Source of the DNA: Klebsormidium nitens
Lineage: Eukaryota > Plantae > Klebsormidiophyceae
Assembly (NCBI GenBank): GCA_000708835.1
Contig: DF236981.1
Span: forward strand, 1-64,000
DNA length: 64,000 bases
Reading direction: 5' to 3'
In this document: positions 1-64,000 of the stretch, one piece after another
Numbering within the stretch: the first letter of the stretch is position 1
How the letters are laid out: each line of letters starts with the position of its first letter
Translations under genes and position numbers: made by a program
Notes under the pieces: model-generated
Told to the model about the DNA's origin: nothing
Databases searched by the model: none
The model's input: only the letters and a program-made list of their open reading frames with translations

Positions 1-532
1 GTCACAAGACCGCTGTGGTATAGTGTGGGGAAGATACTCCATCACATTTTGACACAGTTTTCCATAGTCTTTCCAGACCTCACTTTCAATCTGTGTAGTG
101 CCACAAAAACCTTTCAGACTGTCAATCTCTGCGAGATGCTGGATGTTGTGAACTTCATCCCTCAAACCTGCAACAACAAGATCACTCCACATCATTTTGG
201 AGAGGATAGATTTATTCTTGAAACCAGGCACCAAAGTATAGTCATGAAAAGCATCGGCAGTGTCGCTAGACATACCAACCTGAGAACTTACCTTCAATGG
301 CTGCTTTGACTCTAGCAGAAAAACAATTGCCTCCTGGTTCCTTGGATGGATGCATGAGGGCGGTGGATGTGCCAGCCACTTGCACCTGAACAATGTACCA
401 GAAATGTAAATAGGATAAAAACACTACATTAACTGCAGTAGATATTTCTACACCTGGTGGAATAGTATTCTGCATATCTAGATGTACATACTTTCCATGA
501 GCGGAAAAGGCCTACCAGAAAATCATCGGAAA
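1..532 (-). CDS. Partial spliced gene of unknown function running off the left edge (exons 532-492, 385-292, 167-<1)
   Basis: Three phase-compatible exons with GT-AG introns of 106 and 124 nt give ...SDDFLVGLFRSWK|VQVAGTSTALMHPSKEPGG...AAIE|GLRDEVHNIQHLAEIDSLKGFCGTTQIESEVWKDYGKLCQNVMEYLP..., open to base 1. No family recognised and no start found. Confidence 0.4.
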
Positions 533-833
533 CTGGATGTAACAGAAAAGCTCAAAATGTTGCACAATGGGCGGCACCAGAATCTGATGAATGTAGCAAG
601 CTTTGTTCTACAGCATGTATTGTTTCCGGTAGATTGCATGTCACCTGCTACTATGCTGAGCTGTTAACCCCTTCGGCGTCAAGCGCTGCGAGCGAGCAAC
701 AGGCACGAAGCTCGCCGCTTCCTTGCTCATGACCTTGACTGATCAGTGGCTAGAATGTTATGTTCCGTTATATGGCTCTCCGCAGTCACTTGACATTTAC
801 CGAACAACGAACGATTACCAACAAATACGGTTA

Positions 834-984
834 AAATGGCTTGAGTTTTGGCCAATCAACGTGCGACGATTGCCATGTCGCAGGGTAACGAATCAAAGAC
901 CAACAAATAGGGTTAAGACGTAGGACGATTGAAATGGCTTGAGTTTTGGCCAATCAAGGTGCGACATCTGCCATGTCTTAGGGT
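834..984. repeat. ~53-bp imperfect direct repeat (834-886, 932-984), each copy with a CCAAT motif
   Basis: aaatggcttgagttttggccaatcaa(c/g)gtgcgac...tgccatgtc..agggt occurs twice; CCAAT at 852 and 950; TATAAG at 1092. Confidence 0.85.
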
Positions 985-1111
985 CAAGTATAATTCGAGT
1001 CTCACGCGGACGGTGAAAATTCGTTCCGAGTCCATGGTTTACGACTCACTACGTCGGAGAGTTGCCCCACACTCCGACGAAGAGTTGCTACTATAAGAAG
1101 CTGCACGGTCT

Positions 1112-1175
1112 GCAGTTTGTGCTCATTCGTAATTCATCAGTGCAGCTTCGCAGTTTGTGCTCATTCGTAATTCAT
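1112..1175. repeat. 26-bp exact direct repeat
   Basis: gcagtttgtgctcattcgtaattcat at 1112-1137 and 1150-1175. Confidence 0.9.
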
Positions 1176-1305
1176 TGGTAAAAAAAAGCAGCAGCTGCAA
1201 GCACCTTCCATTTTCACAGTAGCGAGTCGGGTGTACGCTCACTTCATAATAACCACTCTCCCATCGCGCCATCCCCTCCTACCTCAAGAGCAAAGCAGCT
1301 GTCGA

Positions 1306-1416
1306 CGCGGTCTGATGGCCGCACGCGTGGACGACGCGGTCTGATGGCCGCACGCGTGGAGGGCGCGGTCTGATGGCCGCACGCGTGGAGGGCGCGGTCT
1401 GATGGCCGCACGCGTG
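1306..1416. repeat. 29-bp tandem minisatellite, ~4 copies
   Basis: cgcggtctgatggccgcacgcgtggaggg-type units start at 1306, 1335, 1364 and 1393, with no spacers. Confidence 0.95.
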
Positions 1417-1463
1417 AAGCTTGGTTGGCGTCCCGAAACGGCCAGAGGTACGGCCGCTCTGCC

Positions 1464-2701
1464 ATGACTCCGCCCAAGACCGGCGCGTCCGGATCCCAGC
1501 CTTCCGCTCCGCTCCCGTCCCCCAAAACTGCTGCTAACTCCGAATCATCGTAAATTCGGACGTCTCCGCCGCCGACCTCTTCGCCGTACTCCTGGTCCGT
1601 TCTGACGATCCTGTCGGATGCTTCTGCGTCCGAATCCGCCCTCTCGCTACGGGCCGCTTCAACCGGGTTCCCGGACACCGCTTCCCCCGCCATGCTCGAC
1701 CACCCAGCTGCGAGCTTCTTACAGCTCACCTGCACAGAAGAACTTGCAACCATTCATCTCGTGCTTCATTGCACGGTCAGTTATGCTGAAAAGTGGCCAA
1801 GTATGCATTGACTGATCCGCTGAGTTCTTCAAGCCCCTCCTACCCGCTTATGTGCGACGGCTCATCGAATAATACTTCGAAAAACAAACCCACCGATCGC
1901 ACTTGCCCACGTCAACTTCGTGCTCTATTCAAACCATAGACACAACGTAAAACCCCTAGACCAGCTTCCAGTGAGGACTTCGACGAAACAAGCGGCCGCC
2001 GTCTGAAACAGGTCCACTGCGTAGAACTATCTCTCGGTACATATTCCTCATCACCCTGCTCGTATTTGTAACCCTAATTCGCCACAGAACGCATCAGCCG
2101 GAAAGTCAGCCAGATTATAAAGAGGCATGCACCACAACAGGACCCCCACACCCCGTCTCCGGCCGAACGAAACCTTCCCACATCGTGACCCCCTTCCAGA
2201 GAAACGATCTGCAACACAGTGAACACCCACATCCGAACCATAAGCATGAGACGAAGCACTCCTGCGCTACCATGCATCCAGATTTGCCCACATGTCTTTC
2301 AACTTTCCAGCACAAACAAAGCTCGCCTTACCTTTCACAGAATCAGACCAAATCACATCACAACCCTCTCTTCATACCATGACAGCACGCCACGGCAAGC
2401 CTCGCCACCTGCTGTTGATCTGACATTTGCACACCTTGTTACATAAGCCAATAGGTGTAATTTGCATGAAGATGGCGCGCATGCTGCAGCTTGGCACAGT
2501 TACATATCGGCGCCGTACACCCCTCCGTCAGCGCAGACGAACAGCAAACTTGGCTGCCTTCTGACAAAGAACTATGCAGATCGGCGAGCGTTGCCGCCTC
2601 TTCCGGCGCCCATTCTGAAGATGATCATAATGACAACATTCGATCTTCAATCGTCAGAACGCCGCGCGTTTAAAGAGCTTCAAGGAGTGCCAGAGAGATA
2701 A
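1464..2701 (+). pseudogene. Probable decayed spliced orphan gene
   Basis: The frame from ATG 1464 has one stop (TAA 1551) before a possible donor at 1776. After an acceptor at 2087, one frame runs 2090-2701 (204 codons) with only two internal stops (2186, 2444). No family recognised. Confidence 0.3.
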
Positions 2702-2848
2702 GGCTTGAGTTTGCAACAATCGCCAAACCACGCCCGCGCCCGATTTCCTGCCGTACAATTTAACGTCACACCGGTTTCTAAGACTAACACTCTATTCACA
2801 ATTATAAGTTCTTATCGTCCACGCTGCATGCACTTCTAATTCAAAATA

Positions 2849-4787
2849 TCAGGCCATCGTCTTCTGCCGTTTACCACCGTCCGAAACGCCGTCATCGAAG
2901 CCGACACCTCTTGTCCACGTGGCTTCTACCAGCTGACTGATCCACCACAAGTGCTCCTCCTTCGCGCTCTCCATGCGCTGTTGCACCGCCGGCTCGCTCT
3001 TGCGCGCGCGCGCCTGTGCGCGCTGCCGCTCGCGCAGTACCCATGCCGGCTTCAGGTTCATGTCCTTCATGTGATCATGCAGCTTCTCAGCCTGCAGACA
3101 TTGAAAAAAACAGCTTCGTTCTGCAGAACAACACAACAGAGCCCCAGCTTCGACCGCATCGGGCGGCGGGATTATAGATTGAATCCCCGTCCGCGCGCGG
3201 GCGCGCGCGCTGTCACCGCTCCGATAGCCTTACCTGCTCCTGCGTCATCATCTGAAGCAGCGCTCTACTGATGCCCCAATAGTCGTACAGGTCCCGCATT
3301 GTCCACATGCTAGCTCCACATCCATGATAGCGTTCTTTGTAGAAGAACTGGTCGCACAGTGTCAATCTCTTGTCTTCCGTGCCCTGCCGCCACTCACTCA
3401 GCATTTCTTCGATGCATCCTGCAATGAAAGCATACACATAGTTGCTCGTTTCGTGTTTCTGATATCATCAACAGAACGAAAACAGCGCCCAACACAACCG
3501 AATTCTGGCTGACTGGTGACGTACAAATCAGATTATCCGTTGACCAGAATCCAAATTCACTGCTCCAACTCGCTCACCCTCTCAGGACAATTGTCTGATC
3601 ACCGTGATGAGATTCCTGATCCACCTCACTGTAGACACTCCGAATGGCTGGCTCAACTTTCCATGCTGGCACAGTATGATGGCCAACTTCAGAATCACCT
3701 CCCACCCTTCAGCAGCCAAAGACAACCTAGCGCAGAGGTTTACAGTGAAAAAGATGAAGTCTTCCGCTTCATCACTGTCCAGCACCGCCGTGGCTGTCAA
3801 GAAGTATCTGAATAAGAATGAACAGCGCCTCTCCTCAAGCGTAGCGCTATCTGATGCAGTGCATGCGAACTTCCCCGCCCAGATTCTCGTCAGCAAGTAG
3901 AATTTTCTGCTCTGTACAATCAGCCCTGGCAGGCCATAATGTCTGTTGATCGAGCTAGCTGACGGCACGAACAGAAGGACGTAATTGAAGAAGTTATTAA
4001 AGGCGCCCGCGCCCAAACAAACAAAAGCCATGCAAGCGCCTCCCTGTGTCTATGGCAGCCCAACTCTTAACAGATCGTGCGCCTTGCACAGCAAGCCGAT
4101 GCTTCGCAGACCATCGAGGCCATTCACACTCACCATCAGCGATGTATGCTCCGTCGTGCTCATCCATGAAGGCGGCCGCCGCGAGTTCCGCCGACCGAAC
4201 GAACCGTCGCAAGTCGGCGACATCGACGAATCCCGCGTCCACGTCAGCCCGCTTCGCCCCTAAGCTTAACAGGATAATACGCTTGCACGGGGAAGGAAAA
4301 GTCAGGGGACACTGCTCCAGATAAGCACGTCCGGTCTTCCGGCGCGCCAGGCTTCCACCACCAACTGCGACTGACTTATCTGCACAGTGTCAGCCATCCT
4401 CTAAAGCCTCCTGTACGAATACCACCTCATGTCGAACTCTTCGATCATGCGCCAGAAACTTTCCCCCCTCAGCACTTTGTACTCGAACAAGAATTGCAGA
4501 AGATCTCGTAGTAGCTGCCACTCCGAGGGCCCCGCGCCTGCGTAAAGATCCAAGTGCACGATCGCTGCGTCCAGAGTCGCACACAAGCACTGCTTCGAAT
4601 AGACACGACCGCGCACCAGCCGTAGCAGAAAATGTTCCCGCGCCGTCCGGCCCCGCTCGTGCTTAGGAAACCGCTCACTGATCCAGAAAAACCGCTCAAC
4701 GGTGTCCAGCCGCCAGCCCCTTACAATCGCCCTAAACACGCGATCTCCCACCAATCCAGGGGGCAGTTGAAAACCTTGGAAGCGCAT
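2849..4787 (-). pseudogene. Spliced orphan gene with premature stop codons
   Basis: Phase-consistent exons ~4259-4134, 3958-3578, 3418-3234 and 3091-2849, with donors GTGAGT/GTGAGC/GTAAGG. In-frame TGA at 3584-3582 lies two codons before the donor. The upstream frame 4787-4401 ends in TAG but reads on in frame (RMADTVQ...). Confidence 0.55.
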
Positions 4788-5267
4788 CTTATGACATGCG
4801 CCTATCCTCGTAGCACTTGTCCTCCTATTTTATGCAGGCGTAATGAACGCCACGAAGCTTCCCTAAAAGGACTGCCTCGTCCTTCTCTCATGGCCTTTTC
4901 GAATAGTGTGATCCGTACCTCGTCACCAAGCATCAACATCATGCACGACCACCATTAACGTACACTGTACGGATTGGCGACCTCGTGAATGCCAGCGTGC
5001 AAACAGCGCCGAGCATGCACGGTACTCAAAACAGCGCGGCAATGACTCACCAAAGCGCCGCGGCGGCACGCCTGTCCGTGCACGCGGTTTCCAGCTGTAC
5101 GGACATGGTCGTACAATTACCATGGTATCGGCCCAAGGGAAGAAACCGCAACAGGAAATAAAGAATATGAACCCGGTGCACTAAAGACCACAAATGCTCG
5201 CCCGCGCTCGTGAAGCAGAACCGCCTCTGCGAATCGGATCTCGGCGCCCCCGTCAGCAGCATCCGCC

Positions 5268-6577
5268 ATGGCGAGAATTAGGCGCCAAACGCTGCTGTCG
5301 TTGAGACAAGATGAGCTGCGGCAGCTGCTGTATCGAGCAGCGCTCGCATGCACTGACGCGTCCTACGTTCAGGAGAATCCACTCGTATTTCCCAGCCAGC
5401 GCCAGCGCACACTGCTCTTCAGAATGGGGGCTGACAGGGGTCGTGTGGAAGCCGGCTTCAACAGCAGGCAGGAATTGCAGCAGTTCTTCGACGAGACTCG
5501 AGAACACCTGATACAATTCAAAGCTGCTCACCGGCCAGGAACCGGCATCGCACACGGTGAGTATCATCCCTGACTTAAATGCCGCTGTGGATCTTATGAA
5601 CGTCAAACAGTCCTCATTGCAGAGGTGGATCATCTCCACGGCAAACCAAGGATAACTCTAGATGTCGTCTTTCTACAAAGAGCATGTGAGGAGATTGCAG
5701 AAGCAAGCTTCGTAAAGTTCGATCGTAGGATTTCACTGCTACTCAACCACCAGCTGCCGGCACCCTGACGAGATGTCCGTAATAATCTCTCATAAATCTT
5801 CATGATAAGCAGCTGGTGTGAATGCGCGATTACAGCGACCATCGTCCACTGAACTGCGCCACGCGGTCGCCAGATATTCTCAGCGAGACCCTGAGCGAGG
5901 TTATTAACATCGCTGCCATTCACCAGGTATAAATAACCAGTCATCCGCAAATACAACGCGATCCTCCTGAAATCATTGACGATCGCAACACAGGTATCAT
6001 CCGAGAGGTTCTTCGCACCTGGGCCCCACCGGGACACAAGCTCCAGACGCTACGCGAGCAACATTATGCAGTCCTTCTGGGCCCCTGCAACATGACCATT
6101 TGGGTCCTCCGCCAGCTGCTGGACGTGTACGGCGTGTCCGGCGCCTGCCTCCAGAGGATCCGCGAGCAGTCAAGGGTACGTGATCACTACGTGGTGGTAC
6201 TCCACTATTCCTCTCAACACGAACATGCGGGCCGAGTCAAAATGAAAAAGCGCCTCGCTCTTTCCTCGCTCTGACAACCTCCAACCGTTGCAAGCTGATC
6301 ACGTTGTTATAATCGCGCAGGCAGAACGACTTCTCCTTATCGCTCTGACAGCCTCCAACCATTATAAGCTGATCGCGCTAGTAACTTCGTGCAGGCAGAA
6401 CGACTACTGGAACATCTGCGCACGCTCCCAAACAACTCCCCCACCGAGGTGCTCGGGCGCCGACAGGCCGCGCGGATTGCCGCCAGCCGCAACGATCCCG
6501 CCGTGCGCGCGCGGATTGCTGCTGCCCTCGACCGTCAGACGGCCGCCATCACCGAGCTGGTCGAGTTCTTGAACTAG
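5268..6577 (+). pseudogene. Spliced orphan gene with premature stop codons
   Basis: Exon 5268-5556 (donor GTGAGT), exon from 5623 in matching phase (TGA 5766), protein-like frame 5837-6175 (...GIIREVLRTWAPPGHKLQTLREQHYAVLLGP...) broken by a single TAA at 5930, and last exon 6395-6577. Confidence 0.5.
6266..6405 (+). repeat. 74-bp-period tandem duplication spanning a 3' splice site
   Basis: tcgctctgaca.cctccaacc....aagctgatc.cg....gcag|gcagaacgact at 6266-6331 and 6340-6405. Confidence 0.85.
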
Positions 6578-7350
6578 TCAAGGAACAATGAAACGGAGCA
6601 AGCAACTCGTCTAATTACGAATCGGCTGAAATAATACTTGTATAAGAATCACACAAATTGCTGCTGCTCGCGGCCGTCAAACGGCCGCCATCAATTAGAT
6701 ACACAACTTATGAAAACAGTCCAATAATAAGAAGATGAAGCGATACAACCTGACCAGATTCGAGTCGACTAAAGGATTATTTGTCAACGAACAGCGCACC
6801 CAGTGTACGGCAGTCCTCGACCATCTCATAACGTGCGAACGGTACATTATCATAGTATCCTACTGCACGCTTATGGAAATTGTTCATTTGACATCTCTTT
6901 ACATCCGTCATTCCAATGCGCATGATGATAACACTCTTCTTTTCGTGAAATACACGTAGCTCGTTGTCATATCAGCAAAATTCACACCATGATCAGGCGC
7001 CTGTACAGCGACTGAAAGTAATTTTATGTCCCTACTCTCAAAAAGTAAGCTACACATAATGTCCTCGAAAAAACTGCACTGCGCTCGAGTCCGCAGAACA
7101 CTATTCCACTGTCGCTTTTCCGCTCCCTCTGTATCCGTTTTCGCCTCTGGCGAAACCGCTCGCCGGCGCCACGTGTCGACTGTACAAACGGTTAACGGCT
7201 AACGGCTAATAGCTAACTACGATCGTTTCCGTTCCGTTGCCCCCACGGTCGCCGCCCCCCGCTCGTTCCGGTCGGCCATGCCGCTCACCCCTGCCCGCGC
7301 GCGCGGCCGCCTCGGACGCGCCCGCGGCCCTGTCGAACGGCCGCCGCACC

Positions 7351-8490
7351 TCAGAAAAAGACCCCGAACGACAGATCGTCCCGCTTGATCGCCCGCAGGA
7401 ACTCTGCTTGATCCCCATTCAGGCCGCTCAAAATCAAGGTGCTCAGGCTCTCCTTCTCCAGCAGCGGCGCCAGGGTCGCCAGCTCGACACCGCCGATATC
7501 TCCGCCGCCCTCCAAGCCCAAGTCCAGAACCTTGAGCTCCTTCAGACTGCACAGGCACTCCACGATCTCGTCCAGGCCACTGTCTTCGACCGTGCCCACG
7601 TGGATCATTCCAGACAAGCTCGCATATTTCAAATAGGGCGCCTGGCAGGCGATGCTGCGAAAGGTGTCAATGAACAAGTCCGCGTCGCTGCGATAACTGT
7701 GATTGTGCCCAAAGACCGACAGCCGCTCCAGGTTCCCCATTATCGGCCACGGCTCCCCAAAAGTCTCCCCTTCGACCGTCGTCTCCTGCAACACCTGGTA
7801 AAGCCCTTCCTCGCCGATCATCTGATCGGGCGAATCTCTGTCCACGATAACGAGCTCAGTGAGGTTCGGGAACACAAATGGCTGCACTATCGAATAAGCC
7901 TCGCAGACCATGTCGAGCTTGAGATACCGAACGGACTCCCCTCCTCGAATGCTCTCCATTGAGAACATAGGAACACTGTTCTTCACGAACAAGTTCACGG
8001 GCCCCTCGCCGAGCTCAGCCAAGAAAAGCTCAATCCCCTTCCAGAGATCCGGGGCAGCGTCGGATCCGCACGACGTAGCGCCCACCTCGAAGCCGAGCGC
8101 GCGCAGAGACTGCCCGTTCTTGCCCACCAACAACAGGGCGTCTGCCAAGGCGATCTCGTCCTGCCAGATGTCGTCATGCACGATCATCAATTCCTTCCAG
8201 ACGACCCTGCACAAGCCAGCTGATTTCACTACATTCAAGAGAGACGTATGAATCTTGAGCACCTCCAGCGACTTGTACTCATCGCAGAAGGAGAAGCTCC
8301 CGTTCTGCTTGCTCAGGCACCTCTCAGGATCCACCAGGCAGAGGCTCTTTGCATTCGCCCTAAAGTGCTGTAAGAAACTGCTGCACACCCACTTCGCGTG
8401 CCGCCGGTAGTCCTTAGGGCTCTTGTTCTTAAACTTGTCAAGTATGACGTTCACGAGATCGAGCGGCATACGCGCGAATTGATCCGCCAT
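7351..8490 (-). CDS. Intronless F-box-like / leucine-rich-repeat (RNI-like) protein, 379 aa
   Basis: Uninterrupted ORF from ATG 8490. N-terminal MPLDLVNVILDKF..PKDYRRHAKWVCSSF resembles the F-box consensus; LRR-like units FPNLTELVI, GNLERLSV, PYLKYASL, KELKVLDL, ESLSTLIL. Confidence 0.7.
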   Translation of the reverse strand: MADQFARMPLDLVNVILDKFKNKSPKDYRRHAKWVCSSFLQHFRANAKSLCLVDPERCLSKQNGSFSFCDEYKSLEVLKIHTSLLNVVKSAGLCRVVWKELMIVHDDIWQDEIALADALLLVGKNGQSLRALGFEVGATSCGSDAAPDLWKGIELFLAELGEGPVNLFVKNSVPMFSMESIRGGESVRYLKLDMVCEAYSIVQPFVFPNLTELVIVDRDSPDQMIGEEGLYQVLQETTVEGETFGEPWPIMGNLERLSVFGHNHSYRSDADLFIDTFRSIACQAPYLKYASLSGMIHVGTVEDSGLDEIVECLCSLKELKVLDLGLEGGGDIGGVELATLAPLLEKESLSTLILSGLNGDQAEFLRAIKRDDLSFGVFF

Positions 8491-9436
8491 AGCGCCTCGT
8501 CTAAAGTCCCCACAAACAGAAGGAGCGCCCCGTCGGAAACTTGCAGAATCGCCCACTTGCTAAGAAGCAGCTTTGCAAATGACCAAACTGGGAATGACCT
8601 CAAAAACAACAGCCCTCGACTCGGCCACTCTCGGACAGCGGTCGCGCCGCGCCGCCGCGCGCCAAGCCCAGTCATCATGTTCAAGCTCGTACATAAGTAT
8701 TGGCCCGCCGTGCTGGACGCATGCAACGAGTCCGTACGAGCTTGTCGCGCGCCGCAACGAAGATCATCTAAAACCGCGCGCCCGATGCCCACGTGAACTT
8801 TGATGTCGGCCTCTTCGAAGACACCGCACTGTCAGCATCGTACGCTTGCATGCATGCACGTCTTGATCAAGAAGTACAAAATGCGGTCACGTCGAACAGC
8901 CCACCTCATGCAAGCCGACCCCAACGAGCTTCCTGTTCGTAATGGCGGCACTCAGTCTCTTGTTCAAAGAGCCCAAACTCCGTTGAAATCTTCCTCTTTC
9001 CCTGCAAGACTGTGCGAAACAAAGGCGCCCGTGGCTTGGCCTTCCTCCGCCGTGCAAAGTGCTGGTGATGCGCGTGGCGGTGCGTCTGCTGAAAGAACCA
9101 CTTGCGGGCGGCGCTGCTGGTGAGTTATTCTCATCATATGGCTGCTCGATCGACCGCGCAGCTGATGAGACCTACCCACATGCTCGACCCTGAAATCGTA
9201 GAACAAAATGAAGCCATTGTGAAATATCCTGCGGATTTCTGTCGGCCCATTAAAGGATCGAGCTTCACTTCCGCCCCTTCCTTCTCGTCCAAGCACAATC
9301 TGCCGATTCTCAGCCTTGCTGCAATACTTTGCCGGCCCTTCCGAATATGATTATATGAAAACGTGATTCACGCAGTGCGTAGTTCGAAAGCTTCTCGTTC
9401 CTATTAAGACCGTTCTAAGGCATCCTGCGAGATTGT

Positions 9437-10690
9437 TTCTTCCCTCTCTATACGTGGACTTCGCCCCACCCCCCCTCCCCTTTCTCGTCGAATTGTAGAA
9501 GACCAATGCCGTGAAGTCTCCGTAGACGCGCCTCGCCCTTGCTCGCCGAGAATTTTTACAAATAAGCCAAAAAAACAGCCCACAACAACCAGAACTGCTT
9601 ACGGACTTGATGTCATCCTACTGGGCCGAGCCCAGGTCTAATGACTCACTCTGATCCGTCCGTTCTGGCCATACCTTCCGAATATGTCGGCGTTTAACTG
9701 GTTATGCGTGTTGTAGCTGTCTCCCTTGCCGGGCGAGTGCAAATCCACACATCTCTACGACACCGCTGATACGTTTCAGACGCTCTGCTTATGATGACTG
9801 CAAACCTTGTCCTCCGGACAAAAATAGTTTGCTCTTAGGTCTGATTTCATTCATGGTTTTTGTTCTGGTCGTGATGATCGGGATTCGCTCTCTTCCTCGA
9901 AAGCACATCTGTTTGCCCGGTCTGACACCTCCGATACGTTCCACATTCTAACGTTACACTGACGTCACCTTACATCTGGCACATCTAATTGCTTATTTCT
10001 TCATTTTTCAGTGTTTAGTCCCGTTCTCTCGTTCCTCTATATGTGGGCTTCACCCCACCCCCCCTCCCTTTTCTCGTCGACTTGCACAAAACCAATGCTG
10101 TGAAGTCTCCGTAAACGCGCCTTGCCCTTGCTCGCAGCGATCGACCCCACCTCACCGACATTGTATTTACAAATAAGCCAACAAAACAGCCCACAACAGT
10201 TAGAAGGCCAATACTGCGGAACTGGAACCCTTGTCGGCTTATTGTTATGTATCTGTTTGCTCGACATTCTGTTTCGATAACGGACGTGACGAACTTGATG
10301 TCGTCCTATTGGGCCGAGCCCAGGACTGATGACTCGCTCTGATCCGTCCGATCTGGCCATACCTTCCGAATATGTCGGTTATGATTGCTGTAACTGTCTC
10401 TTGTGCCGAGCGAGTGCAGATCGACACATCATTCTCTATGACACCTTTGACAGTTTTCAGACGTTCTAGTTATGATGACTGCAAACCTTGTCCTTCGGAC
10501 AAAAGTAGTTTGCTCTTAGGTCTGATACCATTTCATTTATGGATTCTGTTCTAGTCGTGCTGATCGGAGTTCGCTCGCTTCCTCGAGAGCACATCTGTAG
10601 GCCCGGTCTGATACCTCTGACGTCACTTTAAATCTGGCTCATCTAGTTGCTTATTTATTTATTTTCCTGTGTCTAGTTCCATTTCCTCTT
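9437..10690. repeat. Diverged tandem duplication of a ~0.6 kb non-coding unit (copy 1 ~9437-10023, copy 2 ~10024-10690)
   Basis: Colinear blocks throughout (ccccacccccctcc, gtgaagtctccgta, aaataagccaa, tgggccgagcccagg, atgatgactgcaaaccttgtcc, tgacgtcac). Copy 2 has insertions. A shared 13-mer ccttccgaatatg also occurs at 9337. Confidence 0.95.
9601..9925 (+). ncRNA. Putative box C/D-like (K-turn) hairpin RNAs, three per repeat copy (9601-9659, 9791-9844, 9871-9925; paralogues ~10291-10347, 10472-10525, 10557-10611)
   Basis: (R)TGATGA-like box C and CTGA box D pairs enclose hairpins, with U-rich spacers. The first unit has a 5-bp terminal stem (acgga/tccgt). I found no convincing rRNA antisense guide, and the units are short for snoRNAs. 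Confidence 0.3.
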
Positions 10691-10820
10691 TCCTGAAAAA
10701 TGCTCCCTCCAGCATCGTCACCTCCACCGTTTTCCAAGTGTACCTGAACCGCGCCACGCGGCCGCCTTCTCAGCCGCGATTCACGGCCCAATCTCGCGCT
10801 CCACCTCCTTGCAGGCGACC

Positions 10821-11878
10821 ATGGCACAGGGCATCAGCGCACAGCTGCTGATACCGAAGCTGCGGCCGTACCTCCCCGACGACGCCATCATCAGCCAGGA
10901 GGCGACCACCGGATTCCAGCAATCTGTCACCCACCCGTCCGCAAACCGCACCCGCAACATGGATTTCCTGGGGACGAAGGGGGACATCGTCCTGAAGTAC
11001 TGCCTCTGTCTGATGTTCTGCACCGAGAACCCGAACGTCCGGTCCCCCGGGCAGCTCTCGGACGCCGTGGCTGGGGCTGCAAACAACGCGTCCTGGCCCA
11101 CGTGTACAGGGACCCGCTCGGGCTAGAACCCGAGGACATCGCCGTGGGGGGGGACTACGCATACGCCAACCAACAGCGCTCGGTACACAGGCGCGGCACT
11201 GTGGTAGAGGCGTTCCTGGCCGTCATCGACCACCACCTAGGACTGGACGCCTGCAGGGTGTTCGTCCGCAGGGTCTGGAGCGCCTTCTTCCGGAGCCAGG
11301 GGGTGGCGTTCACCACCTTCAAGCACTACGACCCCATCTCCCAGATGGAGACGAAGCTAGCGCAGCACATGGAGGGGCAGCCCAAGGACTGGCTGGCGGT
11401 CCACGAGGATGGGCCCACCGCCCAGGGCCAATTCTGGGCAGAGGGCGGCATCAAGTCTGCACCGTACGAACTGCTCAGGGGCCCTGTGTACGCCCGGTCC
11501 AAGAACAAGGCGAAACGGGCGATCTACACCGAACTCGATTCGGACCCGCGTCTAACGGCCTTCATCACCAACCACGTCAAGCCGCCGAAGAAGAGCAGAT
11601 TGGCGCGCCCGCTGGTCGCCGCGGCAGATGACGCGGCCGCGGGGACGGGCGCGCAGAGCTCCGCCGGAGACACGGAGGCAGCCACCGGAACGGACGAGAC
11701 GGACGGAAAGCCGCCGAAGAAGAGCAAACCGGCGCACCCGGCGCGCGCGGCGGCCGGGAACGCGGCCGCTGAAACCGACGCACCGAGCTCCGCCGCGGAT
11801 ACGCGGGCGGCCGCCGGATCCAGCGGAACAAACGGACTGCCGGAGCCACCCGCAAGTTCCGGCACGGCGCCCGCATGA
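10821..11878 (+). pseudogene. RNase III-like protein (RNase III domain + dsRBD + duplicated basic tail), split by a 1-nt deletion at ~11092; an intact ~352-aa CDS if this is an assembly error
   Basis: Joining frames gives ...DFLGTKGDIVLKY...PGQLSDAVAGAANNAS/LAHVYRDPLGL...RRGTVVEAFLAVIDHHLGLDACRVFVRRVW (RNase III fold pattern), then DPISQMETKLAQ..EDGPTAQGQFWAEG..ARSKNKAKRAIYTEL (dsRBD pattern). No intron in the CDS; a possible acceptor lies just upstream of the ATG. Confidence 0.75.
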
Positions 11879-12470
11879 GCAGAATGCTTGCGGATTTGCG
11901 GGCTGCAGACAGGGTACCCAGTGTAATCGGATGGCTGGCTCACCGGCGGCGTTACTCAAAGTGCGGGCTGCCATACAGAGTCGTCTCGTAGCAAACGTAG
12001 CACAGTTCATTCTACATAATGCTAGAACCTTCATAGAGTCTGAGATAGCTGCTCGGAAACGATCCTGCTGAAGTGTGACGGCGGAAGACACTGACTCGTT
12101 CTGTATAGGCCTCCAACAATTTTGTCCCAGTCGCTCAGAACGTTCCTTCTACATCCCAGCCGAACTCAAATGATGACGCTGATTGCGTCGACCTTGTACA
12201 GTCACTTTGTTTCTCATCGGTCCTACTTTCGAGTTTGCTTCACGCTCTACCTGCCGCACGCATCGGCGTCGGCGCGGCCGCGCGCGGTTAGCCCGATTGA
12301 ATTATTCCATGCAAATATTGAACTTCAAGTACTACTAAAATTACGTAATATTCGGTCCGATTACCGTCCGATTGCAAAATCCACACATATCACCCCCGTA
12401 CGACCTCTGTCCATACGAGCCCGCTTACCCAGTGGCCAGCGTCCTGCATTGGTATGCTACCATCCTGGTT

Positions 12471-13034
12471 CCACGTGTCACAGCCACTCTCCTAGATGAC
12501 GTCAATTAATCTGGTGATGTGACTAACTTACACTATGCTGTCCCTGCTCATCACGGCAAAATTAAAAACACCAAGAGAAAACTTTGACACAGGGCAAGCC
12601 AAGTCGGAAATATATTGTATAAGGGGTCTCTGACGTCACTAAGCCAAGGGTCCACAAAATTATAATTGTCGTCATGATGGAACCGACTGGAAGCCTCCAG
12701 CGTATACCGAGGGAATTTTTCTCGACTCCAAAAGAAAGTGGTCAGCGCAGAACTGAGCCTTCGTACGGGGTTCCGGACACGATCCGGACGGGACTGCAAG
12801 ACACCGAGTCACGATACCGCCCTCACTTTTCTGCACTATAAAAGCGGACAAATCCAACCATCATTTCTCATTTCCGACTTTCCGAGCTCCGGATTTCTGA
12901 GTGCGCAGGCGGCGGCGCCCAGGGTCGACCAGCAGGGCCAAGAAGGTGACGTCAGAAGCTTGCTGACGTAATATTTAGAATTATACAGTGTGTTACTATG
13001 TACAACCGGTAAACTTAGCCTAAGTTTAGGCTAA
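12471..13034. promoter_or_regulatory. Cluster of bZIP-type palindromic sites, TATA-like box and nested hairpin
   Basis: CACGTG near 12472; TGACGTCA at 12497, 12631 and 12947; TGACGTAA at 12964; TATAAAA near 12837; overlapping inverted repeats at 13011-13034. Function is not demonstrated. Confidence 0.3.
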
Positions 13035-13518
13035 ATACACCCTATCTATCGAATCCAACCGGGAAGCATGCCCTGAAAATGCTGTAAACGTCTCTGTTTC
13101 CATCCCTGGACGGCGAAATGGGGTACATTTGATTCTGGGGAATGGCAAGTTAGCTGCACAACAGCATAGATTCTGGGTTGATGGCTGCATGCGAAATGGT
13201 CGGCTGTGAGATCTGAACTATCATAGAATATTTTCATCGAATCTAGTTTTTGCTGCTCATAGGGTGAGAAATGCCGTTAAGCAGGATCGTGCCACCTTTG
13301 TGAAGCAGATCAGACTTGTGCAACAGAGTACTGGTCTACAGGTAAACTTTTTGGGACCTTGACCATGTCATTTGGACCAAATCGGACCTCCGGCGTAGGC
13401 ACTGTTTTGTGACGTGATGAGATCGCCTAAGAGTAGGCCCATGAACAGGAGCTAACGTAAGGTGCAACATTAGGAGCAGTCTGATGTGTCCATTGCGACG
13501 GGTCACATAAGCCTACAC

Positions 13519-16500
13519 ATGGCCAGGGTGTCAAATGTCATTCAGGATAGGAGAGGCGGGTCGAAGGCTATCAACTTGAAAGGCAGCTCGGGAGCACTCC
13601 TGGTTGATGGCATATTTGCGACGCGTTTCCTGCGGCGCGTCGAATACGCGGTGCGGCAGGGGCTGGCAGTGGGAATTGCCTGCATTTGGGTGCTGATCCC
13701 AACAATTGCATCCCCTTTCTCTCGGTGAGATTCCTTACACCAAGTTCGATAGAAAAGAGTAATGATTGATTAAACTTCGCCGGACTGCAGGCTTCAAGGC
13801 AGCAACCGAGCATTGGAAGTTTGTCTGCCAAGATGCAGGGTCATGCACTGCTGTTGTCATCTCTTTTTCATTCAATTGTCGCTTGAACGTGAACTGAGAG
13901 TGCTAAGATACCACTTTGCATCTGCAATCTTACGCTCCCTTTCCATGTCAGTCACCCGGCAACTTTCACATTCCATATCGTGGGGACGTATGCTGAGCAA
14001 AGTCCCCCTGCACAGTTGCAAAGACAACTGCATCTCAAGTTTTCTCAAGCTATCGCTTGTCTGGTCCTCGCTCCAAGCTGCATCGTGCTGAAGATACCGT
14101 AGGCTCTTGGACATGGAGAAGAAAGAAAAGTCTGGCATACCATCTGGTGGCGGATGCTGTTTGTGTGCCTGCTGGCGTTGACACGCTGTCTCTCGGCAGG
14201 GTTGCCTTCTTGGCAGCAGTGCTGGCACTCATTTCGTGTAACGAAAACTTTGGCCGCACTATTCGAAGTGGTGTGCTATGTCTGCTGGCGGCGGTTGCGG
14301 GTGCGCTCCTGGTGACGGCATGGCATGAGGCCGTTGGCACCTCCTACGGTGCCAGCTGGGGAGGCGTCGCGCTCTTCAGCTTCCTGCTCACTTACCCGCG
14401 CTTCGACCCGCTCGCCCTCAAGATTGCGCAAGTGCTCAACGTGTCGAGCCTCATCACATTCCACCTTACCCCCACCCTGCCATGGTGAGGGGCGGGGCAG
14501 TGCTGCCTGTTGCAAGAGACATGTGCGCTCTAGACTTCCACCAGAGTGAGATCAGCTCTGATAACCAGCACCCACCGCTCGTTCCATTCATGCTGTAGCT
14601 TACTTCGTCGCATCAAAAGAACGTTCGCCGCACTTGCACAATGGATGGAGGCATGCCATCAGCCATGGAATGGCATCTGACATGCATGCTTCGGTGATTT
14701 TTTTCAGGTACTTTCCTTTCCAGACGGCTGCTGCATGTGCTGTCGGGTGTGGCTCTGCGATCATTGCCCTCGTCCTGCCGTACCCCCGCGCTGCATCTGC
14801 GGAGGCCAAGACGCGCGTGGCCACCGCCGCCAAAGTGTCCACTGCCATCTTCAGCTCCCTGGTGGAGTCGTACACGGCGCTCTCGGTGAGGACGACCACT
14901 CTGCCCAGCTAAGGACCTCGGTGTCCAGAACCGTCGCGACAAGGACAAATGGTCTGTGGCCACAGAAATTCTGACAGCTCAGCAAATCAGTCCAAGGAAA
15001 AGGCAGAACACTCCTCATTGCGTTGCCCCTACTTCATGTTTCGGACCACTGAAGCCAACCATATAAACTCATGCGGACCTTTCCCCCTTGTTGTGACCCG
15101 ATTCATATGCGTGGTCGCTTGCAGGATGAGCGCGCAACATTCATGCAGCTCCAGGCGGCATATCTGATGCAAAGCGCAGACCTGAACCTGGGCTGGTTTC
15201 AGGCGGTCGTGTCCGATCTGAGCTGGGAGCCCTGGGTACGCCGCCGCTGGTCGCGCCAGGTGGCAGCCTACGTGCAGCTGACCAAGGAGCTGACCACCTG
15301 CTTGCGCGGCATGCACCGCGCTGTCACGGACTGGGACCTCCAGAACTCAGCGCACAACCCCCTGGTAAGCCACCGGGTGCCCACATCTAGCGTGTATTCA
15401 AACGGCTTCGAAGTCGGCTGAGTCGTCCGAGCTTCTGAGAGACATAGAATATGCCCATCACTCTAATAGACAAATGACGGCATGACGGCAAATGTCGTCA
15501 ATACATTGTAAGGCTGCTAAGCAGTGGTCGCTGCTGGCTTGTCTCATGCAGAAGAGCAAGATGGCGGCCGCCCTGCGGCGCCTGGGCATGTGCACGGGGT
15601 ACTCGCTTGGCCATGAGGCCGCTCTGCTGCGAGGCGCGCACCACGATCCCCCTGATGTCGCGGCAGCCGGGGGCGCCTGCCTGGAGGAGAGCGTGCTGAG
15701 CGATTTCCTGCATGATCTGCAGCTGGCAAGGTTGGTGCTTTCGAAATGATTACATTCGTCACAACACTTTTCGGATTGCAAGGCCACGATGAGCACGTAT
15801 CTCGGCGGCTTGGTTTTGGATTGACAGGCGGTATTGTCTGGGCTGCAGAGAATATGCATACTACCGGGAGCCGTATACCGAGAACGGGCAGGTGGTGTTC
15901 CCCAACGCGCCGCTGTGGGGCATGCTGGCGTCCTCCTTCTTCCTCTTCCATGCCTACCAGTACGCGTGCGCAATTCACAAGGTAAGCACACGCCTTGCAG
16001 CATTACACTGGCGCTGACTGGACTAGGCTTCTTCAAGTGCCGTCAAACAATTGCTCGTTCTGCCCTCCTTGCGGGAGGAGGGGTGTGACGTGTGCTGTGG
16101 AGGCTTGCGAAGGCAATGACTCCAAGAATAGTCCGTTCACGAAGTGAGGGGCACAGGGTGTGCCTGGCTGCTTCATTCAGTCGACTCTAAGATCCTGATT
16201 GGTACACTGGTACAGGCGCAGGTGGCCCTGGCCCAGCTCGGCGAGGCAGGGGCGCAGCGGGAGAGCAGCGCAGGCGAGGACGAGCAGGCGGAAGCAGAGG
16301 AGGGACAGGCAGACGATCCTGCGCCCCAGAAGGGCGGCCCTCATGTTGTGGCACGCAAGGCCACGTCCGCTGCAAAGGTAGGCCGCCCAGGCCTGTGAGA
16401 GACCTCGTCTGGGTGAATCACGAGGCTAATCAGGCGCTGCTCGAGATGGACCTTGTAACGAGAACGTGCCCAAGTTTCTCTTGACCCAGTCCCGCACGAC

Positions 16501-19500
16501 GCCGGGAGCTCAGCAATCTGCTTGACAGCACCCTCTCAGCCTTCAAAAATAAGCAGCGTTAAATGGAGGTGGTCCGGGGTTTTGTGCTTGGCTAGCGCCT
16601 GCCATTCGGCGTGCTCAAGAGCATCAACTTCTGGACGGATTACACCCTCTGATGTGGCCCCACCTCGTGGCAGGCTGTGTGGGCGGGGCTGGTCGCATGG
16701 TGGGCTCCGGACGGCGACAAGGTGAAGGAGGCGGTGCGGCGGACGGCGGCCCTCGTGTGCGCGGGCATCGTGGGGCTGGCCCTCTCCCCGTACGGCCTGT
16801 GGGCGGCGATCGCGGCAGCCTTCGTGGGCGGGCAGCGCATTGGGGGCTCCTTCAACACGGCCTTGAACAGGCTGCAGGTAAGCACAGACTGCGGCAGAGA
16901 TGATGCTCGAGAAGGGGTTGAGCAGAGACAAACCTGCATCGTCTTATGCGGCTTAACACGAGGAAGACGCTTTCCTTGCGCGGCTTGAGTCGCTGTGGGA
17001 CGCTGTATCCCCGTGCGAGGGGAAGGGAGAGGTGGATGGTTTACTACGTGCGTGTTCGTTCCCGTTTCACTCCCCCCTGCTTTGCTCCTTGCAGGGCAGT
17101 GTGGCTGGGGCGGTCGCTGGCTTCCTGCTTCTGCTGGCGGTGCGCAAGGTGCCAGCTGTGATTGGCGTCACCCTGGCGCTCTGGGTGGCGGTCAGCGGCT
17201 ACGTCAGGACCAACGCGGGTGAGCTGCGGAGCTGTGGTGCCTTTGGAGTCGTAGCGGTCTTGCCTAAGATTGCACCGCATACGTACGTTGAGCTCCACTG
17301 TACCGAGTTGTCATGCCCATCTGGATGTCGCTGGGAGATTTGTCTTCAGAAGCGGGGCTGTACTGATTGCCATGCTCGAACATGCCACTCTGCAATGAAG
17401 CCTCTTTTCGTCCGGCCTCGCCTTGTTGTTCGCCACGCAAACGTTCTACCCCCGCGCCCCGGTGGTGACGATGGGCTGTGTGTGTGGTGCGGCATGCAGA
17501 GCACGGGTACGGCGGCCTGGTGGGCGGCTTCACGGCCATTGTGATCATGCTGGGGCAGCCGCCCGACATCCCGCGCGCCACGCTCGAGACGTACGCCTTC
17601 ACGCGCCTCTACGAGCAGTGCATCGGCATCCTCTTCGTCGTTCTCTTCGACTACGCGCTCTGGCCCGCACGCGCCGTCAAGCTCATCCACCAGGAGGCCA
17701 CCGCAAACATGAATCGGTAACTTCACTAGGCATTCGCGGAGTGTCTTTGCTGCCTGGAATTGAAAAGAGCAGCTCGAGTAGGTTGCCTCAAATGTGCTGC
17801 CAAAGCCGGATCGAGGAATCAGTGGTTTCGAGACCAGCACCTATGTAGTTGAAGGTCATGACGTGTCGATGTTTGGGGCTCGGGGGTGGAAGAAGGGGGC
17901 CTCAACGATCGATTGCCTAATGCCTAGATCAGAGTGGCATCCGTTTTGAAGCATTTTTGGCAATTTTTCCTTGACTCCGCGCCGCACAGAGATATACGTT
18001 CGAGTCAAGGGAGCTAGCCGCCCCTGCTTGCCAGCAACACGTCTTTGATGAACCGTATCAGCGAATGCGTGCAGGCTGGGCGAGCTGTGGTCGCTGCTGC
18101 TGGAGCAGTACCTGGACGCACACACACTGGAGCACCGCCGAGCGGCCGTTGTGGACATCATTCGGCTGGAGGCGACCATCACCGCCAGCGTGGCCAAACA
18201 GAAGCAGCTGGCCAAGGTGACGCCGCTGCCTGAACGATAACACAAAAAGATCCATGTGCTATGTTCAACCGCATTCGCTCTCGCTTGCTTTGCTTGCAGC
18301 GTCACTTGCCTTCTCGGAGACCGCACGGCGCCCTCTAATATCTTTTGCATGTCCTGCTGCTTTGAAGCGGCTTTACCGTTGAGTATATCGCGGAGCAGGG
18401 ACGTCTAGCCCGCGGTGGCCGGCTGCTGGCAGTGTTGTGAGCTGGCTGGCGCGGTGTGCAGGACGCGGCGCAGGAGCCGCAGCTGTGGCACGCGCCGTTC
18501 CCGGAGGCTCCCTGGCAGTCGCTGATTGCGGGGCAGGAGTCGGCGGTGCGCCTTATGGGCACCGTCCGGCGGACCATGAGCGTGCGCACCAGCGAGGTGC
18601 TTGCCGAGCAAATGGGCGTCCTCGTGCAGCCGCTGCGGTGAGCAAAGCCTGGGCGGGGACGCCTCTGGAATTGGAAGCTTTTGATTCGCCGATGGCACTG
18701 CTCTGATCCTGAATTAGCTGAGCTCGGTTTTGTGGCTCGCCTTAGTGATCAGTCCCCTTGATATTGCGGCCCGCTCCGACCGCTCCCCGTCAGACCTCGC
18801 AGCTGCGGCGTGCTTGCTAGGCCGTGCGTGAGCGCGTGCTGGGTTGCGTGCAGGCCTCAACTGGAGGTGCTGGGCCAGGAGATCCAGGCCACGTTCATGG
18901 GCCTCGTTGCGGGCATGGGGGGCCGCCCTGCCGCCGTCCCCGGCAGCCTCACCACCCAGGAACCCCCGCAGCGAAGTTGGCGCACCTGGCTGCACCGCCT
19001 GCGGCCGCGCAGAGGGACCAGCGGGGACAAGCGCGAGGAGGGCAGCAGGCAGGAAGCAGTGGGAGAGCAGGCAGGCAAGGGGCCCGGGACGGCTAACGGT
19101 GCCCCGCCCGCCAGCCTGCCGGTCAGCCTGTCGGGCCTTAGCAGTGCAAGCAGCGCGGAGCGCAGCAGCCGCACGGCAGACACGGCGTCCCTGGAGGACG
19201 GCAGCCCGCACAGCACGGGGCCGCCGGTGTGGCCCGGGCCGGAGCCGGTGCGCACGTGGAGCATGCCGCACCTGGTGGTCAACGTGGCCGCGCTGAGCCC
19301 NNNNNNNNNNNNNNNNNNNNNNNNNNNNNNNNNNNNNNNNNNNNNNNNNNNNNNNNNNNNNNNNNNNNNNNNNNNNNNNNNNNNNNNNNNNNNNNNNNNN
19401 NNNNNNNNNNNNNNNNNNNNNNNNNNNNNNNNNNNNNNNNNNNNNNNNNNNNNNNNNNNNNNNNNNNNNNNNNNNNNGGCAGCAGCCTGGGAGAAAACAA

Positions 19501-20909
19501 GACCCCCTTGGCACGTGGCCACCGGCGGCAGGGCACAGCGCCGCAGGGGACGCGCAGCGAGGGGAACACGCCCCGGCCGCAGCGGAGCAGGCCACCGTCG
19601 TACAGCCAGCGGGTTGTCGACGAGATCGACGCCAGGATCGCTGCGATCGAGAGGGAGGAAGAGGAAAAGGCCGAGCGGCAGCGGGCGAGGCGGGCCAGCC
19701 TGGACAGGCAATGCAGAGACGGCGGGGGAAGCCTGAAGCAGAGAACGGAGTCAATGGAGCACAGCCGCACCCCGCACGCAGTGGCCCCTCTGGGCAAGGC
19801 TGCGCAGGCGGCGCTGTCGGTGGAGGTGGTGGTTGGGCGGGGCGGCCAGGTGGAGCTAGCAGCACGCCCGCCGGCAGGAGGCGGCAGCGCGAGTGAGCTC
19901 AGCTGTAGCCCGAGCCCGAGCAGCGATGGCAGCACGCACGCGCGGCAGTTCGAGGCATGGAACGAGGTGTCCATCCAAGGGGGCGCCGTCCCAGATTTGG
20001 TGCTCGGGGAGCGCCGCACAGCAGCCGCGCAGGCGGGGGCAGGGGCGGCGGGAGCAGAGGGACCGCAAGCAGGGGAGGCAACGACGAGGGGGGGCAGCGC
20101 AGTGCGGCCACAAGGCACGCCGGAGGGGATAGCGGAGAAGGGCGGGTGGACTGAGGGAGGCGGTTTGGAGGAGGAGGAGGAGCAGGCCGATGCGGGGGAG
20201 TCGAAGAGCAGCGGACAGCGGGCGGACGGCGCCGAATTGGATGGCGAGGGGGAAACTGAGGCTGACGGGGAGGCACCGGACGTAATGGTGGGCCCCACGC
20301 TGCGCGAGCGGCGGCAGCGCGCGCTGGCAGGGCTGCAGCGGCGGTACGAGGCGGTAATCCAGGGGCTGATTGCGGCGCGGCGCGCGGAGCCGGAGACGCC
20401 GCTGCTGGGGAGCGAGGCGCTGCTGCACTTCAACACGCTCATGTATACCATGCGGCTGCTCATTGGCGAGGCCGAGAAAATGGAGAAGGCCATCCGCGAA
20501 GGGCGCCAGGTGAGGGAGCCCGTACCTGGTCTTGCAGCCCACTTGAGCGGTCTGCGTTTCCGGAATAACAGAACCAGTTGCGTGGAAAGGCTGCTGTGAG
20601 TTGATTGCACTTATGTGTAACGCTATACTCTCAGCACGGCAGTCCTGCTGTGCTGCTGAGAAGCATCCTTCAACCTGCAGTGCCTGTTTCAAAAGAGCAT
20701 GCCTAATCGGCCCTTCTCTGTCTCTGCCGCAGATGTCGCGCCCGATCCGGCTGGGCACCATCGCGCAGCTGCCGTACGACGTGGCGGTGAAGCGCGAGGC
20801 CGCGTACGACCAGGACCCGGTGACGCAGCTGCTGGGGCCGGGGCCCACGCCGTCCGCACTGTGGCGGCACCGCATCAACGAAGAGGCAGACGAGGGAAAG
20901 GACGATTAG
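13519..20909 (+). CDS. FUSC/AaeB-like aromatic acid exporter family membrane protein (ALMT-related superfamily), ~14 exons
   Basis: Phase-consistent exons from ATG 13519 to TAG 20909. Two hydrophobic modules; FUSC-type motifs GLWAAIAAAFVGGQRIGGSFNTALNRLQGSVAG, HGYGGLVGGFTAIVI, AFTRLYEQCIGI..LWPARA, EPQLWHAPFP. One exon spans the N-gap. Confidence 0.8.
19301..19477. other. Assembly gap (177 N) inside a very GC-rich exon
   Basis: Run of N. The coding frames on either side differ, so the gap length is only an estimate. Confidence 0.99.
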
Positions 20910-22715
20910 ACTGCTCAGCAAGATAGACATGCGCGCGCTCGCCAGAGACATGCCCAGTATAAGAAGCTCCGCATGCAAGGTAGTCATTATAGTCAAACGG
21001 CTGCTCTAGCCGAGCCATGAGCTCGTAGGTAAGAGATCACCACGCAGATTGCTACCCAGCGTCGCAGCTCTCTGTGGCTGTTGGTATCTTTCTGCAGCTT
21101 TACCGGTCCTGGTGCTGGTCAAAAGACCTGGAGTAGTACATACTTTTGATATAAAAACTTGGCCGTCACAGAGACAGTCATTTGCGATATGCTAACATGG
21201 AATTTGTGATATAGATACCGAGGCCGACGGAGAAACACCAAGTGATCGAAGAAGGTAAAGCGTCCTCTTTTGCCCAACTTGACGTCTCAGTATTGATGTT
21301 TGATTCACAATGACGCATAGTGCCTACGCCAATTGATGCTGCGGCATCCACATGAAGCCGTACAGAACCAAAGCTCTCTTGCACGATTGTCGGCGTCAGT
21401 TGCAGCCACAGCTTGCAGGTGAGCCACAGCCAGTATGAAGCGGCGGCTCATATGATGGAGTACTGCACATGAAACGAAACGTTTGACGTACGTGACGGTG
21501 CAGTAAGTAAGTTATAGCTTAACTCTGGTTGTACGTTATATATTGCATGCACATGATATGACATTGGCGGGCCAGTTGCCATACCAGTTGCGTGTGACGA
21601 AGGCCGATATTCAAGCCTGAGCGACTGAAAATTGCGCATCGTGAATTAGGCTTGTGATTAATGAAGCTTAGCTTACGTCGCAATGATCGAGGGAACCGTC
21701 GAGCCGGACAATACGTGCCATGCAGACTATAGCTGCAATAAATATTGATAAATTTTGATCAAACGTACGGGAACTTACACGAGCCCAGTGTCCCGGGCCC
21801 ATATACGGGACCGATACGCATGTGCAGCATGCTATAACGCAGAGCTCAAGTCATGCAAACCATGAATCATTGATTTGTGTGCATGACCGTCAGAAGATAT
21901 ATATCCACGGATCATGCACGCGTGTGATACTTATTATCAATGCTAGAAGCATCGACACCATATCATTTGCATATATATTGCGATTGATAAAATCACGTTG
22001 ATCCCGGAGTCCAAAAATAATTAATGAAGTCGTAAAGGCACGCGTCCATTACCGGTCACATGCATCGATCGTTTAATCTCATGTTTAAGGTGGCAAACAT
22101 AGCGGCATGCAAGCGACTGCAGCTTAGACGAAATGGCTGGAGTTGCCTCTCAGTCGGTCGTGGATGCGCTATGCGAGGCCATCATTCATTCATCATTCAT
22201 CATTCTTTTCCTCTTTAAGTCACAGTCCGGTCTCTCAGAAGCCTGCTAAACTCAGCGCATGGCCATTGGTCTTGGGTCGGACGGCTGGCCAATCCCCGCT
22301 GATGCGCGCTGGACTTTCCACGACGTGCACGTACTTTCCCTGGTGCCTCGATCAAAACGCTAGTTTCACTCAGGCGTAATGACGCGGCTGCTCAGGCAGT
22401 TGCTGGATGCTAATCGGATGCCTTGAGCAACACAGCGAACGGCTATCGTCACCCTGGCAGGGCAGGTAACCTGCCAGTGCATCGATGACCGATGACCTGG
22501 TTAGCGTGAGTAACCTGATGATAAGCAGTGAGTTTCCATTGCGCTCGCCGTATAGGGCCGTACTTTGGCGTACACGACATGCCCAAACTCAACTTGAGGC
22601 TAAGTTCGTCAAACAACACAGCCCCTCTTCCTTTTCTCTCTCGGGTATGGCAGCCCTCAAATAGGGGAGTGGTGCCGCGACACATGCGCACTGCGTCCCT
22701 TGTGCGCGTTGTGTC

Positions 22716-25700
22716 TCACCCCCGGTCGGCATCCTCTTGCCGTGCCGCAAAGTTGTTGAAGATCGCCTCCAGCGTCGTTTGGCCAACACTGTACTCGGCG
22801 ATGCCCACAGCCGCCCTGCACCCACCACCACGACGTGCCACGTCACGGGCTTGCACAAGAAGAACGCTTTCGCAAGGTTGACCCACACAATAATGCTCAG
22901 GGCGCAAGTAGCGGATGGTTGAAGTGAACGACACCATAAGCTCTGATTCTGGAGACGCAAGGGTCACGGCATCTGGCTGGCTCACCGCTGCGCCTCCATT
23001 GCGGCGAAGACCTGCGCCAATGAGCGGCCCCCTTCCCGCGGTAGCTGCAAACAGGCAGGAGCACGAGGGTGAGCAGAAGGACCAAGCTCACGGGGCTCTT
23101 CCGGCAAACGTGATCAGCTGGCGCCAAATCCGTATCCCGTCACCCATTTGCAGCATTCAAGAACCCTAAAATTCCTGCGAAGAAGGCATAACGTAGCAGG
23201 CTGCCTAGTCTGCTCAGCATGCAAACAAATCCACGCGGGATCCGCGGGACTTCCCATGGTCACCATGTCCGTGCAGATGCAAACACTGGATGTAGAGCAA
23301 CTCGGCATGCGTGTCGTCAAGCGGCCTGATAATCAGGAGACTCCTGCTGACGAACTCGGTTAGCCTTCTGAGCAGCCTTCAAGTCCTTCTCTTCCCTTCG
23401 CCTCAGTGGTCGTCGACCAGCAGGGCCCCGGACGCCGACCTGATAGCGGAACGTGGCGGCGGTGTGTTCCAGGAGCGCGGCTCCCGGGAAGGTGGCGCGC
23501 ACGAACGCGTCGATGGCGCTGCTCTGCTCCGCCACGAGCCACCACTCGCAGAACGTCTGCACGCTGAGCCAGCCTGCACGCATGGCGGCCCACACCACAC
23601 GCTTCACGGCACGGCCCGCTGCAGTGTTCAGCACGCAACTTACAAAGCAGAGACTTGACACTGGATATACTTAGTAGCCGCGCCGAAATTTGGCACAGCA
23701 AACGACCCTGCCAGCGACAACGCTGAAAGCGGGGGAGAATGTCAGGCAGGCCAAGAGTACAAGGGCAAGGCAGTAGTAAGGCCGCGGGCCTGACCGTCGT
23801 GCGCGAGCTGTTCCTGCACGCTGCTGGTCATGCTCGCGTCGTGCTCGCCCGGGTTCTGCTGCGCCGCCCCCGCGTCGCCCCCCAGCAGCAGCGCCGCGCG
23901 GTCCTCGTCGCCCAGCGCGCACGCTGCCGCCACCACCGCCTCCGCCGGCAGCGCAGCCGCGAGGTCCAGCCCCGCGCGCAAAGCGTCCACGTCGCTGGCC
24001 TGCCGCACCAAAACAGCAACGGGGGGATCAGGTGGCGCGGGCATCATTGTCGTCGTTGCATCAGCTCCTCACAGATCTGCTATCACAAGCTCTTACAGGC
24101 AAAGCATCAGCCACTTGCACACATCACTAGCCAGCCAGCACGGGCGGTGTGAGCGGCGGGGGCAGAATGGCGGGGTGCTTACGGGAGCATCCTCGGGCTG
24201 GCTGTGCTCGTGGCCGTAGCGGAGGAGGGCGGGGATGGACGTCATCACGCGCTCGCACAGCAGCGCCAGCGCGGCCAGGCTGGGGGTCACCGCCTTCACC
24301 TGCGCGCAGCACCGAGCATAGGGCACTCAGTGGGGGACCTCTCGTTCAGACCGGTTGGGCAGCACCCGGGAATACGCAGCATAGCCTCTGGAGACAGTCT
24401 TGATCAGGGCACAGAAGAACACTGGACACGGCATGCCAGGCGCAAGGCCAGAATTATTTTTGAGGCGAGGACCCAGTGACGCAGTACACTGTCACGCTGA
24501 TCGCCACCCTTAGGCAAGCCGAGCCACCCCTGTGGAAGCGGCCAGTCAGCAGCAGCCTCGGTCCCACAGTGTGGGGTGCGGCGCGTGGGCCTCACCTCGA
24601 GCTCGAGCGCGGCGCCGAAGCGTGTTTTGAGGTGCTGCGGGGAGCCGAGGCAGCGCAGGCGGCCCGCGGTCATGATGCCGATGGTGCTGCACAGCGCCTG
24701 CGCCTCCGCCATGCTGTGCGTCGTCAGCAGCACCGCGCACCGCCCCGCGCGCACCGACAGCCGCGACACCACGTCCCACAAGAACCGCCGCGCAGCAGGG
24801 TCCATGCCTGCACGGGGCCGCACCAGACTGGTAGCTATCATTCTCTGGTCCTCGAGAAGGACAACACAAGGGCAGATTGGAAGACTAAAGAGAGGCCCTG
24901 GACTCAACCAAATGGCCTTCGGCATGACCCATGTCGTCTTTTGAGGTGAGACGCGCCTGATGGCAGGCTATGCTTGGCATCCGCACCAACGCGGGCGGCA
25001 GTGCCGGCGAGTTGGATGCTGGGCGGTGCGGCTTGCCTGTGGAGGGTTCGTCGAGGATGATGATGGGCGGGTCGCCCACCATGGCCTGCGCCACGCTCAG
25101 CTTGCGCTTGTTGCCGCCGCTCAGCACGCCCGCGCGCACGTCCGCACACCCCACCAGCTCTAGCTCCTGCACAGACCAAAACGCAAGGCGTCAATCTTCA
25201 GATGCCTCCAAAGTTGAAAGCTTTATTACGTTGAATTATGGATCAGGATCGTTCAATCTCCAGAGGCCTCCAAAGTTAAAAAGCTTTATAACGTTAGAAT
25301 ATGGATCAGGATCATTGGATCTCCAGAGGCCTCCAAAGTCGAAAGCTCTGTTATTTAGAATATGGATCAGGATCATTCTCAAGCCCGATCTTCCGTGTCC
25401 AGTGCCAGCACCGGCGGCGCACCTTGAGCTTGGCCTCCACGACCTCGGGCAGGTTCTTCTCGGGGACGCCCTTGATGCGCGCGTACAGCTGCAGGTGCTC
25501 GCGCGGCGTCAGCAGCTCCAGCAGCGGGTCGCGCTGCGGGCAGTACCCCACCTGCACAAGCGGCCAGCACACAGCGGCCTCGCTCAGTCGTTTTCCTCAG
25601 CCAGGACTCGGAGCTACGAGCCAAGGGGCCGAGCCATCACAGGCCGGCGGCCGTCAGACTGAGCAGCAACAGAGCATCGAACATTGTGAAGCCGGCTTTC

Positions 25701-28700
25701 ATAAGTTGTTTGAGCGCAGTCGTCTGCGGCTTAGGTAGACAGACGGGACAAACACAAGGAGCACTTCCCGTGACTCCATCTTCTATGAATGCATCCTCTC
25801 TTGGCACACTAGCCCCGAAGCAGCCCGCACAGCGGCAGCAGTTTCTGCTGCGTGCTGCACGGTGTTTGCCGGGGCGGATCACTCACCAGCCTGCGCGCTG
25901 CGGTCTGGTTGGTGCGGATGTCGTTCCCGACGACGAAGGCGGTGCCGTCGGAGGGCGCGACCTCCCCCGTGAGCATGCCCAGCGTCGTGGTCTTGCCCGC
26001 GCCGTTCACGCCCAGGAAGCCGAAGCACTCCCCCGGCCCGATGCCGAAGCTCAGCGACTGCACGGCCACCTTGCTCGGGCCACCCCCGGGGCTGGGGTAC
26101 ACCTTGCGCAGCCCTGACAGGCGCACCAGGCTGCCGCGCCCCGCAGGACCCTCCACTCGCGCACGCTCCGCCGCAACGTCCGCGTCCTCGTCAGCATACG
26201 GGGACGCAGGGTCGGCTGCACAAACGAAAAGAGGGCCGATCCACCTCAGTCTGGCACTTCCTTGATGAACGGACTTGATCAAAAGAAAAAGAATATTTTA
26301 GAAAGTTCGTTGCAAGACATACAACGAGGCGTGGAAACATTGCAAAGGATTGCATAGTACATAGATTGCAAACGACCGCCCTGTAGTGTAACATTGTCCA
26401 GAGCATGGAGCAATACTGTACACATGCGTTGCTTGATCCTATGGTCATACTTCGGTACGCACCTTGCGGGCCGAGCCGAGGGGACGGCGGCAAGCTGCCG
26501 GGTCCGGAAGGAGTAGAGGGTGCCGACGGCACGAGCGAGTATGCGGGGGCTAGGGCGGCGCGGCGGCTCCAGGGGGCGGGCGCGGCGGGGAGCGCGTACC
26601 ACAGGTGGTGCAGGGGGGGCACGTGGTCCAGCAGCAGCGCGACGCTGAAGTAGACCGCAGCCTCGACGAGGAGGTACACGATGTTGGCGCCGCTGACGTC
26701 CCACGCGAGGGCGGACGACGGCAGGTCCGGGTCCAGGCCCTGCTGCCGCAGCGCCAGGCTGGACAGGCCGTCCGCCAGGCAGAAGCCGGGGAACAGCCGG
26801 AAGAAGGCCTGCCGAGGGGGGGAAAGAGATAAGATTGGGAAGAGCAGAGCGCATAGGAAAGGTGCCGACGTCAAAACAAACGACGCAGGCGGCCTTACAT
26901 TGGACCTGTGAGGATGGAGAGCCGCTCTGAACGGTGTGTAAGAGGCACAAGCCCTCGGTTGAAGAGTCTACGATTGTGAGTCGACCAAGAGGGCTCTAGA
27001 AGTACTATTGATCTCTCGAGAATGGCTGATGCGACGGCGACGCGGCTCACCTTGAGGGTGTGGCTGGTGTGGCGCGTATTCTTGATGAGGCTCATGATGA
27101 AGCTGGCCAGGCTGAGCAGCAGGCCCGTGAAGAGGTGCACCAGCAGCACCGCGTTCTGCGCGGCCGCGTGGTGCGTGAATGCGAACGTGAGGCAGTACGT
27201 CAGCGCGGCCACCGCGGGGCCATACGCGAGCAGCAGCAGCGCGGTTGGCAGCAGCGACTCGGCCCCGATGAACTCGTCCACGCCAAACAGCGCAAAGAGC
27301 GCGAGCGCCAGGCTGGCAGGGAGCAGGTACGACACGCCGTCCCACAGCGCGGTGGACACCCAGTAGCTCGTCAGCGATACGCCGCTCAGCACCTGCACAC
27401 GCACCGCACCAAGCGTTAGCAAGCCGGCAAACACAGAGTTTCTGCAGAAGCCAAGGCCAAACATCGAGGCAGGTACCGGTTGGTTATGGTTGACAGAAAG
27501 CTCGTATCTTGACGAGAAAAAAAGAAATCAAGTGAGGTGCTTCCACAATCCTTGGTGCCTACCTGCTGCGCCTTGGCTCCCGTCTCGCGCTCCTTGACAA
27601 CGGCGACCGCGAAGGATGCCGGGATGAAGGCGAACGCGACGCACACGATGATGCTCGCGCTGAAGGCCCCGATGTCACGCCGCTGCCGCCGCTGGCTGTA
27701 GCTCTGCGGCAGCGGGTGGTTCCGTGTCGCGATGCTGACGTCACGGCTGGCGTGCGCGGCCTTGAGCAGCGCGTCGTTAACCAGGTTGATGTACAGCGGC
27801 GCGGCGTGCTGCGCCGTCGTGTTGTGCAGGATGCTGTAACCGACCGCGCCGCTGGCCGTGCGCGGACCAAACAGGACTGCGCCGTACCTGCGCAGGGGAC
27901 AGCAAACGGATCTGCGGCTGCAGCACGGCGGCCAGATCAAGCTTTGTCGTGCTTCTCAACGATTTGGTCTCGCTAAAATAGTTGCAAGGGGTCCACCGGT
28001 CTTGCTAACAAATTCCCTGGGCATCGTTACAGTAACACAAGTGAAGGCCAAGCTTGCAGCAATCGAGCAAGCCAGGACACGGTAGGATTCAAAGAGCAGA
28101 AAGCCAACACTGGCAGCTCCATACGTTAACCTCGGTGCTACTATATAAAGTGCGTGCGGCTGACCTGGACTCGTAGGTGAGGTTCCTGCTCTCGATGAGG
28201 AAGGCGCTCATGTTGAGCAGCGCAGGGCCCTCGTCGGGGCCGGCCGCCGCGACGGCCTTCTCCAGCAAACGGTCCGCACGCGGAAACACGAACGAGGGGG
28301 CCGTCACCGGCTGGGGGAACCCGCTACGCAGCCAAGGCGACACCTGCGCACGGACAGAGGCAGCGTTATCATTTGACGCACCAGACCCGGCGATGACGTC
28401 AGCACGTAGACTTCGGTACTAAAGCTCTGACGAACTTCTTGAGGGCTAGACGAGCCCGAGTTCACCACTGCTGTTCGTGTCAGATCGGAGAGCAGTAACC
28501 CTTGTTTCAAGGGAATGAAATGCTGTAAGGGGGGGGCCCGTGAGGCAATTGGAATGAGCGAGGGGACGCAACGTCCGGGGGGCGCGGCGCACCTCGTTGG
28601 CGAGGGGGAAGGTGAGGTTGATGGGCACGGGCGCGGTGGGCTGCTTGCCGAGGATGTGCCCGTTGAACTCGTGGAAGTCGAGGTGCACGGCGGGCAGGTT

Positions 28701-31700
28701 GGGGTGCGGCTTGAGCAGCAGCAGCGTGAGGCCCAGCAGCAGGAACAGCGCGGGGATGACCAGCTGGAACACGCACCCGCGCACGTCGCGCACCGCGCAC
28801 AGCCACCGCTTGCGCAGCAGCGCGCGGCAGTGCTTCCAGAACATCTTGCGCCGCACGCGCGCCATCACCCACCGGCTGCTGCTGCCCACCTGGAGAGGCG
28901 CAACCGGTGTTCGTGGAAGCGGAGCGAAAAAGCGCTCAAGGACTTGAATGGTGAAATACAGACATGCTTTCCAAAAGAGGTGGGCTTTTCGTTTCGAGCG
29001 ACTGTCAATCTACAAAAGGTCACTGCCTATTTATAAACGGCCAAGAAAGGCCGTTCCGGTACCAGGGCTCTAGCTTCATGCAATGATTTGTGATATTCTG
29101 GACACTTCAATATAAACCAGCACCGACCAGCAGGTCGGTTGCAAAGCAACGATCTCCTGCCAACCTGAACCACTGAGCCCTGCGCGTGTCCCCTCCGCAA
29201 CTTGTGTGCCCACCTTGCTGAGGGTCGGCCCCGGGCGCCCGGGCTGCCCCTCCTTGGCCCCTCCTCGCTCCGCGTCTCCCTCCCTGCTGACGCTCGCTTC
29301 GGCGCGGCCCTCGTGCCCTTGCTCTCCGCCGTTCATCCTGTCCTCCTCACTATCCTTATTCTGCTCCGCGTCCCCGCGTGCGATGCGCAGGAAGACCTCC
29401 TCGAGGGTGGTCACGCTGACGCCGTAGCCCGCGATGCCTCGCTCCGCGGCCGCGGCCGCGTCCAGGTCGTGGAACAGCGCGGGGAAGGCCGCCGTGTGCG
29501 CGAGCGGCAGCCGGAACGCCAGCTCGCTCGCCACCTGCACGGCCACGAAACGTGAATAACTTCGGGCTTGTTCGGAAACTGATAAGCCAATAAAGGGACG
29601 GCGAACGGCTAAGACGAGCTTATACAGGAGAGCCTCTGCAACCTCCTCGTGAGTGACGACTTTTGAAACACCGCGTTCCAAGGATGACGGCCTAGCAACA
29701 ATCGAGATGACGAGGAGGGGATGGTGAAGCACGTCACTCAGAGTGACTCCACCCGAAGTGAGAGCTCATCTTCCAAAGCTCGGGCCAGCAGCACGAGCGT
29801 CGAAACAGGGCGTGCCTGGGGCTCAGCCAGGGCACGTCGTTTGCGCTCACGTCGTTGACCAGGGAAGCCACAGGAACGTGGCGTCGTATGGTGTCCTCAA
29901 TAGCCGTCGAGTCGCAGTCCGCCTTCTGCAGGGGTATTCGGCGAGCCCCAAGTCAGCTTTCTGAGGGACCAGCGATGCATAAGAGCACTGATGCCATTAT
30001 GTCGACACGTCAGCCCTAAGAAGCGTTCCTGTGCGCTTGTTCAGGTCGTTCATGCTGTGTTTCACTGACAGGGATTCGCCGGATTGGTCAGGAGACAAAG
30101 GAGACAGCACTGTGGGTGCGTGCGGGGCTCACCTTGATGAGCGTGAGCGTGTAACCGACGCCGAAACGGTTCTTCAAATACAGCGAGCTGCACGCCAAGC
30201 AGCATGCGTCAAAACTTCGGAATGTGGAATCCTTGCTTGGAGCGTCTGACGCATGAATCACACAAGGTGCAACCTTGACCGCGCCGGCGAGACAACCACA
30301 TCCTAACCAGCTTAAATCAGATCGTAATTCTTCAGGCAGTAACCTTCTTGAAAGCTTGCAGAGTAAAATTAGCCCTCGCTTGTGGCGCAAAAGTCTTGAA
30401 AGCTAAGCGGCTATGCTTACAGTTAGGCAAGGCTCGTCTATTCAGAAGGCCTCAGAACACTAATGTCGTGATTGCGAATGCCTCAGGCCGTCTTGTTTAC
30501 TGTTACTGGTTTCAAGAATGAGTTGCTGACCTGGCGGCCGCCCGCAGCATGCCATGGCTCATGATAGCGATCCTGTCGCCCAGCGCGTCGGCCTCCTCCA
30601 TGGAGTGCGTGGTGAGCAGGATGCAGCGGCCCGCCTTGCTGCGCTTCAGCAGCCGCCAGATCGCGCGCTGGCTGTACGGGTCCATGCCCGCGCTCGGCTC
30701 GTCCAAAATCACCTGCGCCACAGCATTCCCCGTGCCATCAAAACAGCCAGGGAAGGTTCTGTGCGCAGGAAAGGCAGTCAGAGGACAGCAAGGACATAGA
30801 GGGGGCAACAATCGGGAGTCACAACGGCGGTGCCGACATGCTGAACTTGAGACGTGCGCTTTGCAGAACAGGAAAACTGGACATTAGCGACCCTGAAGCC
30901 AACCATTCCGGCAGCGAAAAACTATAGGCGACTGCAGGGCTTTGGGGGCAAATGCGGCGGACAGACTCACCACGCGGCTGCCCCCCAGGAGGGCGATGGC
31001 CACTGAAAGCTTGCGCTTCATGCCCCCGGACAGGCTGGCAGCGCGCGCGTGGCGCTTGTCAGCCAAGCCGACCTGAGCATAGCGACGTCGCCTCAAGTTA
31101 GTCATGATTCTGCTGGACTTTGGCGAGGCTCATGAGACATTGACGTCGACCAAAGGCCCAATACCACTGCCAGTCCGTGACCCTCTGCAAATGGTTATGC
31201 TAGTTATTGCGAGCGGGCATAAACAACGAACATCCCATTCAAAATGAAGCGATCCAAAATGATGCGATCCAAGCACTCAAGCAATCAGACTTCGACAACA
31301 GTCTTTGCCACTAACCAAGCGCATAGCGGGCACTCACGCTCTGGATCATGTTGGCCACTTGGGCTGGGATGGCGGCGCGGTCGACGTCCTTGAGCGTGGC
31401 AAACAGCTGCAGGTGCTCCTCCACCTGCACCCACATACAACGCTCAGAGGCGCGCGGACACTGCGTAGGGATCGGCTACATAAAAATGCATGTAGTGGTG
31501 CGCCGGGTACGGTCACATAAACGCAGACAACTATGTTTGGCGAATGTACAGGTGAAGGTTTGGATACAGGCGATAGGCGAGTTGAAGATTCAGCAGGGGG
31601 CTGACCGTGAGCTCGGGAAAGAGGATGTCGTGCTGCGGGCACACGCCCAGCTGCCGTCGAATGGCGTCCTGCACAGACGGAAAGGCGCCTCAGAAGCGTA

Positions 31701-34700
31701 GTTGTACGGAACTGTACCGCAGTTTCCAAATTGGAGTACGACGTAGAAGCGACCGTCCTCATCACGATGACGTTTGCAAGAATACAGAGCGGACCCTAAA
31801 CAGAAGCGTGTAGCAGGAGTTGCCACGTCATCCATCATTGGAGTGCGATCTCGCCAGAAGCAGCAGAAGCACTTTGGGAACGCCGGGATCGTGTGAGACC
31901 ATGCCAATGCGAGCGACGAAGTCACCCTGCGGACACGACGTCAGCAGACTCGCAAATGTTGCCGCCTACTTGATCCATCCCAGCACAAAATCGGTGGAGA
32001 ACACGATGGCATAGACAGCAGAATTCAGCACTTCCTTCCGCCTACTCACGCCCTCACCATGTGCGTGTGGATGCTCTTGCCGCGCACGTCCGCGTCCCCC
32101 GCTGAGGGCGGCACCAGGCCGGTGAGCATGGCGATGGTGGTGCTCTTGCCAGCCCCGTTGTGGCCCAGCAGCGCCGTGATCTGGCCCTCGTACAGCACCA
32201 GATCCACCCCTGCTACGGCCACCGCGCCGCCAAAGTCCTTGCGCAGCCCGCTAACAACCACGCACCTGCGCGCAAACATTAAAATCAGCTGAAGTCAACG
32301 CTACCTCAGACAGTCGTTAACGAAGTTTTCACACTTCCGCAGGGGTAGAATACTCCCAAAAGATCTGTGCTACAAGATTGTTGGCGCTCCAAAGCTCTTT
32401 TCTACATGGTACTGTTGGCGCTCCCAAGAGCTGTTACAAGTCGTACGGTTGGCGCTCAAGTGGTGACCCTGTCATCCACGTAACAAGAGTCAAACACGAC
32501 ACGAGCAACCTGTTTGGGAGTTCGCTTGTCGACCGATAGAACAGCTGGACTTTCATTATAAACTCTACCACGTTCAGTCATTTACCTGGCCTCCTTCTCC
32601 TGCCGCCTCAGCGTCCTGCCCACCGCCTCGAAGCCTTCCCCGCGCGGCTCCTCCCGCGCCTCCCCCCGCCCGACGTCGCTCATGCCGGAGTCGCTGCTGA
32701 AGCCCGACTCCCACTGCTCCACGCTCTCCACGCTGCGCTGCCTCAGCAGGCCCGCCTCCAAGTCGGCGCTGCCCCCCGCCGCGCGCGAGAACCGGCCCGG
32801 CCGCATGGGCTCGGGGAGCGGCCGCACTGGGGCCCAGTAAGAGCGCAGCAGCGGAAAGTACCAGGGGCGCGCCACGCCATGCTCGCGCGGGAGCACCTGC
32901 AGGGGCAGAAAGAGCGGGCACGGGTCGAGAGAAAATTTGGAAGGAGTCTGACCTCAGTTTACGCAGGTACTTCACGGGGCAGAACAAGTACCGTGTTGCC
33001 AGACAGCCGTATGTTACTTCTTTTCACGACAAGAAGATGGAGGGAGGCCATGCAAAGTGATGCAAGGGGAGAAAATGGATGACAAGGCTGGGGGCCCCCG
33101 CTAGAAGCTGCACACGCATCAAGCCCGGCGCGACTTGTTACCTTGTCAGCGTACCAGCCGAGGCCGCAGTAGAGCAGGCCGTCGAGCAGCATCATGAGCA
33201 AGCACACCCCGAAGTTGATGCCCGACGACGGCTGCAGACGCACATCGCGACATTGCTCAGGGGTGGGAGAAAAGCAGACGCTGAGGATATAGAACGGCTG
33301 ATGCTGGCAGGGTGTAGACAAACATCGGCGATCCGCTGCAATGTTCGTCAAAGAGGCTCGTTTCTGGAAAAGCGCTCCGATACGAGCCCTACGTTTCGGG
33401 TTCCGACGACCATCTGTCTGTATGATCCACAGAGCACATTACGATCGTAAAGATGATGGAATGTCTCATTCTGAGTTGGACGGCGGCCCGCGGGTGGGGC
33501 TCACCTGGAAGATGTTGCTCCAGCGCAGGCCGACGTGGCCCTGCTCGTAGTCCGCAAAGTTGGCCGTGCCCAGCGCAAACGCGGTCGGGCTGGACAGGCT
33601 GCCCACCACGCGCGCCCACCTGCAGCAGCCGCGCACCAAAATGGTTGAGCTTCCCGTCCTTAGAAAAAAGCCGCGACCTCAGAGAAGTGACACCAGGGAC
33701 ACAGAAGGGTGCTGCCTGGTGCAGGATATGTCAGAGTGCAGTCCCACTCAAAACCACAAAGAATCTGCGAAATTAATGGGCCTCAGGCAGTATTTCCTAC
33801 GATCTACATAACATGTCCCACAGTCGGCACAGATTCGACGATTGAAGATCAGGCATTGATTCTCGATGCCTGTTCTAGGTGAATTCGAAAGGGACCAAAC
33901 ATACGACTCCTTCTCCAAGCGATGTTACATGACGTGAACAAGAAGAGGGGGTGGTTACGTGAGGGTTGTCCGGAACAAGATGCGTGCAGTGATGGCTGCA
34001 GTGGATAAACGAGGAACTGTGGCACAGCGGAGGGGCACGTGGCGCGGGGCGGGCCTCACCCTGGGGCCTGCGGGTCGACGAGGGTGTAGTAGGGGAAGAA
34101 GGCGCCAAGAAACGCGAGCGCGCCCACGGAGGCAGCGGTGCGCGCGCGCGAGAAGAAGGTGGAGAGCAGGAAGCAGAGGCCGATGGAGGAGAGGCCGAAG
34201 ACGAAGAAGTAGGCGAAGACCACGCTCTTGTCGCTGTGAGCAAACAGGCTGCTCCACGTCACCGCCGTGATCACGGCCGACGTCACGCCGAACTGCGGGA
34301 GCAAAGAAGGGCAGGCCAGTCAGAAGCCCGAGCAGAAGTGAAAGAAGTGGAGACAACTGCGCTCGGGACGTATCCATGCGCCGGACAACGGCGCACGGCG
34401 CAGAGACAAAACAGAAACAAAAAACTGTTCTTAGCAGCAACAAGCGAGCTCATCTACGATGCCGACCCTTCTCATCCTCCTCCACATGTCAAGCACAACC
34501 TCCCCTGGACTCCGTGTTTCCTTTCCAATGTCTGCTCGATCTTTTTGCCCATGTATCACTTTTCTACGGCGCCAACGACCTTCTGTTTAGAACAGGTTCC
34601 AGTCGGGGGCAGGTAACGCTGTTCGGCATGTCCATTAAGGAGGCGCGGGAAGTGACACCCCGCGGCCGGCGCGTTTACCTGCACGCCGTAGGTGATGAGC

Positions 34701-37700
34701 CAGGCCGTGTTGACGGCGGTGTCCGTCATGCCCATCATGGCCATGCCCTCCTTCAGCCGGTCCTCCTGCACGCACGCCAACACGTCGGCTCACGCGATGC
34801 AGCACCAAGCCCACACCCTCGAAAGTGGAGGCGATTTACACGCTCCAGAATGGACGCTGGCGCAAGGGCGTCTTGAGCGAACGAGCTATCAGTGGTGGTC
34901 AAGTGCTGGGTATGGACGGAGGGCCCGCTTACCTTCTCCAGCACCATGTGCCGCAGCAGTCGGGAGATGGGGAACATGAACCCCAGGAGATACCTACAAG
35001 ACGGCAGGTGGCAGGCAATCAAACGGCGTGTCTACGAAAGTCACAAGTGGGTGCTGGGGTGCGTTGCGCAATCTCCCACTGATTGCATTCTTGTTGTCAC
35101 CAACAACTATCGACAAACTGTTCTCAAAGCTGTCCGCCACCAAACAACCCATAGCCACGTTCATGTAGTTCTTGTTTCAATCACTACCATTTTCACATAA
35201 TTCACAATAGAGCATTTTCTTCGCGTCGGCGTCTTCAAAGAAGATTCAGAGAAACAAATTGTTCTTCGAATTTTGGAAAGTGCGGGGTGCACATAGAGAA
35301 TTCGCCCTCTGTCTTGTAAGCCATGGATGTCGAACTCAATCAGTGCACGGACTCAATTCCCTTGGCGCCTTCTAACATACAATCAATCATCCTCGAGGAT
35401 GCTCGAGACATTGGGTACACTGGCACTGCAGACGGTGCTGCTTCGAGGTGGCAGCGCGCGTTCCTCACAGGACGGCCATGACCTTCTTGGCGATGGCCTG
35501 GAAGGAGTCGTCGGTGTAGCCCGGCGTGGGGAAGGGCGCCACTGCGACGTGCTCCGGCAGGTTCCAGTGGAAGCTGCGCGAGCACAGCAGCCGCGACGGC
35601 GCACCGCGGCACGCGCTGTCCTCCTGGGACGAGAAGATGATGTACGAGTCCACCACCTGCTGCAGCTGCACCAACGAGACGCAGGGAGCGGAGTCAGATC
35701 AACGGGCCGCATGACTCACATTTTTTAGAATAGCATGGAGGGCCCCCGCTAACCAGATCGGAGAGCTGGAACTGTCTGAAGGTAGTCTTGTAGAAGTAGT
35801 GGTTCCCATGAAGCGTCAAAAGCTTTGAGAGGTTCACCTCAGACGTGTATTTAAACGTCCGATGTAATGTCTCACATTGATTATTTTCGGCTCTCCGAGG
35901 TTCTCGTACTTTTCTGGTGTGTCCTTCATTTCTAATTGAGAATGCGAGACCTCTCCCATCTTATCCTTCAACCTAGAACGCTCCCAACACTTTATTTCTA
36001 GGTAAGACAAGCGTGTGGCCGACAAACTTACCGTGAGGAAGCCGGAGAGCGCGTACTGCGTCTGCGAGATGAGGTTGAGGCCGAGGAAGAGGTCGTTGAC
36101 GCCGGAGCCTTTAGTGTCCATGATGGTGCGCAGGTCCGGGAAGCCGCTGGGCGCCCACGAGTGGTTCAGCCGCAGCGAGTAATCATACGCAGGGCCCGTC
36201 GAATGGAACACCACCGCGCCCAACAAGAAGGGGTGCACCTCGCCGCTGCACGGTGCGGAAGAAGCTGACGTGAGTAGAGCCTAAGGAAGACGTCATTAGC
36301 CGTATCAAAGTAAGGAACAGAAACGAGTGCGGTTGGGCAGCTTGATGCAAGCATTGAAGCCACTACGAGATGGTGACATAAGGCCATGAGAACAACCGCT
36401 GTTCTCGAGGCGCTCGGTCGCTGTACTTCCAGAACGAGAAGCTATTTCCGGCTCGATGCCTCAAGGCTACTTCCACCAGTATGGCGGAAGATGACAGCAA
36501 GAGATGCTATAACAAGCTTAGATCGCGGTTCGCAGCACAATGTCAAAGGTTGCAGACTAAAGTGTTGCCCCGCCGTGGCGGAAGTGCGTCACCTGACTGG
36601 GTCCGTGGTGCCGTATTCCCGCGTTTGAACATACGCCTCCAACGCCGCCTCGTCGGGATACAGCAGCGCCACCTCCTGCAGCATTTGGTGGGCAGCCTCA
36701 TCAGCCCCCGGAAAAGAATCTCGATATGGCCTGGCCCACTTTTATAGGGCCCAGCACACTTTGGTCTGGAAAACGACTGACACCACGAGAACAACGAAAA
36801 GACTGCCGAAAAACGACGTAGGACTTGACAATTTTCGGAACAGGCCGCGACCCTGCTGTGGCTGCTTCTTGTTGGGCTACATCGATTACAGGTTGCGTAA
36901 CAACAAGGAGCCCACATGAGCTGGAGCGTTGCGCTCAATCCGTACCTTGAGCTTTGGGAACTGCATGGAGAGCAGCGCGACCATGTCCTGCACCCACGAC
37001 GAGTTGCCCGGCACAAATGCAATGTGCGCGGCGCGCCTGGCGCAGTGGTCCAGGATGGCGGGGAACGGCGCGGACGCGTCGGAGGCACCGACGCGCACGT
37101 ACGTCTTGGGGGTGATGTAAGCGGTGGTGGCGTGGAACGTGTGGTCCACCTGCGTGCGCAGGACCATCAACAGCACCAGCACGCACACGGGCAAGAGCAC
37201 CTGGGGGGAGAAACAGGGTGGGGTGGTGAAAACAGAGACGGGAGGGCGCTTCACGGTATCTTTCCTTGGACTTGGTGGCGTGTTTACGAGTAGGCGGCGA
37301 AGGTGACGGGCATGGATCCAAAGAATGTGAAGACGGTCCTCTGTCTTACATACGAGTTGACCTGGAAGAGAACATCTTGCCGGTGGCCTTGAGAAACCAA
37401 AGATAAGGAACCCCGAATTAAAGTTCGATCTGGGCCAGGTGAATGCTCCTTCCTTCTCGAACTTGCGATAGTCAGTCAATCTTCAGGTGACTTAGAAAAG
37501 CGCAGAGGATGCTGAGTTCGACACAACATCAAGAAACTCCTGACGCACTTATAATATTCAGTGAGGGTATCGTGCTTTGAAAGTGGCAGAGGATGATATT
37601 GGATCATAAGGACATAGATGACCGTCATGTTGGTGCCTCACCTCAAGCGCTGTGGAGAGAGGGTGCCGTTTCTTAAGCAGCCAGTTCTTCCAAAGCAGCA

Positions 37701-37728
37701 CGCTCAGCAAGCGCCAGAAGCGCCCCAT
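22716..37728 (-). CDS. ABCA1: Full-size ABC transporter subfamily A (TMD-NBD-TMD-NBD), >30 exons
   Basis: Start [26 protein letters not shown]1: [57 protein letters not shown]2: [42 protein letters not shown]-terminus [40 protein letters not shown] resembles plant ABCA1. The last codon overlaps a possible donor, so the 3' end is slightly uncertain. Confidence 0.93.
25204..25377. repeat. Intronic tandem repeat, 62-63 bp x ~3
   Basis: gcctccaaagt..aaagct...tatggatcaggatc units start at 25204, 25266 and 25329. Confidence 0.9.
32353..32460. repeat. Intronic degenerate 34-bp tandem repeat x ~3
   Basis: gttggcgctc at 32380, 32414 and 32448. Confidence 0.75.
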
Positions 37729-39943
37729 CGCACCCCCTTGGCAGAGATTCACGGGCACCGCCCCGGTCTACTTGCTCCCATGGGGGCCGGGCCGTACTAA
37801 CTTCTGTGCCATTGGCTGCGGGGCACTTATGGGCAGCTCTCAATTGAGATGGTTGCAAACCTTTCAATAGTGTCCCTACTGTGCAGTCTCTGTGCAACAA
37901 ACGTTTTCACTTTGTCTCATCAGATGGGGGCAGCTTGCTTGGTGTAGAATTGAGCTGCAGGAAGGGAAGTGTCAGCAGTCACTTCGCTGGTCTCCATCGT
38001 CTTTGTAACTTTCACCAGGCAACATGGCTGATGTCTAGTTGGTGCAGGTCAGCTTGAATGAGTTGTCTTCGCAGTTGATCTGAACCTGGCCAAACACTAA
38101 CATTGATGCAAGTCTAGGGCGGCCAAGTGCTTGACTTTAGACTCGGAAATTACAACTCAATATTTTGGGTTTACAAATACCCAGTTGTTCTTACTGAGGC
38201 TCAATGAGGCTCAATGAGCACACCTGACATAGTGTGATGCAGTGCCTTAAAGCAACAATGAAGAAAAAAGTAAGAGAGAAACAGCGGTTTTTCAAAAGCT
38301 AAGGGGTTTCTGATGTGCGCCCATCTCTAGCAGCTATTGCCCAAATAAAGTAGCATTCTGCACTACCCAACTGGGGCCTGACATTGTGTGCATTCCCGGG
38401 GGGGCAATCAGGTGGCTTTGATAAGTTCACTATTGTGTGCCCACCATGAGAACTTGCCCCCCGACATTGGCATGATGACCAAAATCATTGAGAAACTTAC
38501 TTCCTAGCAAGCACTCACATAACAACCAAGCGCATAAGCCCAATGTTCCTGTAAATTTGACAGCATCCTTCATGGTTCTAGAACCACCAAAGATTGCATT
38601 ACATGAGGAAAGTCAGCAGGTGCAAGCCAAGGTTGTTGAAAGTGACCCTCACCACCAAAATCCAAGCCTCGCCACGCAAAGAACTTGAGTTCAGGCAGAT
38701 TGGATCATCAAAAAGTGCAGGCTCTTTTGACCAATTCTGAAGCAGGTCGTGAAAAGAAGTATTGATATGCATTGATCAGGCACCCGCAACGTAGTACGCC
38801 TCCGAAGATTGGCATGCATCCAAAGTGCGCTTTTCAAGTGAAAGCCTAACAGAAATCTGCTCCCTAGCTCGATAGATCCCCTGTGAAGATTCTCTACCTA
38901 CTTATCCTATGCTGCCAGTGCAACGTTTGAACATGTCTTCAAGTTCCTTGAGGCTGAGCAGTCCCAGACTCCCAGCGCCTATCCAAGTTGGGCCAAGACT
39001 TTTGAGACTCAATTTTGCAGATTCCGTTTGTCCTTAGAACCCTAAGATTAGATTCCGCTGGGCGGCGCTCTTGCATCCCCCAACTTTTACCGTTGTAGCC
39101 CGTTCAATGACGTCTTTTCGTTCAAATCTTGGACAAAGGCCTAATACCCCCTGGGATTGGTGTCTACTGGTAGCTTTTGCAAGCCTGCCGTTTCTTCTCC
39201 CGCCTGCCATTGTTCCGCGTTGTTTATCAGGTCAGCGGAACGACCTTCTCCAAGTAAAATGGCCAGCTGAAATCCGACAGAACTTGAAGCTGCAACTTTG
39301 CGGCGGCGCAGTGCAAGACTCAGAGCTACTTACATTTTTTCCTGTCACCCAGCTCGACTTAGGTTGCCCTGCCCCTTGCAATGGGCTTCAGTTTCATGGG
39401 CGCCCTCTGAAAACCTCCAGCATCTCGGCATCTGCAACTTGGGTCACAGTGACGGGATCATCATAGACAGGCTTACGGACTCTCACGGTCTCAGTACCTT
39501 CTTTCAGTTTCTTCTGTATTATCAAACCGTCTCTGAGACACTTCCTCATTACTTGCTAAACTGTCCAATAAGCCCTGTCGCAGGACACAAAACTACCGGT
39601 ACATGCTTAGAGGTAAGCTTTTCGTTGTTACTGAAAGGTCCTTGGTTGGTGACAATGCGTAAGCCACTCGACGTGCAAATCATATTGAGCACCACGATGT
39701 AGATCATGGCTGGTATCACAGCATTTCCTTGGTTGGAGTTTCCAATTGCTTCCTCGGGGATGTGAACACTGGCCCGCAACTTCTCTGTATACCAACACTT
39801 CAAGTCCATTTGTTTCCCCATTAGATAGATGAATGACAAAGATTGCTGTCTGTGTTCAACGTGACGCCAAGTGCTTGATTGAAGCTACTCTTCTATGCAG
39901 GTTGAAGTGCTTCATTGCGTCAGCTTGTTAGATAAGTGGCACG

Positions 39944-42900
39944 ATGCTGCTTCTTGAAGCGCAGCTGTCGGAAAGCGGTCGGCCAATCCTCCAGCCCGGA
40001 GAGATCGAATGCCAGCTTATTGACTCGACAGACATTGACCTAGAGCAGGAAACCAAGCCACCCTACTGGAATCCACTACTTGGGGGGATCGTTAGCCTCA
40101 CAACCCACAGAATCATCTGGATTGAGCGGACACGGAAAAAGGAGCCAGTCCAGTCGCGCGCTTTCGCAATCCCCCACCCTGCAGTGCATGCTTTGGAGCC
40201 TCCCAAAAAGGGCGGGCTCAAGTCCCTGTTTGGGAAGCAAGCAGTGAAATTACGGATTGTTGTTGGTATTCGGAAGGACGGCGCTTTGGCAACAAGAGAT
40301 GCCGCAAGCGCGGTGCGCGTAGTCATGGTGTTCCGCAACCTCGACTCAAACAGCGATGCATTCGTGACGAGATTCCAGGTGAGACACATACGGAGCTTGA
40401 CTCTTCATCTGCCAAGCGACAACCCAGCTCTAGGCCAATTCGTAATTGGGCAGCAGGGCTTTATTCTGCAAATCTACAGGAAAGGGGTGGTTGTCAAAAC
40501 GGGGATGTCCTAAGGTACCAGCATGAAGACTTATCATTCGTTGGCCACTATGCTTTACAATCTAGTGGATTGCTTCAATAAATACAGTTGCTTGCGCAGT
40601 GATACTCAGAAGCAGCCCTCAGTCAAGACCTCCGTCCCGTCATTCCAGGAAGTTTTGGAGGCGAAAGCCTGGACGGTCATCCCCCCCACCTCTGCCCTGC
40701 CCGGGCGGGCCCATCCCGGGTCTGAGCCCTCGTTCTCGGGGCGTCAGGACGGCTCGCAGCCGTCCAGAGCGTTCACAACAGCGCACGCGGGTGTGTCCGG
40801 CATCTTGAAGCGAGAGGAAGCGCAGGCGAAGCAGGCAGACGAAACACTGCAGGAGGCATTCGGCGACCTGAATGCACTTATGGTGAGGCCGGGCGGCTGT
40901 TAGGTAGTGAACGAGAAGGAAGGAGCACGATGTCGGACCTGTTGCCTGCCACAGCTTCCGATTGCATTTGTTGTGGATGTATCGCCTCAGAGTCAATGTA
41001 AGGGGGAGAGTCAAGTTTAGTGATTCTTACTTCAATCGTTGTTTCCTTCAAGCTGCCAGATAAATGACATTCCTTTGGCTCAAACCGTTCAGCCGCCCCT
41101 CCACTGTGCTAGAGTCGCTCCAAAGCTGACTGTACACGTCTGAGTTAATCCTTCCCCTTCGGAACGGTGTCCTTACGATCCAAGGATTACACTCGTCCTG
41201 TTTGCGGACTAACAGAGGGATAATCACACAAATAGCGTCTCGTCGCAGAGCAAAGCCAAGGACATGGTAGCGCTGGCGGAGCGGATACGCATGCGCCTCG
41301 CCGGGTCGAGCGGGGGGACCGGTGGGGGCACGGACGAGGGGGAGGGCTCGCGCCAGGAGATGCAGGACCTGCTGCTGAGCGTGGGGATAGCGTCCCCGGT
41401 GACGCGCGAAAACGCGGGGGCGCTCTACCACCAACAGCTGTCCAGACAGGTGAGAGGAGGAGAGTTCCAGGCGGGGGCAAAAGACAGCGGCCTGATGACA
41501 TCGCTTGTGAAATATGGAGGGACTGAACCGAGGTGCAGCGAAGTTGCAAGCTTTGAGCTTTTCTGGGGACTGACTTCGTCACGTTCAAGCGTCCTGCTAT
41601 GGCAAGAGACAGCCCAGGCTAGTACCAGGATTTCCGCTAAGCCCCAACTACTGGTCAGCCTGGCACCATTCGGCACCGGCTCTGAGTGCTCTTCCTGCTT
41701 TGCAGCTGTCCGACTTTGTGGGGCCGTTGCTCGTGAAATCCAACGGGATGATGGCGCTTGTGGATGTCTACTGCTTCTTCAATCGCGCTAGGGGGACGGG
41801 TATGTTGTTTCCGTCGCCCCTACATGTAACCGATTGATTCGGCTCGTGTTTTTTCTGAGATTGAAATATGTAGGTCTGGTGGATGCGCCTGCTCCACTTC
41901 CAGCGCTGTTCTCGCTGATCTAACTTGTGTGCGAGAGAGCCCCTTCTCAAAACCGTGCTATCTGCCGCTGAACGGTGTAGCAACGCCATTCGTACAAATT
42001 GATCATTAAACGGGGAAGTCTCGATTCGAAGTGCACTTTGTAACTCCTTCGACTTTCTCCAATCTTTGGACCTCTTTTCAAAGGTTGTTCCACAAACCTA
42101 TCTTCCTTCCAATCAGTCCCCCTGTCCGCATCTCAACGTCCCGCCCGATTCGTACCCCTTCCCTGCTGCAGAGTTGATCTCGCCCGACGACCTGCTCCAG
42201 GCGTGCCGGCTGTGGGAGCGCGTGAACGCGCCAGTGCGGCTGCGGCGCTTCGAGAGCGGCGTGCTGATCGTGCAGGCGCGCGGCCACAGCGACGAGGCCA
42301 TCTTCGCGCAGCTCGCACAGCTCGTCAAAACGCCCGACGGCACGCACTTCGGGATCAGCGCGAGCGACGCGGCGCGCGCTCTGGGGCTGCCGCCGGCACT
42401 GGCCAAGGAGGAGCTGCTAGCGGCGGAATACCGAGGTGGGCGGGGCGGTGTCTGGACTTGCATGAAGCGTGGATAAGGCAACTCGGAGCAGCCGGGGGAA
42501 GTAGCCAGATACGGGGGATACGGTAGACACGGGGCAATCGTGTGTAGTGTGCGCTTGCCGTTCTGTTTGCATCGTCAGATACATTGTTACAAGAGCTTGT
42601 ATCCTTGTTTCCGGGTACATGTGATACGGCTCCAGTTTGGCTTTGTTTGTCGTCAGGTTCAACGGGGGATTTCGTTGTATCGAGCTCTGTTTCCCGGAGT
42701 TTCCTTACGATCTTTCAAAAGAGCAAAGAGCTGGTTGTTATAACAGCACCGTTACAGGTCTGAATAGAGTTTGGCCTGAGATCTGGTCTAGTTCAAAGGC
42801 CGCGCCCAATGTGTGCCCTGGCAGGCCGTTGATATAACTCGATGCTATGACTATGCTCCACAAAAACTTTTTACCTAAGATCAAACACTGCAACCCTCCT

Positions 42901-43066
42901 CCTCGGCAGGCATCCAGTCTGCAGCGCTTGTGCCAATGGGCTGTATCATCTTCTGCCCGCAGGACTCCTGTGCCGAGACGATGGGGCGGATGGCCTGCGC
43001 TTCTATCACAACTTCTTCCTGGAACTCGACTCGTTACAAGAAGCAGCAGCAGGGCAACAACAATGA
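39944..43066 (+). CDS. VPS36: ESCRT-II subunit VPS36, 6 exons
   Basis: GLUE-like N-terminus [21 protein letters not shown]; [20 protein letters not shown]; [23 protein letters not shown]; [24 protein letters not shown]; last exon [18 protein letters not shown]. Splice phases are consistent. Confidence 0.93.
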
Positions 43067-44424
43067 CGAGCACTCACCCTCTTGGTATTTGTGTGCCATT
43101 CGCGGCAGAGGTCGAGGTAGGGTGACAGCCATGCACAGAACCTACGTGAAGGCTCAATTGTAACCAGCCCGCTCAGCGGCCAAGCAGCTTCGAAGCGACA
43201 CGATCAAAGCAACATGCTTGCCGGTCTAAATGTGCGAAAATCGAGTCAGCAGCCATTTCTTCAGGTCCAGCTCGACGTGGTAACGTGCGCCACAGCACGA
43301 AGCAAGATGGTCACAAGGTCAAGAACGTCTTGCTCTATCCAGATCATGACGGGACAGCAGAGCGTCAGACTTTGTTGACTCGACAGGATTCATTTAAGAT
43401 CTTCAATGATGTAACCAGTCGTCTAGCTATTGCACGGCATGCTTATAATCAAGCTTTCACAAGAATCCGAGTCAGCATGACCATCACCATCATGCATTAT
43501 AGATGAACTTTTTTGACAGTAGCTCCGTGCGCACATGATCAATAAGTATGTACATGGAGTCAATCGACCGCGCCGGACTCACATGGCGGCATCTGACACA
43601 TGTGACCTCTGGGCGCCGCCATGCCAAAGCTAGTCCGACGAACATGTCATGAGCACGACGGTCATGTATGATGCATGGCATGTATCATCATTGTCATTGC
43701 ACCGCGCTCGTGCAGCTCATGATCGTCTCGTGTGGTTTGCATGGTTCGCGACTTGAAGTTGTGGTAATTGTACCACGCGAGATGTGATAAATTTGTCCAC
43801 GTCTTTCTCTGCATAAATATTGATGCGAACTTAAGAAAGATTCCGTTCAATATGGAGTGGGCCAGATCGCAATACAGATTATCTACCTCAGGCCGGGCCT
43901 AGTCTAGGAAGCGCCGGCCAGTGATCACTTTCTGCAATACTGAATTAATTTCTAACACTGAACCAGTCAGCGGCTCACTGAATTGAATTGCGGATAACCT
44001 CATACATGTTGGCAAGGACAGTCACTAGTGCATAGAGCTAGATGCATTTCAATGCTGGCATGCATGTGCACTATCGGAAACACTGATCGACGCACAATCA
44101 GACCGAGAGATCATTGCGTCTATGATATGAGACCGCATGCTACATATATTGCCGCAAGCTAAGAAAGCTGAATCAAAACATTGTTCAACAATCAGCCCGG
44201 GGCCAAACTAATCTGCACAAGCAGCTCATCGACATTGGGCAAGAGCGATAGGCCGCCTGCAACGAAGCTGGACACGTGGCCCGTTCGCATGGCCCAGGCC
44301 GCCAGTTGCAAGCATTTGTCTCGCATGTTCAAGGTGAACGCCGCCATCGGTAGCAGGCACAGAGTAACAAACGGGTAGCTCAACATTCAAGAAAGCGGCG
44401 GGTTTTTTGACGTATTCCTGAACC

Positions 44425-46087
44425 TTAAGCTGTAAGTACGCAAGCACCGCCCGCCTCCTTGATCCTCTTCTCCGCCAGCTTGCTGAAGAACTTGGCCTTG
44501 ACCACCAAGGGAACGGCGGGGAGCTCGCCCTTGCCCAACACCTTGAAGATGCCAACCTTGGTCACGTCCAAAACGGGGGCCTGGCCCTTGCCAGCGCCAG
44601 CGAGCTCCTTCTTGGTGGCTGCACCAAGGAACAGCGGGTGCTGTCAGAACTCATTATATCAACAACAAAGACTTCATAACAGAGTAGATCTACCTCTCAG
44701 CCTTGAGGTGCCAACCTGTTGAATGGACATGCCGCCGGTTGCTACACAGGTCTGCCAAATGCCGCCGGTTGCTACACAGGTCTGCCAGAAAAGTGTCCTT
44801 TGCAAGACCGATGTATCGAGCTTTCAAAATTGGATTCAATCAAAATTCTGGAAACGAAAGTAGAGGTTGTTTCCCATCAGCAAACCCAGCACCAGAATAA
44901 TGCGAGTGACAAACAAGCGGACGACCTTCCCAATTGTCCGTCTCCTATCCAGGAACAAGATAAGACTCCGGCGCAAAAAGAACCAAAATATGGCGCAGAC
45001 TGCCCCAGAAAAAAATGCATGAAGCCACCGAGGCGGATCAAATGTATATATGTGGTTCTTAGAAGGCTGCCGAGAAGGTCAATTGCGGCTCCATGAAAGT
45101 TGTGATCTATAGAGTTTGCTTTGTAGACTTCAGGATGCAAAACTTTGTCACCATCGGGGAACTGAAAACCCAGTCCTATAAACGGCATGGCAGAGCGGAG
45201 TCCCTGGGCGGCTCCCCGGCTGATCGCATTGCTCTTTCCCCGTGATCTACCCACAGATATTCAAAACGAGAAAAAAGTTTGAAAAAATAGATGCACTTCG
45301 GCAACCGCAAAATCGCTGCAACCAGGCCAAGTGTGGTCCAACAAGGAACGTCCCTCCTCTTCCTTGACTAAGCCCTACACCCGGCCCGAGCAGGCTTCAC
45401 TTTCAGGTGATTAGAAGTTTGCTCACACAGAAACACAGAAACTTGTAGACGCAACCTACTGAAAACTCTCAGTATTCTCCCTTTACAGCAGGTTGGAATA
45501 TCTGTGACCGCAAGGGCCTCAAATCTGCGGCTTTACAGCAGGGCAAAGCTAAGCAACCATGGCTTGCCCTGGGACAACTCATGAAAAAGAGGAGGCCATA
45601 CCCTTGGGGCAGTACTTGGAGGCCAAGACCCCCAGGCCAACAAAGTGAAAAACCATTATCAGCCCCTTAGATGCTAATGACAAGGAGCCAGACCAAAAGC
45701 CTTCCCCTCCTGTACCCTCTGTTCTTCCAAACAAGCCGTAGCCTCTTTGTAACGTTGCCCTCTTCCAGCAAAGAAGAACCAGGCATGCCGCGCTGGCAAA
45801 GCAGAAGCGCCAAAGGCACGGTAATGGTCCTCACCCTCGGGGACTAGGGACCAGAGCTTGTCTAGGTTGATGATGGGGTTGTGGAACTGGTTCTTGGTCT
45901 TATGGAAGTATCTCTGCCCGACTTTGCCGAAGTACCCGGGATGGTACTTGTCCATCATGATGCGGTGGTGATGCTGCCCTCCTGCATTACCCCGCCCTCC
46001 GGGATGCTTTCTGTGCTTGCCGATACGCCCATGCCCCGCACTCACGTGCCCCCTCTTCTTCCGGTTCTTATGCAGGCGGGTCGTCAT
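44425..46087 (-). CDS. RPL27A: 60S ribosomal protein L27a (uL15), 148 aa, exons 46087-45835 and 44618-44425
   Basis: [42 protein letters not shown]...[39 protein letters not shown]; exon lengths sum to 447 nt. Confidence 0.98.
44729..44787. repeat. 30-bp tandem duplication in the RPL27a intron
   Basis: atgccgccggttgctacacaggtctgcca twice. Confidence 0.9.
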
Positions 46088-47535
46088 GGTGCCTCGTGCT
46101 CAGCCCAGCGGCCCCCTGGCGCCCAACCTGGTTCAAGCTGCTACAGGGCAGCGCTTCGCTGAAAGAGGGCGAAGGAGGAGGCAACTGCTCACTTTGTACC
46201 TGGTAGATTCACGAACTTTGACACTACTTTGATTGAATGGACACCACCGAATCGCGAGCACCCCACTTCTGGGCCACCTCCGAAACCCGATCACCTGTGG
46301 TGTCAAAATAACATTGTCAGGAAGGAAAGACGATAGCTGCGGTTGCCTGCGAAACGAAACTCGCCGTGAAACAAATGCCCAGTATGGCTGCGCAACAGCT
46401 TGCCCCGCATACAGTAATCTCAAGAACGCTGCCGATGCTGGTGGCTGAGATGGGCGAACTCCGAGGTCCCCCGTTTTGCTGAAATGGCGACTGTCGCCAC
46501 TGCTCCTCGTTCAGGCTTCCTCTAGAATTCATGAGAGTCCAAGCCTGTAGTGATGTCACCGATAGCAAACCCTTCACATACCGTGCAAGCTCTACGGAAT
46601 GAAGCTCCAGGGATTCATACGTTAAGGGTGTCTATCCGTACGTCATCGCCGGCTCGTCAGGGGCTAGTATCCCATGTCAATTGGTCAAAGATTGTGTCTT
46701 TACTGCTGACCAAGGTGGGGCACATTCGTCCTTTAGATGCTATCTGGTCCTCCTTGATGTGTATCTATGTACGTTTTGCAATCTCAATGCTGTGAACTTG
46801 AAGTAGGGTGTCCCGACACATTCTGAAGTGCATTTGCATGAACAGGCAGTGTGACCAAGTGTAAACATTGCAAGCTCCACTGTAAGATACGGAAAGTATG
46901 GTGCGTTTCTTACGCCACTCAGCCAGGTGGACTTTATATGCAGAATGAAAGAGCAACTTGGCCAACTCTTGTTTGGCACCCATTTGCAGGCTCGTCTTGT
47001 GACCGGAGGGCCCGGCCTTCAATGACAAAGTGAGGGTGCTATGCTGGTTCAGGATCCAGAAAGTTTTCAGCTTCTCAACGTAGCGTATCAATCAGTGCTG
47101 ATGCTCTTAATCTAAAGGCACAGCTCTAGCTACGTTCAGCCCGTTCAAATCAATGCGTTGTCTTTTGAAAAGTTCTTTGCAAAGCTTCTAAAGATACAGA
47201 ATCTATTCTTGTTTGGAGAAGTTCAGTTGCTGACCTGCAAACCAGTTGGCTTCTATAGTTGCCACCACCTCAGCATAAGAATGCTCCTTGATTGAAACAC
47301 GTTGACTGTGAAGAATAGATTCAACGAACTTCAAGCAAGAAAATCACACCAGATTAGAGTTGATAGACAACCTCGTAAAAGCAAACAAGAGAAGGAATCG
47401 TCTCACTCTGGCAAGAAGCCCCAAGTCTGTTGGCAAGAGATTGTATCTCCCGTATTCCTTCTGAACATACCCTTTTTGTTTCTGTCCAGCTGAGGTCAAT
47501 CCTGGAAGTATCGGGACACCACTGGTGGGCCACTC

Positions 47536-50500
47536 ATGGCCCACAACCCGCCACCGGACCTCGGGCAGGAGGCTTCTGCCAGGCCGGTTGAAGAACAGGT
47601 CAGGAGGCGCCAAAGAAACCCCCTGTGAAGTCCCCTACATATCAAATAATTCTCACTAACAGCACAGCTACAAATCACTGAGGAGAAGATAACGCCTGCC
47701 TCTGTGCAATTTGCGCTTGAATCAAGTGTCCCGATCTGAGCTCACACAGTCATGAGCTACATGATCTCATAGTTACATGTTACGTCACCATGCATGTAAC
47801 TTGATCTTCATGTGGATCATCCTTCTGTCTCGCGGTCTAGCTCTTATGCCCCGATTGGTCCAGCCTTCGGTCTTCTGGCATGGCCTCAAAAACTCAAAAC
47901 ATTCTACACTGTCCTTTCAGATACTGGAGATTTATGAAGACCTGCTCGACGGTTTCCTGGTAGACATTGCGTCTGAAGTGCATCGCGAGGCGGCCCTAGG
48001 CCCTGCTGCCCGGCCCCCTGACGAGCGGCCCCCCCTCCCTGAGCCTAGTCTTCCCCCTGGGCTGCCCCCCATCCCTGTTGCCAAGATCCCCAAGGACTGC
48101 CGGGTGGATGTTTTTGGGCAGATCATCCCGCCTGTGCCAACGGACAAGTTCAACTGCCAAAACTGCGGCAGCGTCGTAGTCGCCAGCCGCTACGCGCCGC
48201 ACCTTGAGAAATGCATGGGCAAGGTGCGTCAGGAATGGCTGGTTTCTGCGGGGTCGCAACAGAAGTGCGTTCATTTCGTTGACAAATTCGTTTCATGACG
48301 AATGTGATTTGTCACCGCCGCCTGCTACCATATGCCCGCAACAGATGATCACTTCCAATCTCCCTCCAGTAATATACCCATAGCTACATTGAGAGGGTTC
48401 ATCCTAGAAGTTCCTTCTTCCGATCCCTCTCTTTTGGGTTTCTTCCATTCTATTGTTTCTAAGAGCTGCCCCCTTCGTCCTTTTGCAGGGTCGCACCGCG
48501 TCGCGCGCTGCGTCGCGTGCTCTTGCCAGCCAGCAGAATGCGCGCCGCCTGCGCGCCAGCCCCGCCCCCTCCAGCGGCACCGCCACCCCCCCTCCCAGCC
48601 TGGCGGGGGGCGCCGCGTCCACAGAGGGGGGCCTCGGGACGGGCAGCTCGGGGGGGCTGGGAGAAGAAGGAGGAGCGGACGACTCGTCAGAGGAAAGTGA
48701 CGACGAGGCCAAGGTGGGAGTCCGTGTCGCGTTTCGAGAAGGGGCCCTTGAAGCTTACTTGATTCCGCTCTTCGAGCTGCATCGACAAGTAGGTCTTGAA
48801 GCATGATATTGGGTATTGCACCGACAGTGCAGTCCGGATTCTTCGAGTCATCGTTTTTAGGAGAAGGATCGGTGGATTCCGAGAAACGAATGTGCTGAAT
48901 TGTATATCTTTCCAGCTAGCGAGAGTGCAAGGTCAATTGTCACACGACCCAAAAGACTCGCACAAAAGTGTTCTTTTCATACTCCGGGTGATCTAACACC
49001 AAAAACATCGTCTTACCCCTTGACCGAGTTGTATTATCTACCTCGAGACTGAGAAACACTGTCTTCGTCGGATCAATAGAGTCTTATCAATCTCGAGATC
49101 TGGATTCGTACATCCACCTTAATGAAGCTCATTCTCAATCAAGCAATCAGCGTCGGCGTATTGAAACAGATAAGCCGTGTCTGCCCTCCAGGATTCTTCG
49201 TACGGCCCTGGGGGGAAGAATCGAGGTGGTCGAAAGGGCGGCCTGCGAAAGCTTGGCCCGCAAAAAAAGGGGCGGTCGGTTCGGCGGGGCTCGCCCCTCG
49301 CACGGCGCGAACTGCAGGGGTCGGGGAAACCCCGAGTGGTGCTAAGCCAGCCGCCCGTGGTCCAGGTAAACAAACCCCGCCCAACCTGTTGATCCTCAAA
49401 ACCGTGTAGCCGGTACTTTCCTCCGTCCAATATAGCGGACCTCTAAGGGGGCATCGTGTGACCCGAAGGCCTCGGCGACCCGATAATTCGTCTGCCCGCA
49501 GCTCGGTGGCTGAATCCGGTACTACGTGTTTTCTTCTCGCCGACACGAAAGCAGAGTATTACCCGAAATGGCCGCCGCGATACCACGTAGTTAGACGCCC
49601 ACTTTAACCACGAGTCAGGCACACGACGCACTGGTAGCTCGGCGGTCGAGTCTCCCTTGCTCGATGGCGGTGCGCCGCGCGCGTGCAGGTGATTGCCGGG
49701 GACGGCGCGGGAAACGGCGGGAAAATCATCATCCCGGCAGGGTGGGCGGCACGCGCCGCGCAGCTGCGACCAGGCTCCGCAGAGAGGCGAGGTGCGCGGA
49801 GCAACCGTCCGCCGCTCCGATAGCTCGTTCTGCCCAGCTGTTCCTTTTCTCTACGCTCAGAAGCCTATTTATGCGTCGGCAAAGACCTGGAGACAGACCA
49901 GGAAGTCGCGCAAGCCTCCCAAGTTTAGTCTCGTCTTTGCTTTCGAGTGCGAGTCAATCTACGTTTGGGATATGCTCGAACTCAGGAGAGTTTTTGAAAT
50001 TTTTGCGCCGCTCGGGAACGAGGTACGCATGTCCGGGCGTCGATCTCACCCGGAGTGCTAGTTCATACAGGGGTGAGCGCACCTGTGTGGTCGCCCGATC
50101 CGCCAGCCGCGTGTGAAGTCGCAAACGAGACGTCTCCGGACGAGGCACCAACGACGTCGGTGCCTACCTCCAACAACGAAAAGGTGCGCTGCTTCCAGGC
50201 ACAGGATTATCGCGGATCGCTAACGCCGCGCTCGATAGCTCGAAACGACTCTCCTGCTTTGTAATCGCAAATGTTCCTCTCTGGATTGGACGAATAGATG
50301 GCCCTCGATGCTCTAGAACTACAGGTTTTCTGAGTAACAACTTTTAGGCAATCGCGAGCATACAGTTTGCAAGATGACACGATTTTGACCTTTTCGCGGG
50401 CCGGAGAAAGCATTGCCCCGCCGTTTCACTGTCCCAGCTGCAATACAATCTCTTGGGTCCCTGCTGCAGCGGCGGCGCGAGCAGTACATGAGCGTAAACG

Positions 50501-50787
50501 CCCCATTCGATCAAGCGTCGTTAGTTTCAGAAAGCTTACCAGAACCATCAGAAAACTTTAGCGTGGGTAGGGGCCGGGGCAGGCGTGCCTCGAACGGGAG
50601 GGGCCGGGGGGGTCGAAGGAGGGGGGGAGGAGGGGGTGGTAGAACGAGTGTCGATAGCGTTGCTTTAGGCGAAACTAACGAAGATCTAGCAGCCGAACAA
50701 GTACGAAAGCGGCAGAAAAAACCTCCAGTAAAGTACAAGGAAGAGAGTGCGCTTCGAAGCGGAAGCATGGTGGTCCTCGACGAATAG
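47536..50787 (+). CDS. SGF11: SAGA deubiquitination-module subunit SGF11 with a long C-terminal extension, ~432 aa, 7 exons
   Basis: EIYEDLLDGFLVDIASEVHR; DVFGQ; zinc finger [25 protein letters not shown]. Exons 47536-47598, 47921-48223, 48489-48713, 49192-49365, 49689-49791, 50071-50183 and 50470-50787 are all in phase. The 3' exons are less certain than the core. Confidence 0.8.
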
Positions 50788-52590
50788 CGGGCGGCCACTG
50801 ATACGGGAACCATCAGAAAGCTTTAATCGGTGCAGCCAATGAATGCGCGCTTAGGACGGTTTGAAAGTCATTGATCAGCTCAGAGGACCTCAGCACTGCT
50901 CGCCTAGACTCTTGCCCAGCTCTTTGTTTGCAGGCATAACTGAGTTAACCATCGTCAAGTCAGGCAAATCATACGTCGTTCGGTTGGCCGGCCATCTGGC
51001 AAGTGTGCCCTGCACAAATCAAGTCGGCCGTTTTGCCCTGTTTGGCTCACTGATTTCCTTCCGGTAAAGCATCGTAACATGTTAAAAATTCGCGGACTCC
51101 CTGATGCTGGCATGTGGGACTCATCATCGATCCGCTATCAAGAGTGGCTGTGTGGGTGGAGCTGCATGGCCTGCGCGGCAAACTGGTTCATGATGATTCT
51201 ATCTTTGAGTAGTAATCGACTAAGTCTAACACTGTAACTGTGGTCCCAGCTTGATGCTGCTGTGGCGCAGCGCACCATGAGCTCATCTTACAACGTGTAC
51301 AGACAGGCTCGTTCGTTCTTGCAAAAATCAGCGCAGCATCAGTATAGAATGCAGAAACCATATGCACGTGCGCACCGAGTGACCCGTGACCATGTACTGC
51401 ATATGCGCAGTATATCGTATGGCCGGTCACGGGTCGCTCGATCAGTGCGCGGGTGGCGAAAATAATAGTTTTTAGCTGAACGTACTGAACGTGACTGCAC
51501 ATGTGTATGAACGGATATACTTTCAAGATGGACGCGTCCGATCAGTAATAATTTTCTAGCTTGCATGTTATAAACACATGTTGATGCTTTGATCGAGAAC
51601 CAAGGCCCGGCCCTCAGTGCCAGCGCGCATGCGTACATACATAATAGGCTGGAGTCCATAGATATGTTTATAAATGCGAGTACGTAGCTGTCTGCTCGAC
51701 TCGCTGGACTGTACTCGTGCACTTGCCCATGCCTGCGCTTAAAGAGGGCTTCACAGGACCGGCCGGGCCAAGTTGTCGTCAACCGCGTACGCTGACTTTC
51801 AATCGTCCGACGATTTTGATCGCGTGACGTCGAAATCGAAAACCGGTGTGAGCCCCATCTGCGCGGCGTGCGGAAAAAGAAGAAAAATTGCTCCGGCCGA
51901 GTTTTGATCGCTCGCTTTCATCCGGTGAAAGTCGAGCGCACTTGCCAGTTGTGCTAGAAATTTCTGTGTGCCCCAATTAAGTTGGATACGAAATGCACCG
52001 GCCGGGCGGTATATGAAGTCTGACGCCCTCTTTAATTCATCTGAGACAATCACGCACAACTTGCATGATGCATTGGTGAATTCGACGCGTGCAGCTCTAC
52101 AACGCCAGCTTTTGAAAAGCTGCCAGACTGTTCATGTCCACATGGACTACGCTCGTCACCAGGTAGAGCCAGTCAAGAGGCCACTCAGTCAGTGCGTGGA
52201 GAGTGGATGATCGACATGCCTAGAACGTCAGTTTGTCTTTATAACAAGTCCAGTCCAGATGTCAGAAGCTCGTCTTATGCATTTCTGTGAGCCCAAAATC
52301 TTGCCTCCGCAAACCTGGACAAGAGCATGCTTTTGTACTTGCTCGCCACAAAGGTCGGTACGCCCTCAGGCAGAAAGTGCGCGAGCTTCTCTCACAGCCT
52401 TCTTCAACGCCCCTGCCTTTTTTGTCCGCACAAACACACTCTCGAGCCTCGCTCAACCCGTCAGGCTTATCGGCCATCAAAACCAGCACGGTTCACACAA
52501 CGCTACTTGGCGGGTCAATGTACAACGCGAACAAGCTGCGAACGTGGTACAAATCTAAAACACGCAACTATCAAAACCGCGGCAACCCGC

Positions 52591-55500
52591 TTATTCCCGG
52601 ATGTACGTCTTCTTTACGAGGAGCTCCGCAGGTACGCTATCGTTCTTCGCCCGGTTTTTGACTTCACTCGGGGGAGACGGCATTGGGCTGGTGGGGGGCT
52701 TGAGGTCGGGGTATTGCGTATAAGGGCTAAGCGGCCGGTTGGCATATGGCAAGTCCAGGGATGACGACCGCGGGAATGCGCCGTTGCCTTGGGAAGCCTC
52801 GGCGCCATCGTCTTCGCCGTCTTCGCCTCCTTCGCCGCCCTCCCACGGCCACTTGAACGCTTTTACTGCGGAACGGATGCCAAGTCAGAGTGCGCCCAGA
52901 AGCGAGGCCAGCAGACAGGGAACGACCTCACTCAGACTGTATGTTAATTCTCGTATGAGAGAAATCAGCAGACGAGTTCAATGTCATTTCAAGCGAGGAG
53001 TGGAGGCCATAACCAGCCAGAACGACGAAGTATTTGAAAGTGCTGGGAGCTATGTAGCGGAAACTGCACGGTGAGGTCCAGAACGATTCTTGACCCGACG
53101 TCCCGACGGCTGAACAAAATTGCAGGACACATCTTGCATACTTGGATCAAGAACCCCATGATGCAGCGACAAAGGCGTGATGCCCCGGTGTTGGCAGCTG
53201 ACCTGTCTCGGCTGCTTTCTCGACGGGCTCCGCAATGGGCGCGCCCTCCCACGGCCACTTGAATCCCTTCACGTCCTCCACCACTTCCTCCACCTGCACG
53301 CACACCCGCCCATCCGTGAATCGGCGGTCAAAATGATACCGCAGCCAAGCAGGACCGCTTTCTGGTTATCTCATAACCAGAAATACACGCGGCCAGCCTT
53401 TGGTGTCGCAAGAGTCTGACAGGAGGGAGAAGTACTGCAAGCTGTGCGAAGCATGCCCTTTTTAAAAGCCCCGCGGCGATTGAGCGATAATTAAGACATG
53501 CGAAGCATGTCCTTTTACCCCTCCCCTTAATTCTCGTACAAGAAACGTACTGGCACAGCGATGCCAGATCTCCACAGGCAAGGGACGGATGACGAGCCCC
53601 TTTTCGTGCAATTGCTCGTATCCGCCCCCTTCCGACCTGCCATTCGGTTGCCTCACCTTCTCCTGTGCCGCCTTGACCGGCTCGCTCTTCTGCACGTCCT
53701 TGGCAGTCGCAGTCACCTTGGAGGCGGCCTCCTTGGCAGGGGCCGGGGCAGCATCGACCGCCTTCTCGACAGCCTGCACAGCACACCGTGCCGTCAGCAA
53801 GAGGCTCGCTGTGCGACCGGCCTTTTGGAACACATGCTCGGGGAGCGCAGACGAACGGAGACGATAAATCAAGAGCTTCGAAGAGGTACACGGGAGTAGT
53901 CCCCGCAGTGGCAGACCGAATATATCTTTATAAGGTTCCAACAGGAGTATTTTTGCAGCTGACTTGCCGTGAAGGAAAGCCCGCAGACAGGGGACTGGTC
54001 CCTTGGCACTCCGACTTGGCAGAAATAGGTCAAAAGTAAGGCACACCCCCGCGCTCGTGGCTAGATTGTGACCCACCTTCGGCGCTTCCTTCTTGATATC
54101 GGCCACCACCTTGGGCGCCTCTTTCTTCACTTCCTCCACCACCTTTGGAGCCTCTTTCTTCACGTCCTCCACCACTTTAGGCGCTTCCTTCTTGACCGCT
54201 TCCACCACTTTCGGCGCTTCTTTCTTCGCTTCCTCGACCGCTTTCGGCGCTTCCTTCTTCACCGCTTCCACCGCTTTCGGCGCTTCCTTCTTCACGGCTT
54301 CCACCGCCTTCGGTGCCTCGCTCGTCGTTTTCTCTGCGGCTGCCTTGGCGGCCGCCTGTGCTGCCTCGAGGCCGCTCTTCCCCCCCGCCGGGATGGGCGT
54401 GGGTGACGTGGGCGGTTTCAGATCATCATACATTGTGTACGGGCTCAGGGGCGTCGGCGAGGGGGGGAGGTCCGTCGACTTCTTCGCCTCGGGGGCCGCC
54501 TGTTGCTCCTCTTCCTCCTCTTCGGGGGCTTGCTGCCAGGGCCATTTGAAGCCCCCCAGAGCGAACTTCGGTTTCGACTCCTCCTGCCGGGACTGGTCCT
54601 CGGCGACTGCACCAGAGATGACGCGCTGGCGTTCCTCCTCCTTGCGACGCTCCGCCTCCGCCTTGGCCTTGGCTTCTGCGCACACGGGAGGAGCACGCAA
54701 GGAGTCAGGACGTGACGAGGTCAAATTCAGGGCCTTCCATTGGTCCACTTGTCGTACCTGAACATCGAACTGTCGCGAGCCAATAGTAGAGCTCAAACCG
54801 AGATTCAAGAAGGCCGCGCAGATGCCGTCGATTTCTGTTATGGTATTCGCGACTCACGTCTGTTTGAAAACCCACTGGCTCCAGAAATTCAGGAGCAGTG
54901 CAAACCCGATTCAGATCCAAAACTGTGCCACTTCACATGGCATGTGAGTAGAACACGTCAAAGAAACCGCTTTTAGAGTCAGTTAAAAGAGGGCCCAGCA
55001 AAGCTCCGTATTCATTCTCCCTTTTTCCATCAAAGCGCTCTGCCGACGGACCCGGTTATGCAAGGCCTTCATCGCGCTCAATACAAACCGTCGTCCGGAA
55101 TAAATCCACTCACGCCCGACGCTGCAGGTCTCGTTTCGCCGCTCCTCACCTATTTCCTTCTTCTTGGCTTCCACGTCCGCCTTCTTCTTCTCCTCCTCCT
55201 TCTTTTTCCCCTCCTCCTTCTTCTTCTGATCCGCCTCCGCTCGCTGCTGTGCCAACACACGCGCTTCCTCCTCTTGCTTCTTCCGCTCGGCTTCCTTTGC
55301 CGCCGCCTTCTTTGCCTCCTCTGCGTCCCTCTCCGCCTTCGCTTGCGCCTCCTTCTTCTTCTCCTCTTCTGCTTTCTTCGCCTCTGCGTCCCTCTCCGCC
55401 TTCGCCTGCGCCTCTTTCTTCTTCGCCTCTGCCGCCTCTGCTGCCTCTTGCTCTTTCCGCTTCGCTTCTGCGGCCTTCTTAGCATCCGCAGCCTTCTTTT

Positions 55501-58500
55501 CTTCCGCGTCACGCTGCTTCGCGGCAGCAGCGTCGGCCTTCTCCTTAGCCTGCACCAAGACGAAGATCAGTACATCAAGATTCATGTTACGCCGAGATGT
55601 CGCTGTATTGGCCCTACGAATCGTTTTCTTTGACGGAGTACTGGTATTATCCAAATCAAGGAACGCGACAGTCTGGTCTCTGAAAGATGGGTGAGGGGAA
55701 GTGCGCCTTTGAACGAGAACAGTGAACAAAGAGTGTCGATCGACATTGACAAGAAGTCCGCAGACCTCATTTTGACTGAGAACTCCACAGATCCAACAGA
55801 CGCTATGACATGCCCGAGTGTGCATGATCTCAAACAGGCACTTTGATGTATCTTGGCAAGACCAATCCTCCGTTATGCATGAGGAAGGATCGTCACCATT
55901 TTTGTGCGCGCCGACACTGCTCCGAAAGGCCTGAGCACACTTCCCCACAGCTCTAACAATCCTTTGGCTCTCTACTCTTTTGCATGACGACCGCATCGCA
56001 TCAGCTGCGCTATGCACCCGGGTGTGCACGCGTCCATTCATACGAAGTGACCATCATCTCGACCACTTGCTGATGCGACCTACCGGTCGTAAATCGTCAA
56101 AAGAGCTGCACAAAAGGCGTCTCCCTTTAGTAATACAACTACCATTTCACTTCAAACCTCATCAGCCTCCCACAACCCCATCACCGGCAGACTCGTACCT
56201 GCGCAGCCTTCTCCTTCTCGGCCTCGTCCTTTAGCTTTTGCTCCGCCTTCTCACGCGCATCCTCTGCTGCCTCCTGCTTCTTCTTGGCGGCAGCCGCCTT
56301 GGCCTTGGCCGCGTCTGCCGTGCGCTTGGTCTCGCGGTCAATCGACACTGGGGCCGGACGGCTCTCTTCGCGAACCTCCGCAAGCACCTCGGCGCGCTCC
56401 CTGGCACCGAATCTGCAAGGGAAGCGGTGGGCAAAATTGGACTCCTGATCGTTACAACTGGCAGACCATCAGTAGTGAAGAAGCTCCAGCCAAGGGATCG
56501 ATGCGAGTTCATTCATATGGCTCCGTCGAGCGAATGCCTACTAATCAGGTCATCGCCGCAATTTAAGAATGCCTGGGGCATTGTACCTATCATTTCCCGG
56601 CCGTCCAACCGCGTGGTCACCAACTTTCGAGCATTCCGGATCGACGATCACTCCCAAAACCGGGAAATTCGGAGCAGACCTTCGTGCAACTGAAGAGAGG
56701 CTAAATTATGCAAAGTTGAAAAACTCTGAAATACTCAACCAATAGGACATAAACATAGTACGACAGAACAGGGCAATCTACCTGATTTGCGACTCATATT
56801 GGCGTGCGTTGATGAGCCACCTGTTTCTCATACGGGATGCCAAGAGAGAACCACGACCGGATGGACGTCTAAGAGCTCGAGTTCCGAATGTAAGCATTCC
56901 AACTGAATTAAGGACAAGACCTAGCACACGTCAGCTCACGTCTCTCCCCGCCTGGCGGCCTGGAGCGCTGCCTTCTCAACAGCCCGCGCCTCCTTGGCTG
57001 CCTGCGCTGCCTCCTGCAACTGCGCCAGAAGCTGCTCCGCCTGCGCCTGTGCCTGGGCGGCTTCACGCTCCGCTGCTGCCGCCTCGCGCTTCGCCTCCGC
57101 CTCCTCGGCGCGCAGAGCCTGGACAAGCAAGTTCGTCGGTCAGGTGCTTACAGGTCGATTGCCACGTTCGAGACAAGCCCTTTAGAGATTTGGCATTGTC
57201 CTATAGGTGTGTAACACCCCTTTTGGAGCTTCTGATTCGTCTAATCGCGCCTCAAAGGCCTTGACACGAACATTCGGTTGCCCGGCTTCGATCAGGGCTA
57301 ACCACTGCAGACTGCCTCCCTGAGTAAGAATCCAGGCATTCCGAAGTTCAATTCACGCGTGCTCTGCCAAGCAAAAATTGCGGCGATCTGCCTGGTCAAC
57401 TCAGGAAGTAAGATCTGTGTGGCGGTGTGAATGGCACCTTAAAACAGAGTGTGCGACCGTCGGTTATCTTTGCCCTATCAAAACCAGGATTGGGCTCCGC
57501 ATTTCTTCGCGCCCAATGCTGACATAAGTAGACAAGATCACTAGTATATATAGGCTCTTGAAGCATCCTCGCCCATCGACAGAATATCGCCGACTTCAGG
57601 GTCTGCCGGAAGAACATGCACTTCTGCCATTACCCAGACTCCTTTTCCGTTTCGTTGGGACCCCCCCCTCCCCTTACCTGCAGCTCTGCGGCCACTTCGG
57701 CCCTCCTCTCCGCTGCTATGCGCTGGCGCTCCCTCTCCTCTTCCGCCTCTCTTCTTTGCCGCTCGCGTTCGGCGGCCTCCTCAGCCGCCCGGGCCTCTGA
57801 ACACCAGCCACATAAAGTGTGAGCTGAGATCTAGCCTTGCCAATGCGACTGGAAAATCATTTGGTGAGGCACAGATTGTATTCTCGTGTCCCCGTGTGAA
57901 TGCACTCACCTCGCTGGAGAGCTTTGGCCCATGTTCACAACCCTCAAATCTCCACCGTCCACCTCTTTTCACAGAGAAGAAACTCTTAGCTTCTTTGTAG
58001 TGCAAAACTTTCAACATCGACCCATAGCACAACTCACTATCCCGGTTCCCCATTCCTATCGAAGCCTTTCGACGGCCTTGAATACGTCCACCTCAACCCC
58101 AGGTCCTTTTCTCAGCACAGTCCCCTGACCTCCTGATTCTAAACTTCTAAGTTGTCCCCTATCCCTGCTGCTTACCTGCGTCGCGCCGCTCCTGCTCCCG
58201 CCTGGCCTCCTCCTCTTCCTCCTGGCGCTGCTTCTCGACACGCTCCGCCTGCGTGAGCCCCGTGACGGGCAGTGCCGCCAGCTGCTCCTCCAGGGATACC
58301 AAGGGGGCGTCCGTCTCCGCCACCACCTCGACAATCTTGTTTTCGGACACTGACGGGTTGGACAGGATCGCACCGATCACCTCCGCAACCTGGCGCACAC
58401 AGGTTGGAGTGAGGTCAGGGGTCTTCCTCGTTGGGCACTGCTTGCAGGAAACCAGGATCCTGAGCGTGCAAGCTTTACGACTTGTGTTGGGAGAGACTGC

Positions 58501-61500
58501 GACTTGCATGTTATTCACAACCGACCACTTAATCTGTCCCCGCTCAAACAAAGCGTCCATGCACTAACCAGGGAACCAGGAATCTGTGGATTGAACGGGC
58601 AGCCAGCATCGACAAGGTGTATTGCACAAGTTGGGTTGTACGATCATTGCAGAGAAAGTTGCAAATCTCTGTAACAATGCACAGAACCCTGATCCCCTTG
58701 CCACCACGACAATTCACGGGCAGCCCGCCACATTGCCCGTACCTGCAACTGCGAGACTTGGCCCCCAAACTCGGTGTTGGCTGCCGCCAGGCGCACGTTG
58801 TGGGTCTTCTTGTAGTCGTCGGTGGGGCGCTCCATGCCACCGGGGCGCACAATCTGCAGATGATGAGCGGAGAAGGACATGAGTCAGCAAAGGGTGGCAT
58901 TTCCATCCGTAAGACCATTTCTCCAACAAGCTTTCTTGATTCTGTATGGTGTGCCAGTCACGAAGTCATACAGGGATGGAGTGCAAAGCCGTGATGATTT
59001 GATACTTCAGATGGTTCCTTGAAGAGCTTTGTGCTTTTCACTTATGGACTCCCATGTTTGGCAATGCCGTGCTTTGCCAGCCTTGGCTGTGATTTGTCAG
59101 TGACAACCTGATTGATTGCTCTGCATCAAGACAAGTGCAGGGAACATTGTGAATACCTGCATCACCAATTGCTGTTTCACTGAGCCCAGTGGTCCTCACC
59201 GTGAAAGCCATCCCGCTGTTCTCCAGCTCAATCTCGGCCTGCCTCTTCCAGACCAGCACGCCCCAGAACAAGCTGCAAACATAGCCCGACAATAAGACAA
59301 TCAGGCCGGACCAGGCCCTTGCAGGCAAAAGCATGCGGGGTAAGGTGAACTCCAATGCCAAAGCCCCCGGCTAAATTGGTTGTTTCATTACTACCTCTGG
59401 ACAAGGTGGCCGACGAGTCGATGGGTTGGATCAAAAGACCAATAGACGCAGCAATATATGGAGGTGGCTTCTGAGGGACTGTACACAACGCAAACCTTCG
59501 ACCAAGGCGTTCATTGCGCACATCATCAGAGAGACTGGTTGGACGCCTCCACCAGGATAAAACTTCGTCGGGGAAACCGACTCACTTGAGAAGTGCTGCT
59601 GGGAATCCAACCTTGCCGGCCCCGATGGATGACACCATTACAAACTGCGCCACATTGGCCTCCACCGCTGCACACAATGAGATATCAGTTTCAGGTAATA
59701 GTAGGTCAAGCAACTTGCTCACTTCCTTGCCAGGGCAACATTCTACAAGTGGAGTCTGACCACACCGAACTGGCAATCCCCGAGCGGTTTTGATCTGAAA
59801 TAAGCCTCAACAACCATGTCAGGACACAGCAGCACATGCCGCCCAGATTGTGTGACGCCTTTCAGCATCTAGGGTCTTTCCAGGAATCTTGTACAACAGC
59901 TCTCCGTTGCGTCCACCGAACCGTCGTCTAACTTTACCCAGATCCCGACTGCTCGGATGTGGACTTCTTCTGATCACCACTCCTTTATGCACGCTAATGG
60001 CCGCATTCTTGAACACGGTTGACGCCAACGCCCCTCTCTCTCCCACCTGCTCTAATGAGGGCCTTGGCCCCCTCCCCGTCCACTCGGTACGGCCCCTTGA
60101 CATCCCCCGCCGCGCTTTCTCCTGCCCCAATGGCTGCCACAACCTTGCTTGCATTCCCAATGGCGCGTGGGATCGTCTCGGGGTTGTCCAAATCATACTC
60201 GACCACGTCAATCAACCGCGCCTGCTGCGGCGACACCAGAGCGTACTGGGTCGCAAATGCGAGGGCTTCCTGTGCCTTCTGCACGTTGCGCACACCGGCG
60301 CGCACCTTGAAACCAAGGGCGCTCAGCTCCCTGAAACAAAGAAGCAATGATACTTTCAGAACAGAAGGTACGCATTGACGCATACATCGGCGTCAGAAAC
60401 TGACCATAATCTGAAGTCAGGCTGAGCGCCACCGGGGTGCAAACAAGGAATCCTGCAGCAATCAGGCCAACTGTGCCTATATGCCAAGAGCATGGATCAT
60501 GCTTTAATATCCCTCTTGATCACTACACTACTGTCTTAGCGTGAAGGCAGCTCTCGACTTCTTTTCTGCAGCTTCATAAACGTTTTGCATGCACCACACA
60601 TTATACAGCAATCCTGAAATATGAAACCTAAAGCAAACCCCACATGTCCCCACCTGACTGTACGAATCCCGACTTTCCCAGTGGCTCCCGCGACAAACAC
60701 GGTGTTCGGGTCGCTGCGCTGCTGCCTTGCCGTGCCGGGCAGCTGGAAACCCTGGGGCACCTTAGCGGCGGCCTTTTGAAAGATGGATCCCGACTTGAGC
60801 GCCGGCTTGGCTGATTCCGCAGTGTCAGCCACCTTCCTCTTGACGGTGCCTGGCAGCTTGAAGAAGCCTGTGCATGATGCCAACAAAGTCACCTTGTATT
60901 CTGGACTTGCTCAGGTTTTGAGATCGATGGGCACGCTGGGATTGCGTCACAGTCTGTGTTGGTTGACAGATACTCACTGGAAAAGGTTGCAAATATGTTT
61001 GCGGAGTATTCAGAAGGTTGCAGAAGCTTGTCCACTTTCCAGCCATGCAAAAATGACACAATGTGGGCACCGCGCTAGTTTGGTTGTATGATTGAGCTTC
61101 CGTTTAACAGCATCCCATGTGCTTTCTTCTTGTAAAACCAGCGGGCTTGTGGGGGCCCTCAAGCAGCCCCTTTAAGCTTCTACTTGTGAACGCGGCTCAT
61201 CATTGGCCACTTCACATGCAAAAGGCATGCAATGCATGTCTCATCAACACAGCTTCCAAGAGATCATCTGAGCTGGCCCTGACTTTAGCAGCTATTTTAG
61301 GTATCGCCGTTCAGGTGCCAAAATTCAAATTTTTTACATGGTCTCAAACAGCAAGGGTAATGCACCCCCCACCCTTGCCAGAGCAAGTGGGATCTAAAGC
61401 AGCCCATGGCAATGTACCCCTGGACCTTTTTAAAAAGTATCAGACTGTCTTCAAGGACCACCTGGAACATTCTGAAAGACAACATGAGCTCACAGAAAGA

Positions 61501-61872
61501 AAACAGTTAGCTTGGTCGACAGCTCCAAGATCTTCCGTCAAATGTGCCGGCACAAAGCCCGTCTCATTCAATGCAAGCAGGGGTGATGCGGGTATTGTTC
61601 TTGCAAAGGTGGAATCTGTTCAGCTTCCCTAAGCAGATCCTTATTTTTGCACCTATGGGCCCATCCCTCAACAGGAAGAATCTCTACAGCCTCATTGTGC
61701 ACATACCTGTTCCTTTTGCCTTCACCCTGGCATGTTGCGGCCTGCATTGCCCTGTCAACTGCACGGGGCACACCTGCGCCCCCAGAAAGCTGGAAGATGA
61801 CAGCGCACATGCTGACCCCTGGAACGACGAGGCCAGCAAACTGCCCGAAGAAACAGAGGTCGCCGACATCAT
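52591..61872 (-). CDS. TIC62: Chloroplast TIC62-like NAD(P)-binding Rossmann protein with a long coiled-coil/repeat C-terminus and FNR-binding motifs, ~15 exons
   Basis: Ser-rich transit-peptide-like exon 61872-61707; VFVAGATGKVGIRTVREL; VMVSSIGAGKVGFPAALLNLFWGVLVWKRQAE; IVRPGGMERPTDDYKKTHN..FGGQVSQLQVAE..NKIVEVVAETDAP. The C-terminus has PLSPYTMYDDLKPPTSPTP and RPLSPYTQYPDLKPPTSPMPSPP; the last exon is missed by the ORF track. Confidence 0.9.
54077..54320 (-). repeat. Coding 33-bp (11-aa) tandem repeat, ~7.4 copies, EAPK(A/V)VE(A/E/D)VKK
   Basis: Direct translation: EAPKAVEAVKK EAPKAVEAVKK EAPKAVEEAKK EAPKVVEAVKK EAPKVVEDVKK EAPKVVEEVKK EAPKVVADIKK EAPK. Confidence 0.95.
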
Positions 61873-62385
61873 TGCGGCCTCAGCAATGCTCTTCTGAATG
61901 CAGAATGTTGTCTCCTGCTCGCTCCTCTGCAGGAACGCAAGGCCCCCACGTCAGCAGGTACAGGAGACCCGCACAATCCTGACCAAATGCTGAGAGAAGA
62001 AAGAGACAACTTGGAGGAAAGCAGCACGAGGGGCCAGGGCGTCAGGCAGAACATGAACTCACGTTCTTCTTTCTGGCTCTAAATGCAGCTGAATTCTGAG
62101 TGGATAAACTGGGATCCCCAGCTCCACGATGGACGCTCACGATTGGTCGAGATGAGGAAAAAGGATTCCAAGTCCCGGCTGGCCTACTTCGGAGGCAGCC
62201 ACGTGGCAAACAACCTTTGCTTGAGAATCGGTACTTCACGGAGGAGAGGAAGCAACGAAGCATGCATCGATCACAGGGTTCAGCACACGTTGATTGCACA
62301 ATGTCGTGTTGCAGTGGCGTGCTTCTCGCCTCATGAGCGTTCACAGAAGGCAGCTCGCTGCTGAGATTGCATTGGATACACCTTC

Positions 62386-63300
62386 TTAGGACTTGTACAG
62401 GTAGCTCGGGGCGTCGTCGTCTTTCTCCAAAAGAAGCATTCTGGTCGATTGCCCTTCGTTCGGCCTTTGACCATCAGCCAAACGACATGCATTGAGAACC
62501 AACTCTTGGAAACGTCCAGAATCCTTTGAAATCATCTGAAAGTATGGCGTGCTCCTCAGCAATACAGGCTTTGAACTGCACCAATCCAGTGGCCACAACA
62601 CAGAAGCTAGAGACACCTAACTTCCATATGCAAGTTGCCCCACTCAGCATTTCATCGATCTTAGGGGCCAGCCCCTGTCTGCAGACCTGGTCTCACTTCC
62701 CTGCACGCATTGACAGCCTACTCCTGAGTGTGTGGCCCTCCTCTAAAACGGGCCCAGATTGCACAAGAGGAAGGCGCCACAGTAGAGTGCGCACACGAGT
62801 CTGTAGTCAAGGTGAAATTTTCAACCGAGGTGCAAGCGAGGAAGGATCAAATACAAGGTGAACCGCGCTCTCTCAACATCTGCCAAGCGGTTGCCTATGT
62901 CTGTGAGCTAGTGACGACTTCTTTTGGGAGGTGGGGCTAAAGAAATGGCTGAAGAACTGCGCCACATTTAGTTGCACTACCTACCACCACCACCCCCACA
63001 AAAAATCAATATCAGCGTCTGTCTGAAGATAAGAGGAAGTTGTGCCTTTTCAATACCACTGGAGAAGTGGACCGTCCACAGTTTTGACTCTCAACATCAC
63101 GGCGTTTGAGAGACCCACCATCTAATTGTCGTGACCAGATCTTTAATTTTGTGACGCTTGAAGCGGATCAGACACACCCATTGAAACTTCCGTCTGCCTT
63201 GCCGCAGCAGCCAACCGTCCACCTCAGGACGTTCATCTAATGACGATCCCCCAACCATAACACGGCGGTCCGCCATTTTTCTGGCAGCAACGCCCTCCAT
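62386..63300 (-). other. Possible 3' exons or decayed coding remnants of an unidentified gene
   Basis: Exon-like frame ending ...RMLLLEKDDDAPSYLYKS* after a CAG acceptor; protein-like frame near 62880-62680 with two stops; 63300-63097 ORF (DGWLLRQGRRKFQW). No consistent gene model. Confidence 0.2.
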
Positions 63301-64000
63301 GCTTGTGGCACTGCCAGGTGAAGCTTTTTTATTGCTTTTCCAAATCCTGGGGGCGACAGCTGTCGCCTTTAGTGTTGGGGTTGTTATAAAGCAAAATTGT
63401 TGAGTGCTGGTTGAACCCTGACTTTGAGAGTGCTTTTCAATTCTTTGGGAATATTATTGCGTCTTTATTCTTTCCATTTGCTTTGATTGAACTTGTCGAG
63501 ATACTTATCCTGATTGATCTGAATGATTGCAGATGAAAACGCCACAGAAAGAGAGGCACAGAAAATCCAATAACGATGCCCTTTTTTGGTCTGCAGCACA
63601 CGCATACCGGGATACAGATGTCACTCTAGAGCAAGTGACGCCCCCCATCACACCCGCGGGAAAGCTCCCGCCATCTGAGGTGTGTCCTTGATGTGCACCA
63701 ATAAAACTCAGCATTGTAATATGTGGTCGGATTGGTGCGGCAAAGTAGGGAGCCCTCAGTCAGCATGATGTTGATAATTGTCCACACTGTTGTCTTTGAT
63801 CTGAACATGGCCCTTATTTCGTCCTACCGACTGTCTCAAAGGGATCAAGAGCTTTCACTCCAGTGCATGCTTCAGACACTCACGAGCTTAGCCCTCGATG
63901 TTGACCCCTTTGCTTTTTCCTTTCTGTCGTCCAGGAGGCCACTGTACAGTTGTTTGAGCGCAGCACCTACTCGGTGGCCAATATATTCGACGTGACACTG

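Follow-up and report, generated by a model that had tools for sequence, protein, structure and literature searches.

The Klebsormidium nitens gene KFL_000320050 is a single-exon gene for which the evidence supports an RNase III domain, one dsRBD and a duplicated basic tail. In the reference haplotype, the reading frame is broken at 11088/11089, which is best explained by a recent one-base deletion, and public read sets of K. nitens contain an intact allele or copy. Together with its relatives, the gene makes up a small, undescribed, divergent, class-1-type algal subfamily of RNase III. In the scenario that we favor, with somewhat better than even confidence, this is a nuclear gene of class-1 architecture with a recently broken allele and an intact form elsewhere, the intact protein acting as a nuclease with a reduced active site. 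With this family, an undescribed lineage joins the RNase III-like proteins of a streptophyte alga, one from which the origin of land-plant small-RNA pathways is reconstructed. In the public annotation, both K. nitens copies are named 'hypothetical protein', without a domain, and the literature yielded no paper tying Klebsormidium to the KFL_000320050 protein.

One gene in two reading frames

The window, that is, the whole analysed stretch of 64,000 nucleotides from K. nitens contig DF236981.1, contains two ORFs, 10821-11126 (frame 0) and 11102-11878 (frame -1), which are the halves of one gene, KFL_000320050 (100% match, K. nitens DF236981.1). One base added between these ORFs yields 352 codons with, the frameshift aside, no stop codon inside, in agreement with an earlier reading made from the letters of this DNA (hereafter, the sequence-only reading), which held that the two ORFs hide one single-exon gene for a protein of about 352 aa. 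The gene is laid out as follows:

10821..11087, plus strand: N-terminal piece, codons 1-89, frame 0, ending ...GAANN; in the alignment, it covers the N-terminal halves of relatives and ends without a gap
11088..11089, plus strand: where the reference has lost one base; in intact alleles the letters are G-C-C, which makes codon 90 GCC (Ala)
11090..11878, plus strand: C-terminal piece, codons 91-352 and stop, frame -1, starting VLAHVYRD; aligned to relatives from the column right after the N-terminal piece

The two pieces abut in the alignment with the relatives, with zero gap between them, and GC3 is 0.865 in each piece read in its own frame. Given this shared GC3 and the matches of the relatives at E 1e-38 to 1e-9, the joined gene lies far beyond chance. 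The joined 352-aa sequence consists of the window sequence plus the base seen in natural reads; database and fold searches were run with the two window pieces, with P0001 (the protein as annotated) or with natural relatives.

Broken and intact forms in natural reads

The read evidence on KFL_000320050 consists of assembled, DNA-like contigs of public runs, compared with a 3501-nt stretch. Two independent public studies supply read contigs with one more C behind 11088, placed at the C of 11089, with which the two frames run on as ...NNAVLAHVYRD; this base is present in the contigs of X1 (study P1, depth 34.8) and X4 (study P2, depth 12.5), and the contigs of X2 and X3 lack it and keep the broken form. 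The form with the extra C is linked to three synonymous changes, at 10992, 11030 and 11081, in contigs of the two studies, and independent evidence for the broken form comes from contigs with a further difference from the reference, at 11009. Across the coding sequence, the haplotypes differ by 5 synonymous and 2 non-synonymous changes (P = 0.013 under neutrality).

The sequence-only reading was right that a single C is missing but placed it in the CC run at 11092-11093, where the reads put it behind 11088. Because the missing base sits at 11089 and not in that run, residue 91 is V in the natural contigs, not the S of the junction NNAS/LAHVYRD that had been proposed. A check of the indel in reads had also been suggested, and the public contigs show that both the broken and the intact form occur in nature, which provides a ready natural knockout for comparison.

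The annotated intron

The public gene model restores the frame by other means:

11042..11109, plus strand: 68-nt GT..AG 'intron' in the public model of KFL_000320050 (329 aa)

This intron is most likely a patch laid by the gene predictor over the frameshift. If the model were correct, a real 68-nt intron would be removed and a 329-aa protein made, and the GT..AG ends do restore the frame, in a window where other genes are spliced, for example, the ALMT/FUSC gene, with 1264 aa over 7.4 kb. We nevertheless rate a real intron as highly improbable. All full-length relatives conserve the 23 residues that the segment encodes, among them the NxxLA motif and a portion of the interface predicted for the dimer, so that P0001 is left without the conserved stretch SPGQLSDAVAGAANNA.LAHVY; its GC content is coding-like, at 0.71 vs about 0.50 in the non-coding flanks; the full-length relatives whose contigs were inspected are all single continuous ORFs; and the allele with one more base reads through without an intron. 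The public contigs, DNA-like as they are, showed no splice joint across the segment. The locus is a clear example of how gene prediction can conceal a frameshift by inventing an intron.

A small family with damaged members

A phmmer search of 1.84 billion representative proteins gave 16 matches at E <= 1e-3, 2 of them spurious, and the family comprises about 15 relatives, which are 25-42% identical. The best true relatives in this search account for the E values of 1e-38 to 1e-9 given above. The two rejected proteins, P0010 (6147 aa) and P0016 (622 aa), consist of repeats and owe their scores to numerous tiny matches that recur along the sequence. One relative, P0018, was gained by a word-index protein search with the family alignment, among the 8000 candidates listed, a limit that left out most members; the same kind of search with the C-terminal piece returned only the gene's own annotated protein, and no close relative was found among JGI metagenome contigs. 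The family may be confined to green algae, a range suggested by K. nitens itself and by an unverified Chlorophyta label in the Atlas.

Several copies are damaged. The sequence-only reading had proposed a search for intact paralogues: K. nitens does have a paralogue, KFL_006390040, but it carries a TAG at codon 5. The metagenomic copy L011 has an in-frame TAG and a D45N substitution, and the metagenomic copy L009/L010 has a frameshift and a stop. On the sequences, these damaged copies would fit a decaying family, and the gene might accordingly be a dead relic, with the family decaying in K. nitens, the intact allele a copy not yet hit and neither paralogue functional now. Both reference copies being broken and two metagenomic loci being disrupted speak for such decay, as do the dispersed repeats that adjoin the locus and the near absence of words of KFL_000320050 from 19 runs guessed to be RNA, none of which contains the gene. 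We consider it unlikely, however, that the gene is dead: the 352 codons carry a single lesion, most differences between the haplotypes are synonymous, GC3 is held in both frames, and the catalytic-site positions are conserved across relatives as divergent as those of this family.

Nuclease domain, dsRBD and tail

The joined protein has the following domain organization:

10842..11299, plus strand: RNase III-like nuclease domain (roughly residues 8-160 once the pieces are joined), from the family profile, the model of the relative P0002 and TIGR02191
11345..11539, plus strand: dsRBD, alpha-beta-beta-beta-alpha, with the basic motif SKNKAKRA, from a model of the window's own C-terminal piece
11574..11831, plus strand: two 129-bp (43-codon) tail units starting KPPKKS(R/K), rich in Ala/Gly/Thr/Asp and predicted to be disordered

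Searched against the PDB, the family profile, which includes both window pieces, matches the RNase III of T. maritima (1o0w, E 9.1e-9) and E. coli (7r97, E 8.2e-8), with both matches spanning the nuclease domain and the dsRBD. TIGR02191 matches 12 of the 15 members (best E 5e-10), with P0002 at 26.7 bits against a cut-off of 166 bits, and is the sole NCBIfam model that recurs among the members. In Pfam, Ribonuclease_3 scores 13.1 bits on the N-terminal piece of the window, and P0002 reaches 23.9 bits, against a cutoff of 27; PF00636 and PF14622 do not match the C-terminal piece, no Pfam match was obtained for P0001 and the dsRBD stretch, and dsrm matches 1 of the 15 members (E 0.0047). Single-sequence phmmer searches of the PDB returned a weak Dcr-1 match for the N-terminal piece (E 0.056) and nothing for the C-terminal piece or residues 1-225 of P0001. 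A profile search of the kind that the sequence-only reading had recommended is positive at the level of the family profile, which matches RNase III, but the window pieces do not reach the Pfam thresholds. The RNase III-like and dsRBD-like domains that it had recognized are borne out by the profile matches in the PDB and by the models.

Fold and dimer predictions were made for P0002, a relative with 36% identity, rather than for the joined protein of the window. The AlphaFold2 model of P0002 (pLDDT 86.4) is matched by Foldseek and VIA-align to RNase III structures at Z 17-18. It superimposes on the nuclease domains of the C. jejuni, M. tuberculosis and Aquifex enzymes over 143-148 residues (Z 16-18, rmsd 2.0-2.5), including C. 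jejuni RNase III over 146 residues (Z 18.3, rmsd 2.5), and on E. coli RNase III over 219 aligned residues (Z 17.1). The Atlas model of P0001 has a TM of 0.64-0.70 to RNase III+dsrm clusters. In the model of the C-terminal piece, the dsRBD consists of H86-95, E100-107, E115-121, E130-135 and H138-150, with pLDDT 66-83 in this region; the same alpha-beta-beta-beta-alpha topology is present in P0002, and the profile aligns to the dsRBD of 1o0w. The dsRBD of the intact protein would bind double-stranded RNA.

The tail repeat has a 129-bp period, with 1.9 copies and 75% matches; the copies at 11574-11702 and 11703-11831 agree at 71%, and the KPPKKS starts lie at 11579 and 11708, just as the sequence-only reading had described for a 43-aa unit present twice. 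The tails of the relatives are of the KKRK or KKGK type, and that of P0002 has a pLDDT below 50. From the resemblance of these motifs, the KKxK/R tail may carry the intact protein to the nucleus.

Two copies of P0002 residues 1-172 gave an ipSAE of 0.48 against 0.00 for the best control, with three runs agreeing in at least 91% of contacts and a partner pLDDT of at least 85, a result that may stem from solved RNase III dimers already known to the predictor. Among proteins of solved structure, 21 of 30 pairs and 0 of 23 single chains attain the ipSAE mark used. The predicted interface comprises residues 50-65 and 74-89. As in bacterial RNase III, the intact protein would homodimerise via the helix that carries the signature motif.

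A reduced set of active-site acids

Two motifs define the site, both placed by an HMM alignment to T. maritima RNase III and by an alignment with four canonical RNase III:

10962..10985, plus strand: signature motif D48-F-L-G51-T-K-G54-D55
11198..11209, plus strand: T127-V-V-E130, with Thr at the D114 position and Glu kept at the E117 position

In E. coli numbering, D48 occupies the E38 position, G51 the E41 position (where the acid is lost) and G54-D55 the G44-D45 positions. The sequence-only reading had correctly located GD at 10980-10985 and T-V-V-E at 11198-11209, and its impression that the E41 acid was gone is upheld by the alignments, with Gly-51 in this position and Ala or Gly throughout the family (13/13 members). 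The G44 position is G in 13/13 members and the D45 position is D in 12/13; the D114 position is T in 12 of 15, S in 2 and D in 1; and the E117 position is E in all 15. An acid is retained at the E38 position in 11/13, the Asn of the NxxLA motif is present in 14/15, and the E65 position is also non-acidic across the family. Among the four catalytic carboxylates (E41, D45, D114 and E117), acids therefore remain at the D45 and E117 positions only. Such a pattern marks a site that is maintained rather than one that drifts.

In the scenario that we favor, the intact protein would cut dsRNA weakly or selectively, using a reduced metal site built of Asp-55 and Glu-130, with Asp-48 and Thr-127 probably helping in place of the absent E41 and D114 carboxylates. 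There is a precedent in E. coli, where the E41A and D114A mutants retain weak activity in excess Mg2+, whereas substitutions of E117 abolish activity (PMC8708148, Table 1). With two ligands of the canonical two-metal site missing, cleavage may nevertheless be absent altogether. A non-catalytic pseudo-nuclease, in which the Asp and Glu would be structural or serve binding and which would only bind dsRNA or act as the partner of another RNase III, like proteins of the mL44, maize RNC1 or RTL4/NFD2 type, is in our estimate a possible alternative of clearly lower probability. The positions of E41, D114 and E65 are all non-acidic family-wide, and mL44 (Z 15.9) and RTL4 (Z 16.4) are nearly as close to P0002 in fold as true enzymes. 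In E. coli, E117 mutants still bind dsRNA (PMC8708148). Against a pure binding role, D45 and E117, the residues whose loss hurts E. coli RNase III most, are almost invariant in the family, and G44, the NxxLA Asn and the acid at the E38 position are kept as well; residues of this kind are usually lost in the pseudo-RNase III proteins that are known. The family presents a natural experiment on the RNase III site: in a protein of class-1 build that includes a dsRBD, two acids are replaced family-wide and two are near invariant.

Relationships to known RNase III proteins

The bacterial class-1 enzymes (E. coli Rnc, Aquifex aeolicus, Thermotoga maritima) have the same order of a nuclease domain followed by one dsRBD, share the G-D and E-A motifs and provide the best profile and fold matches of the family; their homodimer interface lies on the signature helix, where the same is predicted for one relative in the modeled pair. 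Unlike these enzymes, the family has non-acidic residues at the E41, E65 and D114 positions, a motif (NMDVPAxYGD) that is one residue longer than NERLEFLGD, and an additional basic, disordered tail; identity is 16-22%, and the scores stop well short of the cut-offs of TIGR02191 and Pfam.

Mini-III (B. subtilis MrnC and the plant plastid RNC3/RNC4) is an active, homodimeric enzyme with a non-acid at the E41 position and Thr three residues before the catalytic Glu. The family described here differs from it in having a dsRBD; Mini-III has none, and its E106 is catalytic (PMC5141509). Kinship with Mini-III is not supported: bacterial RNase III of class 1 and Dicer come closest in sequence and fold, and Mini-III chains are absent from 27 PDB sequence matches at E <= 1, the best 50 Foldseek matches and the best 50 VIA-align matches. 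The residue pattern that the sequence-only reading had pointed out is real and conserved on the side of the family; on the Mini-III side, the literature on the pattern yielded E106Q only (E106, PMC5141509), the rest being general background. If the protein does cut dsRNA, a reduced site would not be peculiar to the dsRBD-less Mini-III enzymes.

Plant RTL1 and RTL2 keep the canonical acids. They resemble the family as small eukaryotic proteins that combine an RNase III domain with dsRBD(s) and are active in the nucleus or the cytoplasm (PMC8708148). The gene is not an ordinary plant RTL retrocopy, since neither a canonical RNase III nor an RTL came up at E 1e-3 or better in the phmmer search of 1.84 billion proteins; on this point the sequence-only reading stands. 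In common with the family, mL44, RTL4/NFD2 and maize RNC1 have an RNase III fold, joined in mL44 by a dsRBD, and a diminished set of catalytic residues; mL44 is 10-11% identical. The family differs from them in keeping D45 and E117 almost invariantly and, by inspection, in having a basic tail and not an organelle presequence.

The RNase III of NCLDV are likewise intronless and combine an RNase III domain with a dsRBD (Foldseek E 5e-8 to 1e-5). The gene could be a passenger of a giant virus or a mobile element and not a host gene. This would agree with its lack of introns, with the NCLDV RNase III found among the fold neighbors in the Atlas and BFVD, and with one relative that is surrounded by HNH, resolvase, TnpB-like and chromovirus remnants. 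We regard such an origin as very unlikely: the NCLDV matches, at 10-15% identity, do not surpass those to bacterial proteins or Dicer, and three queries against the 2.9 million contigs of IMG/VR found no close relative. At the locus itself, GC3 resembles that of the neighboring host-like gene (0.865 vs 0.753), no terminal or inverted repeats of the kind that mark transposons were found flanking the gene, and a homologous neighbor gene is common to a distant locus. A single IMG/VR candidate, L013, was a chance match of 44 residues.

The adjoining gene

The neighbor of KFL_000320050, KFL_000320040, is a divergently transcribed F-box/LRR-like gene. Since the Pfam F-box test of the gene was negative, its F-box assignment derives from language-model features alone. 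An elaboration of the scenario that we favor would be an active nuclear, dsRBD-bearing RNase III with a two-carboxylate site, in which Mini-III-like chemistry was reached independently and which is paired with the adjoining F-box/LRR-like gene; we consider this full combination distinctly unlikely. If true, it would point to a possible dsRNA-surveillance or silencing-control module that joins RNA cutting to ubiquitin-dependent protein turnover. The distant locus with the homologous neighbor is metagenomic, and its RNase III-like protein and that of K. nitens are about 25% identical.

The hidden gene and its annotated intron

KFL_000320050 proves to be a hidden gene of one exon, coding for an RNase III domain plus dsRBD with a conserved, reduced active site. 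It belongs to a small undescribed family, and the reference assembly carries a recently broken allele of it. The public record describes a 'hypothetical protein' of 329 aa without a Pfam domain (P0001), which a protein search recovers at 100% identity to the C-terminal ORF of the window. The gene consists of two plus-strand ORFs offset by one frame, 10821-11126 and 11102-11878, and the public model joins ...NPNVR to DPLGLEP... by taking out a 68-nt GT..AG stretch, 11042-11109. The joined protein discussed here was composed from the window plus the base of natural reads; folds and database searches used the two pieces, P0001 and natural relatives.

Genes and gene copies considered here
10821-11878, plus strand: RNase III-like gene on scaffold DF236981.1 (assembly GCA_000708835.1; scaffold and window are numbered alike)
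7351-8556, minus strand: KFL_000320040, a single 401-codon ORF without Pfam match, divergent from (head-to-head with) the RNase III-like gene
L002:7978-8892: paralogue KFL_006390040, K. nitens DF237588.1
L011:9668-10471: disrupted metagenomic or assembly copy, in-frame TAG within the nuclease domain, Asn at the D45 position
L009:3745-4480: disrupted metagenomic or assembly copy (L009/L010; GCA_003428985.1 and SRR7517648), dsRBD cut off from the nuclease domain by frameshift and stop

The annotated 68-nt intron is most likely coding sequence, in line with the intronless gene of the sequence-only reading. In the MAFFT alignment, 10821-11087 ends in ...AANN and 11090-11875 begins with VLAHVY in exactly the next columns, so that the junction of the two pieces is gapless against the relative P0002 (AAAENASLACIYRD) and every other member; the annotated intron deletes 23 residues, among them the family-conserved NxxLA motif. 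With 71% GC, the stretch lies above the non-coding flanks (about 50%). Read in their own frames, both pieces have a GC3 of 0.865, and all full-length relatives with a retrieved contig are single continuous ORFs. No splice joint was found over 9500-13000 in the contigs of four public runs, which look like DNA and hence are no test of splicing, and the gene was not found in public RNA runs.

An intact form in public reads

Logan contigs of the same four runs were aligned to window 9500-13000. A C inserted behind 11088 is present in a contig of run X1 (study P1, depth 34.8) and in one of run X4 (study P2, depth 12.5), both of which also have 10992 C>T, 11030 C>T and 11081 A>G. With this base the frame is open throughout as ...GAANNAVLAHVYRD..., 352 codons, and an intact form of the gene thus exists in two studies. 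The earlier proposal that one added C joins the frame is thereby confirmed, with the site displaced: the CC run at 11092-11093, where it had been placed, is three bases off, a shift that alters residue 91 alone (S instead of V). The contigs of runs X2 and X3 (same sample as X4) are without the extra C but have T>C at 11009. Coverage by the two forms overlaps in X2 over 10964-11028, where their depths are similar (5.6 and 6.5). Because the broken form recurs on a haplotype differing from the reference, it is more than an assembly slip. Broken and intact forms may be alleles, strains or two near-identical copies, and the contigs are compatible with each.

The coding sequence shows seven substitutions, of which five (10992, 11009, 11030, 11081, 11581) are synonymous and two (Y216D, K230E) change the protein; given 24.9% synonymous sites, the probability of at least five of seven is 0.013. 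Private G>A calls of X1 (e.g., 10817, 10824) were left out of this count because they are absent from every other run. Over 9500-13000, X1 has 16 G>A vs 4 C>T changes, mostly private to it, a bias that would fit a bisulfite-type library.

Domain identity and fold

The window pieces alone give only faint matches, with the N piece (10821-11087) reaching E 0.17 (13 bits) against Pfam Ribonuclease_3 and the PDB search returning the Drosophila Dcr-1 RNase IIIb domain at E 0.056. A family profile that includes both pieces, searched against the PDB, matches T. maritima RNase III (1o0w) with E 9.1e-9, a match spanning both the nuclease domain and the dsRBD (profile positions 28-244), as well as Drosophila Dicer-2 (E 3e-8), E. 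coli RNase III (7r97; E 8.2e-8) and the C. jejuni and Aquifex enzymes (E 2e-5 to 2e-4). TIGR02191 (ribonuclease III) matches 12 of 15 members with a best E of 5e-10; P0002 scores 26.7 bits against its cut-off of 166 bits.

The AlphaFold2 model of P0002, made with the family alignment (mean pLDDT 86.4, pTM 0.74), shows an all-helical domain, then alpha-beta-beta-beta-alpha, then a disordered tail. Foldseek ranks the RNase III-dsRNA complexes of E. coli and Aquifex highest for this model and, together with the profile match to 1o0w, its alignment to bacterial RNase III bears out the RNase III-like domain and dsRBD first noticed in the sequence.

VIA-align of the P0002 model with solved structures (Z; rmsd; residues aligned)
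C. jejuni RNase III, nuclease domain: 18.3; 2.5 A; 146
E. coli RNase III including dsRBD: 17.1; 4.7 A; 219
Aquifex aeolicus RNase III: 16.8; 4.5 A; 212
RTL4/NFD2: 16.4; 2.5 A; 141
Mitoribosomal mL44: 15.9; 11.4 A; 215

The ESM Atlas model of P0001 has TM 0.64-0.70 to bacterial RNase III plus dsrm clusters, and NCLDV RNase III is no nearer in fold than bacterial RNase III. In the moderately confident model of the C piece (pLDDT 61 overall, 66-83 in the dsRBD), the dsRBD topology occupies piece residues 86-150 (window 11345-11539). Homodimer prediction for P0002 residues 1-172 yields an ipSAE of 0.48 vs 0.00 for the best control, although the model may be reproducing RNase III dimers that are already solved. 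At least 91% of contacts are shared by the three runs, with a partner pLDDT of at least 85, and the mark that P0002 attains is reached by 21/30 proteins solved as pairs and 0/23 solved as single chains. The predicted interface is symmetric and comprises residues 50-65 (the signature helix) and 74-89.

The tail unit of 43 aa is present twice, as originally described, with a 129-bp period, KPPKKSR beginning at 11579 and KPPKKSK at 11708. Relatives end in KKRK, KKGK or KRK motifs and, judging from such motifs, a nuclear targeting role of the tail is plausible.

A reduced active site

Positions were mapped onto T. maritima RNase III by HMM alignment and onto four canonical RNase III proteins by MAFFT.

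Active-site positions (E. coli numbering; K. nitens joined protein; family)
E38: Asp-48; Asp or Glu 11/13
E41: Gly-51; Ala or Gly 13/13
G44: Gly-54; Gly 13/13
D45: Asp-55; Asp 12/13, the exception being the disrupted L011 copy (Asn)
D114: Thr-127; Thr 12/15, Ser 2, Asp 1
E117: Glu-130; Glu 15/15

The retained Gly-Asp and distal Glu, the Thr at the D114 position and the lost E41 acid, all noticed in the sequence at the outset, recur across the relatives, and inspection of the same alignment shows that the E65 position is also non-acidic. Because the residue pattern is common to family members, it is a family trait rather than private decay. At the two positions whose acids are lost here, Mini-III carries Ala and Thr. 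Mini-III is in none of the match lists (PDB profile search, Foldseek, NCBIfam, VIA-align), and the likeness is therefore at most one of chemistry, not descent; the label 'Mini-III-type' would hold only as an analogy of residues. In E. coli RNase III, E41A and D114A leave weak activity in excess Mg2+, and E117K/A/Q are dead (PMC8708148, Table 1); the change E106Q inactivates B. subtilis Mini-III (PMC5141509).

A small family with many broken copies

When P0001:1-240 was compared exhaustively, by phmmer, with 1.84 billion representatives, 16 proteins scored E <= 1e-3. Two of these, P0010 and P0016, were rejected as repeat proteins scoring by many tiny matches; the others form a small family with 25-42% identity (E 1e-38 to 3e-6). 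K. nitens has a second copy, KFL_006390040 (P0005), about 40% identical and with its core in one ORF (L002:8086-8739), but its family-like start MAQT is cut by a TAG at codon 5 (ATGGCGCAGACCTAG). In the public 280-aa model this TAG is bypassed, because exons as far as 2 kb upstream supply a different N-terminus; this is a second lesion hidden by a spliced model in this genome.

Other members come from metagenome or Logan contigs, and three queries of IMG/VR found no close relatives. Chlorophyta is the known phylum that the ESM Atlas gives most often for its top feature cluster, a cluster that may represent this very family. The L011 contig also contains chromovirus remnants, a TnpB-like ORF, HNH_3 and a resolvase, which indicate repeat-rich eukaryotic DNA. 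On the contig with the relative P0008, L012:1-9000 and 10001-14042 contain remnants of a Ty3/gypsy chromovirus (gag, RT, RNase H, integrase, chromodomain) together with a GH9 fragment, a serine resolvase, an HNH_3 endonuclease and an ORF weakly resembling TnpB/Cas12f; the contig looks like a mobile-element graveyard of a eukaryotic genome. With so many copies broken, the family may be in decay.

Neighboring gene and surrounding DNA

KFL_000320040 is homologous to ORFs in the same position and orientation beside the relative P0013 on a metagenome contig (L003:142-1271, minus strand), with 38% identity over 222 residues (E 5e-46), the L003 version being frameshifted; between the two loci, identity of the RNase III-like proteins is as low as about 25%. 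The two genes may thus be a conserved pair, a lead rather than a finding. Atlas language-model features place KFL_000320040 among F-box and F-box/LRR clusters at 0.93-0.96, an assignment unsupported by Pfam; at L004, a different ORF with a weak F-box match lies 2 kb from the relative P0017.

The 1.25 kb directly upstream of the RNase III-like gene (9446-10694) consists of two units in tandem, each about 590-690 bp long, that are 77-92% alike. Parts of it recur at the paralogue locus (L002:12420-12491, 82%) and contig depth is raised in public runs, which marks it as a dispersed repeat that has inserted between the divergently transcribed genes. Elsewhere in the window, 54040-54369 holds about ten 33-bp tandem units, 61-80% alike.

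Follow-up and report, generated by a model that had tools for sequence, protein, structure and literature searches.

Two FNR-binding motifs of the vascular-plant type in the Tic62 orthologue of the streptophyte alga Klebsormidium nitens

Introduction

Tic62 and TROL (thylakoid rhodanese-like protein) of vascular plants share a Ser/Pro motif that tethers ferredoxin-NADP+ reductase (FNR). In the plant system the motif adopts a polyproline-II helix and binds FNR away from its active site, and binding is tighter at the acidic stromal pH found in the dark, so that FNR is kept at the membrane. Balsera 2007 (PMC1847441) gave the consensus of the FNR-binding repeat as S-P-Y-x2-Y-x-D/E-L-K-P2-S/T/A-S/T-P-S/T-P and a signature for group-I Tic62 proteins as E-R-P/A-T-D-x-Ar-K/G-E-T-H, and described the module as confined to vascular plants, probably as a recent acquisition, and absent from Physcomitrella. 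Later papers have placed the tether in vascular plants, in higher plants or in angiosperms, a 2017 paper described Chlamydomonas as having no orthologues of the FNR tethers, and a 2026 preprint (bioRxiv 10.64898/2026.04.07.716946) presents the Tic62/TROL tether as plant-specific, a strategy of higher plants, with Lhca4 as the proposed dock in algae. Current models of FNR location, and with it of linear versus cyclic electron flow, give algae and plants different solutions.

A preliminary description of the DNA considered here took the motif, likewise, for a vascular-plant innovation missing from moss Tic62, in line with what Balsera 2007 (PMC1847441) states for Physcomitrella, and suggested that it had come upon it in an algal gene. 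The available passages of papers that name Tic62 together with Klebsormidium, or Tic62 together with Marchantia, do not discuss the motif. A non-exhaustive search of the open-access literature returned no description of the FNR motif outside vascular plants and no paper that already documents it in an algal Tic62.

Results

Searches with the pattern LSPY..Y..LKPP.SP in all six frames of the window (the entire 64-kb stretch of DNA that was analysed) found just two sites, FNR-binding motifs 1 and 2 (Table 1), where the residue frequencies of the window itself lead one to expect about 2e-9 matches by chance. The minus-strand reading and the six-frame scan agree in placing both peptides where the preliminary description had located them, each around a near-perfect LSPYxxYxDLKPPTSP core (54401-54448 for motif 1 and 52684-52731 for motif 2, minus strand). 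Motif 1 fits the Balsera 2007 consensus (PMC1847441) at all positions, and motif 2 at all but the last S/T, which is replaced by the same Met that occurs in several angiosperm motifs. A separate search of 177,635 distinct PDB sequences with each of the two motif regions gave the Tic62 peptide of 3MHP (chain C) as the sole significant match (E=5e-6 for motif 1, E=4.9e-5 for motif 2), and the motif profile scores the two at 39.3 and 39.1 bits. The last motif of Punica Tic62 contains the 18-residue core of motif 1 without any change. Consensus and PDB match together point to the identity first suggested for these peptides, that of the Tic62/TROL FNR-tether motif. Two word-index searches with the motif region alone retrieved angiosperm Tic62 only, with E down to 7e-30; because the index prefers many-copy proteins and limits candidate length, this outcome is uninformative on algae and bryophytes.

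Both motifs belong to a 15-exon gene on the minus strand that has 14 GT..AG introns and reproduces the public protein GAQ79513.1 residue for residue (1045 aa; 100% identity between protein and window exons by tblastn). This protein was reached by a HMMER search with the Rossmann exon (60048-60329) against 1.84 billion representative proteins, in which the best match was a 90-residue fragment whose cluster contains GAQ79513.1. Since the exon chain is that of K. nitens GAQ79513.1, the window derives from the streptophyte alga K. nitens and not from a vascular plant, a question on which the preliminary description had made its reading conditional. Angiosperm Tic62 proteins are colinear with the minus-strand exons from about 60700 to 58270 and then with the motif at 54439. 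An ATG at 61046 was considered as the gene start and ruled out, as the exactly reproduced public model begins at 61872. A search of the locus against Rfam gave no match.

Table 1. Features of the K. nitens Tic62 locus, in coordinates of the window
Feature	Position	Strand	RNA-linked block	Basis and remarks
K. nitens Tic62 orthologue, coding span	52591..61872	-		15 exons, 1045 codons and stop; equals GAQ79513.1
Exon 1: start codon and Ser-rich N-terminal presequence (aa 1-55), presumed chloroplast transit peptide	61707..61872	-		Public model, composition
Exons 2-7: NAD(P)-binding Rossmann domain, with GATGKVG and ERPTDDYKKTH	58176..60867	-		Colinearity with angiosperm Tic62, Pfam, AlphaFold2
Exon 2	60654..60867	-		
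Exon 3	60047..60330	-		
Exon 4	59586..59667	-		
Exon 5	59200..59272	-		
Exon 6	58743..58853	-		
Exon 7	58176..58389	-	58392-58176	
Exons 8-11: Lys/Glu/Ala-rich spacer (aa 360-705)	55150..57796	-		RNA joints, composition, AlphaFold2 helices
Exon 8	57678..57796	-	57796-57677	
Exon 9	56940..57118	-	57117-56940	
Exon 10	56199..56412	-	56412-56198	
Exon 11	55150..55549	-	55548-55150	
Exon 12: first FKWPW motif, FNR motif 1, 11-residue repeats	54077..54675	-	54675-54076	RNA, model match
FKWPW motif 1 (aa 728-732)	54536..54550	-		About 35 residues upstream of FNR motif 1
FNR-binding motif 1 (aa 759-778), TPLSPYTMYDDLKPPTSPTP	54395..54454	-		3MHP_C match, motif profile
Tandem 33-nt repeat, 7.3 copies	54073..54313	-		KKEAPKxVExV units (11 residues)
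Exon 13	53657..53773	-	53772-53654	RNA, model match
Exon 14: second FKWPW motif	53203..53293	-	53290-53203	RNA, model match
FKWPW motif 2	53249..53263	-		Exon 14
Exon 15 (terminal): third FKWPW motif, FNR motif 2, stop at 52591-52593	52591..52865	-	52865-52560	RNA, model match
FKWPW motif 3	52843..52857	-		Exon 15
FNR-binding motif 2 (aa 998-1020), RPLSPYTQYPDLKPPTSPMPSPP	52669..52737	-		3MHP_C match, motif profile

RNA contigs of four public runs were aligned to positions 52560-58559. All eight joints between the RNA-linked blocks of Table 1 fall within one contig of 3.5-3.65 kb in three runs, which come from three studies and carry two organism labels, and the fourth run has the same eight joints split over two contigs. 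Every joint reads CT..AC on the plus strand and so GT..AG on the minus strand. Beyond 58392 the contigs continue into the preceding Rossmann exon (sequence from 58746 onward), and they extend 950-1043 nt upstream of 58392, where the upstream coding sequence needs 927 nt. Exon-by-exon phasing gives an open frame of 737 codons to the stop, with both FNR motifs in frame. The preliminary description had drawn motif 2 from a terminal exon outside its list of open reading frames and had left the splicing of the last exons to RNA data; that exon is real, being spliced into the RNA contigs and already part of the public GAQ79513.1 model, and single contigs from three studies join the last exons to the Rossmann domain. 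Eight studies, under two organism labels, supply 23 runs in which 29-42% of the words of the locus are present, the share expected from its spliced mRNA.

The encoded protein is the K. nitens Tic62 orthologue, with a head of the group-I type. Pfam assigns the full-length protein to NAD_binding_10 with 111 bits (cut-off 27.2) over residues 116-322, covering profile positions 1-184 of 184, and on single exons the family stays below threshold, so that the full-length protein is needed. The GxxGxxG loop of the Rossmann head reads VFVAGATGKVG, and ERPTDDYKKTH corresponds to the group-I signature at 10 of its 11 positions, with Lys in place of Glu, a variant that the orthologues of Volvox and Chlamydomonas incerta, as well as one motif-bearing protein, have in identical form. 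Together with the Rossmann tree described below, these features bear out the initial naming of the gene as TIC62. The features that distinguish TROL were also looked for: Pfam finds NAD(P)-binding families only and no rhodanese domain, and neither the AlphaFold2 model nor composition indicates a hydrophobic membrane segment. The first 40 residues hold 14 Ser/Thr and no charged residue, and we read this Ser-rich, uncharged N-terminus as a presumed chloroplast transit peptide, which would target the protein to the plastid.

An AlphaFold2 model built on eight long-form orthologues (mean pLDDT 54.7) has a domain of alternating strands and helices at residues 108-349, as in a Rossmann fold. Next comes the Lys/Glu/Ala-rich part, a spacer of about 350 residues that is predicted to form very long helices (360-477, 509-605 and 617-705). 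The tail is disordered from residue 706 and contains seven copies of an 11-residue repeat; within it, the 10-residue blocks of highest confidence lie at the two FNR motifs. The tail also carries three FKWPW motifs, at residues 728, 935 and 958, which hold all six of its tryptophans. This second motif, [FL][KR]WPW[EQ] (hereafter WPW), alternates with the FNR motif in non-seed plants, and we found no published description of FKWPW in the open-access literature.

A maximum-likelihood tree of the Rossmann domain was computed from 20 rows, leaving aside Closterium, P0126, Ceratodon, Ananas and C. incerta, which a pattern match missed. In this tree, drawn without a group II-VI outgroup, six chlorophytes fall on one side and K. 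nitens is sister to the land-plant clade with support of 100/100, and the order of chlorophytes, K. nitens and land plants is that of the species tree. This position bears on whether the motifs might have entered by contamination or by horizontal transfer from a vascular plant, or be the product of a falsely fused gene model, a suspicion that the identity of the motif 1 core to that of some angiosperms could raise. We regard such an origin as extremely improbable: in the tree the Rossmann domain lies outside the land plants, 14 GT..AG introns interrupt the gene, the tail architecture is common to Closterium and bryophytes and unlike that of angiosperms, single RNA contigs from three studies cover head and tail with zero mismatches, and the 23 RNA runs of eight studies hold about one third of the locus words, as spliced mRNA should.

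To place the two tail motifs in the green lineage, we scanned with HMMER using the Rossmann exon and then examined the full-length matches by pattern and with an unfiltered motif profile. FNR and WPW motifs occur together in the algae K. nitens and Closterium sp. (Zygnematophyceae; four FNR motifs) and in one EukProt transcript, in the bryophytes Marchantia polymorpha (Mp1g27480), Riccia fluitans, Calypogeia fissa and Sphagnum compactum, and among the lycophytes and ferns in Diphasiastrum complanatum, Adiantum, Ceratopteris and Psilotum. WPW motifs without the FNR motif were found in the moss Ceratodon purpureus, which keeps the long tail and FKWPW, and in the chlorophytes Ostreobium quekettii and Asterochloris glomerata. 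Neither motif was detected in the one 511-aa gene model of Chlorokybus atmophyticus or in the chlorophytes Volvox, Chlamydomonas incerta, Chlamydomonas sp. CCMP681, Parachlorella, Myrmecia, Sanguina, Dunaliella and Haematococcus, and the FNR motif was not found in any of the 10 chlorophyte Tic62 orthologues surveyed. The reverse combination, an FNR motif without WPW, is seen in 154 proteins of the collected set; all named ones among them are angiosperm Tic62. The Chara braunii model was rejected as evidence of presence or absence, as it is chimeric past the middle of the Rossmann domain.

On this sampling, which is thin at several nodes and in which some absences rest with a single gene model, the simplest reading is one of four steps. 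The long charged tail and the WPW motif would be older than the split between chlorophytes and streptophytes. The gain of the FNR peptide would fall between the branching of the Chlorokybus lineage and that of Klebsormidium. It was then probably lost in at least some mosses (Bryopsida), in line with its reported absence from Physcomitrella, and angiosperms, among the sampled lineages, appear to have kept the FNR motif and lost the spacer and the WPW motif.

Short linear motifs can evolve repeatedly, and the lineages in between include some that have no FNR motif (Ceratodon, Physcomitrella), as would be expected if the same peptide had arisen convergently in Klebsormidium and in vascular plants. 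We consider such convergence very unlikely, because the motif sits in the same orthologue and the same tail, in alternation with FKWPW, in Closterium, three liverworts, Sphagnum, a lycophyte and ferns, and because the tail and FKWPW of Ceratodon, kept without the FNR motif, look like the mark of a loss and not of primitive absence. The search through streptophyte algae and bryophytes that the preliminary description had called for thus recovered the motif in Closterium, three liverworts and Sphagnum and not in Ceratodon or Chlorokybus, and this distribution supports its suggestion that the tether motif predates land plants and was lost secondarily in some lineages.

Discussion

What is new here is the presence of a known FNR-binding motif in the Tic62 of a lineage thought to be without it; the sequences themselves were already public. 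Since 2007 the Ser/Pro motif of Tic62 and TROL has been regarded as a recent gain of vascular plants, a view that this finding corrects: its near-unchanged form in a Klebsormidium gene that is expressed, together with its presence in Closterium, liverworts and Sphagnum, places its origin in early streptophyte algae, before land plants. The question of the FNR tether thereby becomes testable in tractable non-vascular models, for example Marchantia and Klebsormidium, and the finding suggests that the ancestral tether also included the long helical spacer and the so far undescribed FKWPW motif.

Our overall reading, which we consider highly probable, is that the gene encodes the K. nitens Tic62 orthologue, whose two polyproline-II-type motifs would dock FNR as their counterparts do in plants. 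If the plant system is a guide, each algal motif would form a polyproline-II helix and hold FNR, which is a dimer in the pea crystal, so that two FNR sites would be presented at the end of a long helical arm. FNR would be kept at the thylakoid or the envelope in a pH- and light-dependent manner, more tightly in the dark, when stromal pH is acidic. It is by analogy with plants that we expect the algal protein to bind FNR, and to do so in a pH-dependent way, and that we presume its plastid location and its physiological role. Given the reported positioning of FNR by Lhca4 in green microalgae, the main FNR tether of K. nitens may be a different one.

The motif could instead serve as a generic polyproline-II ligand that docks some other partner in the alga, with FNR binding acquired later in the land-plant line. 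The binding data known come from vascular plants alone, the tail carries FKWPW as a second conserved motif, and chlorophyte algae are reported to position FNR via Lhca4, all of which leave room for such a partner. Klebsormidium and angiosperms diverged, by our estimate, several hundred million years ago. That motif 1 has nonetheless kept an 18-residue identity to an angiosperm motif, and that the consensus positions of the published FNR-binding repeat are retained (with Met for the last S/T in motif 2), makes a non-FNR partner unlikely in our view, and such constraint is most simply explained by a partner surface that is unchanged and equally conserved. FNR docking is the reading that we prefer.

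Novelty in K. nitens Tic62 lies above all in the FKWPW motif and the helical spacer, and we tentatively combine them with the FNR motif in a reading to which we give somewhat less than an even chance. The ancestral Tic62 of the green lineage would have been a long scaffold in which a charged helical spacer of about 300 residues joined the Rossmann head to a tail with G-[FL]-[KR]-W-P-W-[EQ]. The WPW motif would be a docking or membrane-interface element in its own right and older than the FNR tether, as its occurrence without the FNR motif in Ostreobium, Asterochloris and Ceratodon suggests. Early streptophytes would then have put FNR peptides between the WPW motifs and so made a two-motif module, from which angiosperms, among the lineages sampled, would have lost WPW and spacer, and the WPW motif might mark an undescribed partner or anchor in the regulation of electron transport.

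Compared with vascular Tic62 of group I (pea psTic62, Arabidopsis At3g18890), the K. nitens protein has an orthologous Rossmann head with the group-I signature and, likewise, repeats of SPYxxYx[DE]LKPP[ST][ST]P in a C-terminal tail with the last near the C-terminus. It is longer, at 1045 aa versus about 450-750, and unlike these proteins it has a Lys/Glu/Ala-rich helical spacer between head and tail. Its FNR motifs number two, versus the usual one to five, and are interleaved with three FKWPW motifs, whereas the FNR-motif-only proteins of the collected set have none.

A Tic62 peptide was reportedly crystallised with pea FNR by Alte et al. in 2010. Against 3MHP chain C, a 26-residue Tic62 peptide on pea FNR, motif 1 matches at 17 of 22 and motif 2 at 17 of 24 aligned residues. 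The LSPYTxYxDLKPPxSP core is wholly kept, and it is the variable positions that differ in K. nitens, where Ala is replaced by Met or Gln, Ser by Thr and, in motif 2, Asp by Pro. TROL, the membrane-integral FNR tether of vascular plants, has according to the literature the same FNR-binding Ser/Pro motif, but it also has transmembrane helices and a rhodanese domain, and the K. nitens protein has neither. The N-terminal helix of Lhca4 in Chlamydomonas is proposed to position FNR at the thylakoid, the same purpose as that of the Tic62 motif, but this helix belongs to an antenna protein and is unrelated, and the authors note little similarity to the Tic62/TROL motif (bioRxiv 10.64898/2026.04.07.716946).

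Close counterparts are the long-form Tic62 proteins of liverworts, Sphagnum, lycophytes, ferns and Closterium (CAI5521849.1), database entries for which the open-access literature yielded no published description. They share with K. nitens the head, the charged helical spacer and the tail of alternating motifs; the number and spacing of the motifs vary, and many of these proteins end in GFKWPWQQ, whereas that of K. nitens ends about 30 residues after FNR motif 2.

A WPW motif alternates with the FNR-binding motif in non-seed-plant Tic62 tails

Alongside the FNR-binding motif, the tails of Tic62 from K. nitens and several of its orthologues carry a second conserved short motif, the WPW motif, with the consensus G-[FL]-[KR]-W-P-W-[EQ]. 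The K. nitens tail has six tryptophans, all of them within copies of this motif, and the form GFKWPWQQ constitutes the C-terminal end of many Tic62 orthologues. In non-seed-plant tails, the WPW and FNR-binding motifs alternate. Among the collected Tic62-family proteins, the WPW motif also occurs in P0116, P0117 (Marchantia polymorpha), P0169, P0208, P0212, P0213, P0214, P0151, P0103, P0197, and P0099. In the moss Ceratodon and in two chlorophytes, Ostreobium and Asterochloris, it stands alone, with no FNR motif. It was found in none of the 154 collected proteins that have the FNR motif alone, the named ones being angiosperm Tic62. Our search of the open-access literature found no earlier description of the motif.

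Features of the K. nitens Tic62 locus (window coordinates)
Feature	Position	Strand	Source or detail
WPW motif	54536-54550	minus	window sequence
WPW motif	53249-53263	minus	window sequence
WPW motif	52843-52857	minus	window sequence
Tandem repeat	54073-54313		33-nt unit, 7.3 copies, 82% matches
Lys/Glu/Ala-rich stretch	55150-57796	minus	aa 360-705 of P0203 (K. nitens Tic62)
Intron piece, ~50 nt	56006-56055		within intron 55550-56198

Gene models, tandem repeat and intron piece

Two public models of the same Marchantia gene, P0207 (1393 aa) and P0117 (1143 aa), differ by a duplicated block of ~230 residues with one WPW-FNR-WPW unit, which was either truly duplicated in tandem in one accession or stems from an assembly or annotation artefact. 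The public Chara braunii orthologue model (P0058, GBG77158.1) follows the family only as far as LGTGKFGLPAGILN, midway through the Rossmann domain, and then continues as unrelated sequence; it is probably a mis-joined gene model.

In K. nitens, the tandem repeat, which lies after FNR motif 1 and before the following exon, codes for KKEAPKxVExV units. The intron piece is present in RNA contigs from three runs and had no match in Rfam; since both contig flanks differ from window sequence, it is shared with another transcript or a genomic repeat elsewhere.

A Lys/Glu/Ala-rich spacer

The ~350-residue stretch rich in Lys, Glu, and Ala forms three very long helices in the predicted structure, and these are possibly single alpha-helix or coiled-coil spacers. 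Such a spacer is common to chlorophyte, bryophyte, and fern Tic62 orthologues, whereas angiosperm Tic62, unlike that of K. nitens, is without it.
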